NCBI GenBank assembly: GCA_020891255.1
Contig: BQFW01000010.1
Span: forward strand, 620,001 to 684,000
Direction of reading: 5' to 3'
DNA length: 64,000 nucleotides
From: Entomortierella parvispora E1425
Taxonomy: Eukaryota; Fungi; Mortierellomycota
Part shown: one piece after another, positions 1 to 64,000 of the stretch
Numbering within the stretch: position 1 is the stretch's first letter
How the letters are laid out: the number at the start of each line of letters is the position of its first letter
Notes under the pieces: model-generated
What the model saw: only the letters and a program-made list of their open reading frames with translations
Database searches by the model: none
What the model was told of the DNA's origin: nothing
Position numbers and translations under genes: made by a program

Positions 1-1275
1 CCGTCTGATCCTCCCGAAGCGAATGTTCCATGGCTATTGATCAAACAAACAGTGGATATTCGTGTTAGCGAGATTGGCAGGCGACAGACAAAAATGGCAG
101 GGGATGATACCAAAAGGACAAAAAACCAGAAAACTTACATAGGATGATAAGCCAGAGCGTTGACAGGGTAGATGGTCTCGACTCCATCAACAGGTTGGCG
201 ATGGCATTTAAAGGCATACTTCTTGGCCTGACTCTCTGCACTAGGATCAAAGAACTCGACCGCAACTCTTCCCTCAATAGAAGAAGAAGCATAGCCGAGA
301 CCATCCCGCATACAACGGACCATCCTTGTCTGATACTTGAGCGAACTCTCCCGACGTTGAAGGGTCTCGTTCATGTTTCGGAGATCATAAATAAACACCA
401 AGCGTCCTGCCATCGCCACCACCAACTTTTGATCACAGACATCCAACGAAAAGATCTTTTCTGGTTGTTGGTACTTGCCCAGGTTATGTCCATGCTCCAC
501 GCCTCCTGCACGATGATCCCAAGTGCCCACTGTCTTGTCCCAGGATCCTGTCACCAAAAAGTCTACAAATGAAAAAAGACAAGGGTTAACATTTCGGACG
601 TAAAAAGAAACGTAAACGTCTCTCTTGAACCAATGACACAACGATGGTGGTAATGTAAAGAAACATACTGTTGGCGGTACTATAAGCGACTGCTCGGACA
701 GCATCGTCATGCGATCCCAGAACAGTTCCCTTGCCAGTTGCAAAGTCATGCCTAAAAAAAATCCCCCAAATGGTTCCAACAGACGGGTTAGTTCAAGAAC
801 TCCAAACGTATCGTCACATTTCTCCCTCGTCTTGATGATATGTTGCGTCCTGAATGGGTCCAACTTACATCCTGACAGTCTTGTCTAATCCTCCACTATA
901 AGCCTCCATGCCTTCGCCAAAGCAGCAATCAAGGACGGCGGCATCGTGATAATATTTGGACAATTGTTGGTTTTTGACAGTATCATACAGGGCAACACTC
1001 TAAACAGACAGAGAATACAAAAACAAAAGAAACAATTAGATCCATGTAATGAGAGCGAAATGGGCCATAGTTGATGTCATGACCTCCAAGTTTGCTGCAT
1101 TCCTGCTCCGTGTTGCAAGATCTACTCCGGTAGCTGAAAGATTCTGTCCAGTCGAAGTTGCATTCTGTACCTTGTCCCAGGACGAGACCATCAGCATCTC
1201 GGGCTTCGAGGGATGAAAGACCACCGACGAGATGGTGTCATTTGGTGGTTCAAAGAGTTCGTATTCGGCTGCCAT
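1..1275 (-). CDS. BUB3: Spindle checkpoint WD40 protein Bub3, multi-exon, 3' end runs off the window
   Basis: Spliced reading MAAEYELFEPPNDTISSVVFHPSKPEMLMVSSWDK|SVALYD...GGLDKTVR|MHDFATGKGTVLGSHDDAVRAV|...SSIEGRVAVEFFDPSAESQAKKYAFKCHR...YPVNALAYHP|IHGTFASGGSDG. GT-AG introns seen, e.g. donor 1170 and acceptor 1000. The YAFKCHR motif favours Bub3 over Rae1. Confidence 0.93.
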
Positions 1276-1456
1276 GGCTGATTGCTGTAAAGTTGTCCAG
1301 TAGTCGAGGTTAATGGTTGGTCAAGGCTCGAGCAGAACAATGACGGGCGATGCAAAGTGCGCGATCTGAAGTAAGCCGCTGAGGGCTTCTGTGACGTGTC
1401 TTTCATGATTCTAAAATTGGTGGCGCATCATTTATTTTTGTAAATTCACTGGCAGC

Positions 1457-3793
1457 TCAAGTGGTCTTCTTGCCCTTGGCTTTGCTCTCTTTTGGTACAA
1501 CGACGTCAAAATCCCTCATCATGAGATTGAAGAACGTTCCAAAGAACATGGCAATAACCGTGCACGTCAGCGTGATCACATTGTAGGGCATACTAAAGTC
1601 GGGTGTCGGCAGACTGACAAGCAGTGTCTCAGTGTAGACACGGATCTTGTCCAAGCCCTCGTCTTCTGATCCTCTAGTGCTGTTGAACCGGCTTTGAACC
1701 TGGCTAGCCTCCCGCTCCTGGTATATTCTCAAATGATCGAGACCTCCGTATCCAATCTGTCCTTGTTGACGAGGCAGCTCTGCCGTGATCACAGCACATC
1801 CTACATCGAATCCTCTGTTGGCATCGGGTGGATATTCCGTGTACTTCAAAAAGACCTTGTCAAACGAGATTGAGAATTTCACTAGAGATTTGGCAGGGAG
1901 TCTTAATGCCATTTCCAGAACCGCGGGCCTGCCTCGATCCACTGCTGGCTGATAAAACATCTTGGAGACCAAATCTATCATAAGCGATAATATAAGAGTT
2001 AGAAAACACGTTCTTGATATATTCAAAAGAGAAAGGAAATCATCATTCGTACCTCTTTGGTTGTCTAACGTTTTTCCGTTCAAATCGATAGTAAATGTAT
2101 GCAGGTACAACTTCAGATACCAGGGCAAGGTATCCAGGTAGACTGACTCTACATCCTCTGAATTATTGTTGTGAATCTCAATTGATAAGCCTCCACGCTC
2201 CTGGCCATATCCTGTAAAGTACCGATGGGCAACAATGCCAGGGGTGATCGGACGCACTATATAGCGTAGAAAAATGTCAGTCCCTGTGTTAAACGCGGGC
2301 GGTCTCCGCTTATATTTGAAATCATTCAGCCTGATCATGTAAACGTACCAGATTTGGGTCTTGCATTCTCCCATTGCATTGAAAGCTCAAAAGGAGAAGA
2401 GTTTGCGCTGACGCCTGAGATATCATAGACTGCAATCTCCTGCTTGTCTTCTTCTGATCCGATAAAGTGTGTTCCCTTTGCAGGCGCAGGCGTGAGTGCG
2501 TACTGGTTCTGGTAATTGGTTGTCTGAGGCAAGTGAAGAACAATCTTGGATGTAGATGCCAGGGGGCATGCCTGAGTGATCTCCCTCTCAAACAATCCAA
2601 TAAGTGTCCAGTCGTGGCTTCCATCGTGACGAGCAACATCAAACACTGTGGTGATCGACTGCACCAACTCCAAGCTTTTTACTCGACAAAGCTCATCCTA
2701 AATGAAAAAATTACCAGAATAAAAACGTTAGGAGGCTGTGACTGGGCGAAAAATATACGTGGCAGAAAAATAATGGTGCCATCCTTCCCATGGACCATAC
2801 CTCGCAGACAGGTCGGACGTGGATTGACATTGAATAGAATCGCGAGTCGAACAGCTTGTGTGATTTCAACAGCGACGCAATTCCCGCCTTTGTTTTGCAC
2901 GGCAACAGTTTGATCCAAGGCGTCAGGTTCTCTGTGCAGACGTTCTCATGAGGCAATGATCCATAGCGCAGTCTCTTTGTATCAGCTGAGGAAGCATTGA
3001 CGTTGGAATGAACATTATATAATCCCTCGTTCCTGAAAGACAGCTTGGGCTCTGTCGTGATGGTATCGTCAATAAAGTTGAGGGAGGCGCAAAAAAGTCC
3101 AGAGAGGGTGTTGGTCAGCCCTTTCCAGTTCAAGTCCGTCCTATTGTTGTTTTGTGGGTGCAGTGATTAGGATCCTTAGAAACAAGATCAGATCAGATCC
3201 TGAGATATCCATGATACTTACTGGCCCTTGTCATCGTTCAGCCACGCCCAGAGCTCGACGCCTGTGCCCACAGATGGCGCGAGCGGATATCCCCAGTCGC
3301 CATATTGCCACCGTCCTTGCGTAAAGGTAAGATGAAGTTCCTCGACGTCAAAGCTGTGTAGGATTTGCCCAATGGACCGAGGGAACAGGTTGTAGTGTGT
3401 AACTAGCGCAGAAGGAGACAAGCCAGGAGACAAGCCAGGTCGAGATGATTAGTCACCATCTCTACTGTTTCCATGCTCAGCCACGATGATCCCATGAACA
3501 ATTCATCAGTCAACCCCAGTTTCAACGGATTCCACTTCTAGAGTTGTCTTACAGAGATTAGATGCCGCGCCATCCAGATGTTGCTCGTCCATCATGGTTC
3601 CAATGTGGGTTGTAAATTGAAAGTGGCTGTAGACGCTTCCATCGTTCAGAGGTTTGAGGACAAGTTCTTCATGGAATGCCTCGGGTGCCTTGAGGATGGG
3701 AACAGAATCCTTCGTAGCCGCCGCAGGGGCTGTGGTCAGTGCTAGCAGTGCGACCGAGAGGGTCAGCACTGTGGATACCGAGGTGTGTCGCAT
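1457..3793 (-). CDS. GPI16: GPI transamidase component Gpi16/PIG-T, multi-exon
   Basis: Signal peptide MRHTSVSTVLTLSVALLAL, then FHEELVLKPLNDGSVYSHFQF, GWQYGDWG, W..LTNTLSGLFCASLNFID, LPHENVCTENLTPWIKLLPC, and C-terminal YTETLLVSLPTPDFSMPYNVITLTCTV plus a TM helix and KKTT tail. Confidence 0.95.
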
Positions 3794-4354
3794 GAGTCGT
3801 CCTTTGTCGGTGCGGTGTCCAGACAGTGATGGATGGAAAGAATGAAGAAGGGGATTGAGCATGCATGTGGAACATGCGCCCACAGCCGCCAATCTGCTCT
3901 GTGACTGTGGTTGTTTGCACGCGCTGGTTCCTGATTGCGGTTAGGCGGGTGGACACGACACGAACCAGGCGCGTGCATGGTGCTCTTTCTCTTGGCGCAG
4001 ACGTGTTGCCAGCATTGAACTTTTGGGTGCGTCTGCTCCTCAACCTCACTGCTTCATCGTCTTATTGATGCCAGATCCTTGATTGTCGAAACGAGTTTGC
4101 TCTGGTGTTGCCAATTAGGGCCAACCTTGACTTTCGATACCCAAATGCATGCACGCCACTCCTCAACCACAAAAACAAAAGGCAAAGCAAACCATGGCTT
4201 TTCCTCGGCCGTGGGACGGACAGATTTTTTTCACTCTTTCACTCTTCCACCCCTCCTCTATCTTGCCCTTCTGCTTCTCCGCCCCTCCTCTTCACTGTTT
4301 TGAGTAACTGCACTCCGTAAATCAACCCTTACTTGTCATCGATAATCAAACATC

Positions 4355-7300
4355 ATGGAGGAGACCCTGACGTTAAACTCTGCCACCATCACCGCTGGGG
4401 CCAAGAATAACAACACCACTGCCATCGACTACCCTGATACTTCAGCTAACGAACAGGCCTACGTCAGCTTGATACACACCTTGGATGGACTTGGGTAACA
4501 GCGCCAGACATACTAGAATTGAAGCAGCGACCGTAGCCATGATATCCACCTATCTAACTCGCTATCTCTTCCCATGACCGGCAATATAGTTTGGAGGGTC
4601 TAGCTGAAAGAAACCCAACTACCCAGTATAGCGTTGGTCAAATGTACGAAAATGGCGATAAGCTTCCGCAGAGCTTCGCCAATGCCATGCAATGGTACAT
4701 GAAGGCCGCCCGCCAAGGAAGCGCCCCGGCGCAAAACTGCGTCGGGGTTTTATATCGTGACGGAAAAGGTGTCTCGCAAAACTACACCACCGCCAGAGAG
4801 TGGTTTTTCAGAGCCGCCGACCAAGGATATGCCCCAGCTCAGTTCAACTTGGGGCTGATCTACCATCACGACAACGATCCTAAAGCTATGGAGTGGGTTA
4901 TGAAGGCCGCTAATCAAGGACACGTAACGGCTCAATTTACTATTGGCTCGATGTACTATATTGGTGACGTTGTTCCACAAGACCGGTCTAAGGCCATGGA
5001 ATGGTATCTGAGAGCATCTGACCATGGACATGCAATTGCTGAGTTCAGCATTGGCGCAATGTACGATAATGGCGAGGGTGTTGATCAAGACCATTACATG
5101 GCTGCCGAGTGGTATTTGAGAGCGGCTCACCAAGGGCACGCTGGTGCCCAGTACAACCTAGGCTATCTCTATCAACATGGAAGAGGCGTCCCGCTAAACG
5201 TCTCCAAGGCTCTAAAGTGGTACATGGCGGCAGCGAACCAAGGACTCACTCAGGCTCAACGCTATCTGGGAGTCCTGTATCACGTTGGTGACACTGTTCC
5301 ACAAGATAAACTCAAGGCTCTGGGATGGTATATGAAGGCCGCCCAGCAAGGCGACGCGAGCGCTCAGTTCGACATTGGCACGATGTACGACGACGGCGAT
5401 GGTGTTGTTCAGGATCTCTGTATGGCTGCCGAGTGGTACTCCAAGGCGGCTAAACAAGGATATGCCAGTGCTCAGTATAACTTGGGCTTTCTATTTCAAC
5501 ATGGCAAAGGCGTTCCACTGGATACCTCCACAGCACTACAGTGGTATACGAAGGCAGCTGATCAAGGGAATCCTAACGCCTTGTTTTGCCTAGGTGTCAT
5601 GTACTACCTTGGTAGAGACACCAAAAAGGATCTCACCAAAGCCCTGGAGTGCTATCTCGCAGCTGCTGATCAGGGACATGCTGCAGCTCAGAATTACGCA
5701 GGCTGTATGTACCATGATGGCCTTGGAGCACCAATAGATTATATCAAAGCTAAAGAGTGGTGGCTGAAGTCAGCTGGCCAAGGATATGCTTCTGCACAGA
5801 AAAACATTGGCAAGATGTACCAGTCAGGAGATGGTATTCCGAAGGATTATCAGAAAGCGATGCAGTGGTATTTGAAGGCATCCGATCAAGGATACGCGCC
5901 AGCTCAGTTCAATATTGGCGCGCTGTACCAGTTCCGTATTGGCGTTCCCAAAGACATCCAGAAAGCAATGGGGTGGTACCTAAAGGCTGCTAATCAAGGA
6001 TATGCGGGCGCTCAGTACAGCTTGGGCGTGCTTTACCGTGACGGCAAGGGTGTTCCCCAGGACCATCAGAAAGCAATGGAGTGGTACCTTAAGGCTGCTG
6101 ATCAAGAACATATGCGCGGCCAGTACAGCTTAGGCGTGCTATACCGTGACGGCAAGGGTGTTTCCAAGGACTATCGGAAAGCAATGGAGTGGTATCTAAA
6201 GGCCGCCGATCAAGGACTTGCGGCTGCTCAGAACAGCATAGGCGTGTTATACCATGACGGCAAGGATGTTCCCAAGGACTATCAGAAAGCAATGGAGTGG
6301 TTCCTAAAAGCCGCCGATCAAGGACATACAGCTGCTCAGAGCAGCATAGGCGTTCTATATCAAAACGGGAAGGGTGTTCCCAAGGACTATCGGAAAGCAA
6401 TGGAGTGGTACCAAAAGGCCGCCGATCAAGGACATGCCATTGCCCAGTACAACACAGGCGAATTGCACTATTACGGCAACGGTGTTTCCCAGGACTATCA
6501 GCAAGCAAAGGTGTGGTACCTAAAGGCTGCCGATCAAGGACATGCGGGCGCCCAGTACAGCATAGGCGTGCTATACCGTGACGGCAAGTATGTTCCCAAG
6601 GACTATCAGCAAGCAATGGGGTGGTACCAGAAGGCTGCTAATCAAGGATATGCGAGCGCTCAGTACAGCATGGGCGTGTTATACCGTGACGGCAAGGGTG
6701 TTCCCCAGGACTGTCAGAAAGCAATGGAGTGGTACCTAAAGGCTGCCGATCAAGGACATGCAGCTGCTCAGAACAGCATAGGCGTGTTATACCGTGACGG
6801 CAAGGGTGTTCCCCAGGACTATCAGAAAGCAATGGAGTGGTACCGAAAGGCTGCCGATCAAGGACATGCGGTTGCCCAGTACAACACAGGCGAATTGCAC
6901 TATTATGGCAATGGTGTTTCCCGGGACTATAAGCAAGCAAAGGGGTGGTACCTAAAGGCTGCCGATAAAGGACATGCGGGCGCCCAGTACAGCATGGGCG
7001 TGCTATACCGTGACGGCAAGAGTGTTCGCAAGGACTATCCGCGAGCAATGGGGTGGTACCAGAAGGCTGCTAATCAAGGATATACAGGCGCTCAGTATAG
7101 CATGGCCGTGTTATACCGTGATGGCAAGGGTGTTCCCCAGGACTATCAGAAAGCAATGGAGTGGTACCTAAAGGCTGCCGATCAAGGACATGCGGCTGCT
7201 CAAAACGAAGTAGGCGTGTTTCACCAGAACGGCAACGGTATTCCCCAGGACTATCTGAAAGCGATGGAGTGGTACGTAAAGGCTGCCAATCAAGGATATG

Positions 7301-7488
7301 CAGGCGCTCAGTACAACATCGGCGTTTTATACCGTGACGGTAAGGGTGTTCCTCAGGACCATCAGAAAGCAATGGAGTGGCACATGAAAGCTGCCGATCA
7401 AGGATACCTGCTTGCTCAAAATGAAGTAGGCGCGTTACAACAAAACGGCGAGGGTGTTCCCCAGGACTATCAGAAAGCAATGGAGTAA
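4355..7488 (+). CDS. Sel1-like repeat protein (27 repeats, last one truncated); predicted exons 4355-4494 and 4590-7488
   Basis: 965-aa ORF of 36-aa units AQYxLGxxYxxGxGVPQDYxKAMEWYxKAAxQG. The upstream ATG at 4355 joins in frame through a GT(4495)..AG(4589) phase-2 intron with a CTAAC branch site. Confidence 0.9.
4615..7488 (+). repeat. 108-bp coding tandem repeat array (Sel1 units), nearly identical at DNA level from about 6004 onward
   Basis: Recurring block ggcgtg.tataccgtgacggcaagggtgttccccaggactatcagaaagcaatggagtggtacctaaaggctgccgatcaagga at 108-bp spacing. Confidence 0.95.
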
Positions 7489-7692
7489 TGATCAAGGGGA
7501 CGCGGGTGCTCAGTGCAGCATAGGCCTGATGCACCAACATGGTTGAGGTCCTCCCCGAGATTACAAAACAGCTGCATGTAGTATAAACAGGTTGCTGACC
7601 ATGGAGACACCAATGCCCATAGAAAACTGCAGGCCATGAAGGGCTCAATTTCTCAGCTATTGACTTCTGTTGGAAAATGGACTTCGTCCTAA
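7489..7692 (+). pseudogene. Decayed out-of-frame remnant of the last two or so Sel1 repeats and the original C-terminus
   Basis: After the TAA the sequence reads DQGDAGAQCSIGLMHQHG*GPPRDYKTAA, then in a shifted frame *YKQVADHGDTNAHRKLQAMK...SS* (TAA 7690-7692), overlapped by AATAAA. Confidence 0.7.
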
Positions 7693-7724
7693 TAAATACG
7701 AGAGTTGCATTTCATGCTTTTGTG

Positions 7725-7870
7725 TAGACAACTTGAGAGCTGATGAGCTTCTTCTGGAGCAAAGTAAAGACAACCGCCAAACCTGTCCCCACCGATGACC
7801 TCGTTGATGTCTTCACAGACCAACCACCTACGAAATTACTCACATCGTCGATAAGCGTTTATTTGTTCGC
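7725..7870 (+). pseudogene. Possible Crinkler N-terminal (ubiquitin-like) domain relic
   Basis: Across frameshifts reads RADEL/FWSKV...PVPTDDLVDVFTDQPPTK/ITHIVDKR, resembling the recalled CRN-NTD consensus AdeLtLWkV...ptddLsdVF..qPpkktIHIIVqRP. No intact ORF. Confidence 0.4.
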
Positions 7871-8468
7871 CAGGAAGAAGAAGATCCCCTCGTATCGCGC
7901 CCTCGGCACAACGTTCCGGGAACCCAGTAAAACGCGGCAGCCAATTAGCAATGATCCCTCAAGAAGCTTACCGAAAATCCTCAAAAACGTGCTTTACCGA
8001 GGCTCAATTGCTACGTGGATTGAGCAGAGGGAATAAAGGGCTCAATTCCCCGTCTTCGCCCTCGTCACTCTCTCCGCCCTGTTTGCCCTTTTCGCCCTCT
8101 TCGCCCCGTCTGCGGTCAACCCAATGAGCATGTATTTTTTTTTCTGTTCGTCGGATGAGTTCAAAGAACGACAGCGCTTGGCGCGCTTTTAGGTTCAGAA
8201 TATCGCATCCAGGGCCCAATAAAACAAACATCCTTGACACGTTCGTTTTCCTTTCGTCTCGTTGACAAGGTCAAAGGGACATAACGCCCTCCTCCCTTTT
8301 GGGGCGCTTTAACAGTATCCGGCCATTAGATCCAAAAAGAACAACCTTACCCGGCACTGAATGTTTACAGCGTGAAATGACGAATACACTTGGCACGTGT
8401 GCTTTTTCAGTAGTCCATGCCAACTGCCATCCAGAGCTGCATCGATGGTTACCATCCGAATAGGAACC

Positions 8469-8475
8469 TATAAAA
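8469..8475 (+). promoter_or_regulatory. TATA box of the small secreted peptide gene
   Basis: TATAAAA about 85 nt upstream of ATG 8560, followed by a pyrimidine-rich leader. Confidence 0.55.
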
Positions 8476-8559
8476 GGAACCCTGTTTCGCAGATCCATAT
8501 TCTTTTTTTTTTATTTCAACAGCACTACTTCCCACACTACCTCCACTTTTCTCTCCAAC

Positions 8560-8923
8560 ATGAAGTTCACCGTTACCCTCGCCATGATGGCTGCCGTTGC
8601 CATCGCCCTCATTGCTGGCTCCGCCGGTACGTCCAGTAGTTCACTCTTCACTCTTTCAACAACATCCCTTCTTTCGGTGACTGCAATAGAATCGCTCTTT
8701 TGCAATCTCACAAGTCATTTGGATAGCCATTGGCCTTTGCGTGCACAATCTCTTGTAAACTAAACTACGGCAAACACATTTGTTCCTGTGGATATTAGAG
8801 GCCAGAACCCGTGCTGAGTGCACCCAGGATTGTGGAGACGCGTATTTCAAGTGCATCAAGACGTCTTCTAGCAAGACCTGCAACATCGAGAATGCTCAGT
8901 GCATCAGCGACTGCGACGGTTAA
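8560..8923 (+). CDS. Small secreted cysteine-rich peptide, 63 aa; exons 8560-8626 and 8799-8923
   Basis: GTACGT donor at 8627 and TAG acceptor at 8798. Spliced product MKFTVTLAMMAAVAIALIAGSAEARTRAECTQDCGDAYFKCIKTSSSKTCNIENAQCISDCDG* has a hydrophobic signal peptide, an AEA cleavage site and 6 Cys. Confidence 0.85.
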
Positions 8924-9036
8924 GGCCTAGCTGCATCTGACCTATATCAGCGAACAACTACGCCTTGCGTACTTTAGCGGTTTATGTTGCTTGGCAGCCT
9001 CTTTTCGTAGCCGTGAGACTCTGGTTGCCCTTTTCA

Positions 9037-9070
<34 letters not shown>

Positions 9071-10006
9071 CCAGACCGAGACCACATGTGGAATCTAAAG
9101 AGACGTCTAGATCCTCTCGGACAGTAATAGAGCGATGGCAGTGTGCTTCAGTACCATGCGACAATATCACCCATAACCGGGCGTCCAGTTTTGTCACCTG
9201 CAGGGAATGGCCGTCTTGGTAGCGCCACTACAACCTGTGCCTTGCCACCAAATCCGACATCACTCCACAGAAGAATCACTCGGTGTGCCAGTATGACAGT
9301 AACACAACGATATCACGCGACCACAACCCCGCTCCTTCCGCGGATCTCTTGTTGCGGTACCTCTGCGAAGGGTCATCAACATAACAAGAAGGAAGAAGAG
9401 TATCCTTATTGCTCCTGAACGAGAACATAGTGCAAAGTGACAGAAAATGAAATCCTCTTGCTTGATAAAAAAAGGTCCACCCGACCAACTCGATAGTGAA
9501 ACCCTCGACATGCAACACCTCCTGATATTCATCACCGGCATCATGTACTAATCTAGGAAACTCTTTGTTCTTTTCCTGTATCTCCTCTTGCTATCCATTT
9601 TTTTTTTTTTTGATGTCTGTCCCTTGAAGTAGCCTGTCATGTTGTTTGATTCTCCCGTTTGACGTTATCCCACCCTTAACTGAACCCAACCTTTCTGTAC
9701 AGTCAACCCGAAGTTTTTGGCCACAACTCTGTGTTTCTTGAGACTTTTCGAGGAACAAACTGGTAACTTTTTGGCGCAAGTATTGGCACTGGATTGTGCA
9801 GAAGAGAGATGCGCCAACAAATGCGCCAATAAGTGTGCCACAACTGACCTTTCGCAACAGAGTACTCGTGGCGACGTTGCTGTACCCTTCCACCTAGGCC
9901 CCTCCGCCATGGCATTTTATTTGAATTCTGAAATTAATAGGTATATGACAACTGAGGAGAGCCAACCCTCCATTGCAGTACAAGAAGCATCCACGCGGCC
10001 AACAGC

Positions 10007-13000
10007 TTACTGCTGTTGTTCAAAGAGCCGCTTATTCGTCTCGGTCAGCCCCTTGACGCCCTGGATATTGGCCTTTGACAACACAAGCGTATCAGGAGCG
10101 GATCGCCACTGCAGACGAAACTGAACACCTTCGGCATCCTGCACCACTTTCCACAAACGAACAGACTTGTCCCAACCGCCCACTGCGAGATACGTGTCAT
10201 CGAGAACAATCTTCCACGAGATACTGGTAACGCCGTCTTGAAACCCTCCCAGAACGAACAAACATTGACCAGTGTCTACATCCCACAGTCGCAGTGTCTT
10301 GTCGTAACCACCAGAGGCCATCCGCAGGCCGCAGGGAGAAAATGCCAGAGATGAAACATAGGCAGTGTGGCCCCTCAAAGTGGTGCTGTGGTCGCCTGTT
10401 CGCGCATCCCAGAGTCGTATAGTCCTGTCATAACTGCTAGAGGCAACATGCTGGCCACTAGGTGAAAACACGACAGACGGGACAGAGTGCGCGTGCCCGC
10501 TCAAGGTAAATCTAAGCGCGCCTGTCTGAACATCCCAGAGTCGCACAGTCCTGTCCTTGCTGCTTGAGGCGAGCTGCTCGCCGCTGGGTGAGTAGGCCAC
10601 AGAATATACAACGCCGGTGTGGCCACTCAAGATGGACGTGAGAGCACCAGTCTGCACATCCCACAATCGCACAGTCTTGTCCTTGCTTCCTGAGGCAATC
10701 TGACGACCGCAGGGAGAATACGCCACAGAAAAAATATAGCTGGTGTGGCCACTCAAGGTAGAGCTAATGGTGCCTGTCCGTACGTCCCACAATCGCACAG
10801 TGTTGTCCTGACTGCCTGAAGCGATCTGCTGGCCACTGGGTGAGTACACCACAGAAAAAACAAGACTGGTGTGGCCGCTCAAGGTGGCGGTGAGAGCTCC
10901 TGTCTGTACATCCCATAATCGCACAGTTGAGTCCTGACTTCCCGAGGCAACTTGCTGGCCGCTGGGAGAAAACGCCAAAGATGTTACATCTCTAGTATGG
11001 CCATTAAAGGTGATATCGTCGGTGTGTACATCCCATAGTCGCACAACTGTACCATAACTGCTTGAGGCGATTTGCTGGTCGTTGGGAGAATATGCCACAG
11101 AAACTATACTATCGATGTGACCGCTGAAGGTGGAAGTCAGTGTCCCAGTCTGCACATCCCACAGCTTCACAGTCTGATCAGCACTACCCGAAGCAAGCTG
11201 TCGGCCGTTGGAAGAATATGTTACAGCAGTAACATAATCACTATGGCCCCTCAGAATTGATGTGAGAGCGCCTGTCTGCGCGTCCCAGAGTCGAATGGTG
11301 TGGTCCATGCTACCTGAAGCGATCTGTAGGCCGTTTGGTGAATAAGTTACAGAAAGCACATGACTATTGTGTCCATGCAAGGTAGAGCAAAGAGAGCCGG
11401 TTTGTGCATCCCAAAGCCGCACAGTGTTGTCCTCACTTCCTGAGACAATCTGCTGACCGCTTGGAGAATACCCCACAGACCTCACGCAACTGGTGTGGCT
11501 ACTCAAAGTGGAGCAGAGAGCACCAGTCTCTGTGTCCCATAGTCGCACAGTACTGTCATCGCTGCCTGAAGCGATCTGTTGACCATTAGGAGAAATCGCC
11601 ACAGAAAGCACATCGTCGGTGTGACCGCTCAACGTAAAGATAAGAGCGCCTGTCTGCACATCCCAGAGTCGCACAGTCATGTCCTTGCTGCCTGTGACCA
11701 TCTGCTTACCGCTGTGAGAATAAGCAAAAGATGTTACAGCGTTGGAATAGCTCATCGTGATAGCTCCACGTCCGTCGGTTTCGATATCTTTGACAGTTCC
11801 AGTGTGTCCATGTAAGTAGGTCTCGCTCCAGGTGGATGTGTCATACATGGCAATTGAGCCAGATTCCAGACCAACTGCCAGCTGCTTTCCATCAGGTGAG
11901 AACCTACAACACCAGGCAATGGTCTTTTGCAAAATATATGGCCACTGCCCAAATTTGATACCCTCCATCTGCGAGTCGCTCAAATCGGCATGCCGCAACC
12001 AGACGTTTCGAAGCGTGGTGTTTCTCAAGTCTGCTCCCTGCAGCTGAGCCAAATCAAAGTCGCCATAACTCAAATCCGCACCAGGAACTCGGATTCCGCT
12101 CAGATCTGCGCCATTGAAACGCTCACTGGCTCGGATCAAAATGGTAACGGCATTGGCTGCAGCCTGGCTAACTGCGGCCTCGGCCTTGGAAAGACGCAGG
12201 ATGTTTTGAAGTTGAGTACTGAACTCTCGACTTTGGTGAACACGCTCGGCTAGAAAGTGGACGATGGAAGACTCTGAGACGATTCTGATTTGACCGAGAG
12301 GATGCTTGACAATAGGCAATGGGCTGTCGCTTGAATCAAGGCATGTTGCAAGATCCAGCTGAGATACGTTTCCTCTTGGATCGAAAATCAAGCATGAATA
12401 AAAGTACTCTAGCAGGGATCGATGACTGAATTCATACAAGTTTCTTTTGCGAGATGGGCGAACGCTGTGTCGAATTAATCGGAGAGGCTCCAGGAAGTTC
12501 TCTCTGCAGACCAGCTGAGCCGACTGGCGCAGTAACTTTGTCCGAAAATCAGGACCAAAGAATGCGTCCTTCCACGACCCGCTATCGAAGACCGCTGAGT
12601 ATGTCACGGAATTCAGGCCCTCTTGCTCTTTGAACAGGCAGTACGACAGCTGCTTCGAGAAATCCCGTCCAAGGTGCTCGATGTCGTCGTTTTCCAGCGA
12701 TAAAAATACCGAGAGAATACCATTATCCATTTTTCCATTGGAGTGTTGATTGATCAGCCGTTGTTTTTCCGACTCGAAATGCAGCTCCACGAAACGATCA
12801 TAAAGGTCAACTCGTGTCATCTTGGTTGTGGTTCCAGCAATTCTTGGGAGAACATCCAGAATCATCTTGAGCATGAAGGGGTTCTTGGCCAGCTCCATCA
12901 GATGGGTAATATTCTTGAGGCGCTCCATGTATTGTTCTGTGGTCCACTCTGCCTCCTTACCCAAGTAGTCTGAAGCCTTAGGCACTTGAGTGAATCGCTC

Positions 13001-15301
13001 GACGTATTCTCTGATCTGACTCATCCTGAAGGGGACAATTACGGCTTCCTCGTAGAGATTCGACGTATGAGAAAAATTTGGGTTGTCTATGGTTGCTGTT
13101 TCTGGTTCAAAATAGTTCCGATAATTGGGTCCGAGGTATTGAGTACGACAGCTGATAATCATCTTTGCCTGCCATTGTCGATGTTTGTTGAATTGGTTTT
13201 TGGTATGAAGGTTGGTCCATTTATGACATTCGTCGTACCCGTCGCAAACCAAAATGAATTGTCGGGAGCCTCTCATGCTTTCTATTTGTAGATCGGTGAA
13301 AAAGCCCAAGTCTTCCAGATGTTGACGAACCATATCCTTGTCCGGCGCGTCGACTGTCTTCAGATCAATAAATAATGGAATACGTCCCCCAGGTTTGTAT
13401 CCGGCCCAGAGCTCAGCTTCCAAACGCAGGCCAAACGTCGACTTGCCAGCACCAGAGTCTCCAAGGACAAGCAGAACTTCACTCTTGCTTCCAAGAAAAT
13501 TACTGGTGCGCTCCTGCAACTCGACTAGGACTTCCTCTGATGCCTGAAGATTTTGCTTCGATAGTAGTTGGATATAAACTGCCCGCCTGTCATACGCTCT
13601 GGATCGTTGCCGGAGGAGTCGATCAATGGCAAACTCGACATCAGGATCCGTGTTCACCATGTGTAATAGCGGAGAAGATATGGGTAGAGGTAGGCTACCC
13701 AACAATGGCTGTGCGAACTCGAACGGTTTGACGTTCCTGACCCTTAAACCGCAGGTTAAACTAGTTGTCCTTTCCATGATCGCCTCGTTATAAATAGCTA
13801 GTGGATCATGGAAGCCATCTGCGATAAATGAGACAGAAAGTTCTGAAATGTGTCGAAGGATTGTCAATGCCCAGCTCCTGATTACATATCCAGATTTTAC
13901 ACGCGCGCTGGTCTTGGTGTACTCTTGCAGGAGAGTAATAGCTTGGTGGCGAGCATTTATGTTGCAAGTAGGATCCACCGCAAGCTCTCCTAGAATCTGA
14001 CAGACATGCCACTGAAAGTTGGTGTTGTCACTGCTGGGTCCCTTGTAGATCAGCTTGTGAAGGTCCGTCAAGAGGCGGTGTCGTACGAAACCTTTTGCTC
14101 TTTGAACATCTTGAAACCACTGCTTTGGACTGTTGGTCCTCAAGGTCTTTCTCAGTAGCTGATCGAGATTGGTGCCTGCCGTCTGTCTGCCAGAGACTGA
14201 TACTAGCGTCTGCATTGCTAATCGAGCCTGAAACTTTACAAGAGGGTCCTTGTGCCTTTGCTGAGTTGACAAAATCCTGAATAATGGACCGAATTCTACA
14301 CGAATTTCGTCCTTTGGCAGGCAAGTCCCCAGAGCTGTAAATAAGACCGTCACTGCAGCAGTCAAATGGATGATGTCTTCTCTGTTCTTTTTTGGTGTTT
14401 CCTCCAGGCGCTTCCATATGGGTCTCAGAATGAGGGTCAAATTATCGAATGCAAGAAAGTCGGGCGGACTATCCCTAACCAACTGAACAACACCAAGAAG
14501 AATGTTGACGTCCAATGAAGTATCTCGCTGAAACTCCTGAATAAAGATTCCGACGAGATCCAGATAATGGCCTTTGTTCAACAGTGGGCTAATAAGAATG
14601 ACCTCTCGAATAGAATCCGGATCCCTGGTAGGCTCTGCTACAAACTTGTTGGCCATCTGAGTGATCACACTGTAGAGGTGTCTTTTTTCCAGCGGATTAC
14701 TTTCCATGTACTGGATCCACTCCTCTTGGCTATTACCGTATATAGACGGCAACAGTCCTGACAATGGCAACGGCAGTGGAAGCGGTGTTGGGTCGTCACA
14801 TGCCTTATCAAGGAGGCGACAGCAGTGGAAAAGTAAAACGGTATCCCCTATGGGCTCATCGTCTCCTGGCGCAGGAACAGCGATACATCTCTTCTGTTCG
14901 AGTGAGGAACCACCTGCTGCTACTGTCAACAAGTTTGGGGTTTGAAGAGACGGCAATGTCGGTGTAGATCCTGCATCCGAAAGTGATGAGGCATTTTGAC
15001 CCTGTTTTTGACTCAAGAGTGTTTGTGCGAAGGGAAGGCACCTTCCTGATGATCCAGTAGTCAAGCTAGAATCCTTTGTTGAGAGACTGCGAGCTGTTGC
15101 TACAACCGTAGAAATCTCTGAACTGACGCCGAGTGCATCTGTTGTTGGGTTGGGTGTAGTTTGACGACCTTGAACTGGAATTGATTGGACAAAGGGCTGG
15201 GGTTGCATTGGCATATCTACAGGCGTCGGTGTTGATGAGTGTGCATCATTGCTGACATGGGTGTCGCTGCCCAACTGGACGCTGGGGTGCTGTAGATCCA
15301 T
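10007..15301 (-). CDS. NACHT-WD40 NLR-like protein (helical N-terminal domain, NACHT, pentapeptide repeats, 14 WD40 repeats), single exon, 1764 aa
   Basis: Walker A GDSGAGKST at 13436-13462, Walker B FILVCDGYDE, IISCRTQYL sensor, pentapeptide stretch FNGADLSGIRVPGADLSYGDFDLAQLQGADL, and 14 GH..WD units with a 126-bp period. Confidence 0.93.
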   Translation of the reverse strand: MDLQHPSVQLGSDTHVSNDAHSSTPTPVDMPMQPQPFVQSIPVQGRQTTPNPTTDALGVSSEISTVVATARSLSTKDSSLTTGSSGRCLPFAQTLLSQKQGQNASSLSDAGSTPTLPSLQTPNLLTVAAGGSSLEQKRCIAVPAPGDDEPIGDTVLLFHCCRLLDKACDDPTPLPLPLPLSGLLPSIYGNSQEEWIQYMESNPLEKRHLYSVITQMANKFVAEPTRDPDSIREVILISPLLNKGHYLDLVGIFIQEFQRDTSLDVNILLGVVQLVRDSPPDFLAFDNLTLILRPIWKRLEETPKKNREDIIHLTAAVTVLFTALGTCLPKDEIRVEFGPLFRILSTQQRHKDPLVKFQARLAMQTLVSVSGRQTAGTNLDQLLRKTLRTNSPKQWFQDVQRAKGFVRHRLLTDLHKLIYKGPSSDNTNFQWHVCQILGELAVDPTCNINARHQAITLLQEYTKTSARVKSGYVIRSWALTILRHISELSVSFIADGFHDPLAIYNEAIMERTTSLTCGLRVRNVKPFEFAQPLLGSLPLPISSPLLHMVNTDPDVEFAIDRLLRQRSRAYDRRAVYIQLLSKQNLQASEEVLVELQERTSNFLGSKSEVLLVLGDSGAGKSTFGLRLEAELWAGYKPGGRIPLFIDLKTVDAPDKDMVRQHLEDLGFFTDLQIESMRGSRQFILVCDGYDECHKWTNLHTKNQFNKHRQWQAKMIISCRTQYLGPNYRNYFEPETATIDNPNFSHTSNLYEEAVIVPFRMSQIREYVERFTQVPKASDYLGKEAEWTTEQYMERLKNITHLMELAKNPFMLKMILDVLPRIAGTTTKMTRVDLYDRFVELHFESEKQRLINQHSNGKMDNGILSVFLSLENDDIEHLGRDFSKQLSYCLFKEQEGLNSVTYSAVFDSGSWKDAFFGPDFRTKLLRQSAQLVCRENFLEPLRLIRHSVRPSRKRNLYEFSHRSLLEYFYSCLIFDPRGNVSQLDLATCLDSSDSPLPIVKHPLGQIRIVSESSIVHFLAERVHQSREFSTQLQNILRLSKAEAAVSQAAANAVTILIRASERFNGADLSGIRVPGADLSYGDFDLAQLQGADLRNTTLRNVWLRHADLSDSQMEGIKFGQWPYILQKTIAWCCRFSPDGKQLAVGLESGSIAMYDTSTWSETYLHGHTGTVKDIETDGRGAITMSYSNAVTSFAYSHSGKQMVTGSKDMTVRLWDVQTGALIFTLSGHTDDVLSVAISPNGQQIASGSDDSTVRLWDTETGALCSTLSSHTSCVRSVGYSPSGQQIVSGSEDNTVRLWDAQTGSLCSTLHGHNSHVLSVTYSPNGLQIASGSMDHTIRLWDAQTGALTSILRGHSDYVTAVTYSSNGRQLASGSADQTVKLWDVQTGTLTSTFSGHIDSIVSVAYSPNDQQIASSSYGTVVRLWDVHTDDITFNGHTRDVTSLAFSPSGQQVASGSQDSTVRLWDVQTGALTATLSGHTSLVFSVVYSPSGQQIASGSQDNTVRLWDVRTGTISSTLSGHTSYIFSVAYSPCGRQIASGSKDKTVRLWDVQTGALTSILSGHTGVVYSVAYSPSGEQLASSSKDRTVRLWDVQTGALRFTLSGHAHSVPSVVFSPSGQHVASSSYDRTIRLWDARTGDHSTTLRGHTAYVSSLAFSPCGLRMASGGYDKTLRLWDVDTGQCLFVLGGFQDGVTSISWKIVLDDTYLAVGGWDKSVRLWKVVQDAEGVQFRLQWRSAPDTLVLSKANIQGVKGLTETNKRLFEQQQ

Positions 15302-15870
15302 TACTGCCTAAGGCAAGCGAAGTGCAAAAGTGAATAACATTCTACGCGTTATCATTAGCGTGTCGAGGCTAGAAGACAGTAACGATCGCTCTGTACCTCG
15401 ATAAAGAACCCCTTAGATCCTCAGACGACCTATGGCACCTAATCATAATGCAAGTTACAAAGGCTGGAAAGGGTAAACAACCACTCTGCTCAGAACGCTG
15501 TTTGTGTCGCTCTCAAGCGTAGGAGAGCCACAATGAGCTTACCAGGTTGACAATGGAGCCCAGTGGCCAATGGCAGTCAGATGAATGAAAGAGACTGATG
15601 AGACGTACAGATGGAGAGAATAAAGGATGGAAAGAGAGGGCGAGGCATGGGAGAATGGAAGGATGGAAGGAAGGAAGGATGAAGATGGAGGCATGGAAGA
15701 CATGGAGCGTTGCCAGAGGACAAATCAAGGCATCCAGGGCGAGAGAGCCAACAAAAAGGGCGTGTGCCCCTGTTCTCCTTTCGTGCAGCCAGAGGATCCC
15801 TTTTGGGAAAATGATCCCATGTGAGACCTGAGGGTATTATAAAATTAATTTTTTTTTCTCCCTGGTTGTG

Positions 15871-15906
15871 ATCGACACGAATCGACGCGCAATCGACGCG
15901 CAATCG
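15871..15906. repeat. Short tandem repeat of ATCGACGCGCA-like 11-mers in a divergent promoter
   Basis: ATCGACACGA-ATCGACGCGCA-ATCGACGCGCA-ATCG between the divergent NACHT-WD40 and reductase genes. Confidence 0.6.
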
Positions 15907-16048
15907 CTCTGTCCTTACTGTAAAAGGAACGGGACTGCTCCCCCATTTTGGATCTGTTTTCATTCTTGTCTCTCTTTCCTCTTTATCCTGTTCCTCTCTT
16001 TTATCCCATTCCTCTCTTTATCCTATTATCCTACACCTCACATATAAT

Positions 16049-16822
16049 ATGTCCATCCCAAAACACTCTGCCTTGATCCTAGGTGGCACCGGTGCTGTCG
16101 GAAAGTGCCTCGTCCGCGATGCACTGGCCTCCAATGCCTTCTCCCGTGTCCTCGCCCTCGGCCGTCGCCCTGTCCCCCTCGACAACACTTTCACAAACAC
16201 CGCCGTGCTCGACCAAAAGACCGTCGATTTTGAGCACGTCCAGGACTCGTTCCCGTCCGATCTACCCCAGGTGGTCTTTTGTACTCTTGGTACCAACCTG
16301 ACCTCTGCTCCCTCGGTCGAGGCATGGAAGCGAGTCGATCAGCAATACGTCGTCGACTCTGCTCGTTACATCCACGAAAAGGCCCCCAAGGATCCAGAGA
16401 CGGGCCTCTCCAAGGTCCACTTCCTGTACTGCTCTGCTGTTGGTGCCAATCACAAATCGTTCTTCTTGGGCACCAGGACCAAAGGAGAGACGGAGCAAGC
16501 GCTGGCCAAGATTGGGTTTGAGCGCGTAAGCATCTTCCAGCCAGCTATCCTCAAGGTGGTCGAGCCTCGTGAATCGGTGACCTATGTCGAGAGGATCGCT
16601 ACGAAATTCGTGCCCTTGTTGGATTATGTGGCCGAAAAGTCGACCACGGTGAGTGTGGCGACAGTGGCCCAGTGCATGCGCCTTGTCGGCACCTCGGACA
16701 CCCCAGAGGTAGCAGGAGTAGCGCCCAAGAAGGTCGAGGTCTTTCCAGAGTCCAAGACGACCGTAGCCTACTACAGCAATGCCAAGATCCATGAGATAGT
16801 AAACAGCGCTTCTAAACTGTAA
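16049..16822 (+). CDS. NAD(P)-binding Rossmann-fold protein, HTATIP2(TIP30)/Fmp52-like
   Basis: ALILGGTGAVG dinucleotide motif, VLALGRR, VFCTLGT, VDQQYV, YCSAVGAN, TKGETE, IFQPAIL. Confidence 0.88.
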   Translation: MSIPKHSALILGGTGAVGKCLVRDALASNAFSRVLALGRRPVPLDNTFTNTAVLDQKTVDFEHVQDSFPSDLPQVVFCTLGTNLTSAPSVEAWKRVDQQYVVDSARYIHEKAPKDPETGLSKVHFLYCSAVGANHKSFFLGTRTKGETEQALAKIGFERVSIFQPAILKVVEPRESVTYVERIATKFVPLLDYVAEKSTTVSVATVAQCMRLVGTSDTPEVAGVAPKKVEVFPESKTTVAYYSNAKIHEIVNSASKL

Positions 16823-17326
16823 AAGTCGAATGCTCACATTTATTGTTTCCATAGACTCTGTATAATAACATAAAGAAAACACCTCGTAACAGGTCCCTGG
16901 CGATCCTTCTTGACTTTTCCCTTCATCGAAGCAACACGCCATCCTCGATTGTGGAGATCTCTGTGAGCTGCCCTCGATCTGCCTAATCCATCCACAGAGA
17001 TCAACCCTAAAGAAGACAGACAGAATCCAGCCGAGGGCGAATTGGATGGATAGGGATGCTCTCATATTTGTTGTCTTTGAGGACTCATGGGTTGCTCGTG
17101 TGCCTGTTGGACATGCAATGTAGCTCTCATCTTTTTTTTCTGTGCGACGCGTGAAAAAGCATGTTGAGGTCGCACGAAACCTGCAGTGGGCATGGATGTC
17201 CGCTGTCCATGGCAATAGAAACAACGGCTCAACCTCAGTCAAACTCTGCTTGCTCATCTCTTTCCTCATCCCATTCCCCCTTCATCCCTCATCACTCTCC
17301 CCTCATTCGTTCCCTCATTCGACTCA

Positions 17327-19038
17327 ATGTCGACACCACCACCACAAAGGGTTCTCATTGCAGGCGCAGGACTGGGTGGTCTTTTGCTGGCCATCCTTCT
17401 GGAAAGGGCTGGGATCGAGTACCATGTCTACGAGAAGCACGACGAGTTCCGAGCCCTGGGCAGCGTCACAAGTCTCTCGGCCAACATCATGCCCGTCTTT
17501 GACCAGCTCGGTCTTCTGAAAGAGCTTCAACAGATCTCGCTGGTCATGTCCGAGATCAATGTCTACAACCACAAGATGACCAGGGTTGGACATATCAACG
17601 TTCATATTCAAAAGGAGAAGTAATATCGATAGCCTCCTCTTCATTGTACGAACAAAGGGTTAGACGATTCTATATTAACAGCTCGCATTTCTTTCTGTTT
17701 GATCTGCACTAGGTCCGGGTACGACGTGTTGATGATGTGGCGTAAGGACTTGCACCAGTTGCTTGTGAACCATGTGCCAAAGGAAAAGATCTCCCTCAGT
17801 CAAAAGATTGTTTCGATTGAGCAGACAAAGTCGGATGTGACGATCGTCTGTGCAGGTGGTCAAAGACACCGAGGAGCTCTCTTGGTGGGGGCCGACGGCG
17901 CCTACAGTGCTGTTCGCAAGAGCATGTACGACACCCTCGCCAAGGCAAACAAGCTCGACCCAGACGATTTGATCCCAATGAAGGCCACTCATATCGCCAT
18001 CCTGGGAGCTACCGAATCGGTCGAACACTCTCAGTACCCCTGGGCCCATGAAGAAAAGAGCTCTATGGAATGCTACCTAGGAGAGAGCTCGAAGCATACG
18101 GTAAAAGAACAGGCGCTTATTGTTACTTATCAGCTTTGCTTTGATCAACATACTCACTCTCCCTCTTTTTGTCCCTCGGACGACACCTTAGTGGCGCCTT
18201 TTCAACATCAAGGGAGCCAAGATCTGCTGGTCAATCTCTTTTCAAATAGACCCGACTGCCTTTGACGATAAGGAGATGGACCAATTGGCAGAGTGGGATC
18301 GCCAGTCCTTCAACCCAGACTCTGAAAAGTGGCGCGATTTTGCAACCAAGATCGGATGCACAATGGCAGACCTGATCAATCTCACCCCGACCGATTCAAT
18401 TGCCAAAGTCATGTTTGAAGAAAAGCTTTTCGAGACTTGGCACCATGGGCGCGTGGTCTTGCTGGGCGATGCCTGTCATAAGATGTTGCCTAGCGCTGGA
18501 AGAGGTGCCCTCAATGCCATGCTTGACAGTGTAGTAGTGGCGAATGCGATATACGAAATGACGTCCTTCTCAAACTTGGACCAGATTCAAAAGGGCTTCA
18601 GGGGCTACTACTTGGAGCGGTATCCACATGCTGCGTCTGAAATCTCATCAAGCAAACAAATGGCGCGAGTCACCTCTGGAGATGTAAGGAACTGTATTAC
18701 TTTCATGTTTCCTTTGTTTTCTTTTTTATTTCCTGTGAGTACCAAATGTTTACGTTTGTCACCCCTATTAGACGTGGCTCGACAAGTTGACGCGCAGGTA
18801 CGTTCTGAACCTGATGCCCAAGTGGATCCACCGCAAGAATGCAGAAGACGCAGTTCGATTCAGACCCCAGGCCTCGTTCTTGCCCCAAGTTGGAAGCAAA
18901 GGATCCGAGCCTGCCCTGCCTCAGAAGATATCCAAAAAGTACAAAGGGCTACGCATGGTAACCAAGAGTTCAGATGACAGTCAGAACGAGAAGATTGTCA
19001 AGTTAGCGCCTGTAGTTCCGGAAGTAGCCGTCGTCTAG
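17327..19038 (+). CDS. FAD-dependent monooxygenase (FAD_binding_3 / class A), 4 exons
   Basis: VLIAGAGLGGL, LLVGADGAYSAVR, RVVLLGDACHKMLPSAGRGALNAMLD. Three GT-AG introns join ORFs 17327, 17699, 18276 and 18787. Confidence 0.92.
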
Positions 19039-19405
19039 ACGGTTGCTAAGTAATAAACACCGTATTTGATCGATTTTTTGGTTGACACACGTCGAGGCAT
19101 GGAGTGCATTTACAAAGGCAAGTGGTGATATTGGTGGGTGCTCAGAAAAAATAGAATGCCCGCGGGGAAAGTGAGGGTTTCGATTTGGGACAGGCGCAGA
19201 TGATCTGACAATAGCTTGGATTGTTTCTTTCACGGGGGAAAGTGCACTAAGAACAGTCTCAATCGGGAGGCTGCGCCCAGAAGAAATTATCATGCCCGGT
19301 GAATGTTTATTTCGCCTTCCCCCCCCCTTTTTCTGAGCATGCTTTAGTTTTTTCTCTTCGTATCTCGCTCTGAATGTATTGGCGGTTAAATTAAATTAAA
19401 GTACT

Positions 19406-20911
19406 CTATTGGAATGCCACATCAAACTTCTTGGCCTCCTTGGCTCCACCACTCGAGAACCCAGATCCCTCGCTTGTCAGCGAAACAATATCCTTGTCCT
19501 TTGTCTTCTTCCCGCAAGTTTGGCACTTGCCTTCCTTTTTGACGAATTGTTTGCAGCAGTTATCGCAGAACACATGACCGCAGTTACGGAGAATCGACAT
19601 CTTGGTCGTGTTTGTGAATCCTTTGCGGCATATGGGGCAGATGGCTGATTTCTTGGCCAGCTTGGGATCTGACCCATCATTGTCATCAACAGCAGTCTCG
19701 AACTGGACTGTAATCAAGTTCTTTAAACTGAGGAAAGGAACGGGTATAAAGAGAGGACAGACAGATCAATCTCCATCGGCGAAACAAAAAAGTAGCGCGC
19801 AATGCATTGCCTATTCTTGGACATGTCAATGGCCTGACTTACCTCAACTTGTGCTCTTCCTCACCGGCTGTGCACATAGTATGATGTTTTGTCGCCTTGA
19901 ACTCTGTCTTTTTGTTGGAAGGAGTGAGAGAGGGCTAAAAAGTGGACATTGGAGAACGTGCGTTAGATCCAAAAGCATTGCCTACTTGACCGACAGAGCA
20001 TAGCTATTCATAATTCTCGGTCTATTACCACCCAGAAACTTGGCAAGACGGGCTTTTTGGCCTTTTCCTATTTGCATTTGATTGATCATGTAGAGGTCGT
20101 TAGGGTCCTGATCCATAGACCGTGTCTGTTTTTTTTTCTCTCCGATCCAAACAAAAGATCATTCTCATCAGATCGTTACCTCTGCCTCGAGCACCTTTGC
20201 AACCTCAATCCTCTCCTGTTTTGACATCCTCTCCAGCTCCTCCTCATCCAACTCAAAAGGTCTCTTTTTGGAGTTTACTGACGATGGTGTGGATGATGCC
20301 GAAGAGTGGGTCTGCACAAGGGGCGAGTCTGCGATCTTCGCACTGTCAGCAGTCTGTCCACGAACGGTCCTTGACTTTGAGAGAACGCCCATTTGACTCC
20401 TTTCAAACTCGCTCAAGATGACCTGCTGTGCAATCGCCTCCTTGAGTTCCTGCTCTTTTTCTTCCTGTGCCTGGTAAAGCTCCAACTGTTTCGCCTGACG
20501 TGCAATCTCGGCCTTTTGAGCCAGCAGGTTCTCGAATATACACTCTTTGCAGGACAAATGACCCTCGGGACAGCAGACTGGGTCGCGGGCAGTCTGGAGA
20601 CAGAGATAGCAGGCGTCATAGTCTCTCAAAGAGTCCCGTCCAAGACGTTGCTAATGAATCGAGAAATTTGCATCAAAAATTAATAAAATACGCTGAAGTC
20701 AGGTTTCCTTCATGCATTGGTCAGCATTAACAGCATTAACATCAAGTCAAGGGTTATTCATTTCAGAGGTTGATGCCATCCTGCAAACTCCAATGACCAA
20801 TTGAGTTGAAGGGGGGGTGAATCGTACCTTCTTGGTACCATAGTCGAGCATCTGCATCTCGGCATATGTAAAATGGCCTCTGGCCGTGTTGTTTTTTGAG
20901 TGGCGTGACAT
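19406..20911 (-). CDS. NOSIP: Nitric oxide synthase-interacting protein homolog (RING/U-box-like), multi-exon
   Basis: MSRHSKNNTARGHFTYAE...YGTKK|QRLGRDSLRDYDACYLCLQTARDPVCCPEGHLSCKECIFENLL, PVLPSFW, and C-terminal CPICRK...CGHVFCDNC...CQTC...GSGFSSGG. Confidence 0.92.
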
Positions 20912-21344
20912 TGTGAGTCTCTCCTATGTCCTGTTGTATCTGTTGAGAGTGAGTCCTGTCTTCCTCCTGCTTGATGGGTGTCCGTGGCAGGTAGCTGTCT
21001 TGCGTGCGTCGAGGAGGTGAAGGGATGCAGAGAGCAAGGCAATAAAAGAATAAAGAGGCGATCGCATGGAGGCAGAAAGAGGTTTTCTAAGCCACCAACT
21101 GCCTGATCGTGTGCTCTGCGCTGTTCTTTTTGGGGCATGCGTTGGATGCATGCATCTCTTTTTATTTCTTACTCTCGTTTCTCAGCGTCATCGCAGCAGC
21201 AAGGAATCGCAAGCAGGCTAGGAGCGCCATCACCATCGACCATCACCGAGCTTATCCCCGCGGGACAGCATCCATTTCCTTGAATTCTTACGCGAGCGTG
21301 GACCAGCACTTTTTTTTCTTTATAATCAACCCCCCCTTCTTAGC

Positions 21345-22766
21345 ATGAGTGTCTTGATCGAGACATCCGTGGGCGACATTGTCATTGACCTCTACACCAA
21401 GGAGGCACCCACCACCTGCCTCAACTTTCTCAAGCTCTGCAAAGTCAAATACTACAACTTTTGCTGCTTCCACAATGTCCAGCGCGACTTTATGATCCAA
21501 ACCGGTGACCCCACCGCCACCGGTCAAGGCGGCGAATCCATCTACAGTCTCCTCGACAACTCTTCCTCCTCGCAACGTTACCTCCCAGCCGAGATCCATC
21601 CAAAACTAAAGCATCGCGAAAAGGGTACCGTCTCTATGGCCATTGCTGGCGCAAAGACAGGAGCGAACCAGGATTTGAATCGAACCGTTGGAGGCGGCGG
21701 AGGATCCGACACGGGTGTCATTGGATCTCAGTTCTTCATCACCATGGCGGATCATTTGGATTATCTCGATGGACGGTACACAGTTTTCGGAAAGGTTGCA
21801 GAGGGCATGGAAGTACTGGAAAAGATTAATGGGGCTTACACGGATTCTAGCTTCAGACCGTTCAAGGATATTCGCATCAAACATACCATTGTCCTGGACG
21901 ACCCTTTCCCAGATCCAAAGGGTCTTCAGGTACCAGACGAGTCGCCTCTACCAACTCAGGCTATGCTGGATACTGTACGTATCGGAGATGATGAAGAGAT
22001 TGAATCGCTTTTGCCACCCGAGGAAGAGGAGAGGATCCGGAGGCAGAAGGAAGCCCAGGCTCGTGCACTGACGTTGGAGATGGTCGGCGATTTGCCTTTT
22101 GCAGAGATCAAGCCGCCAGAGAATGTGCTGTTTGTGGCTCAGTTGAATCCAGCCACTCGGTCCGAGGATTTGGAGTTGATTTTCTCTCGCTTTGGATTGA
22201 TTCTGAGCTGCGAAGTGATTCGGGACAAGAAGACTGGCGACTCGTTGTGCTATGCGTTTATTGAGTTTGAGAAGGAAGAAGAGTGCTCAGAGGCCTATTT
22301 CAAGATGAACAAGGTCTTGATTGACGACAGGAGAATCCACGTGGACTTTTCACAGAGTGTCAGCAAGTTGCACAAGGACTGGATGGTCAAGAAGATTGGT
22401 GCCAAGAAGGATGGCGTCGCTGCGGACCTGAACCTCGAACAAAGGTCCAGGTACAGGGATGACAACTCGTCGGGACGGAAACAAGGATCTGGATACGACT
22501 ATGTCTTTGAAGAGTCTTCGCGTTCGTCAAGGAAAGAACCTCGCCGAGATGATAGAGATCGGGATAGTAGAGATAACCACAGAGACAAGGATCGGGATTC
22601 GGGAAGACGCCATGAGAGCAGTAGTCATCGCAGTCGGCGGGATCCATCCCCGCGTCGAAGACGTTCACGCTCAGCAAGCCCGCGGAGACGGTCAGAAGGA
22701 GGTGATCGGGATCGTGATAGAAGTAGACATTACGATCGTGATCGCAAGGGGTCCAATTACCGCTAA
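21345..22766 (+). CDS. PPIL4: Peptidyl-prolyl isomerase-like 4 (cyclophilin + RRM + RS/RD-rich tail)
   Basis: [83 protein letters not shown]. Confidence 0.95.
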
Positions 22767-22881
22767 GGCGCCTTTATTTATCGATAATAAAACCAAAACG
22801 AAAAACTCGTCCATGTTTGAAGGGTCTAGGTGTACGTCAAGAGCCGCGTGATGATATTATGAAGTAAGCCAAGGTCCGGAT

Positions 22882-23751
22882 CTATCCTTCAGGCTGCTTT
22901 AAATAACGATGGCGGTATTCGCACAGTCTGTCCACCGTCTTTTGCGCCTCTAGAGTCAGGACTTCCTTTTGCTGGAACGCTGCCACACCCACATTTCCAC
23001 CGTGCTTACGTCGACTCATCCGGCAAGCTTCCTCCTCTGAGTACAATTTAACCACAATACCATTCGCCTCTTTGACGTATCCGGATGGGAGGATACTGAT
23101 CTCCTGGGCCGATAAGAGGTACGTCGTCATAATACCCCTGGAGGAAAGATGTCGTCCTTGAATGATGGGTGGGATAGGTTCTGGGTATTGAAGATAGTGC
23201 TGTCGGCGGCATCGTAGACACATTCGAATAAACCAACTCTGCTGGTTCTGCTGGTCTTTACCCCTTCTTGAGGATGTTGGTGTTGCCTCTGTTGCATCCG
23301 CTACGACTCTCCCACTATCATTTCTACAAGCGATTTCGACTGGCAGAGGTCTTGTGGCAAGTCTCTCGTAGACTGACGACGGGACGGCGTACAAGAAGCA
23401 TTGTTCACAGATCCTGCTGCTCACGGCACACAAGTAGAGCATGCGACTCTTGAGCACCGATATCGTCGGCAACGGCTCCGTTGGATGCTCCAACCCCACA
23501 GTCCGTTTGAGTATCCTGGACCAAACGATGGACGAAGAGGTCATTTCCTGAAATGCCCTGCTGGTTCTCGACAGCCTTGCAATCTGGGACGGATAGAGAA
23601 ACGTCAGGATATGATGCCACACCTCCTGAGGCAGGCGATGATGGACGTCAAAGGTCGGACCCCAAGTTGGATCATTGGTTCCTGTAAGACAGGTCTTTGC
23701 TTTAGGAAACTCGCTGAGATGGTCATGGGTCCTGTTGCTGTCAATGGTCAT
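22882..23751 (-). CDS. F-box protein with split CxxC..CxxC finger and XPA-like C-terminal domain (paralog A)
   Basis: F-box LPQEVWHHILTFLYPSQIARLSRTSRAF, then RICEQC...MCLRCR and TYLLSAQEI..VKLYSEEEACRMSRRKHGG. First ATG at 23751. Confidence 0.8.
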   Translation of the reverse strand: MTIDSNRTHDHLSEFPKAKTCLTGTNDPTWGPTFDVHHRLPQEVWHHILTFLYPSQIARLSRTSRAFQEMTSSSIVWSRILKRTVGLEHPTEPLPTISVLKSRMLYLCAVSSRICEQCFLYAVPSSVYERLATRPLPVEIACRNDSGRVVADATEATPTSSRRGKDQQNQQSWFIRMCLRCRRQHYLQYPEPIPPIIQGRHLSSRGIMTTYLLSAQEISILPSGYVKEANGIVVKLYSEEEACRMSRRKHGGNVGVAAFQQKEVLTLEAQKTVDRLCEYRHRYLKQPEG

Positions 23752-24002
23752 ATTGCGCCAGGTCGAGGGGGGAAGAGACAAAGACAAGCAGCGCGCAGCG
23801 GGGAGTCAGGGGGAAAGTGCGAATGCGGCAGTGCTCCTCCGGAGAACAGAAGAGATAAGCCATACTCCACAAGATTTGGGCGAAGTAACCCCTGCACGAT
23901 TTTTTTTTTTTTTTCTTTTGCAAGCAAGCAAGCAAGTAAGTAAGCAGAAGAAAGGTCAACACTGCGATTGAATCGTAATGAACCGCCCACCACTCTTTTT
24001 AT

Positions 24003-25134
24003 TTATAGCTGACAATACGTTTCGATTCTCTCGCAGGTCCTCCGCTCCTGGTCATCGATGGAGAAGGGTGGATCGAGGCCGACGTTTCCGCCATAATTGC
24101 GCTGATACACCCTATACGTAACCTCCTCTGAATATACCGGGACATCGCCCTCTTCTCTCATCGGAAGGAAACCGATCTGATGCCCGGCCAGGCCGTAGAC
24201 CTCTGTGATTCTCCGGAATGACATGAATTTTCCTAATGTATGGGTCGGAACCTCTTCTGGATAGTCCAGGTAATGGGCCTGGCGACATCTAAGACAGAAC
24301 AGGACCTTCCATGTCCTGTTGATCGGTTTCCCCACATACCCAACGCCCCTCTTCCTGTCCTCCTCGTCTCTCTTTTGGATCAGTATGCTGCTATGGCTCC
24401 TTTGTGTGGGGTCGAGGCTGTTGATGCTACTCTCGGGCTCAGGGGAGACCGTTAGAAAGTCGAATTTAGCGGTGTTGGGTTCCCTGCGACCTCGGCGGCC
24501 AAGGATCGCATCCGGAATCAAGACCGGTAAAGGCCTCTCCACTAGATCCGCTGGGCCATTGCTTAGTCGACAGGGGACGGAATAGCTCAAGCACTGTTCA
24601 CAGACTCGGCTACTGACTGCGCACATATACAGCATGTAGCTTTTCGATTCTGGGATGGCAGGCAAAGTATCCAGGAGAACATCGGGACCAAAGGCGGCTT
24701 TGAACAAGCGAGACCAAACAACCGAGGCCGAGATCATTTCGTACAGAGACTTGCTGACTCTAGACAATCGGGCGATTTGAGATGGATAGAGAAAAGTTAG
24801 GATACGTTCCCAGATCTCAAAGGGCAGTCGCTTGTCGGCACTTTGACACTGGTTCTTGGATGGCATCGAAGAGGCTCGTAGGGCAGGCAGCAAGGGCCAA
24901 GTTGGTTTCTACAAGCGCCTCACTTATGGTGGTAAGGCTTGTCTTTGTGATGGCAAGATCCTCGGCTTTGGTGGCAAGGGTAGCGTTTGTGGCTGCAAGA
25001 ACTTGGACCGTGATGGCAAGGGTTGTACTTGTGGTTGTAAGCGCTTCACTCGTGGCTGTAGATGTGATTTGAAGCTGTCGAATAGCCTTGAGCAACTCAC
25101 TGACAATGATGTTATTGTCTACCTCAGGAGCCAT
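24003..25134 (-). pseudogene. F-box/XPA-like paralog B, split by a 1-nt frameshift near 24880 (or expressed from ATG 24866)
   Basis: The N-terminus MAPEVDNNIIVSELLKAIRQL matches paralog C (MAPENDIIIQELLATMQEL) but lies in a different frame from LPFEIWERILTFLYPSQ. No convincing intron bridges the two frames. Confidence 0.7.
24886..25053 (-). repeat. Eight degenerate 21-bp units encoding T-x-x-x-L-x-x heptads
   Basis: TSEALTT/TSTTLAI/TVQVLAA/TNATLAT/KAEDLAI/TKTSLTT/ISEALVE/TNLALAA; absent from paralogs A and C. Confidence 0.7.
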
Positions 25135-25489
25135 AGTGGAATCTTGATGGCAAGCTGCGGTGGGTTGAGCATGAATGAATGAGTGAAAATGGAATCAAAG
25201 CAAAGAGTAAAAGAGTGAAAGGGTCGGGGGAAAGAAAAAAGTGTTTGGAATAAAAGTGAGCACCGTGTGGATGGGGGGATAGTGGCTTGTTTTGTGCGTC
25301 CTTCTCTGTGAAATGGGGGGAGGCAAAGGCAAAGATCGGCCTAAAGATCAATCGTGTGGCAATTGCCATGAAAAAGAGTGTTTTACAAAAGTAACAGAGC
25401 CGTTATGTGTCGTCCATGTCCGAGATGTATCGACAAGTATCAGGTCGGTGGCAGAAAAAGACGAAAAACTCGTTGAAGTGACTTCTGTG

Positions 25490-25800
25490 ACATCATCCAT
25501 TATTATTCCACACGCATGACGAAACCATCTTTTATTCCAGCGAGGGCCAGGCAATGATCTGGCATCCAAAGAATGCATGCCGCTATATAAGAAAGGACAG
25601 GGGTGGTCAATCATGGTCTGCGAATTTTTGTCCGAAATTGGATGGTCCGCTTCAATATATAGACAAGGCCTCGGAAAGAACCACGAGAGATCCTGGACAG
25701 GCGACAACATTGCGGACCAGTTTGTGGAAGCCATTGAGATTCACAAGAAGAAATACTCCAACTATGGCGCACGACACCTCATTAAACTACAATAGTTACG
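25490..25800 (+). mobile_element. Relic of a DDE transposase, probably IS630-Tc1-mariner-related
   Basis: THDETIFYSSEGQAMIW, frameshift, then PLYKKGQGWSIMVCEFLSEIG...GKNHERSWTGDNIADQFVEAI. This matches the recalled HDE..F..W..PL.KKG.GrSIMVS.F..GKN.dg.W motif series. No TIRs found. Confidence 0.65.
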
Positions 25801-25989
25801 TTCTTTTGGAAACCACTCTATCAGGCGCTCTGATTATTGGAAAGAGATCTTTGAGGTGATTGCTCGTCGGAGGTGAATGTCCTTGATATAACGCGAGTAC
25901 TGTATCCTACTTCTCCCTTAATCTCCATAGCTCTTTTCTTCAATAGTTCGACCTTATATCACTGTCTATCAAGGCCGAGGTATACACTG

Positions 25990-26905
25990 GATTACTTGGC
26001 TATTGCTCTGTTGAAAAGAACGCCTCGAATGATTCGCACGTTTTCAACACAAACACTTGCTTGGAATATCTTCAGGTGAGCAACAGACTGTACACCGCAT
26101 TATGTCGCTTCTTTGCTGGCTGGTCGCAAATATCGTTCGCTCTTGTTAATGTGGAACAATGTTGGTCTGATAGAGCCTTATGGAAGGCAGCCCGATGGAT
26201 CCAAGAGATGATAGTAACTCAGAAGTTTCAGACAGAGCCGACGCTCCAAATCCTAGAGGGATCGTCAATTGCGAATAGCGTTATAATGGATATTCTTGAT
26301 CTTGAGAATTATGTCCTACTATCAATGAATCTCCCGTTTACATACGAAAGACTTGAAAAGGCATTTCACCTCTCATCTGGTAGCGTAGCAAACGTCAACT
26401 ATTGGTTTTCTAGAAAGAGAAGCTGAATTCTGATGACTTTTATTGCAGGCAAACTGAAGGAGACTACATGTTCATCCGCTGTGGTATTCTAATTGATCAC
26501 AGTCACATTCCGGCCATGGACAATTGACATGCAGGTTTTCATACCGTCAAAGAAGCGTATTCTAGTGCTGAAGTGGAAAGTCATCCAAATAGACTACCTG
26601 AATCTGGGCGGGCGTTGTTTCAAGAGAGAAAAGAGCGGAGCTCCTGAGTGGCTCACTTGAGGCCAGTTCAATACTTGGCCTAAAGCTTGGAAAGAATGAG
26701 CAGACCAGAGCAGACCATCAAAGACTGGATCCTGAATGGTCCCCGCAATGGACATTCGACCATCTCGCCCTGTACTCAACCTGCAACGTATCTTGTCAGC
26801 CCAGAGATTTCCCGTTTGAAGAGGAATCATGAAGTTACTGGCTATCTAGTTGTCGTTGTTAGCTCTCGTCCGATTTTGTTTTGGAGAGGTGGCATGAACG
26901 ATTGA
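25990..26905 (+). pseudogene. Relic of an AAA-ATPase-like / PD-(D/E)xK nuclease gene (C-terminal part)
   Basis: Fragments VFNTNTCLEYLQ, IDMQVFIPSKKRILVLKWKVIQIDYL (26523 onward; D...ExK with E changed to K) and TIKDWILNGP...YLVSPEI...YLVVVVSSRPILFW, broken by stops and frameshifts. Confidence 0.5.
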
Positions 26906-27024
26906 ACCAGAATAAAGAGAATAGAAGAGTGTTTTGCCAGAGAACCAGAGCGGTTATTTGAGGATCATGACCAAGAAGATCGACAAGTGTTTTATTCTCT
27001 CTTCCTTTCTTTCTTTCAATTCTC

Positions 27025-27942
27025 TTAGAAATGACAATACTCTTCGATTCTGGCATCGGTTCTGTTCTGCTCCTCCTTTTCCTTCCACAAAACTTTCTCT
27101 GTGGTCAAAAGCGCCATCCCAGCGTTTCCCCCGACCTTGTGGCGATGGAGTATAAAGGCCTCCTCTACCGAGTACTCTGTCCATGAAATTAAGGTCGTCG
27201 GGTCATGAGTTAAAGATCTGATCTCAGCGTCCGTCAAGATAAACCCCATATTGATGATCTGGTTGGCAGTGACGCGCTTGTGTTCCATCCCCTTGGGAAT
27301 AGGTTCTGGATAGGTTTCATAATGAGCTTGACGGCAAGGCAAACACAATCGGATAGTCCACCTCGTGTTGATAGGTTCCCCATAGATGATACGCTGCCCA
27401 AATAGTCTAGGGGCTCCTTGGCTCTTACCCCCAGGCCAGAGGCTGTCTCGTTTGTTGATGCGTTGGTGCGGACCGGGGTGATTGAGTCGACGAAGCCGTG
27501 CGTCCGGAACCAGGACAGGCAAGGGTCTTGCCGGGAGCTCTGAGCGGACCATCGAAGGGACGGCATGCACCAAGCACTGTTCACAGACTCGCGTGCTCAC
27601 GGCACACATGTACAGCATGTAGCTTTTTGATTCAGGCATCGCCGGCAAAGTACACAGCACGGCATCCGGTCCAAAGGCTTGGCTGAACATCTTTGACCAC
27701 AGCGACGATGCTGCCACGATATCATGCAGGGTCTTGTTGACTTTGGAAAGCCTCGTGATCTGAGAGGGGTACAGGTAGCTGAAGATCCGCTCCCAGACCT
27801 CCAAGGGTAGAGCCTTGTCGATGCATTGACTCTGTCTGCGAACAACGGGTTGAGCGTGAGGTCGTCCAGAGGCAATGGCGAGCCGCAGTTCCTGCATCGT
27901 GGCCAACAATTCTTGGATAATTATGTCGTTCTCGGGCGCCAT
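27025..27942 (-). CDS. F-box protein with split zinc finger and XPA-like C-terminal domain (paralog C), 305 aa
   Basis: ATG 27942; LPLEVWERIFSYLYPSQITRLSKVNK, RVCEQC...LCLPCR, FILTDAEIRSL..EYSVEEAFILHRHKVGG. Confidence 0.82.
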   Translation of the reverse strand: MAPENDIIIQELLATMQELRLAIASGRPHAQPVVRRQSQCIDKALPLEVWERIFSYLYPSQITRLSKVNKTLHDIVAASSLWSKMFSQAFGPDAVLCTLPAMPESKSYMLYMCAVSTRVCEQCLVHAVPSMVRSELPARPLPVLVPDARLRRLNHPGPHQRINKRDSLWPGGKSQGAPRLFGQRIIYGEPINTRWTIRLCLPCRQAHYETYPEPIPKGMEHKRVTANQIINMGFILTDAEIRSLTHDPTTLISWTEYSVEEAFILHRHKVGGNAGMALLTTEKVLWKEKEEQNRTDARIEEYCHF

Positions 27943-28112
27943 GGTGATGTAACGTGAGATGGTATGGAATGACAGGGGAAGATAAAGAAAGAAGAAAAGA
28001 AAAGAAGAAAAGAACTCAGAAAAGAAGAAGAAAAAAAGAGCTCCCGGGCTGTGCAACCTCGCCCTTCGTCGTCATCTGATAACGCCGCAATTTATTTTGT
28101 TTGCTTCAAAAT

Positions 28113-31100
28113 TTACATGGAATATTGTGGTGGTTGAAGGCCATAGTCAGGAGGGGGCATGTCCCGACTCAGCAATCGACCATCCGGTGTCTGATCTGAA
28201 AATGAATAGTGATGTTGTTGGTGAGGAAGGCGGGAAGTAGACCCTGCCGCGCCTGCGATGGATGCGCCGTACACCGAAGAAGCCATGGACTCCTCTGCTG
28301 GGTTGGGAGACAAGGATCGAGAGCGTGTCCGTGTCACGACGTTCAAGTCTGGTGGTGGTGGTGAAGGACTCTGCCCAGGCAAAAATTGCTGATACTGCAC
28401 CTGTCCGTTTTCGCCCTGTTCTGCCAAAGATGACAACATAGAGTCATACGCACTGACAGAACCCATCCTCATCAATAAGGACTCAGGGTCGACGACTTGG
28501 TGATGTTGGTGCTCTTCGTAGCTTGGGATCAATGGCGCGGAACCTGGGGCGATACCACCCTGGTGCTCATCAGACCCATTCAATCCTGTATAATCGGTCG
28601 TTGGTTCGAACCCAATGTACTCATCCATGCTCATCACTCTAGACCGAGCGAACCCGGGGTCAGATGAACTCGGAGGTGTGCTTGTTGCCTGGGCTCCATC
28701 CGACAAACTTGATGCAACACCGGTCGTAGAGTATGAGAGTACATCATTCAGCGAGGCGTTCTCAAAGAATGTCCTCCGACCAGATTGGGACTCTGGTTGT
28801 GCAGCCCCATTCTCGTTCTGGATTGAGATGGAGGGTACGTTTTGTCGATGTCCTGGAACTGGCACTTCAATGGAGACTCCTGAACTTGAAACATCGACAC
28901 TGCTTCTGTTGCGTCGTCCTGAAAGCGAGAACCTGGATGGGGGAGGCACGGATCGGTCTGAAGGAACAACGGCATCATCACTGTTATGACTATCCCGTCT
29001 ATTCCTGCCAAAGCCAAAGAGACCTCTGGAGGCTTTCTTCCTACCTTCTCTCTCTTGACCAGCTGGTCTTTGGCTGCTGGAGGAACCCTCGCCGTTGCTA
29101 TTCATAATCAAACCTCCAGGAGCTGCGGAGCTGTTCGATCCAGACTTTTGATGGAGGTCCTCCTGATGAGAAGAGCTGGCGTCCACAGTAAGCTCCCTGC
29201 CTGATCGAGATCGAGATCTACTCTTTTTGCGAAATGAATTTTTCTTGTTGTTCAAGGCGGCTTCTTGGCGTTCGCGGTCAACCTCCATCAAAATTTGTGA
29301 ACCGAGCATGTTTCCTGGTGCAAGCACCGACAAAGGCGCCCTGCCTGTCCGAAGAACCACACGACCTTCGAGAGCAACCAAGGGTTGGTTGGGATTGATA
29401 GAAGTGATCAACGTGTCCTCATCATCCTGATCTGGAACTTGAGAAGACTGATTATCTCGGCTTCGACCAAGACCGCGACCATGTGCAGCATCGACATATG
29501 TGTTTGTGAATTCTTCATCCTGGTGCAAAAGCTCCCCACTATCGCGAGTAGGGACCGACTGTGAAGAACTTGAATGTAAGAAAGGTCTGAGAGTGTCTCC
29601 TGGCGCCAATGCAAGCTCGCTCAAACCACCTCTGACGAGCGAATCTGCTTCAGATCCTAGTAGAGGACGACCTTGCTCATCCTCCCAGCCCTCGATTGAG
29701 TACCCTCCTAAGCATGAGTTCTGGAACACATGTCGTCTTGTCCTGGCCAATAAAGGGACAATTGAGTCCCGATAAGCCACCATGGCATTCAGTCGCTGTG
29801 TTTCCTGCGCCACCATTCGCTCCGCTGTCTTGTGTGCGACTCGAAGAGTGGAAATATAAGATCGGAATGCACCCTCCGTAGCAGCATCAAGACTCTTGAG
29901 CGTGGGAGCTAGTACCAAGGACAGCAGATGCCGGATGAATATCATAGTCTTGGTTGAAGCGACATCAGAACGGTATAAATGAATACTTACTGAATTGTCT
30001 TTGGCATGCGGAGGGCTTGAAAGGCACTGACAAGTGGGGTAGGAGGCTTGGGCATGCATCCCTAGCGGCATCTTCGTTTTGATATGCATTTGACAACGAC
30101 AACTCCACACGAAGATCTAGAAGTTTCGGTAAAAGAGTATTAGGTTAGATCTGTCACACACGACATAAGACATAACAGTAAGGGCGCAATTGCCTGTGCA
30201 ACCTACAGAGCTTCATCTTTTGACTGGCCTTGAGTGCATACTCGACCCTCCAGACCTTGTAAGCAGCATCAGAGTATCCGAGAAGTGCCATAAGAGCTGC
30301 CTCTGTCAAGTTGGCTGCTCGTGCAAGGTTGGTAAGAGCAATATTAAATTTTGAGACCTGTTTTTTGACTGCCGTGATTTTAAAGTCGTATTCCTTGAGC
30401 TCCAATTGCCAGTGCAACTCCTCTGGGAAGTCCGTGTTTGCAACCTCATCTACAAAAGAAAACCGGGAAGAAGCGGGGAGAAGCGACACGACGCGTTCAG
30501 TCAGCCAGGGTCCTCTATTTTTAGTCGGTACCAGCCTCGGACAGTCACGAATGTTCCATGTCGGTACTGGTTACTCACCTTTGGACCGATCGAAGACCTA
30601 CATGACATACATAGGGTGAAGGGGGAAAAGTGAGTATGTTCAGAAGAGATGGCGAAAAGAACACTGAGCTCGGTAACAACTAGTGGAAACAACATACCCA
30701 CTCGTTGACTCTCTTGAGCTGTCGAGTATCCTCCAATAGAGCTGCACGTTGCTTATGAAGTTGATATCTCTATGTTGCACAACAGGTAAAACCGGCGTCA
30801 GTAAGTGCAACTGGAGACGATAACCCCGGGATGGGAACAAACTCTCTTTCCTGTCCATCTGTCATGTTTGACATACCACCGTTACGACGTCGTCCCTTTG
30901 ACGCAGACACGATCGCCGTTCGTCTTCGAGAGCTTTCAAGCCACTGATCTCCTGTCGATAGGCCCTTTCGCACTCGGCCTTGTTGATCGTAAACACGGAA
31001 TCGAGCTGTTTCCTGCCCTTGTCACTATATGTCAATGATCAAAGCTGTTAGAAGACAATGCCCCTAGACCAGGTAGTGAAAACTCGTGTTGTATGTAAGC

Positions 31101-31640
31101 CCCTCAGCAGAGACGCTGTGAATTTGGGGGCTCTCGGTAACTCCAATTGGGCAAAGTCGACTTTTGCCTTTCGATTCTTCTTTCTTCTGAGAGCAAGGTG
31201 AAAGTGAGATCTGCCTAGAAGGCGAATTTGGCGTGTGTGCATGGAGCGGTCAAAGGAACAAAGCGCATAGTCGATTTTCTGGAGACGAGGCAGGGCGCCA
31301 CCCTCGACTGTGATTTGCTGGAGGTATGTGGGGGGTTGTCGGGAGTTGTGGAAGAAATCTGTGGAGTTGGCGGGAGGTGCACTGTGGCTGCTGCAGGGTC
31401 AAGAGAGGGACTCTACACCGGGGAAACGGACGCAAGGGAGGATTGGGCTGTTGTCGCTTACGTTTTGTACTGTCCCTGGACAATGGCTTCCTGCAGTTGA
31501 CGGAGACGATTATTAAGCACGACAAACTCGGCTTGGTTGGTCTTTATCTTTTCGAGGCAAGGGGTGAGGACAGGAATGCTGGAGTAGAGCTTCAAGAGTT
31601 GCTCGTGGGACTCTTGGAGTCGCTGCTCGACAGTCGTCAT
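28113..31640 (-). CDS. Uncharacterised multi-exon protein: helical/coiled-coil N-half, long Ser-rich disordered C-half ending in two PPxY motifs
   Basis: Helical exons (MTTVEQRLQESHEQLLKL; ECERAYRQEISGLKALEDERR; RYQLHKQRAALLEDTRQLKRVNEW; LELKEYDFKITAVKKQV) with GT-AG junctions lead into the long ORF ending PPPDYGLQPPQYSM. The 5' exon structure at 31050-31450 is unresolved. Confidence 0.6.
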
Positions 31641-32131
31641 GTGGAGCTGGGCAAAAGGTGGATGAAGGATTGCAGAGTGGAATGGCAATCGTCAATGGAC
31701 TGGTGAAGCGAAGCACAATGTCCAGACGTGGCGGAGGAATGAGGTTCGGAAAGGAAAGGGAAGAGTGGGGAGGGGAAGAGCAGAAGACTGAAGGAAGAAT
31801 ATGTGCCCACGGGTAAAGAGGGACAGAGGAAGGAAAAGACACTGAAGGACCAAAGAGACAAGACCTTTGCTCTTTTCTGTCTGAGTGCGTCCAAGAGGCG
31901 CGCTATGCCTGTGTCACATGACCCGTGGCTGCCTCGTTGTTGCTTCCGTGCAAGCACCAGATCGGGTTTGCTTGGTGGAGGAGAGGAGGGGCCTTTGTGT
32001 TTGCTCTTTATCTCTCTGCCCTCGCCCTTTGCTCGAAATGTTCACCCGTCGACTCGCTCTGTGCGCCATTGCCCCAATTGAGCAGACCCAAATGCATGCA
32101 CACAAACACCCTTTTGTTTACTGTCGTTGGT

Positions 32132-32155
32132 TGTGTGTGTGTGTGTGTGTGTGTG
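32132..32155. repeat. (TG)n microsatellite
   Basis: About 12 TG units seen directly. Confidence 0.9.
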
Positions 32156-32599
32156 GTGAATGATGAGTGATGAGTGATTAAAAAGCAAAGGGAAAAGTCC
32201 ACAGGGACAACAAGAGCGACAAAAAGGATCAATTGATGCCGACTGACTGCGTAGATCCGCCCTTTGCAACCCCCTCACCACGTCAGGGCCAATCAGATGG
32301 TAGCCACACCAGGCGCACTGAGTTTACAACAGCGCAGACAGGCACGAAGCGGAACACAGGCACAGCTCGTTTTGTGTGTGTTTCTATGGTTTATTCTTCC
32401 CGTTCTTCTCGACTCGAGTACCGCAGGGAAGGGAAGGTGGGTGCCAAGTAACAATGCAGGGCTATGAGTGGACAAAAGAGATCGAGAACGACGGAGTGCC
32501 CTTCGAGGTTCGACTCAATTGCGCAAATTGAAACCGACATTTTCTGACAAGGTTTGATCCCGCTTGTCGTCATCGTCCATTTTTCTGTCCCTTCCTTTT

Positions 32600-33120
32600 T
32601 TCCCTTAACTATTCGCTCAATCATGAGGATCGCACCCCTGATGGCTGAAGTTTTACCGGAGGATATATATCCCTCGGGGAAACATGCCGGGATCGCGAGA
32701 TGGACACGATCCAAGTATACGGATCATCGAAAACCCCTACTACTCGATGTATCGAGGACTAATGATTATCCTGGTGGCAATTGCCGAGTACAATCCGCAT
32801 GCTGAACCCTCAACTCGATAACAATCATGTTTTTGGTTTGTCTTCAAGAGGGAAAGCCTGACTGGTTCGGGGTGGCCTGAATCCTGTTGCAAGCCTACTC
32901 CACTCGACATCACCTTGGCTTGGCACCATCACCTCGTACAGCCCCGCAATAGATCAGACAGCTTTCTTGGTGCGGAAACTCTACTCCACCATCCTCATTC
33001 GCCCTCAGTCTCTGTGAACTCAGTTGTAAAGCAAGGTTGGCTGGCCAAAGGACTCCTCGTTCGTCGTTGAGAAATCAGGTGGCGAGCGCCTAAACAACGG
33101 ATGAATATGGACGAAGGATC
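32600..33120 (+). pseudogene. Possible heavily decayed fourth F-box/XPA-like paralog
   Basis: Scattered fragments in the expected order: EPSTR* (cf. EPINTRW), PE/PV (cf. PEPIP), TSYSPAIDQTAFL (cf. VYGLAGHQIGFL), RKLYS (cf. VKLYS), EIRWRAPKQ..EG (cf. EYRHRYLKQPEG). It sits in the mirror position next to the PPIL4 copy. Confidence 0.35.
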
Positions 33121-34204
33121 AATCCCCATGGTCTTGACCCGATATTATCATATCATCATGCGGCATATTGATGTGCGCCTAGACCTTTCAACCATGCGGT
33201 TCGTTTATTAATCATACGCAAAAGGTGCCCCAGCGGTAGCTGGTCCCCTTGAGATCAAGATCGTAGTGTCTATCTCTATCATGATCCTGATCGCCTGCTT
33301 CTGACCGTCTCCGTGGGGACGCGGGATGGATCCCCCAACTGCGATGACTTCTGCTCATGGCGTCTTCCCGAATCCCGATCCCTGTCTCCGTAGTTATCTC
33401 TACTATCCCGATCTCTATCATCTCGGCGAGATTCTTTCCGTGATGAACGCGAAGATTCCTTGAAAAAATAGTCGTATCCAGATCCTTGCTTCCATCCCAA
33501 CGAGTTGTCATCCCTGTACCTGCACCTTTGTTGGAGGTTCAGGTCCGCAGCGACGCTGTCCTTCTTGGCGCCAATCTTCTTGACCATCCAGTCCTTGTGC
33601 AACTTGCTGACACTCTGTGAAAAGTCCACGTGGATTCTCCTTTCATCAATCAATACCTTGTTCATCTTGAAATAAGCCTCTGAGTACTCTTCCTCCTTCT
33701 CAGACTCAATAAATGCATAGCACAAAGAGTCGCTGGTCTTCTTGTCCCGAATAACTCTCAGCTCAGAATTAGTCCAAATCCCCGGAACGAGTCGCTGGGC
33801 TCTCTGGCGACTTGATCTCTGGAAAGCGCAAATCTCCGACCATCTCCAAAGTCAATGCATGAGCCTGCGCCTCCCAGCCTCCGGATGTTCTCATTTTCCT
33901 TGGGTGGCAAAAGCGATCCAATCTCCTCATCGTCCCCGATCCGAACAGCGTCCAGCATAGCCTGGGTTGGTAGAGGAGATTCGTCCGGCACCTGAAGACT
34001 TGTAAGCCCCATCGATACTTTCCAGAACGCCATTCCCTCTGCAACCTTTCCGAAAACTGTGTACCGTCCATCGAAATAATCCAAATGATCTGTCATGGTG
34101 ATGAAGAACTGGGATCCAGTGACACCCGTGTCGGATCCTGGTTCGTTCCTGTCTTTGCGCCAGCGATGGCCATGGAGAATGATCCCTTTTCGCGATGCTT
34201 TTAG
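33113..34204 (-). pseudogene. Inverted, 5'-truncated, frameshifted duplicate of PPIL4 plus its downstream intergenic DNA
   Basis: Clear DNA similarity to 21606-22890, e.g. [45 protein letters not shown], with several deletions and frameshifts. Confidence 0.92.
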
Positions 34205-34699
34205 CAACGTAGAAATATAATTAGGGCAAGAGAGGTCAAAAATCTTCGGAACCAGCGTCAACATATTCTTCCCCGTCTCTGACGACATCTCCTACAGTCA
34301 TTGAAACCCATGTTCATCAACGGCCAGACGGCACCCTTACACAAAGCAAAAATGCGCTAAGAATGGACAGTCAACGCCTCCAGGAGAGGTCAAGGGCCGA
34401 CGGATAAAGAGGACGCCCACCTTGTTGTCCAAGGACAACAAGACAACAAAAATGAAGAACAACTGCCCTCTCCTCAACACACATCCTTTGACGAGAATCC
34501 ATGGGTTGATACAAGGGTCGCCCTCACTGTATCATGCCATAAAAACGGGTCCGACGGTCTGATTGACAAACACGAACAAGTGATGTCAGCAGAAACAGTC
34601 ATATTGCACCCAAGAATCTCAAGCTCTGTCGTATCCACGTTCTCTAGAGATCAAAAGCAGGACGAGAGCTGGATACTAATGCAAGACAGGATGAGACAC

Positions 34700-35058
34700 C
34701 CCATGTGCTATCCGCATTAAGGAAATGCACGCGGCCCCGGGCGGATGAGGAGAGGGTCGATGCTGATAAGTTTGCAAAACTTCCAATGAGAGTGGGACAA
34801 ATGCCGTTTTTGGTGGTCGTGGACTGGAGCTCTTGTTCTTGCTCTTGACTAGGACCATGGGACGCTTAGAGCAAACATACTCAGGAACAGGACATTGGTA
34901 GACACCCAAGCACTTCCTGGGTTCGCGAGAGAAATGCCATCTGCAGACCTGAAGCGACTATAGACAACTGCTGCCCATCCCGCCGATCGAGTCAGACATA
35001 TGGTCTTGTTGTCTTCGAGTTGCCTCACATACGGTACTGGACCATTCGGAAATTCGTC
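34700..35058 (-). mobile_element. Relic GCM (WRKY-GCM1 fold)-like domain, probably transposon-derived
   Basis: DEFPNGPV...SAGWA..., frameshift, then RKCLGVYQCPVPEYVCSKRP...HRPSPHPP. This parallels the GCM motifs EWPDG..GWAMR..KSCLGVVVC..RP..HDHPRP. Confidence 0.5.
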
Positions 35059-35573
35059 TGTAGATACATGTAAATATTGAACAGTGAGAGGACTGTTGGT
35101 CGACGCGCTGATTATGTGGACAGTGGTATCATCACATCTGCGCTCATGGTTGAAATGCATACCGTGCTGCTTCAGCTTCACTTTCGGATTCGTCTATCCA
35201 TTCATGGTCAAGTAACTTAGGAGAGCGTCCAAGACTGGATTGTCTGGGCATTCCGCGAGTAGACCGCTGAGTTTTAGAAGGGTGAGCTGTCGGCAAAGAT
35301 AAAGCGCCGAGAGGTTGGTGACTGGGTGCTGGATTGTTTTAGACGAGAGTTGCATTGTACGATGATGGAGTGAATTTCACGAAGCATGGTGATCAATCGT
35401 CGCCAACGTGTGTTTGTGAGGCTGCCAACAGTTTTGACGCCTCAAAGGCATTTTAGGGATAGAGAGAGATAAATTAAGGGTGTATCACGAAAACGAGCTA
35501 CTGTACTGACCCAGGCATTCGACCAGCTGGAACGATCAAACTCTGCAACATCGACCATCACAGGATTTCAGGA

Positions 35574-36350
35574 ATGCAATCAACACCAGCAGCAACACGG
35601 ATGGCAACCGCGGTGGCGTCCAAGTGTTCGCGGATAAGCATCCGTGCATCTACAAGATCTGTCTTTGCAGTGAGATCACCACAGCCTGTGGTCTCCCTTG
35701 ATCAATCTCAATTACGACCATGGCGCGGCACGTGCCGCCATCACTCTACGTCCTCCTCTTCCGCTTCTTCTGCAGACTCAACACACAGTGGGAAAGCTCA
35801 GGGTCATATCAACACGGATGCTGAACTCGACTGTCCGGAGCTGCCCTCCACTCCGTCATGGTCTCTTCAGTCTATCATGGAGCACCGTGACTTAATCCCT
35901 CCTGCTTGCCCAACCGACGCCTCCACAGATCCCTCCAGGGACCCCATTACACCAGAGACCATCAACCAGTTGATCAAATTGGCACATTTGCGACAACCCT
36001 CAGACGAGAAGGTCTTGAAGCGGTTACAGAGAGACGTGATCCGGATGAGGAACTTTTTGGATTATATTCGGGACCATAACCTGGAAAGACCGCATGTCAC
36101 CAGTGGAGTCAAGGATGGCCAGGCTCAGGCCAAGATTGTTGGAAACCTGAGATCCTTGGTGGATGATGGCAAGGGTCTTCGGGTGAGGAGCACAGGTCCG
36201 GATGGCCATTCAAGTCCTGGATATAGCAGTGGCGTGGATGAAACAGACGAACAGGCAAAGCAGAAGAGGCGGGAAGTATTGTTGAGTAGAGCACCTAACG
36301 TCAAGGGCAACTTCTTTGTGGTTAAGAATGGAGACGATACCTCACCATAG
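35574..36350 (+). CDS. Mitochondrial glutamyl-tRNA(Gln) amidotransferase subunit C-like (GatC/GatF)
   Basis: Arg/Ser/Ala-rich presequence, then TPSWSL, ITPETINQLIKLAHL, LRVR and LLSRAPNVKGNFFVV. Confidence 0.75.
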   Translation: MQSTPAATRMATAVASKCSRISIRASTRSVFAVRSPQPVVSLDQSQLRPWRGTCRHHSTSSSSASSADSTHSGKAQGHINTDAELDCPELPSTPSWSLQSIMEHRDLIPPACPTDASTDPSRDPITPETINQLIKLAHLRQPSDEKVLKRLQRDVIRMRNFLDYIRDHNLERPHVTSGVKDGQAQAKIVGNLRSLVDDGKGLRVRSTGPDGHSSPGYSSGVDETDEQAKQKRREVLLSRAPNVKGNFFVVKNGDDTSP

Positions 36351-37611
36351 AGATGTGTACTAGAACAAAATAATAATTGCATAGATCTCTGCCCATTTGC
36401 TTGACCATTCGCCCTCTGTATGGAATGAAGGCTCTTAATCTTGCTGTATACGTGTTTGTTAGCTAGCAGACTAGACCCACTTTTACGACGATACCAGAGG
36501 ATACACGGCGACGCACTTCTGCATCTTAAAGACGGGATTTTTGAAATGGCATTTGATACACTGGGACCATTGTGGCATACCCGGTGATGGATCAGATTTC
36601 AACGCACCGGCAGCCTCTGGCTCTACGGTCATCAAGACAAACACGTACTTTCTTGCATCATTAAGTACTACCCACATGCAAGCATTGTGCCCCACCGACC
36701 ATGGTCCAAAAAGGTTTTCCAATTCAGTTCGCTCAAGTCGAACTTAGAACAGTCGGTCACCAATATATCAGCTGAGAGAGAAATACACACTGAAAGGTTG
36801 GTGTTTAGGGTCCTCCAAAAATGAGATCTGAGAATCAGCAGTCATCATCACACTCTAGGTCTGCGACTCTAAGCTTGACCTCCCGAAGATATCCGTGCCT
36901 TATGTCGTGTTCATTTGACACTTCCTGTAAATCACTTCGCAGACGTTCCAAGGACTGCTTAGAGAATCTCCACTTCGACATCCAAAATGGAACCATTCGA
37001 CAAGAAGGTATCACGCTTCTCGAACTCACGAGGGACTCACGGGAAGGACCTTGAAGGGTGGAGGTGGTGCAGCTGAACTCGGTTCAGGAAAATATTGATC
37101 GGGATTATGTCAGTCATTTGGGATGCCGCTAGATCGACACCTGGCCAGGCACAACTATGAACGATGGATTAAAAAGTCGCGTCCGTATTTGTGTATTTTG
37201 TAATATAGATTCCTTAGGGGACCAGGGACATGCCTGGGTCAAAGCTTGGCCATGTTGCAGATGTCAATGGCCTTGGTACGTTTGCATCGAGTCTATGAGA
37301 TGCGAGATGGATCTACTCATGTTCATCCAGAATATGAGCGTTTGGCGCAGGGCGGAATGGCGGAATCCACATTTTGTTCGAGAAGAGGACGGGCACCGTC
37401 TAATTGATGGGTGGAAACTGGTAGAGATACAACTGGCATCAATCCTCAAGAGCTGCTAAACCATTTGGTTGATCATATCATATTAATAAACACAGAATAA
37501 AAGAAAATATTCTTTTTATCACTAGATGAAGTGGTTGGAGGCCGTTCCTAGAACAGGTAGTAAACACGCAAGTATACGCCCCTGCTCTGCTCAGTCCTTA
37601 GTCAGTACTAT

Positions 37612-37644
<33 letters not shown>

Positions 37645-38405
37645 TGAAAAAGGTGACACAAAGGTCCAGACTTCATTGTTTCCATTTCGAGCCCACAAAC
37701 AACGTCAAAAAGAGAGCCTTGGAGAATTGGCTAGATTACGAATTCCTGCGCAATGGCATGGCAGAAAGAAAAGAGGTCATGGCGCTTCTTATTGTTTCGA
37801 AACAATAGCGGGCTCAAACCTCTCCAAGAGAACTTAGCTGTGGGGCAAAAATTGACGGGTGTTACAAGTACAGATGTGGCGACCCATCGACCATGTTCCC
37901 TCTTACCCTTTTATCTCCGGAGGAATAACAGGTTTGATGCTCCTTCTGGGCTGTCATCAGTCTCTGTGCGCAAAGAAACGAGACTTCACGTCGGCATCAA
38001 TCTTTGATTTTTTTTTTTTTTTTTTTTTACAACTCTTCCTAAGATCATCATAACTCTTTCGGGTGTCCAAACTCCATGGTTGATCAGCTCCAGAACGCAC
38101 AACGGAAACTAATGACAAAGTTATAATTCATGCAAAGATGGTTACACCACAAGTAATGAAAAATGAAGGTAGGTAAACAGTGAAAAGAAAAAAATTCAGA
38201 TGCCAATGGTTGTTCTCTTCATGCTAATGGCCAACAACAAAAAGCCAAGCAATTAGCCTGCGATAAAAAGCGGGAAGGGTTTCCTTTTTGGCATGTTCAT
38301 TGTCCTCCCTTCACCCTCTCCCCCTCCTCTCAATCATTGCTCCAAAGGGGTAATACCTCCATCTCTGGCCCATCTCAGAAGTATAACCACCGAGAATACA
38401 CAGCT

Positions 38406-41400
38406 ATGGCACCCAACCCTTCCATCATCATTGTGGGCGCCGGCATCGCTGGGCTCGTACTAGCCATCATCCTCGAGCGTGCAGGCATGCAGCGTTACAT
38501 CATTCTAGAACGCACACCTTCTCTCCGTCCCTTGGGTTCTCATATCGCCCTCTCTGCGATGATGCTTCGATGCTTTGAACAACTCGGTTTGCTTGAGGAA
38601 ATCATAGAAGTCGCGAAACCATCTGTGGGGAATGTCTTCTTTGATGAAGATATGAACTATATTGGAAACTTGACGAGTATTTTTGTAGGGGAACGGTAGG
38701 TCCACAACACTGACGCCTTCTATTACATTTTTTCTGCGTGCTGGATATTATTACCATGTTACTTACTGGGAGACGAGTCTCTTCCCCCCCCCCCCTTTTT
38801 TTTTTCTTGTCATGGCAGCTTTGGTTACTACAACATGATTTTGACGCGGCCAGATCTGTATGCGGTCTTGACGAGACATCTCCCCACAAACAAGATTATC
38901 TTTGGCAAGAAGGTTATGGCATTAACCCAGGACCTAAACCGGGCCACTGTCCAATGCTCCGACAGATCCTTATATCACGCTGATATTGTGATTGGTGCCG
39001 ATGGCACGTATTCTGGCATCCGCCAGGCCATGTATGCATCCATTGAGAAGAACTCGCCAGTTCGAGCCGTCCATGGTGTACTCAAAGAACAGCTCCGGGA
39101 TATCAAGAAGAGTGAGGGTGGTGAGGGCAAGACTTTTGGCGAGGGTCTCAAGCGAATGTTCAGAGCCAGCACTTCGAGCTCGAACCTGAATAGCGGTCCT
39201 CCTGTCACCTCAGCTGACGTCCAGTCCGTGAGCGCTCAGAATGGTGGCGGCATCAAGGTAGGAAAGGACAAGGTGATGCTGCCCAAGTCGGATATCTCTT
39301 CTTTGAGGTTCGATCATCCTGCCATTGTCGGTGTCACAGAACCACTCGATACCGATCAGTATCCCTTCCTTAAAGACAAGTGCACACAGGGTATCACGGT
39401 CCTTTTAAAGAATGGGGTTTCGCTTTGGTTGTTTGGCGTCTCCAGCAATCGAATCTCGTATGGTGTGGGCGGTCGCGCCCTCATTGAGCCCAAGGCCGCC
39501 AAAGAAAATTTCAAGACCTCTGCTTGGGGGACCAAGGACGTCGATGCGATCACAAGCCACGACTGGCTACGAAACATAAAGCTGCCTTTCGGTGGAGTGT
39601 TTTCTGATCTTCTCGACAAGACGCCAAAGGACACCGTAGCACGCATCATGATGGAGGACAAGGTACAGTCTATGATGCCACCTCTTTTTGACTTTGTAGG
39701 GAGCAAGATGAGCCAGTTCCACATTGCAGTTTTCTAACAAACAAAAACCAAACCTTATCCCTTTATCTTTTTCAACAGTTTTTCAAAACCTGGTATCACA
39801 AACGAACCGTGATGGTTGGGGACGCAGTCCACAAGACGATCATCTACGCAGGCGTTGGTGCCGTCAATGCGATTATTGATTGCATCGTGCTCATGAACTG
39901 CATCTACGACATGCCAGACGGCGACAAGTTCACACACGAAGATATCACTAAGGCCTTTCAGTCCTATTACGCCATTCGAGCCAAGGCGGCCGCCTCCGCC
40001 GTCAAAGCTGCTCGTCAAACATCCGACTTCATGTGTTCCACCAGCGGTTTGAGCTACCATATCCGAAAACGGGCTATCCGAAGCATGCCCAACATGTTTT
40101 TACATATGACCGCCGATCGCATTTTTGCCAGTCGACCCATCCTCAGCTTCCTGCCATTTGTGCCCGACTACGGATCTCGAAAGTCCATCCCGCAGATCCT
40201 GGGTAGAAGGGACCGTGAGGAGCTCGAGACTCTGCGCCTTAGAGATAGGGCTGCGAAGGTGGAAGAAAAAAAACAAAAGTCCGACCAAAAAAAGGCCATG
40301 AAGGACCTACGACCACCAAGAGCATCCGCCGGGGTAACAAGGTCTGCCACGCTCGGCCGGGCAATAACGGTCACTCGCAGTCCACAGTCGGCGCCTCTTG
40401 TCTGCGATCGTGAACTCAAGGACACACAACCCTCAAGCCCAACCAGCGGCACAGGCGGAAGTGGGAACATCGGGATTCTAAAGAATGGAGCGGGTCGCAT
40501 TCTCAAAGCCGCTACTCTTGGTCGATCCTCAGTCTGGCCATCACTTTCTCGGTCTCAAAGCCAATATCGTCCTGCGGCTGCAGTCAGTATCCCTTCAAAG
40601 GCCATCACACGCGCAAACGCAGTGTTGCAGTCTCCTGAACAAAACCCAAGCCTGCCCGCCGCCCATGTTCAAGAAAGTCTCCCGCTCCATAATAACTTGG
40701 ACGAGACCATGGCCATCCATCTTCAGCTCTTGGGTGTTAGAGACGTTGGAGCGGTTACAAACATCGCCGTATCTTCTTTGTCTGCACCCATTCCCTCATT
40801 CACCGTCCCTCGATACCCCCATGCCAACCCAGAAGGTCAAGAAGTCATTGTTGAGAACGCAGTTCCGCTCCAATCCGCAGACACATTCAGTGTGTGGACA
40901 GCATCGACCAGCGCTTCTATGATGTCTGCCTTTTCGTTCTCGAGCCGTTATACGATGCCTTATGATGACCAGGAGTTGGAAGAGTACGCCAAGGCCTATG
41001 CCGGCCCCGCCTTTATCAAGAACTTGCAGATGTTGAAGGCGCCTTTTTCGGCCTCTTCGGCCTCCCTCGCCTCTCAAGTTGTGGCACCCTGTACGTGCGA
41101 TGAGGAAGATCTTCTGCAAGATGCTATTTCAGAGTGCTGCGAATGCTGCCGTCCTTCCGCATCTGCGGTTTTTGAGGGTACAGGGATTAGAGCTAAGGGT
41201 CGTCCGCACCATACTATGGAGTCTTCATCCATAGTAAACATTCTGAAAAGACACCCGCCGTATAGCCGCGAGAGTCATGATTCAAGTCAAGACGGTACTA
41301 CCTTGGACACAAGAATTACTCATTCAGTATCGAGTCCCAATTTGTCGGCCACCCATTTGGATGTGTGCGAAAGTCCTGGCACCGAGTCGTCCTCCACAGC

Positions 41401-41704
41401 TATCTGGCCAAACTGGCAGCAATACCAACTCCGATACCGCTCTTCCTCGAATGGGTATGCCCAGAGACGGCAAAAGAAAAAAGCTGATGAAATGACTCGA
41501 CCAGACTCGACCGTGATGGATACCGGCCTCTTTCCAAATGACGAGGTTCGCTCGAGAATAAAACCTTGCCAGCCTTACGAGTATTCACAAGATACAGACT
41601 CTTTTTCGGACGAAGATGATCCTGAGAACCCTCGACAGCTTTTGGATGGTGGCTATGGTGGTGGAGAATATGTCGATTTTAATGGCATTCCAGAGAACAA
41701 TTAG
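38406..41704 (+). CDS. FAD-dependent monooxygenase with an internal insert and a long disordered C-terminal extension, 3 exons
   Basis: IIIVGAGIAGL, VIGADGTYSGIR, MVGDAVHK..YAGVGAVNAIID. Introns at about 38697-38818 and 39662-39778. Confidence 0.88.
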
Positions 41705-41790
41705 GGCATATGGTTCATGATCTAAGTTATTCAAATAAACACTCGACCCTTTTTTTTTATTATTATTATCATTTGAGAGGATACAGAGAT

Positions 41791-44046
41791 CTAGCGACCA
41801 CCTCTTCCAAAGATCTTGCCCAGAGGTCCCAATTTGCCCCTCAGCAGCGTCTGTGGTCTCTGTCGTCTATGATCCCCCTCCTCTCTTTGTGCCGCCAATT
41901 GAGCAGCTTGCCAGGCCCGCTGTTCACTCAATTGGCTCTGCTGCTCCTCCAGCATTTCCTGCTGCTGACGGATCTGCAACTGCAACAGTTCCTGCTGATG
42001 CTGTTGAGCCATCTGCTGCTGCTCCATCTCTTGCTGGTATTGATCCTGAAGATGTTGACTCAACAACTGTTGCACAGGCTCCTCACCAGGAACAGCCGAG
42101 GCGTACTCTCGAAGTGCATTCTGGGAGATAGTGAATAAGATCGAGTCCCAGGGCTCGAGTGCATTGTCTTTGAAGATTTGTCGGACAGAGGACCTCAAGA
42201 GGAAATCATCATCCGAGGCTAGGTATTTGAAATGATAAGTGGCTGGCTCATCCCCAGTCGAATCAACAGAGGAGGATGAGGAGGATGTGGACGAGGAGAT
42301 GGAGAGTGAAGGGGACGCCGGAGTGTTCCCGTCCGGTTCTTCGCTCTCATTCGAGGGTAATCCAGAGGAAGTCGATTCGGGTAAAGTCGAAGGTGACGAC
42401 GAACCAGTTGAGAAGGGGAGTATACTAGGTGCGGCAACTGCGTTAGCCGCTGCTGTCCTTCGACAGACGGTACAGGCAGAGGTGCACGAGGCTTCAGAGC
42501 AGGACGAGGTACAGGAGCCAGGAGAGTCAACAGTGGAAGCACTTTGATCAGAGCTGACACTGGATACAGTGTTGGATCGACTCCGCATTCTTCCATTCAT
42601 CAACGTCTGGAATAGAGGGCTCTGTGCATGATGCTGGGGCTGCTGGGGCTGCTGGGGCTGAGGGTGGTTAGGAGGACTGCTGGAACTGAAGGCAGTAATA
42701 TCATTATCACTATCAGGTCTAATGGCCTGTCGTAGTCGCGATGGCCTGCACGGCTGAAATCCATGAGGGATCGAGGGTGACAGCGAACCTATAGAAGATG
42801 GAGAGGAAGGGGTGGATCCTCGCCGAACGCCTGGCACCGGTGATATTTGTGTAACGGTGGGGGGTGCTGGTGCGGCTTGAGGAGCCTGGCCAGCCTCCTC
42901 GTCTTTTTTATCCTGCATTTGAATGGAGAGGGCCATTGAAGCAGGGATAATGGACACGGGTGATTCCACGCTGCTGGAGCGCGAGAACAGGGAGCAGTCG
43001 CCGTCGAGTATAGGTGATGAACGGGCTGATGCAGACTGGCTGGCAGCAATCGCCTGAGCGGCCAGCTTGCTGCATCGACTCATACGAGAAGAATGTGAAG
43101 AGATGGAAGACGTCGAGCTTCGGACGGCTCGCAGAGGCTTGACAGCGTTGATATCTTTAGCCGTGATGCTGTAGTAGTGAACATCGCCGACGACAAGCAT
43201 GTTATTCAAAGGCTATTCAAAATGAATGAGAAATAAGTATCGATCAGAATAAGCGTTGAGCATATTCTAGATATGTGTTACACGTCGAGTAAGACATCTT
43301 ACATTGCGCGCTTTCATCCGATGCAAGAGACCCTCATCGGGCTGAGTCCGAAACAAGACCTTGTTGATCTGGTGTGCGCTGTAGTACGAATGATAGACCT
43401 TGGTATCCTCGCTTGGATCTTGAGTCGTGACTCTGGCAATGATGAAATCTTTGCCCTTGTTGGCATGCAGTCGCATCAAGTTCTCGAAACTATCAAGGGT
43501 GAAGGGATCCTCATCAAGAGCATCCAATTCATCCACCAAGGCTGTTGCATACGATGTGTCCTCGATAGCCAGTTGCTGTAGCATCTCATAGGTCCTGAGT
43601 TGCTTCTTGTAATCGGTTCTCAAATCGGTCAAATACGCCTGCATCTGCTGGGAATAGAATGGTGTGCCACCAAATCCAATTGCGTGGCCATGGATTTGAT
43701 AGTGCTCCAGATCAGTAGGGAAAACTGGCCGGGGCGGCAGTGCTGGAGGTGGGTGTCCAGTCAAGACCATGGCGCGTTTCACACTTGGTTTTTTTGTTGC
43801 AGCAGGTATGTCATCACTGTTTGAGGTCTTGGCGACTTCAGCTACATTGTCCTTTGTTTTGCTGGAACGAGAAACGTCGCGAGCGAGATCATTTGCTGGA
43901 GAGGTGGCGACTGGACTGTGATCCGAGAGTTGAACATCACCGCCTTCAGTATCATCGGGGGAGGCGTCCTTCTGAAGCCGAGGTGTGGGTCTCTCAGTGT
44001 TGATCTGGCTACTACCGATGCTTGTCTCACAGAACTGAGCAGGCAT
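41791..44046 (-). CDS. DUF5092-like protein with low-complexity Ser/Gln-rich tail; intron 43302-43213
   Basis: DPFTLDSF...DFIIARVTT...HSYYSAHQINKVLFR..GLLHRMKARN|PLNNMLVVGDVHYY matches the recalled DUF5092 pattern. Confidence 0.75.
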
Positions 44047-44871
44047 CGCAGAAGATGCTCACTTGCCGAGACTTGGGAAGAGAAAGAAAAGAAAATTTGA
44101 GGTTTCTGTTGGCCGAGTTGAGGTGTGAATGTGGATATCAGCAACGGATACGGGTGACAAGAGGGGGACGAAGGAAAGGAAGTGAAGATAAGGGACAAGA
44201 AATGCTGCTTGAGACGTTGCTGTGTAAAGGTCGATGGTAGAAACCTAGGCCGAGAGAGAATAGACAAGAAAACGGGTGTGTGTGAGTGCTCTGTTCCAGA
44301 TTCCGACGCGTCCTGCCGTTGGGATCTTCGTGTTTTGTCCTCCCCTGCATCTGCAGAGCAGAGGGGTGTGATCTCGGTTCAGACTAAAACGCTGTCGCTT
44401 TCCAGAAAGATGCAGCCTGCCATTCATTGCTTGGGGTCGAGTGTCGTCGACAAGAATAGCGCCTGCGAGTGGAACCTGCCGTCGCGTAAGCAGACAGACT
44501 TCAAAAAAAAAAAGCGCCTGTCCAGCCAATCACAGACACGCGCCTGCCCGAAGGGATCCCTACACCTCGGCACACCCTCGCGCAAACAGCGTCTGCTCCT
44601 CCTCTTCTTTTCTCCTTCTTCTTCCTGCCTGCCCTCATCTCGTTCTCGTACATCCATACTCGCTGTCTGTCTTTTCCATTCAATCGTCACCGCTCTTCTT
44701 TTCATTTATTTCATTTTCATTGCATTTCATTGCATCTCTTGTGCATCCATTCCCCCTTCTGCTCCATTCCACAGCACTGTCCTCACTGAGCCCAACCTCG
44801 ACAAACAAAGCCCGTTTTACGGCAATTAACTCTCCACAACTAAAAAAGTAGAATATCCTACCAATCCAGCC

Positions 44872-47696
44872 ATGGCTGCCTCCACTGTATCCGTCGACAA
44901 GAACGACAACCACTCGGGGGAGAGCCATCATGCCGAGTCTACCGGCCATGAGACGGCTGCCGCCTCTACCCACGCTACCCACGCCCCAGCCGTAGGATCG
45001 TCCTCGCCTCAGGTTAATGTTTGGGAGGCACGCAAGGAGGCTATGAAGCCTTCGGCGTTCAATGCCGAAGCTGATGCCGAAAAGCGAGTTGAAGGCTTGA
45101 TTGAAAACACCAAGGAAGTCACCTTGGGTAAGTTGCAGTCTGCTCTTTTTCCACTGCATGTCAATTGATATCGTGGCAGATCGATCAGTGGAACATGGAT
45201 TTATTTTTCATCGATCTCCTTGATGGCAATCCTTGTCCAAGTCTTCATCACAGTGCAAGAGTGCGTACATGCTTTGTAGCGAGGGACCAAAGACATGAAG
45301 AGTCATCGGGTTGCCCAAATGAAACATTTTTTTTTGGTGGCGGACGGAATTTTTTTATTTTTTCTCTCTTGACCGTGGGATGCAAGTCACGCACGTGCAC
45401 AGCACCCCTCTGCACAGTGGCCAGTACTACAAGACTAATACCCTTTTATTGATGCAAACAGACGCCAAAGACGAAGGAAAGAAGGGAAAGAAGGGAAAGA
45501 AGTCGCAGCAGGCCATTCCCTCTCTGACTGACACCACGGTCTGGCCCGATCCAAGTGCCTCAACCGGAAAAGAGGTCAAGGGCCGACGGGCATCAGTGCC
45601 TTCAATTTTCGACGACAAGCCCGCTCAAGGCCAGCGTAATGGCCACGCCAACGGCGGAAGCCGCTCTGGACAAGCTGGCCGCGGTGGACGTAAGTGAATA
45701 TGCTATTCATGGAAACCGAAACGAGAACCCATACGCAACTTTCTCACATCCTTTACCTGTGTCGCATGGTCGCTAGGTGGCAAGTCTCGTTCTGGTCAGC
45801 GCGGCTCCATTGGCAGTGCAGCGCACCTGTACCAGCAAGGTGTGCCTCACAATGCCTCAGAGGCATTGCGTGTCTTCATCCTTCAACAGATGTAAGGACA
45901 GCGTCTGACATTCCTCCTACCGTGATACCTCTGTGCCCCATACTTACACGACTCTCCAACCTGCTGTATCTAGGGAGTATTACTTCTCCATTGAGAACTT
46001 GTGCAAAGATGTTTACATGCGCAACCAGATGGACTCAGAGGGTTGGGTCCCTTTGTCTCTGGTCGCCAACTTCAACCGTGTCAAGAACTTGACCACAGAT
46101 CACGCCTTAATTAAGGAGACTCTCAAGTCAAGCAAGGTCATTGAACTCCAAGGTGACCGCATTCGTAAGAGAGGAGATTGGGCCAGCTGGATCTTTCCCA
46201 AAGAAGACGGTGCCGTTCCTCCGCATACCCAGCGCAGCTCTTTCGTTCCTCCACCCAGGAGCCCGCACCCAGTGATTATTTCCTCATCGCTTCCTGTCAA
46301 GTCCGCCATTCCATCGGAGGACGAGTGGCATGTCAAAGCCAAGAAGCGCGGATCAGTTGCACACCCCGCTCCTCATGCGGCTGCACTCACACCCAAGCCT
46401 GCCTCCAGCGCTGGTGACGACGACGATGAGGTCTTCCAATTTGACGACGACTCCTTGATTGGAGGTACACGTTCTGGTACCGTTCAAAAGTACTATGTGA
46501 GCGACGAAGAAGACGAGGATGAGGACGAGTTTGACGATGACACGGTGGCAAAGATCTTGATCGTTACACAAAAGAAGCGAGACAGAACGCACGGATCATA
46601 TGAGCGCAAGGCCATGAACGACGATATCAACGAAATGATCAACGAGGGTCTCTATCATTACGAACACGACCTTCATCGCAAGCGTGGTGGAAACGACCGT
46701 CGTAGCAGCATCATGCAATCAAACAAAAAAGTCGAGACTGTTTCAGAGGAACAATTCGCGAATATCACAGGTTCTTTGCCCCGTGGTAGCGTGAGCTCCA
46801 GCTTCAAAAACAGCAGCAGTCAACAAACCAACGGTGAGGCTGGCAAGGACAAGGGTGGACGAAACAAGAGAAACAAGGATGCCCCTCGATTCTATCCTTT
46901 GAAGGGTGCCCAGCCTGGCAAGGGCGGACGTGGAGCCGATACCCGTCAACACTACGCCCAAGCTGCTGTCGGATGGGTTTTGGGCGATCAACCGTTCCTT
47001 CAATCGGATCTGCCTCCTCAATCGATTGGCAACTCGCCTGCCGGCATGTCCATGGGATCCCACATTGAGCAATCCTTGCTCTCGACCTCGCTTGAGGTGG
47101 CCCACTCGTTCCCAGCATTCCAACACCCCTCGCACGAGCTTTTGCACGAGAATGGTTTCATTCAGCACAAGTACTACAAGTATCACTACAAGGCTCTGAA
47201 GGAGCGAAAGAGACAAGGTATCGGCCACTCTCAAGAAATGAACACTCTCTTCCGGTTCTGGTCTCATTTCTTGCGTGATAATTTCAACAAGAAGATGTAC
47301 GCAGAGTTCAAGAGGTTAGCTGTGGAAGACGCCAACGCAAACTACCGGTATGGACTGGAATGTCTTTTCCGATTCTACTCTTATGGTCTCGAGAAGAAGT
47401 TCCGATCGGATTTGTTCTTGGACTTTGAAGCCTTGACATATGCTGACTTTGAGCACGGCTATCTGTATGGATTGGAGAAGTTCTGGGCTTACCTGTTTTA
47501 TCGCAAGGACAAGGCCAGAAGAAAGCTGGATGTGATGGCAGAGCTAAAGCCCTTGCTGGAGAGGTACAAGACCATTGACGACTTCAAGCTCGCAAACACC
47601 AATGGCAGCAACCACAACCCTGCAGTTACTGCTGCTGCTGCTGGCGCCACTAACGGCGCCGCAAGCCCTTATCTCGTCCCCAACCACGGATCCTAG
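44872..47696 (+). CDS. LARP1: La-related protein 1 (La motif + DM15 repeats), multi-exon
   Basis: [37 protein letters not shown] (La motif) and [59 protein letters not shown] (DM15). Confidence 0.93.
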
Positions 47697-48886
47697 ACGA
47701 GTCATAGGAGAAATTGCAGTCCGTCCATCTTTTTGTTTATTCTTGAACTCTTTTTTTTCTTTGTTTGCTTTGTAAATATTTTGTCCTTTCCTTTTTTTTC
47801 TGTACGTTTGTGCATACTCTCATACTCTTTTGTGTCATCACCACCTTCAACCGCTCACCAAAAAAAATATCCCATCTTTACTGAGTAATAAACCAAACCA
47901 AACCAACAGAAATGAAAGCACCTTAGGTACTCGCTTCCTCGTCTCTGCTCTTCATAATCGTTCTCTTCTGTATTCGTCAAATTGGGCTTGCTGTTTTACA
48001 ATTTTTGTGTTCCAAATGCATTGGCACGGGCAGCTTATTCAATTGCCAGGGGACGATCTGCACCGATGACAGTGCATGAGATGCACCCAAGACATCTTCG
48101 CTTCCATCACTAGTGACGCGTCAAGCGATGCGACAACGTCGTTATTATGAGCACCTTTTCTAGTGGCGTCCTCTCACTCTCCCCTTCTCTCTCTCTCTCT
48201 CGCGTTCACACAACAGAAGCACCCTCTATCGTTATCTCTTTGTACTATGAGTGTTATAGTATATATCAAAAAAGGTCCTGAACAGACGCAGTATCGCGAG
48301 TGGCAGACGCCACGTTGTTAGAGCAAAGGCGCTGGGCCGTTCCCAATCCTCTAAAATTGGCCCTTTTATTTAGCCGCGGGATTGAGTGCAGCAGTAACGA
48401 GCCGATCGCACCTTCTTCGTTGCACTATCATACCCTTTTTCACACAGTACGCTTTTTTAGTGTCTTCGACTCGAAGCCTTTCAATAATAACGCTCCTCCC
48501 AAGAGGAAACCGCCTGCCCGCCTAGATTTAACTCTTTTCTCCCTGGTCTCTTCACCTCCTTCAATCACTCTCCTTCACTTCTTCTACCCTAGTCTATTCT
48601 CGTTTTCACGAGAAACCTGCCTGTTTCTGTGGATCAATTTGTGCCTTGCACACTGACTTTGAGCAGTTAATGGGCAGTAAGGTATTTCTACTCCGAGCAC
48701 GTTTTATTTTGTGGATATAGGGAAAGGGCCGGTCCTGACAGTGTGAGGATCGTGCCACAACGGAGGGTGCCTCGACAGGATGAAACGAGATGACTGTTCC
48801 TTTTTCTACAGCTGCTTCTTTCTTTCTTTCTTTCTTTCCCATCCCACTCTTGCCGCTATAACACTTACAAAAATCTGCTCGAGACC

Positions 48887-50759
48887 ATGTTTTCCCATCG
48901 TACCCATGATCAGTCTCAGGAACAGTCAACAAATCCACGGCATCTACAGCAGCAGCCATCGGATACAGGAGGACAGGCAGCAACAGATCCATGTAGTTTA
49001 GATAATCTCAGCGACGGTACCATTGACGAACACCAACTTTGTCGGGCCCGAATATCATCAAGGTCGCCCTTCAGTGGTTTGCAGTCTAGAGATATGAAGA
49101 ACACCGACGATGGAGATGACGAAGACCACCATTCTCAAGTACTCGATACCCATACAGAATCAGCGATCATTGATCAAGAGGAGACTAACTACCCGGAGGG
49201 AGGCTATGGCTGGCTTGTGCTTGTATCCACCTTTGTCAGCGCTTTTTGGTAGGTTCCCCCCCCTTTTTTTCTTTTTTTTTTTTTTATAGAAAAGCGACCT
49301 CCTGCTGATGACGGTTGACTTTATCCGTGTTAGGTGTTTGGGTGTTCCTTTCTGTTGGGGCGTCTTCCAAGAGTATTTTCTACGGATGGAAACATTTCCG
49401 GGGGCAGATGCAAGACGATTGTCGTGGGTTGGGAGCCTCAGCTGTGCCTGCGTCTTTGTAGCAGCTCCTGCGATCGTTGTAATGACTGGGAGGATAGGGA
49501 CACGGGCTGCCCTGACCGTTGGACTGTTTTCTGTCATGCTGGGGTTTGTCGCAGGAAGTTTTGCTACAGAGTACTGGCACTTGTATTTGACTATTGTAAG
49601 AGCGTCGACTCGCTTCTTTTTATCGTTTCAAAAAAGACTATGGATGACTGATTCTTTGTTCTCTTTATCCGTCTTACAGGGCGTGTTGTATGGTGTAGGT
49701 AGCGGTACTCTTTATTTCAGTGCAATTACCGTCCTAGCTCAATACTTTCACAAACGACGTGGTGTCGTGGTTGGTATTGCAATTTCGGGATCCGGCATTG
49801 GCGCGACAGTTATGGCCCCTCTTTTACGCTGGATGCTGGTTCAGATCGGGTTTCGATGGTCAATGCGGATCATGGGGGGAACCATGTTTGTCTGTCTGGG
49901 CATTGCATCGTGCTTCGTCCGTCCTTACCACCGTCCGACAGTCTTGCACTTTCCAAACCCTACTCTTGTGCCGTCACCGTCGTACCAGTCGTTTGTCATC
50001 GATTTAGCGTCCGCCGCACCAGAGTTATCCCTAAATGCCGATGCGACAACAACACTCCAGGACCCATCACCGCCGGCTCTTGACTTCCGACTCTTCAAAA
50101 GTATGTCATTCAGTCTTGTCTTTCTGGCCACCAACTTGTTTGCCCTCGTTTATCTCGTGCCGCTGCTTTTGGCGCCTTCTTTTGCTACTTCAATTGGCCT
50201 CTCTGCCGCCGAAGGGGCGACAATGATCAGCATTGCATCCGCTGTGGGGATTGCAGCCAGAATCATTATAGGTCATTTGGCCGATCGCTATGGTGTTCTA
50301 AATGCGACTTTTGTCTGCTGCACCATCACTGGTTTGGCGTGTTTAACTCTGTGGTTGAATGCAGCCTCTTTCGTCACAATGGCCGCATTCATGGTGCTTT
50401 ATGGATGCTTTGCTGGATCATCAATCATGTTATTCCCAGTTGCAGCAACCAAGGCCGTCAACGATCCACCCCCCACCGCCTCCAATAGCAGTAGCACCGG
50501 TGGCCAAAGCCGCAATGTTGCACACTCATCTTACAGAGCAGGAGGGGACAACGACGTCTCTTCTGCACTCGGGTTCATCTTCTTCGCTCATACAATCGGT
50601 TACCTCTTTGGAACGCCTCTGGCCCAGTTTCTGATCGAGAACCAGGGTGGGCGGTACGCTGGCGCCATCGTCTTTGTAGGGGTATCAAACTTTGTATGCG
50701 CGTTCATCGTGTTCCTGGCAAGGGTCAAAGGAAGCAAAAAAATTTCGGCTAGAATTTGA
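48887..50759 (+). CDS. MFS transporter, monocarboxylate porter (MCT/Mch-like) family
   Basis: PEGGYGWLV, WGVFQEY, QYFHKRRGVVVGIAISGSGIG, IGFRWSMR, GHLADRYG; about 12 hydrophobic segments; introns at about 49249-49334 and 49596-49679. Confidence 0.92.
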
Positions 50760-50774
50760 CAAAAAATATACATT

Positions 50775-50848
50775 CGCTCCCGGGTGGGCTTGAACCACCA
50801 ACCTCCTGATTAACAGTCAGACGCGCTAACCAATTGCGCCACGGAAGC
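50775..50848 (-). tRNA. tRNA-Asn (anticodon GTT), intronless
   Basis: GCTTCCG-TGGCGCAATTGGTTAGCGCG-TCTGA CT GTT AA TCAGG-AGGTT-GGTGG TTCAAGC CCACC-CGGGAGC-G folds as a cloverleaf, followed by a T6 Pol III terminator at about 50761-50766. Confidence 0.96.
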
Positions 50849-51066
50849 TTTCATTCGATAAAAATTAATCGAAATTTTCATTTTTGATCACCTGACTGTT
50901 TGTAGCACGTGACATCCCGCGATCCATGAGCCCCTTAATCACCCTGTCGTTGCCTCACATGCGCCAGTAGCACACTGCATGCATCATGTCCACCTGAACT
51001 CTCCACCCCAAGCATTATCCACATCCACGCACATCTGGGACTACACAGGAGACCAGAGTGTATACG

Positions 51067-54000
51067 ATGGGCTCGAATATTCGTGACATCAAGGACATTG
51101 AGCGTATGTTCCAACATGTTGCGCGCTTAAACTGAAGTTCACCTCCTACGCGTGTGATGCCCCTGAACTGTGGTCCATGTGTTGATGGTAGCCGAGTTGA
51201 CAAACAACGTGGAGATGACTCTTATTAATGGATGTACTATACCTTCTGCATTAGTCCTTCGCTACTACCATCTCGACAAGTTAAGACCCGATGCCTGGGT
51301 CGATGAAGAAGACTTACCTTCTTGGGTCCATGATGATGACTTGTCGACCGATGACCATGGAGGACGGAGTACGCCTAGAGAGCGCAGGAATAACAGCGCC
51401 AGCCAAAGCAATGCAGATGACGATATGTTTATAATGTCCGAGCAGACGGATATGCTTGGCCTCGTCAATGGGAATATCCTGAAGGGGAAAAATGTTCGCG
51501 GAGATGGTATGTTGCTTACATGCACACTCTTTGAAGGAGAGCCAAGAGAAAATCGAACTTGAAGACTGACTTACATGCTCACCCACCTTTCTCCATCCAT
51601 TTTTAGCCCACCTCATATCCTCGACTCAAAAAAGCTTCAACCCCCAGCGGTATCTCTATGCGGTGCATGCAGACACCTCCTACGACGAGCTAATTGTAGG
51701 TGTAGACAGACTCAAGGCCTCTATGGACCAGCGTTCTTCAGCCCTCAAGGTCTTGGTCCAAAACAACTTTGACCGTTTCGTCAGCGCCAAAAACGTCATT
51801 GACTGTGAGTTTTGTCATTCTGTGTCGAGGATGCTTTCTCTGCTCTGGATCAAGCAGCTTACCAACAAGCCATTTTGTCTTCTCCCTAGCCGTTTACGAT
51901 GACATGAAAGAGAAGACTTTGAACGAAGCACAGGACTTTGGAACGCATCGTCTAAATACCATCCTGCGAGGTATGGTATTCTCTGGTGTACTGGCAAGCG
52001 AGCTCATGTCAAATTTATGAAAACTTTGTTGTTAACAAATAATGGTCAAATGGTCGTACTCTCTTCAGAATCGTATGGAAAGGCTCATGAAGTTATCAAC
52101 CCTGTTCTCGAGCGTCGAGAGAAGATCGAAAAGCTCCGTTCTACTGTGGGACTCTTGGAGCCTTATCGACTGTTCTTCAACCTGCCCAACACCCTTCAAG
52201 AGAGTATCAAACAAGGAAAATACCAACAGGCGGCGCGCGACTATAACAAAGGAAAGGTCCTGTTAGCTCAGGCATTCCCTGCTCGTTCTTCCACCGCCTC
52301 AGGATCAACAGGAGATAATGCTTCTACTCACTCCCAATCGACGCTGTTGGAGACCAAACGCAAGGTCTTTGACAGAGTTTGGTCTGAGGTCGAGAGAATT
52401 GTTGCCAAGCTCAGAGCAGATCTCGAGTCGCAATTAGAGGAGCCTTGGCGTGGAATGGAGGAGCACGAGCGCAATATCAAGTAAGGACCTGGGCGATTCG
52501 CACCCACCTTGCCCACACATGCAGAGATACTGATCATCTCTCCTCTAACAATTATAGGCTACTGTTTGAGCTGGACACGGCTTCAGACCCTGTCTGGCAT
52601 TGTTTGTCCAGTCAGTACAGATGGATCAAAAAGATTATGACAGAGTCGTACGATGAGCAGGTCATCTTGGTGGAAGAGCTTCGTAAGAGCGACGATGTTG
52701 TTCAAAGTCAAAACATGACTGCGACTGGCCGGACAGTTCTTTTCCGGCAGATTCTCGCTGCGATCAAATCAAGCGAGTTTGAAACCACGTTTTCTAAGGA
52801 ACCCGAAGTCCGGGTGTGGATGGCGATCTTGTCCGGTGTAAAAACCTTGTCAGAGCTCCTGCTGCGATTGCTCCCTGATTTCTGGAAGCTTGCCACAGCC
52901 TTTATGGAAGGCAAGATCCAAAAGGTAACGGAAAAGGAGGATTTGTGTGCATTCTTGTTCTATTTATTTTTTGCAATCTTAATTCTGATAAATCTTTTCT
53001 TATCATTAGGTTCAGAAAAGAAGAACTGGGGCGCAGGTTGATCCTCAGCGAGCATCACAGTGCAATGACATGGTCAAGGATATCGTTCAATTGTATGCCA
53101 GTCAGATGAAGTATATACTCATCAAGACCCTGATTGCTCCAGGGCAGAACGTTCAGGAAGACCAGGATTCCGAAGCGGCCCAGGAAACTGGTCATCCAAG
53201 GACTGAGAATGCTGTAGTATCGGGATTCTTTTTAGGCAGAATTATCACAGAGGTCAGCAACTGTGTCAACGACGTCAGTGGACTGAGTCTGCGAGGAGGG
53301 GCGTTTATGATCTTGGTCGATATGATGCAACAAATTCGATGGAAGTTTGTTGAAACCATTTGCGAAAGTTGGGGCGAAGGTAAGGATCCCAAAATTAATA
53401 TAATTGCCGAATCCTTGTGCAAGATCAATTATTGATCGTCTCATTGCCATTCCTGTTGAAATAGATGCCAAGGTGTTCTACCGACACGAGGACTGGACTT
53501 TGCAGACTGAGAACTCGCAGATTACCTTGTTTGTGGGCCTGTTCTACCAATTCCATGAGCACTGCCTTAGATCTGCTTATAAGTATGCAAGCATCTGGAC
53601 TGCGACAGCTGAAGATTCTGTACCAAGCGATGAAGCCTCCGCAGTCGTTCCCGGAGAGTACACGGAAAAGATTCGAAAAACATTCTTGGATGCGCTGTAT
53701 TCTTTCCTCGATGGACTTGTTCATTTGGCGTTTGCGGATGCAGAGAGGGCGAACCAGGATGCCGATCAGCATCTGAGAGCAGGTGCAGGGTCACTGGAAA
53801 GTCTTCACGGGGGCAAAAAGTCCAAGGTGATCGACATTACAGAGCTGGACTCGAGGATTTTGATCACGATTAGCAATCTTAGTGAGCTTCGATCTGTAAC
53901 TATCCCCAAGCTGCTTGGGGATATGGAGAAGACTTGTGGTATCAGTATGGCCGACGATGGAAAGGTAATATTGTGTTTTTACATTTGAGATTGCGAGGCA

Positions 54001-54667
54001 GGCCTTATTAATACCTGCTAACAAGAGACATTGTCTGACCTTTTTTAGACGCTCGTGGAGGTTGTCGATCAACTGGACAATATTTTGTTTGAGGATTACA
54101 TCAAACGGAAGACAGTCGTCGCTAACCGAGTGATCACGGACGGCATTCTCTATGGAGGAATCGATTGGTATTCAATTGCCAAACCTACTGGTAAGGGCGC
54201 ATGTCATTGTCACTCGCTATTCCATACCACTGTCCCTAGACTAATAGTCAATCAATTCTCTTTTTGTAGGTGTCCATTCTTTCATGTATGAGGCACTGCT
54301 ATCCTTGGTGGTCGTTCATGCACAAATTTCCGAGATTGCACCTCCCTTGGTTTTCAGAGCCCTATCTGCATTGCTGATCAACATGGCTCAGGATTGTCTT
54401 CGGTGTTTTCAACAAGTGGAACGATTTGGCATGGGAGGCATGCTGCAGGCGACCCTTGAAATGGAGTTTATGAACCATACCCTGTCCCAGTACAAGAGTC
54501 CGTCCTCAGATGAAATCTTACAGATGATCTACGCTGCAGTGGACCGCGCATATCAGCCTGAGGGAGGGGAGAACTTGCAGAATGAAATGGCGGGATTGAA
54601 AAAGCTTCTCATGGATGCTAGACATGCGACACAAGTGCAGTTCTTGTGTTTCAAAAAGCCGAAATAA
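51067..54667 (+). CDS. SEC5: Exocyst complex component Sec5/EXOC2, many exons
   Basis: MGSNIRDIKDIE|LLRYYHL..W, LKVLVQNNFDRFVSAK, IEKLRSTVGLLEPYRLFFNLPNTLQESIKQGKY, and C-terminal MYEALLSLVVVHAQ..ERFGMGGMLQATLEMEF..TQVQFLCFK. Confidence 0.93.
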
Positions 54668-55459
54668 CAGTCAAGCCGTGAAATAATAAATTGCTTGGGT
54701 GCTACCCTAGAGAACGAACTGTAAAGCCTACATGATCGCGCTCCTGGGAACAGGTTGTTTTTGTTTATGGAGATACGGAACTTTTTTCAAGTCTTGACTA
54801 CGACAGTTGCAACCATGTTGCGATTGCCGTATCTGCTGGAGAGATTCAAGCATCGCGTGGAGCATTTTTTCATGGGCCGATATGCGCTCCTCGAGTTGAC
54901 GGTGGTAGTCAGCCGCTTTTCTCGCATCCTACACATCCGTCGTCCAGCTTTATGGTGTTGTTGCCTTCACTGCAGACGAAATGGCTGGCTTCATCGCTGA
55001 CCCTTCTGCGGTTGACTAATCTGTCAAGAACCGTTTCCACGGTGCCGTGATCTGCTGGCTTGATGTGGTGGGTTTCCAGTTGGCTCAAAGATGACCCATA
55101 ACCACGCACCTGCTCATGGGGTTATTGCTGATAGAGTTGCCGATACCATGATTGATATCCGCCGCCGTCCGTTTGGCAACTCCCATCGCGCTATAATCTG
55201 GTGGCAGTGCACATCTGCCTTCCAAAGGGATTAACGTCGGTTGGTGCCCGTGAGACTGTTCATGGCTAATGTCCAACAAGGGACAATGCCGGAGAACGTC
55301 AAGGTCAAGGGTTCCTTATAAAAAATGAATACCCAGTCGGAGTATCTTTTTACCACCAATAGAAAGCGCGATTGTCAATCCCTCTCTTCCCATGTGCGAC
55401 TTTTGGAGCTGCAGAGGTAGCGCCCCTGGAGTTTTGAGGATGTACATAGACGAGGTTGT

Positions 55460-58400
55460 TTATTCCTTAGGGTGTCTTATTATCTCAGTGTTCGCTGTGG
55501 TATCAAATTTCAGCCATGCTCCAACGTCTGTCAAGAAGTAGCCCATACCACGGGCATGGAAGATGGCATCTTGAACAGCCTTCTTGCCTTCTTCCACCTT
55601 TTCTCCTATTGTTGCTGCTTTTGACAACAGAATGACATCTAGGATGGCGTCTATGAGCTTCTTTTTGTTTGAATAGCGTGCCTGGAGGGTGTTGGGCCAG
55701 CGTCTCCTCCATCGCTTTCCATAGGTCTTGTTGAGAGTCCAATAGGATGGCATGTCCTCTGATGACTTGAACCACTGGTCCCACACTTTTTGCACATCGT
55801 TTCCATTGTCCATGAGATCGGGGTCGATCTGGCTTGTCACGGCTTCAATCTAATGGTATCCCATTGTTAAAATGATCTCTTCCTGTAGTTGACCGCGCTT
55901 TCCCACCTGTTGTTCCTTCTCGAGTTGTTTGAGCTGGTATTCTTCTATTGTCATCTTTCCTCCATTTTTTGGTTTTGGTGCTGGTTGATCAGCGACGGCC
56001 ACGGCGACGGCTGGCGTTTGTTCGGTAATCGTGGAGACGAAAGAGACTTCCTGGATCACAGTTGCAGGACTATGCTCCTTGGAGCGGGGTAGTTGATGCT
56101 CTTGGTTTTCGGGTGGAACGAATTCCTGTGATGGTTCCATAACAGGAGGGTTGACCTCAGGAATGGTAATTGGTCGCTTCTGACTGCCTTCAGACCCATG
56201 ACCTGTTTGTGTCGGTTCTATGGTTTCATTCAGGTGGCATCCTGCCAAGTCACGGTGGAGATCTGCAATCGAGTGCGATTGTGATGGATGCGGCTGCGGC
56301 CGATCCGCTTGGTGTCGTTGTAAATCCTCTATTGCCCAAGTTCGAACACTGCTAACCGCAGCAGCTAGGCCTTGCAGGACGACTTTTCGAAGAGTCGAGC
56401 CAGACCGACCTTCATGAGTGCGAATACCCTCTGATATTTGACCAAGAAGACGGTTGGATTCTTCAATTTGAGACTGGATGTCCGTGATGAGGTCTTCATC
56501 CCTCTCCCTAATGAGGCATTCATCCTCACTAAGTGCAGGGAGTGGTATCGCACTACTGGCTACAGTGAGTTGATTGGGCAGAGTTTGTGCCTCCTGACCG
56601 CTTTCCGCCAAGGTTGCAATCTTGTTTGCAATCAAATTTTCGAGACTTTGGTGAAACTTCTTGAACTGCACGGACTGGAACACCTTGGGCCTCCGATATA
56701 GGTAATGCTCATCATAGTAACAGGCAGGATCATCGCGGAGGGACACCAACACTGCCATGTCCTGGATAATGACTTTTCGTAAATGCGCAAGGATCAGAAA
56801 GAAGCGCATGGCTTGTATCATTGAATCCGGGTAGTTATGTCTGGATCCTTGTGGTCGATTGTAGTCATTGTCGCGGTCGAGCATGATGTTGTCAACCCAC
56901 TTGGACCAGTCCTCGACACCTGGAAAAAGATCCTCGATAAATGGAAAGATCATTCTTTGCAGCTCTACGCCAGGCGTCAATTGGTTTCGAGCCAGCCAAA
57001 GGTTTTCGTTGGCTCCAGGAAAGCCTGCCATTGTGTAAGGAACATCAGGAGGGATGTTGCCCATATAATGAGTAACGGCACGCTCTCTGTTCAATTCGTC
57101 CCCCTGAAAAATTTCTGCAGTGGCGCCTCCAACAAGTCGTATATGTTGGGCCCCAGATTTCCTTTCAGCAAAAGATACCTTTTTGCGATTTGCCTCGACC
57201 TTGTCTAAACCTTCAGACATTACCCTTGAATAAAAGAAGAATAGAAATGGACAGGTTGAGAATCCAATACCTTCATATCGCCCCTAGACCTGCAGATAAC
57301 GAAAAAGAGGGGAGAAAAAAGAAAAAAACATGTATGATCATTGCCATACCTCCAGAGTCCAGATTCAGTAAGTGATTCCGAGTCTCTCCGTCCATGGAGC
57401 AAAGGGAAGGTTTTCCAGTCATCTCCTTGGAAAGCAGTCGCCGTTGCTGTTTCATTCCCGTCTTTGTCCTATAAAGAAAGCAAGCTGGATCAGTCACAAG
57501 CATACGCGAAGGCACATAGCAGTTCCGCATCATCGAGGGCAACAGACAAAGAAAAAACAAAGAATTACAAGAGGGAAGTATTACCATCCACCGACTAAAT
57601 AAATAAAATGCAAGTGCTCCGACGGGGCACACTTCAACGTCCTTGTTTCTCACAATTGACGAATAGATGGTAAGGCCTTGATTCGTTTTTCCTGTCACCA
57701 AAACAATACCTAAAGCAAACTGCCGCGATCCTTCCCTTGTTGCAAAGGTATGCATGCGGATAGATGGTGCTGAGCTCTGCTTTGGCTATAGCCGATCCAC
57801 GAATCCTCATGTAATGATCCAATGCAAAGGCAAGCCGACCTCGTCCTCCTACTCTTCCATTTGTCCTTTTGTTGCCGTTTTGATGACGATAGTCGCGCGT
57901 ATACTCCAGCTTCATGATTTTCTTGAGATTATTGACGTCGAAGGCATTGTCGGTAGATGGTTGCGGTACGTTACCATCCTTTATCTCGCCAAAGTTCCTT
58001 AAAAAAATAGAACAATCCATGGTTAGGTAGAGCTACGATGCTCAAGAGCCTATTGGCGGCTCAAATGTCTTCTAGTAATATGGAAGAGGTATGCAAAATA
58101 CCTTCTCTTGTAGTCAGCAACGATGGCTCTTGTCAGTTTGTTCATGAGTGGGGGGTAGTTCAAAGATGTCCCTTGCTGGGTTGTGTACAAATCACTAACT
58201 GCCTTGATGTAAAACGCCATAGTTTCCGGAGATGCGGGCTGTCCATCTGGATTTTCTTTCGTGCGAAATACTCGTGCAGGCAGAACACTTTCATAAGGAT
58301 CGGAGGGGTGGTGAAAAACGTCTTTTGCTGTGAGTTCCTTGAGATAAATAAGAAACCTTCCAGTGTCAATAAGGTGGTCCTTGTAGTGTTTCCGATCACA

Positions 58401-59069
58401 CCAATCCTATAGGAAAAATGAAAGTCTTGATAGTTAGAATATGTATTTATATAGTCTTGTGCACATCGAGATCGGGTCAACGAACAAAGTATATATTTTA
58501 CCCGCCAGTGCTTCTGATAACTACTATATTGGGCTCTGGTCCTCTTTGTTTTCAAAGAGTCCTGGTGTTTGTCACTGGAGTCAGCATCCTCTGTAGAGGG
58601 GCTAGGAGTATCCTGCACCTCGTGGTATTCATTCTCCTGAGGCTGATCAGGTATTATCAACGACTGGTCCTGCTGCTGCTGAGGTTGATGTTGTGACTGG
58701 GGGTTCCTAGATGAATTGTTACCACCTGTGCAAGAGGTGGCCTGCTTCTTTGGATCCGGTGCGTCTGTCGGCCCTGCGCGTTTGAGAGCGCGCCGATTGA
58801 CGACGGCTGAAAGATCGATGGGCAGCGTTGCAGAGGAGTGTTCTACTTCGAGGGTTGGTGCTGGTCCCAGCTGTCTCTGAGTCGTTGCAGGCTCTTCCGA
58901 GGGGGAACTCTTGTCCGATTTCGATTGACCTACAAGATAACATCAAATCGTCGCCTGCTCAATACAAAATGTTATTCAAAATAGGGGAACAGCAACATGC
59001 TGTCTTGATCAGTATCGCTTTACCGGCATGGGGACGTTGGTTGCTCCCTGCTGCTTGACACTCACTCAT
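55460..59069 (-). mobile_element. Crypton-like element (NDC10_II tyrosine-recombinase-like domain + GCR1_C), intron-containing, disrupted
   Basis: TRAQYSSYQKHW|DWC..YIKAVSDLY; DHYMRIRG..AEL; GKTNQ..IVRNKDVEVCPVGALAFYLFSRW; RKSGAQ..THYMGNIP..MAGFP..RMIFPF; and GCR1_C VWDQW..PSYWTLNKTYGKRWR..YSNKKKLIDAI. Lesions are a 4-bp duplication at 57750-57757 and an in-frame TAG at 55850-55852. The 5' exon is tentative. Confidence 0.85.
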
Positions 59070-59580
59070 ACTGTTGCAGTAATAGTGGTTTACGGTAGGA
59101 TGAGGAGTACAAGACGGAGTGAGGAGGTAGCAAGAGTAGCCAGCCAAATAAATAAATAAAAAGGTGCCGCTACAACGTAACAGCAGTCCGGAATAAGTGA
59201 ACACTCAAGAGGTCAGAGGCGCAAGAAAGCAGACTGCAACAGCAGGTGAGGGGTAAGAAGGGATGTCCATTTGCATGAGAGAGAGAACAGGCAATGCATG
59301 AAGTGAATCACCCCTCCTTTGTTGATTTAAGGGGCCAACATTGAATCTCAGTCTCTTTTCTATTCCACGCCATGCAACAAAGAAAAACGGCGCGCGTGCC
59401 TCTCGTGTCACTTTCTTCTTTGTCCATCCATCCATCCAACTTTGCCTTCCTTCTTTCTTCATTCGCCCTTCTCTCCTGTCACTTGCTCATTGCGCCATCC
59501 CCATCCCCATTCCCATCACATCCTCTTTGCCCGAGTTCATCCTGCCTCCCCTCACATCCATTGCGCCCGCTGCGCGCGTC

Positions 59581-61401
59581 ATGGGCACCTCCACCGCGTC
59601 GTCCTTTGTAAAAAAGTCAGCGATGACGATCCCTCTTATATGCGAAGAGATTGCCGCGTCGCTCGACCAGACAGATATTGCCCACTGTACCCTCGTCTCT
59701 TCGGACTGGAACGAGGCCTTCTCGCGTGTCCTCTGGAAGAACCTGTTCTTTCATCGTCAGCAAGATGTGGCCCAGTTTCAACGGAACCGCAGTGTCTCCC
59801 ACGACGGCAGTCAGCGCGCAAAGATGTCACCCATGCAGCAAGGACTGATCAGAAACAAGGACTATGTCCTCTGTATCCACAGCGTCTTTTGTTACACTTT
59901 TCAATCGTCGCTCTTGGGAGGCACCCAGCCCGAGACCCTGACCCGAAGCAATACCACTGCCAGCAACAATGACGCCATCTTGGAGCAACCGTTCCCGAAC
60001 CTTGTTCGGCTGGAGACCCTGGCATCCGAACTCCATAACAAGGGCATTGTCGACAATACAAACACGGAGAAGCTTCTCCAGTTTGTTACGTTAAACACGA
60101 CGCTCACCACCATCGTACTGATCAACTTTCCTCTGGCCAGTGTAAAAACCTCAAAGCTGCTGGGAGTCACTTTGGAAACTCACGAGAACCTGAATTCAGT
60201 CACTATCTCTTGCTTCAAGACCGCAGATCGCTCGAGTATCCGCCATGTGCTCAGGGGGGCTGCTCTAGGAAATGTTCAAAAACTAGTTGTGATTTGTCGA
60301 TCGACTGTCGCCTGGGATGATGAACCCCTTGCCGCACTGGAGCCAACTGCATCATCGCCTTTCCAGTTACTACCCGAGGGCTACCAGTCCGGATTGAAAG
60401 ATTTGACCCTGGAGGCGAGCCTAACCCACGCCCTTGACAAAACTCTATTACCTCTTCTTCGACACTGTCCCAACTTGCGACGGCTCTATATACCCCAACT
60501 AGCCTATATCGCAGAGCACCAAGATTCGATAGTGGAGCAGGACTTGGGCCCTGCCTTGAAGACATGGTGTCCAAATCTGCGGGACTTGGATTTGGGCTGC
60601 TCATTAGCGACAGACAAGGCTATGGTATCGCTTCTAAACAACTGTCGCGACTTGAGGAGCCTGACATTCTCGAGCCCAAATGCCTTGGGCTCACTATCAA
60701 CGCAAGCGCTTGTCGGGTTTCACGCCACGTTGGAGCGACTGGATATTGGGATTTGTACTGGGGTAGACAGCAAGGATCTGCAGCTTGTCTTGACTTCATG
60801 TCCGAATCTCACAGTGTTGAAGACAGTCTTGACTATGGAGAGCAGCAGCGGAAATGAAAATGGCCATGGCGGTCATGGCAGGTACCATGACCTTTGTGAA
60901 GCTCGAATTGAAATCCAAGACTTGCCACTGGGCGCTGTTCCCGCTTGGGTCTGTCTCAAACTTCGTGTTCTTCAGGTCGGATTTTCAGGATTCACCAGTC
61001 TGGGCGGCGTCCACGTCAGTGACCAGAACGAAATAGAGATCAGCGCCACTGTCCATCGCTATGTCGACCACATTTATTCTCAGCTTTCAAAGCTGACAGA
61101 GCTTCGTACCCTCGTCCTTGCAGGAGAGCGGGAAGTTGAAGGGAATGGGATCACTAGCGCAGCGCCCACCGTCAAAGTCCCAGCAATGTTTGACTTCAGT
61201 CTCTCTGGTGGATTGAATCAACTAGAGTCTTTGCATCACCTCCAAGAGTTGGATCTGACGAATTTTCCGCAGGACAAGATCGCGGATGATGAAGTTGTGT
61301 GGATGAAAACTCACTGGCCGAGACTTCAGAGAGTCATTGGATATAATGGCAAGCAACATTTTGACCGTGCAAAGGCTGCCAAGTCGGTTACCATTGTATG
61401 A
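59581..61401 (+). CDS. F-box/LRR (RNI-like) protein, single exon
   Basis: IPLICEEIAASLDQTDIAHCTLVSSDWNEAFSRVLWKNL F-box, then LRHCPNLRRL, CPNLRDLDL, LTSCPNLTVL, WVCLKLRVL, IYSQLSKLTELRTL, GGLNQLESLHHLQELDL. Confidence 0.85.
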   Translation: MGTSTASSFVKKSAMTIPLICEEIAASLDQTDIAHCTLVSSDWNEAFSRVLWKNLFFHRQQDVAQFQRNRSVSHDGSQRAKMSPMQQGLIRNKDYVLCIHSVFCYTFQSSLLGGTQPETLTRSNTTASNNDAILEQPFPNLVRLETLASELHNKGIVDNTNTEKLLQFVTLNTTLTTIVLINFPLASVKTSKLLGVTLETHENLNSVTISCFKTADRSSIRHVLRGAALGNVQKLVVICRSTVAWDDEPLAALEPTASSPFQLLPEGYQSGLKDLTLEASLTHALDKTLLPLLRHCPNLRRLYIPQLAYIAEHQDSIVEQDLGPALKTWCPNLRDLDLGCSLATDKAMVSLLNNCRDLRSLTFSSPNALGSLSTQALVGFHATLERLDIGICTGVDSKDLQLVLTSCPNLTVLKTVLTMESSSGNENGHGGHGRYHDLCEARIEIQDLPLGAVPAWVCLKLRVLQVGFSGFTSLGGVHVSDQNEIEISATVHRYVDHIYSQLSKLTELRTLVLAGEREVEGNGITSAAPTVKVPAMFDFSLSGGLNQLESLHHLQELDLTNFPQDKIADDEVVWMKTHWPRLQRVIGYNGKQHFDRAKAAKSVTIV

Positions 61402-61553
61402 AAAAGAGAATTAGTTCAATAAACAAAGAATCTCATCAAGTATGGCTACTCTGGTTCCATTTAGCTACCCTCAGTTTGTCAGATCTTGGCAACGGAGTAG
61501 ATTTGATTTGGTTGGGATACGACCGATGTTTACGTTCTATTGATGTTGTCTAG

Positions 61554-63732
61554 CTACCCCTGTACTAAAAAGACCTCAAATTCTTGCACTCGGAAGTAAA
61601 ATGATCCAGCCAATGCCACCGTTGACGCTCCTGGACCACAGTAGGAAGATGGCATCGTAGACGACGACTGGCAGGTCAGGTTACAGTTCTAAAGATTCGA
61701 ACCAAAGATACATTAGACCAAATAAAGGAAAAGACCCCCCATTGTCATTTTCGTTGCAGATACAACTTTCCAACTTACAGAAGAAAGATAAAGATCATGG
61801 CCGACTCCAAACGTAGGTCCGAAATCCGCCTTGTTGTAAGCAGCCGCATTACCGTCGCCTTTCACATCAAACCGCGCGTTTTCCCGATGAGGTTGGTCCC
61901 GGCTTTTGAGCGTGAATAAAAAGTTGACTTTGGAGGTCGAGTACACACCAGAGGGATGACTCGACCAAGACGAGCTATTGTATCCTCCAAAGACCGCGCC
62001 ATTGTCTGCACGCACGACCGTCAAGGTCGGTCCGCGTTGATCGCAGGCCATGTGGAAATTGGCCGCATCGAATCCGTCCCGGGTCGCTCGGTATTGGAGA
62101 ACAAGCTTTGGCGGTTGAGAAGCTCCTGAGGAGGAAGAGGAGGAAGAAGAGGAAGTCATGGAGGAGTGGGAGGTGGCCTGTGGGATTTGCATTTGAGCAA
62201 AAGACGAGTAGGCGGGTGGAATGGTCGCAGAGGAGGCGTTTGCACTTCCTGAACGAGTTGAACGGTGACCAATAGCCCGTCCTGGTGGCGACAAAGAAGG
62301 TGCAGTAACTCCGGGCCGCGGCGGTGAGAAGGGTGGCGAAGAGGAAGTCATGTCCACGGACGAAAAGAAGGAGGATCGTACAGGGGACGATGCAGGAGTT
62401 CCAGAGCCAAAAAAAGTGCCAATGTTCCCAGAGATGGGCGGTGAGCTGCTGTAGACACTTCGCCTATGCCAGGCACTGTTGGAAGACGCCGCTGTTTGGG
62501 ATTCGAGAATGGCTGCCTGGAGCCAGCCCAAAATGACTTCCTTTTGTTCTTTGCCTAGAATGGTCGAAAACGCCATGCGCCGTCGAAGAGAGGTCTGGTA
62601 TGGATCTGCCATGGAGGGGACAGAGTGATATCGGTATACTTTGGCGCACAATTGCACCGGCAGCAGTCCCGTTCCTTCAATCAACCGCAAAAAGTCAAGA
62701 GAAGGAATCCTCATGAATCGAATGGCGGGCAGCAATGGCGCAATCAGCGACTGAAGGTCCTCGTGAACACTGGCTGACAGCTTGATCACGTTGTGGCTCG
62801 TCACTTGCTCAAACACGGATCGTGAGGGTGTCCTGAATCCGTCCTCGTCGTGTTCCAGTCTGCCAATGTTAACATTGGTTCCATTCAATGGCACTTGGGC
62901 ATCACCTCCGAAGCCATTGTCTAGACCATAGAGACCAACACTGTCTTCGTCTTGTATTTCTGGAGTCATGCTTGTCCCCGAAGTCTCTACCAGGACGCAT
63001 CCGTTGCCCTTGGGAAAGTCAGTGAGTGGACAGTGGGCCCAGTCCAGTCCCTGTTGATAATACGCCCAGCGAACGGCGATCTTCCAGATTTCAAGTTCGT
63101 CCAGATCAAGCTGGTCCATAGAAAGAATATCCTTGAGAATATCCGCATCAAGCGTCAGGATGGTCTTTCCTTTCTTGAGATGGTCAATGTTGGAGGCGAT
63201 AAAGTCCAGACACTCTGTCTTCAATTGTGAGAGGTTGTGGAGCGAGGCTGCTTCAACGAGTTGGAGAACATTATCCTTGGAGATCGTGGATAGCGCATGT
63301 CGTTCACATCCATGCAACAGATCTTCCATGCACAGTTCATCGGCTGCTTTGATAAGGTCCATCACAATGTCGTCCTCAAGCATCAGACGACCGCCATAGA
63401 TGTAGTGCAAGATGCGCTCAAACACAGCAGGCGATATGTTGGGTTTGTGAATGATCCGCTGACTTGCCTCCTTCCAGTCGTTTCCCAATGCCCTTGCGAA
63501 ATATGTACTCCTTGCCTGCAAAATTAGGGAGTGGGCGTGCATCATGACCTGCTCCTGACCTAGCACAGAAAGTTCACTGCAGGGTTACTTTTGATTCTCC
63601 CTGTAAGCCAGGGTAAACGATACAGAGAGAGAGAGACTGACCAATGACCAGCTGGATGTCAGCGCCGATGGGTGAATTGACAAGGCGCAATAAATCCGCC
63701 CCGAGGATGTCAGGGTTGGAGTATATTGGCAT
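61554..63732 (-). CDS. BTB/POZ-BACK-TLDc protein, 3 exons (ATG 63732)
   Basis: MPIYSNPDILGADLLRLVNSPIGADIQLVIG|QEQVMMHAHSLILQARSTYF (BTB), ILHYIYGG, BACK helices, TLDc LQYRATRDGFDAANFHMACDQRGPTLTVV..FGGYNS..GPTFGVGHDL|..FRVQEFEVF. Confidence 0.92.
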
Positions 63733-64000
63733 GGCTCTGAACTAGGGTGTGTCGCGACAAAAAAAAAAAGGAAAAAAAAAGAAGAGAATACAAAGAGAAA
63801 CGCGAGGTGTGAAGGCTCGCAGTAAGCAAAGACAGGTGGAAAGACAGCCAGCGAGAAGGTAAAGAGAAGAGCGAGGGAAGGAACGAAGGAGAAGGCGAGT
63901 GGGGCAAGAGGCGGGGAGAAGGACGAAGGGAGGAGGGATAGACGGGGCAAAAGACGATCGTGAGACAAAAGGGCGAAAAAGAAAAAGAGACACGTCCGAG

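Follow-up and report, generated by a model that had tools for sequence, protein, structure and literature searches.

A predicted two-exon gene for a secreted six-cysteine peptide in Entomortierella parvispora and its resemblance to disulfide-stapled helical hairpins

Disulfide-stapled helical hairpins serve as plant defence peptides, trypsin inhibitors and animal toxins (PMC11591084, PMC11722136, PMC11896702). The known CS-alpha/alpha hairpins include scorpion kappa-KTx, conotoxin vil14a, nemertean B-IV, acrorhagin I of sea anemones and the plant alpha-hairpinins (PMC11722136), and octocoral toxins, which have three or four bridges, are likewise disulfide-stapled helical hairpins (PMC11896702). 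The plant six-cysteine (6C) alpha-hairpinins, exemplified by nigellin-1.1 (2NB2) and CC-AMP1 and numbering more than 1000 predicted members, have the motif C-X3-C-X3-C-X4-20-C-X3-C-X3-C (PMC11591084). The phytotoxic PcF/SCR effectors, reported from oomycetes only, contain six cysteines in three disulfides (PMC7327169). A limited search of the literature found no disulfide-stapled helical hairpin from a fungus. To our knowledge, no fungal cystine-stapled helical hairpin is known, and the peptide considered here, which is encoded in a 64-kb stretch of the genome of the soil fungus Entomortierella parvispora (contig 10, positions 620001-684000; the window analysed throughout), would be the first.

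Reading and translation of positions 8560-8923 on the plus strand of the window reveal a two-exon open reading frame for a 62-residue pre-peptide, present in the sequence as the first-pass annotation had claimed, with the phase, the GTACGT donor, the TAG acceptor and the open frames all confirmed. Exon 1 (8560-8626, plus strand) consists of an ATG in the context CAAC-ATG-A, with A at -3, followed by 22 signal-peptide codons and the first base (8626) of a codon split in phase 1; its translation has the shape of a signal peptide, with Lys at position 2, an unbroken, uncharged hydrophobic core of 18 residues and then G-S-A. The predicted intron (8627-8798, plus strand; 172 nt) has, besides its donor and acceptor, a branch-like CTAAA 35 nt from its 3' end, and its removal would join G to AG to form a Glu codon across the junction. 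The cysteine-rich frame is open only from 8759, and the first AG beyond that point, at 8797-8798, matches the required phase 1. Exon 2 (8799-8923, plus strand), delimited by translation, encodes the mature peptide region and ends at a TAA stop codon (8921-8923). The TATA box that had been attributed to the gene is present as a consensus match, TATAAAAG (8469-8476, plus strand), found by reading and by script 91 nt 5' of the ATG and followed by a pyrimidine-rich leader; it would presumably act as a promoter element. The six-cysteine core (8819-8914, plus strand) has the spacing C-X3-C-X6-C-X8-C-X6-C-X3-C, with cysteines at residues 7, 11 and 18 and at 27, 34 and 38 of the exon-2 peptide, so that C7-X3-C11 and C34-X3-C38 form outer CX3C pairs. 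A regular-expression search confirmed that the mirror symmetry reported previously is exact, and the pattern has no second occurrence in any of the six frames of the 64-kb window. The splicing and secretion of this product are what we infer from an anatomy and a coding signature that are read directly from the data.

The spliced model was examined exon by exon: fold prediction and searches used the exon-2 peptide, and Pfam was also searched with exon 1. Five AlphaFold2 models were made from the single exon-2 sequence, the best of which (pLDDT 90.6) has helices at residues 4-21 and 24-38, while the other four have pLDDT of about 50. The residue numbers of the presumed cysteine pairs each sum to 45, placing the centre of symmetry at 22.5, which is the predicted turn between the antiparallel helices in the Ser-rich X8 loop. 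On a helical wheel, the three cysteines of each helix (i, i+4, i+11) span no more than 40 degrees, compared with 80 degrees for i, i+4, i+8. This geometry is as expected for, and supports, nested disulfides 1-6, 2-5 and 3-4, the pairing being deduced from the mirror positions. The helix-loop-helix proposed in the first-pass annotation thus agrees with the prediction, which is confident in one of the five models and has the cysteines mirrored about the turn. Foldseek placed acrorhagin I (6UX5) as the best PDB match, with a TMq of 0.75 and an rmsd of 1.3 Å over 41 columns but an E-value of 4.4; the VIA comparison of 6UX5 with the model gave Z 4.9 and 26% identity over 39 residues. A structure search of all PDB representatives yielded only generic, unrelated helical hairpins with Z of 5-5.9. 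Because acrorhagin I does not surpass generic hairpins in Z score, the match names a fold class rather than a relative.

Comparison with the described systems shows likenesses of architecture and differences of detail. The 6C alpha-hairpinins resemble the window peptide in their signal peptide, short length, two antiparallel helices (predicted here) with three cysteines each, mirror spacing and outer CX3C pairs; they differ in that the inner cysteine is X3 from the CX3C pair, whereas in the window peptide it is X6, so that the inner rung lies seven residues along instead of four. The 6C alpha-hairpinins are plant peptides and typically basic, whereas the window peptide is fungal, acidic and without detectable sequence similarity to them. 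Thus, of the earlier description of the peptide as alpha-hairpinin-like with an extra cysteine pair, the resemblance holds, but a plant 6C class was already known (PMC11591084), the spacing differs and there is no sequence homology. The four-cysteine alpha-hairpinins (EcAMP1, MBP-1 and the trypsin inhibitors VhTI and BWI-2c) also have a CX3C-Xn-CX3C helix-loop-helix with nested disulfides (PMC11591084, PMC11722136); they differ in having two disulfides rather than three and in deriving from plant vicilin-type or modular precursors, and the origin of many of them from multi-module precursors recalls the three tandem modules of P0003, a metagenomic protein described below. Acrorhagin I and the acrorhagin-like toxins are similarly secreted, have three or four disulfides over two helices and are not membranolytic (6UX5; PMC11896702), but they are animal venom components of 36-50 residues with up to 8 cysteines and one bridge to the loop, and no sequence match to them was found. 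The kappa-KTx peptides, the cone-snail CS-alpha/alpha peptides and nemertean B-IV likewise employ a cystine-stabilised helix-loop-helix as an extracellular ligand, but all are animal venoms with different spacings, with two disulfides in kappa-KTx and vil14a and four in B-IV (PMC11722136). The PcF/SCR effectors (PF09461) and the olive pollen protein Ole e 6 share with the window peptide a small size, six cysteines and, as predicted for the latter, secretion and three disulfides. Both PcF and Ole e 6 fold as a helix-loop-helix, and Ole e 6 has a symmetric C3C3C...C3C3C arrangement. PcF/SCR proteins differ from the window peptide in cysteine spacing, and the latter has no match to PF09461. Judging from the predicted fold, the window peptide would most likely represent a new cysteine framework, and a new kingdom, for a known scaffold.

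The searches yielded a single candidate relative. The exon-2 peptide matched no Pfam family at E-values up to 10 (PF09461, Tim10/DDP and CHCH included), and exon 1 had no Pfam match. Searches of PDB sequences with the exon-2 peptide and with profile A1 (from the alignment A1 described below) returned no credible match, and none to 2NB2 or 2L2R; a match to NF-YB (E 1.2) was noise. A word-index protein search with the same two queries found nothing, and the ESM Atlas contained no look-alike of the exon-2 peptide or of P0003. In the E. parvispora genome itself (38.9 Mb, 20 contigs), the peptide and profile A1 found the locus alone and no paralogue, a match on contig 14 (E 0.5) being rejected as off-frame within an apparent mitochondrial kinase gene; the 2.4-kb region around the peptide gene is single-copy. 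The exon-2 peptide is absent from a collection of 15 billion proteins, which indicates that the gene is apparently uncalled in any assembly represented there, and neither the unspliced 67-residue ORF nor the 47-residue ORF has an exact entry in the same collection. Searches of bacterial and archaeal genome contigs and of viral contigs were likewise negative. An exhaustive phmmer search of 1.84 billion representative proteins with the exon-2 peptide returned two proteins, P0001 and P0002/P0003. The former, a bacterial protein of repeated ricin-B-type units, was judged spurious, as no cysteine is aligned and its significance is the sum of four repeats; the PDB sequence match to the designed protein ThreeFoil (3pg0) is the same repeat artefact, again with no cysteine aligned, and in both matches a single repeat contributes only about 11-13 bits. 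The region concerned, window positions 8828-8902 (peptide residues 10-34), resembles a ricin-B/beta-trefoil repeat unit, a likeness also considered spurious.

P0002/P0003 is a 172-residue JGI metagenome protein with a signal-peptide-like start followed by three near-identical tandem units of 52 residues, each consisting of a Pro/Thr-rich linker and a module with the same C-X3-C-X6-C-X8-C-X6-C-X3-C spacing. Its gene (L003:295-813, plus strand; also found in L002 and L004) lies on a eukaryotic metagenome contig of 2.2 kb, the rest of which contains short minus-strand ORFs matching neither Pfam nor the E. parvispora genome. Comparison of the contig flanks and DNA with the E. parvispora genome revealed no counterpart and no synteny, which indicates that the host of P0003 is not a close relative of E. 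parvispora. The modules of P0003 and the window peptide align without gaps (alignment A1), with invariant columns of C, Q, D, A and S; the common residues other than cysteine are one Gln, the dipeptide Asp-Ala with an aromatic residue after it, and one Ser. The E-value of 8e-4 among 1.84 billion proteins is inflated by the summing of three near-identical repeats, and the BLAST score of P0003 comes nearly entirely from the cysteines themselves. With the cysteines held in register, the score of the remaining residues is +6 to +10, compared with a shuffle mean of -18 to -29 (p = 0.001-0.008). The palindromic framework makes a further control possible, in which a mirror-reversed query keeps all of its cysteines aligned; this reversed query scores -18 to -22, compared with +8 to +9 for the forward query, and the similarity is therefore direction-specific, beyond what composition or framework would produce. 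AlphaFold2 predicts a helix-turn-helix in all three modules of P0003 (pLDDT 60-75), in which a Pro of the X8 loop marks the break. As a query, P0003 found only itself.

The linkers of P0003 contain no dibasic sites and have a mucin-like look, which suggests from sequence that P0003 may display its modules for binding and is less likely to be a precursor from which toxins are processed. Common descent of P0003 and the window peptide seems about as probable as convergence on the same scaffold. It is possible, though we hold it only tentatively, that the two represent an undescribed eukaryotic family of secreted hairpins with a three-rung disulfide ladder, stand-alone in a Mortierellomycete and in a mucin-linked tandem array elsewhere, and possibly acting as inhibitors or toxins in soil microbial or animal interactions. 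The new peptide family proposed in the first-pass annotation would have one candidate member beyond the window peptide, namely P0003.

The composition of the locus fits a real gene. GC content drops from 61% in exon 1 and 53% in exon 2 to 42% in the intron, and the flanks have 44-45%. Codon log-odds, calculated with 12 long ORFs of the window as the reference, reach +0.44 bits per codon in exon 1 and +0.15 in exon 2, compared with -0.01 for read-through into the intron in the frame of exon 1, and the proposed frame is the only one of the three forward frames with a positive score. Exon 2 ranks near the 41st percentile among real coding windows of 40 codons from this DNA and within the highest 8% of random ones; read antisense, exon 2 scores much as in the forward frame, which is a known weakness of the codon log-odds test. 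The predicted intron was compared with those of the conserved Gpi16 gene (GPI transamidase subunit; window 2340-3560, minus strand; Pfam match), in which four introns of about 80-140 nt, with junctions assigned by eye, have the donors GTAAGA, GTAAGT, GTATGG and GTACGT and CTAAT or CTAAC branch sites. An intron of 172 nt with a non-consensus CTAAA is longer than these and slightly atypical, yet plausible. Enrichment of splice hexamers over the window was uninformative. We consider it probable that this is a real gene with the predicted splice.

The foremost alternative is that there is no gene, and that a hydrophobic ORF with an ATG, a GT...AG pair and an off-frame cysteine-rich ORF have become aligned by accident in a spacer of 2.5 kb. 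Cysteine clusters by themselves are indeed common here: six-frame translation of the window contains 31 stop-free clusters of at least six cysteines within 34 residues, compared with about 3 in shuffled sequence, most of them off-frame readings of real genes. Given six cysteines, mirror symmetry has P = 0.0038, from which it follows that symmetric clusters must arise by chance somewhere in a 39-Mb genome; a lone symmetric six-cysteine cluster is unremarkable genome-wide. The equal score of the reverse-complement frame of exon 2, the lack of a homologue in any related genome or of a paralogue, and the absence of the peptide from protein collections are all compatible with accident, and a rough base rate for a signal peptide, a donor and an in-phase cysteine-rich ORF is about 1 per genome when symmetry is set aside. 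When mirror symmetry (P ~0.004) is included, however, the genome-wide expectation falls to about 0.01. A simple rule of hydropathy and charge applied to ATGs identifies four signal-peptide-like starts in the window, and only the one at 8560 is followed by a GTRNGT donor 18-35 codons on; the combination of signal peptide, donor and in-phase symmetric cysteine frame is far beyond chance. The GC contrast, the frame-specific codon bias, the TATA box and the A at -3 are independent of that estimate. The confident AlphaFold2 model, whose turn coincides with the symmetry centre, and the presence of the same framework, with direction-specific similarity, in P0003, an unrelated secreted protein, also speak against accident. 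An accidental alignment is for these reasons unlikely.

It is more improbable still that the locus is transcribed but yields a different product, either the unspliced 67-residue ORF (8560-8763) or the result of other splicing, with the cysteine frame left untranslated. The unspliced frame is open for 67 codons, encoding the signal peptide and a Ser/Thr-rich tail, and both the non-consensus branch site and the relative length of the intron could be taken to favour it; but the read-through part lacks a coding signal (-0.01 bits per codon, 42% GC), a canonical donor hexamer falls precisely where the signal peptide ends, the cysteine-rich frame is regained at the first usable AG, and the 67-residue ORF is in no collection.

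True membership of the alpha-hairpinins, the PcF/SCR proteins or the acrorhagin-like peptides, whether by descent or by horizontal transfer, is very improbable. The outer CX3C...CX3C pairs and the predicted helix-loop-helix, together with the existence of six-cysteine alpha-hairpinins (PMC11591084), the first place of acrorhagin I in Foldseek and the six cysteines and three disulfides of PcF (PMC7327169), would agree with such an assignment, but no Pfam match at E up to 10 and no PDB sequence match with peptide or profile accompany them, the spacing is X6 rather than the X3 of the 6C motif, PcF is reported to be specific to oomycetes (PMC7327169) and the structural Z score does not exceed that of generic hairpins.

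The small Tim proteins are characterised by CX3C pairs whose nested disulfides bridge a helix-loop-helix. The CX3C pairs and predicted helix-loop-helix of the window peptide recall them, yet an intracellular twin-cysteine hairpin of the mitochondrial intermembrane space (twin-CX3C small Tims or twin-CX9C CHCH proteins) is the least probable of these readings, given the N-terminal ER-type signal peptide (by the hydropathy rule), the lack of a Tim10/DDP or CHCH match in Pfam, and the signal-peptide-led P0003 with its extracellular-type Pro/Thr-rich linkers.

We return to the reading that we consider likely, on the predicted fold and by analogy with characterised peptides: a genuine, single-copy, uncalled gene whose product would be a secreted helical hairpin with three disulfides, acting as a binding or inhibitory ligand. 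The signal peptide of exon 1 would direct the product to the ER, with probable cleavage after G-S-A or A-E-A at the exon junction. What is left, 38-40 residues, would fold as an antiparallel alpha-helical hairpin, in which the three same-face cysteines of each helix (i, i+4, i+11) would pair 1-6, 2-5 and 3-4 to form a three-rung disulfide ladder. Such a secreted mini-protein, about 4.3 kDa in mass, would be slightly acidic and very stable. By analogy with every characterised stapled hairpin, it would most likely work extracellularly, binding or inhibiting a protein of another organism, such as a protease or a channel. In the trypsin inhibitors among the alpha-hairpinins, the inhibitory site lies in the loop between the helices, and the Lys-flanked, Ser-rich loop of the window peptide would be the corresponding candidate contact or inhibitory site. 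Both the disulfide pairing and this function are features that we infer, starting from a fold that is itself predicted.

The first-pass annotation also nominated the peptide as an antimicrobial or effector. The exon-2 peptide has 5 basic and 6 acidic residues, giving a net charge of -1 and a pI of about 4.9, and the modules of P0003 are slightly acidic too. A net charge of -1 argues against the classic cationic, membrane-active mode of antimicrobial action, so a cationic membrane-lytic peptide appears unlikely from the sequence and the antimicrobial nomination is disfavoured. An effector role, and any link to the adjacent NLR-like gene, are unsupported.

The genes around the peptide gene are eukaryotic and intron-containing. 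Immediately upstream, a long single ORF (4591-7488, plus strand) encodes little other than Sel1 repeats (26 matched stretches, E 1e-254). On the other side and convergent to the peptide gene, an ORF of 1764 residues (10007-15301, minus strand) encodes an ARM-like N-terminus, a NACHT domain and at least 13 WD40 repeats. The NACHT domain scores 25.1 bits, just under the Pfam cut-off of 26.7, so the NLR neighbour named by the earlier annotation is recognisable as NLR-like from a sub-threshold NACHT together with WD40 repeats; adjacency is silent on function. Between the peptide gene and its NLR-like neighbour, a 66-bp stretch (9698-9763) recurs twice elsewhere in the genome, once each on contigs 12 and 13 (L007 and L008), with 79-83% identity, and is neither a tRNA nor an Rfam family. 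A run of about 29 A (9040-9068) lies about 120 nt 3' of the peptide stop codon; its weak Rfam match to RUF21 (27.5 bits, with a cut-off of 60) most probably reflects low complexity. Rfam and tRNA scans of positions 7500-10100 yielded nothing relevant.

If the gene is expressed, it would extend to early-diverging fungi a disulfide-stapled helical hairpin scaffold so far known from plants, scorpions, cone snails, nemerteans and cnidarians, and would add to it the new and geometrically tidy cysteine framework i, i+4, i+11. Apart from this, the peptide counts as an orphan, like many other small secreted cysteine-rich proteins of fungal genomes. The locus also illustrates that gene callers miss small secreted peptides with an intron directly after the signal peptide. 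Hyperstable scaffolds of 4 kDa are of interest to peptide engineers. Activity of the peptide against microbes, proteases or grazers, if there is any, would be relevant to the ecology of Mortierella.

Follow-up and report, generated by a model that had tools for sequence, protein, structure and literature searches.

The three neighbouring genes A, B and C of the soil fungus Entomortierella parvispora E1425 most probably form an old tandem array of F-box proteins with an XPA/Rad14-derived module, which are likely to be SCF substrate receptors, a function that we infer. In each protein, an F-box and a short helical linker precede a module that derives from the DNA-binding domain of XPA/Rad14. This module would open with a predicted zinc knuckle of four cysteines, whose two pairs are set apart by a disordered insert that differs in length between the genes; the alpha/beta subdomain known as XPA_C follows, and a long helix forms the C-terminus. 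The F-box would dock on Skp1, while the XPA-derived module would provide the substrate-recognition end of the SCF ubiquitin ligase.

The gene array and its F-box half

A, B and C are intronless paralogs, all on the minus strand, and their ORFs (22882-23787, 24003-24893 and 27025-28056) show 36-42% identity to A over the whole length. Coordinates are those of the window, the whole 64,000-nucleotide stretch of DNA that was analysed:

22885..23751, minus strand: gene A, 289 aa counted from the first ATG; the ORF extends to a TTG at 23787
23509-23637, minus strand: gene A, F-box (Pfam)
23398-23409, minus strand: gene A, first CxxC
23221-23397, minus strand: gene A, spacer of 59 aa
23209-23220, minus strand: gene A, second CxxC(R); the XPA_C-like tail runs from there to 22885
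24006..24866, minus strand: gene B, 287 aa, ATG at 24866
24702-24830, minus strand: gene B, F-box (Pfam)
24591-24602, minus strand: gene B, first CxxC
24297-24590, minus strand: gene B, spacer of 98 aa
24285-24296, minus strand: gene B, second CxxC; the XPA_C-like tail runs from there to 24006
24817..25134, minus strand: gene B, detached N-terminal leader ORF (three-frame translation and leader alignment)
25150..27000, no strand assigned: B-C intergenic stretch, outside the family, with no recognisable transposon
27028..27942, minus strand: gene C, 305 aa, with an N-terminal helix
27685-27813, minus strand: gene C, F-box (Pfam)
27574-27585, minus strand: gene C, first CxxC
27346-27573, minus strand: gene C, spacer of 76 aa
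27334-27345, minus strand: gene C, second CxxC; the XPA_C-like tail runs from there to 27028

The preliminary description of three F-box paralogs was borne out, as the family profile recovers every copy at E-values of 1e-92 to 1e-99. Pfam F-box-like matches were found in A, B and C (E-values of 3.7e-10, 8.7e-9 and 1.7e-9, and 39.8, 35.5 and 37.7 bits, respectively, versus a cut-off of 24.3 bits; PF12937 / PF00646), and the F-box was matched in all 18 members of profile A2. In the whole-protein AlphaFold model of C (pLDDT 79), residues 40-117 superpose on the F-box of Cdc4 (1NEX_B) with a Z score of 7.1 and an rmsd of 2.0 Å over 78 residues, followed by FBXO31, Fbw7 and FBXO3 as the next F-box fold matches. 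The E. parvispora genome has three Skp1 loci. In A, B and C, public annotation names the F-box only.

The detached leader ORF of gene B (MAPEVDNNII...) resembles the leaders of C, of P0002-P0004 and of copy 2 in the array of a relative (L037). A T/S/A/L-rich segment makes it longer, and its reading frame is shifted by one relative to the F-box ORF, changing at about 24870-24900; in L037 copy 2, leader and F-box share one frame. Given this frame break, gene B may be a pseudogene, or the break could stem from an assembly error. The decay claimed earlier for this locus is thus present but limited, consisting of the break in B and of two broken copies among the three in the relative's array.

Transposon relics had also been described between the genes, a claim that we do not uphold: the 2.1-kb gap between B and C is single-copy, with no second copy in the genome when searched by DNA and by protein, and it contains no Pfam transposase signal, no Pfam family at E <= 0.01 and no Atlas match. 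The syntenic loci L036 and L037 lack this stretch. One ORF (25577-25792), considered as a DDE transposase, was supported by no tool and was dropped. Across the 64-kb window, an Rfam gathering scan returned a single tRNA, with no ribozymes beside the F-box genes.

Descent of the C-terminal module from XPA/Rad14

Behind the F-box, the three proteins have a common motif order of CEQC ... C[LR/LP]CR ... YPE(P/E) ... (Y/F)xLxxx(E/Q)Ixx(L) ... YSxE ... GGNxG, where C has F at the start of the (Y/F)xL motif. The order originally described therefore stands, but its exact HGG is found in A only, being replaced by YGG in B and VGG in C. None of the four cysteines is substituted among 18 family members drawn from several species or among 22 copies of the E. 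parvispora genome. The spacers between the cysteine pairs have exactly the lengths first reported (59, 98 and 76 aa in A, B and C), and alignments of family members confirm that the middle is unalignable and both flanks are conserved.

Direct searches did not connect these proteins to XPA. No Pfam XPA domain was found in A, B, C or 18 family members, even at E <= 10; the XPA_C (PF05181) cut-off is reached only by relatives, and searches of PDB sequences with phmmer of C and with the full-length profile A2 returned F-box chains only. The top five matches of family profile A3 among PDB sequences are all XPA (E 0.007-0.1). The longer relatives gathered with this profile (n = 59) have an F-box in 44 cases and XPA_C in 32, and two longer F-box proteins of the same genome that match the family profile score 30.6 bits (L002 ORF) and 18.9 bits (L003 ORF) against XPA_C, where the cut-off is 25 bits. 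A profile built from 18 short copies only, searched against a library of 1.84 billion proteins, reached protein P0089 with an E-value of 4.6e-7, and P0089 is itself over the XPA_C cut-off (26.9 bits).

Profile-profile comparison connects the same steps. With hhalign, the short family matches its short-spacer F-box relatives at 99.8%, these relatives match XPA at 97.3% (E 2.3e-11), and the short family matches 120 Rad14/XPA sequences at 81% (E 1.2e-5) in the correct register. The XPA domain first proposed is accordingly supported, by homology and structural similarity, from the second CxxC to the C-terminus, but not for the first cysteine pair, which is covered by no profile alignment to XPA; Pfam found no XPA_N in the family or in its 59 long relatives. 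Because the first pair lies outside every XPA alignment, the case for homology of the entire zinc finger depends on its position and invariance.

The structural comparison, which the preliminary description had named among its possible refutations, placed XPA/Rad14 chains at the top. Using the domain-only AlphaFold model of A (pLDDT 89), the top 11 Foldseek matches were all Rad14, XPA or the XPA-like domain of SLC30A9. A VIA-align search of 48,161 PDB chains gave the same three kinds of domain as its top five (Z 5.7-6.3; next 4.4), and the C-terminal part of the C model matched XPA and Rad14 with Z scores of 5.1 and 5.0; all the structural Z scores, for the F-box too, are below 8, in a range that the tool calls middling. 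In a Foldseek search with the whole C model, F-box matches dominated, and XPA came up first at rank 16 and again at rank 20 (E about 2); therefore, the XPA-like domain was folded alone. In the ESM Atlas, the C-terminal half scored below 0.9 throughout, giving leads only. SLC30A9 and XPA_C clusters are among its weak structural rows.

We considered whether the resemblance reflects a generic small fold, a zinc ribbon with a winged-helix-like alpha/beta unit, that was reached independently and without descent. The modest Z scores of 5-6, the appearance of MerR-type regulators and excisionases next at Z of about 4, and the missing direct Pfam match would be expected from such convergence. However, a chain of significant sequence profiles reaches the curated XPA_C family in the same register, and the motifs T-K-x-x-A, YxL, NP, MxLY and (W/H)GG recur stepwise from Rad14 through the long relatives to the short family. 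Convergence is consequently highly improbable, and descent from XPA/Rad14 is the reading that we carry forward.

DNA contacts, the insert and selection

The module had been proposed to recognise DNA damage. The data do not favour this proposal, as the XPA DNA-contact positions are mostly gone in the short family. The fractions of K/R at K141, K145, K167, K204 and R211 are 0.17, 0.22, 0.06, 0.11 and 0.11, respectively, compared to 0.95-1.00 in Rad14/XPA (1.00 at K141); the residue numbers are those of human XPA, following the 1XPA alignment. Of the 18 short copies, 15-16 lack the hairpin columns of N169-P170 and W175. The domain's net charge is +7 in A, -3 in B and -2 in C, against a Rad14/XPA mean of +6.9. 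Because most of the basic DNA contacts and the beta-hairpin are lost, the short multi-copy form would recognise a protein or another ligand, and not damaged DNA.

An alternative is that the XPA-derived module still binds DNA and brings SCF to distorted, branched or damaged sites, where proteins would be ubiquitinated. Its homology and fold match to a DNA-binding domain are consistent with this, as are the longer single-copy relatives, with their K/R fraction of 0.87 at K141 and their retained NP motif, and the basic clusters in the B and C spacers. Gene A may bind nucleic acid, since its charge remains at +7 and it has K at the equivalent of K179. Nevertheless, the non-basic contact positions, the deletion of the hairpin that carries the W175/F262 wedge and the acidic domains of B and C all point the other way, and among the folded parts it is the C-terminal domain that diverges fastest (positional orthologs are 43-55% identical). 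We therefore regard DNA targeting by the short form as unlikely, and recognition of a protein or other ligand remains our preferred reading.

The E. parvispora genome has at least 22 intact family copies, many in tandem clusters on contig C10, and all 30 of the named members sampled come from Mortierellomycota or Mucorales. The C-B-A order is conserved at the same position in the relative, where L037 copy 2 is the positional ortholog of B; the closest relatives of B are P0002/P0003. Monophyly of A, B and C is neither established nor rejected by the AU test (p 0.41), their subclade being a polytomy with long branches. Because dS is saturated between A, B and C (>1.6 or undefined), selection was estimated from positional orthologs. 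The F-box half (dN/dS 0.15-0.24, compared to 0.18 for a neighbouring gene) was shown to be under purifying selection, and the insert has dN/dS values of 0.59 (54 codons) and 1.39 (19 codons).

These measurements bear on whether the insert, the C-terminal domain or both diversify adaptively to track foreign proteins of endobacterial, viral or transposon origin, an idea that has reportedly been put forward for the enlarged F-box families of nematodes and plants. The copy number and clustering would suit such a family, together with its birth and death (the broken copies in the relative's array and the frame break in B), the higher insert ratios and one mosaic pair whose N-halves are 98% identical while their C-terminal domains are 54% identical at a dN/dS of 0.70. 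In opposition, regional dN/dS stays below 1 wherever the sample is usable and exceeds 1 only in the 19-codon stretch, and the three-gene array is older than the split from the relative; thus, there was no recent burst. The insert core, with pLDDT of 36-69 in the AlphaFold models, is predicted to be disordered, and the insert has many polar and few hydrophobic residues, as would suit relaxed constraint. Adaptive tracking is decidedly unlikely on this evidence, and the arms race and swap-in specificity loop of the preliminary description are not supported; we read the insert as a tolerated loop drifting near-neutrally rather than as a proven specificity element. Very doubtful, too, is the broader proposal of a fungal surveillance family in which the fold and its expandable insert would offer a diversifying surface for foreign or DNA-bound proteins, and SCF would destroy the targets. 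Its foreign sources would be endobacteria, mycoviruses or mobile elements.

Comparison with known systems

F-box proteins are classed by the part behind the F-box, such as WD40, LRR and others. A damage-recognition domain of XPA/Rad14 origin in this place would be an unstudied type of substrate end, and our literature search for 'F-box' together with 'XPA-like' found no papers. The one mention found is in a study of remote XPA homologs (PMC10810185; Nucleic Acids Res 2023), which include an 'F-box clade' with XPA_N/XPA_C hmmscan matches. The clade is treated there as an outgroup without characterisation, its members are not listed in the supplement, and it may include the short form of A, B and C. 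PMC7482071 speaks of F-boxes in connection with bacterial effectors, which has no bearing on this family.

By structure, the N-terminal XPA-like domain of SLC30A9 (2ENK) likewise reuses the XPA alpha/beta fold outside nucleotide excision repair, and it was a top-3 match (Z 6.1), but it is fused to a cation-efflux transporter and not to an F-box. Lineage-specific expanded F-box families include the FBA/FTH genes of C. elegans and the FBA/Kelch F-box genes of plants. Their substrate-binding domains are of another kind, and positive selection is not shown for the A/B/C family; what all of them have in common is many tandem copies, gain and loss of genes, and faster divergence at the substrate end than in the F-box.

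Compared to the XPA/Rad14 DNA-binding domain itself (XPA_N + XPA_C; 1XPA, 6J44, 6RO4, 5A39, 5G32), A, B and C have a C4 site followed by the same alpha/beta subdomain and long helix, with motifs in register, including T at T140, Y148, Y181 and G195. They differ in that the domain follows an F-box, with 59-98 aa between the cysteine pairs where XPA has 17; the tails that bind RPA and TFIIH are missing, and most DNA-contact K/R and the NP...W hairpin are lost in the short form. Unlike the single-copy repair factor, the short family is multi-copy, and E. parvispora has a separate, ordinary Rad14 (L001; XPA_C 93.2 bits, XPA_N 27.5 bits).

The same architecture is found in long F-box + XPA_C proteins of Mucoromycota sensu lato (such as EMPS_01075, which is the L002 ORF, and the L003 ORF; hhalign 99.8%), which coexist with the short form in the E. 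parvispora genome and are labelled only 'F-box domain-containing' or 'hypothetical protein'. These proteins have 400-800 aa and a cysteine spacer of 28-35 aa, keep K141 and NP, and are often over the XPA_C cut-off, whereas A, B and C are short, multi-copy and divergent, with long inserts. For annotation, the C-terminal half of such hypothetical or F-box-only proteins can now be named. Together, they form a natural series from Rad14, through long F-box/XPA_C proteins with DNA contacts, to short expanded copies without them, across which the predicted zinc knuckle tolerates inserts of about 10 to more than 200 residues. This series could show a DNA-binding fold turning into a protein-recognition module.

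Gene content of the array

The window covers positions 620001-684000 of C10, one of the 20 contigs of the 38.9-Mb assembly. The three minus-strand genes of the array lie between a cyclophilin gene and a serine-rich ORF, with a tRNA gene further along the window.

21345-22766, plus: cyclophilin and RRM gene, tail-to-tail with gene A, in a neighbourhood shared with Gryganskiella
22882-23787, minus: ORF A (gene from first ATG, 22885-23751)
24003-24893, minus: ORF B (gene from first ATG, 24006-24866)
27025-28056, minus: ORF C (gene from first ATG, 27028-27942)
28113-30110, minus: serine-rich ORF of 665 aa adjoining the array (74% identity to its counterpart in L037, a metagenome contig, and 60% in L036, the Gryganskiella locus)
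50775-50848, minus: tRNA-Asn(GTT)

We found that A, B and C all match the Pfam F-box-like family (E between 4e-10 and 9e-9) and share one motif order (CEQC, CxxCR, YPE(P/E), YxL...I..L, YSxE and GGNxG), with Cys-pair spacers of exactly 59, 98 and 76 residues, respectively. Identity to A is 42% for B and 36% for C. Scanning the six-frame translation with an HMM identified these three as the only family copies in the window. The window's proteins have their closest relatives in Gryganskiella, Entomortierella and Linnemannia. The ORFs, Pfam and the alignment bear out the preliminary description of three F-box paralogs with this motif order and these spacers; the architecture is real, was rightly observed and named, and adds a new variant to the F-box proteins. 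The palindrome RTCACGTGAY was not found anywhere in the window.

The leader of B (MAPEVDNNII..., 24817-25134, minus strand) is one frame off its F-box ORF, with the shift near 24870-24900. There are three explanations: translation of B begins at the internal ATG (24866), the gene is decaying, or the frame change is an assembly indel. A T/S/A/L-rich stretch of the leader ORF (TSEAL.., TTL.., TNATL..) is roughly double the length of its counterpart in the metagenomic proteins P0002 and P0003. It resembles a local repeat expansion within a helix predicted N-terminal to the F-box, a position at which dimerisation helices occur in some F-box proteins.

Transposon relics had been described as interleaved with the genes, and none could be confirmed in the 2.1-kb B-C gap. 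A second genome copy of this gap was not found at the DNA or protein level, it matches no Pfam family at E ≤ 0.01 and nothing in Atlas, and a counterpart is lacking in L036 and L037 except for B's own leader. Within it, ~1.9 kb (25150-27000) is single-copy in the genome, without a recognisable coding family and missing from the syntenic loci of both relatives.

Descent of the XPA-like module

No Pfam XPA match was found in A, B, C or 15 relatives, even at E ≤ 10, and sequence searches of the PDB with C or with a full-length family profile returned F-box chains and no XPA. Pfam XPA_C matches the genome at three places. L001 is an ordinary Rad14 (XPA_C at 93 bits, plus XPA_N), while L002 and L003 are ORFs of 697 and 682 aa, respectively. 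The L002 ORF, 100% identical to EMPS_01075 of Entomortierella parvispora, combines an F-box with XPA_C at 30.6 bits (cut-off 25), and its domain alone retrieves human XPA chains (E = 3.5e-4). The family profile matches the F-box region of both long ORFs and, in L003, also the C-terminal region over the XPA_C match.

A domain profile built from 22 copies of this genome (A3) has XPA as its best five PDB matches (E between 0.007 and 0.1). Across 1.84 billion representative proteins, it matches only 285 clusters at E ≤ 0.001; its longer matches (n = 59) carry an F-box in 44 cases and XPA_C in 32. Because A3 includes L002 and L003, we rebuilt it with just the 18 short copies, the short family being the multi-copy, long-spacer form that includes A, B and C. 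The rebuilt profile still retrieves P0089 from Podila humilis (E = 4.6e-7 at whole-library scale), over the same stretch where this protein passes the XPA_C cut-off at 26.9 bits. With hhalign, the short family aligns to 120 Rad14/XPA sequences (81%, E = 1.2e-5, 80 columns) in the expected register of second CxxC, YxL(T), (M)xLY and (W)GG. The same method joins the short family to 54 short-spacer F-box relatives (99.8%, E = 1.6e-28), and these relatives to Rad14/XPA (97.3%, E = 2.3e-11).

The whole-C model (pLDDT 79) best matches the Cdc4 F-box (Z 7.1, rmsd 2.0 Å over 78 residues), and C residues 217-305 best match XPA 6J44 (Z 5.1) and Rad14 5G32 (Z 5.0, rmsd 2.4 Å over 64). We found that the A domain, modelled alone (pLDDT 89, pTM 0.79), retrieved Rad14, XPA or the SLC30A9 XPA-like domain as all of its top 11 Foldseek matches among 350,542 chains (best E 0.012). 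VIA-align against 48,161 chains ranked XPA 6RO4 (Z 6.3), XPA 6J44 (6.2), SLC30A9 2ENK (6.1), Rad14 5G32 (5.9) and 5LCL (5.7) highest, with rank six down at 4.4. These Z values are modest taken alone. The anticipated structural match of the C-terminal half was found, with XPA/Rad14 chains leading the A-domain ranking.

We accept XPA/Rad14 descent because four independent routes (the genome's longer proteins, profiles, hhalign and structure) agree in family and register. As judged from these alignments and models, descent is established for the stretch beginning at the second Cys pair and ending with the C-terminal helix, and over this length hhalign, Foldseek and VIA-align uphold the proposed XPA-like module. 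The first Cys pair is the part that did not follow, as none of the alignments placed it on XPA; XPA_N is likewise unmatched in the family and its long relatives. We infer this half of the zinc finger because of where the pair lies and because all four Cys are invariant across the family alignments.

History and selection

A, B and C fall into a subclade of eight (SH-aLRT 98) with L008, P0004 and P0005 from Gryganskiella, and P0002 and P0003. The subclade is internally a polytomy, and monophyly of A, B and C is not rejected (AU p 0.41). The syntenic locus of Gryganskiella cystojenkinii contains a single copy, flanked by the ortholog of the 665-aa ORF and by the cyclophilin-RRM gene. The latter, which we take to be PPIL4-like, is useful as a synteny anchor. 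The 665-aa ORF has relatives whose products lack a Pfam family, and its dN/dS of 0.18 against L037 indicates that it is a real gene.

L037 represents a closer relative (neighbour ORF 74% identical) and has three copies in the same order as in the window. Copies 1, 2 and 3 are closest to C (48-71% identity), B (51%) and A (55-69%), respectively. Since each copy is nearest to its positional partner, the triplication is older than the split from this relative, and the array, on these comparisons, is no recent burst. Copy 1 is broken across three frames, and copy 3 contains two in-frame TAG codons within its insert.

Identity and dN/dS by region (positional orthologs; ortholog comparison for the neighbouring gene)
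F-box to PLPV: identity 76%, dN/dS 0.15-0.24
XPA-like tail: identity 43-55%, dN/dS 0.19-0.54
Insert: identity 32-37%, dN/dS 0.59 (54 codons) and 1.39 (19 codons)
Neighbouring gene: identity 79%, dN/dS 0.18

By pairwise dN/dS, the F-box half is under purifying selection; other paralogs of the genome give the same regional picture. The adjacent copies L009 (C10:291056-291889) and L011 (C10:292917-293753) have 98-100% identity across the F-box half plus insert (dS 0.03), while their XPA-like tails reach 54% (dS 0.48, dN/dS 0.70). This mosaic suggests gene conversion, recombination or exon-like shuffling within the tandem cluster. The overall pattern is one of birth-and-death evolution, with the presumed substrate end drifting fast. 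Positive selection was not detected in the regional pairwise dN/dS, averages that can mask single sites. Arms-race dynamics, as originally suggested, fit the gain and breakage of copies; the age of the array and the regional averages, below 1 except over 19 codons of insert, weigh against them.

Family members, DNA contacts and the spacer

The family profile matches 42 places in the genome, at least 22 of them intact F-box/Cys/Cys/tail ORFs, with many clustered on C10. In a sample of 30 of the 285 clusters, all 30 named members come from Mortierellomycota (Entomortierella, Gryganskiella, Linnemannia, Podila, Mortierella, Actinomortierella, Haplosporangium and Benniella) or from Mucorales or Umbelopsis (Zychaea, Fennellomyces, Apophysomyces, Rhizomucor, Lichtheimia and Umbelopsis). 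Orthologs of the L002 protein are likewise Mortierellaceae, including Dissophora and Gamsiella, as are all named members of the short form. Public annotation calls the family 'hypothetical' or 'F-box domain-containing', and precomputed Pfam places XPA_C on long forms only. An 'F-box clade' with XPA matches has been met and discarded as an outgroup (PMC10810185); our literature search on F-box/XPA-like proteins found nothing beyond that report.

Four Mortierella proteins of 540-670 aa (P0056, P0064, P0083 and P0091) each contain two complete F-box and XPA-like units, and are either true tandem-domain proteins or neighbouring genes joined by gene callers. An 872-aa E. parvispora protein annotated as fatty acyl-CoA reductase (P0068) contains the XPA-like module, and an 1182-aa Actinomortierella protein (P0075) pairs it with IBR/RING domains; these two may represent new architectures or result from fused gene models.

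We compared DNA-contact columns in an alignment of four groups: 39 Rad14/XPA, 54 short-spacer relatives, 80 longer-spacer relatives and 18 short copies of this genome. The human XPA residue numbers follow the 1XPA alignment and the known contacts of XPA.

K/R fraction by column (Rad14/XPA; short-spacer relatives; short family)
K141: 1.00; 0.87; 0.17
K145: 1.00; 0.09; 0.22
K167: 1.00; 0.50; 0.06
K204: 1.00; 0.15; 0.11
R211: 0.95; 0.30; 0.11

The N169-P170 motif and the W175-bearing hairpin are gapped in 15-16 of the 18 short copies, and the structural residues Y148, Y181 and G195 are retained. Net charge over the XPA-like region is +7 in A, -3 in B and -2 in C, compared to a Rad14/XPA mean of +6.9. 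Judged by its residues, the short family has lost most features that make XPA a DNA binder, with gene A the least clear case. DNA binding by the short form, part of the original reading, is therefore unlikely, as the contact residues and hairpin are mostly gone. A role directed at DNA or chromatin is more plausible for the long, mostly single-copy relatives of the L002/L003 type.

Three Skp1 homologs are present in the genome. The short-family proteins are probably SCF substrate receptors with an XPA-derived module repurposed from recognising DNA to recognising proteins or another ligand.

The spacer opens with a conserved N-terminal part that closes on PLPV(L)V, and a variable core follows. 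Most copies also have a conserved (Y)VGxPxNxxWxIRxC ahead of the second Cys pair, and the two conserved parts form paired strands in the models. Core pLDDT is 36-50 in C and 54-69 in A. The core has a higher S/T/P/G/N/Q fraction than the rest (0.42 versus 0.32) and a lower hydrophobic fraction (0.24 versus 0.37). In the models it behaves as a disordered insert, and 'hypervariable' was a fair label for a spacer with a variable core and conserved flanks, while 'specificity loop' names a putative role. The Cys pairs of XPA are 17 residues apart, whereas in the F-box family, across genome copies and database matches, their distance extends from the 20s to ~240 residues.
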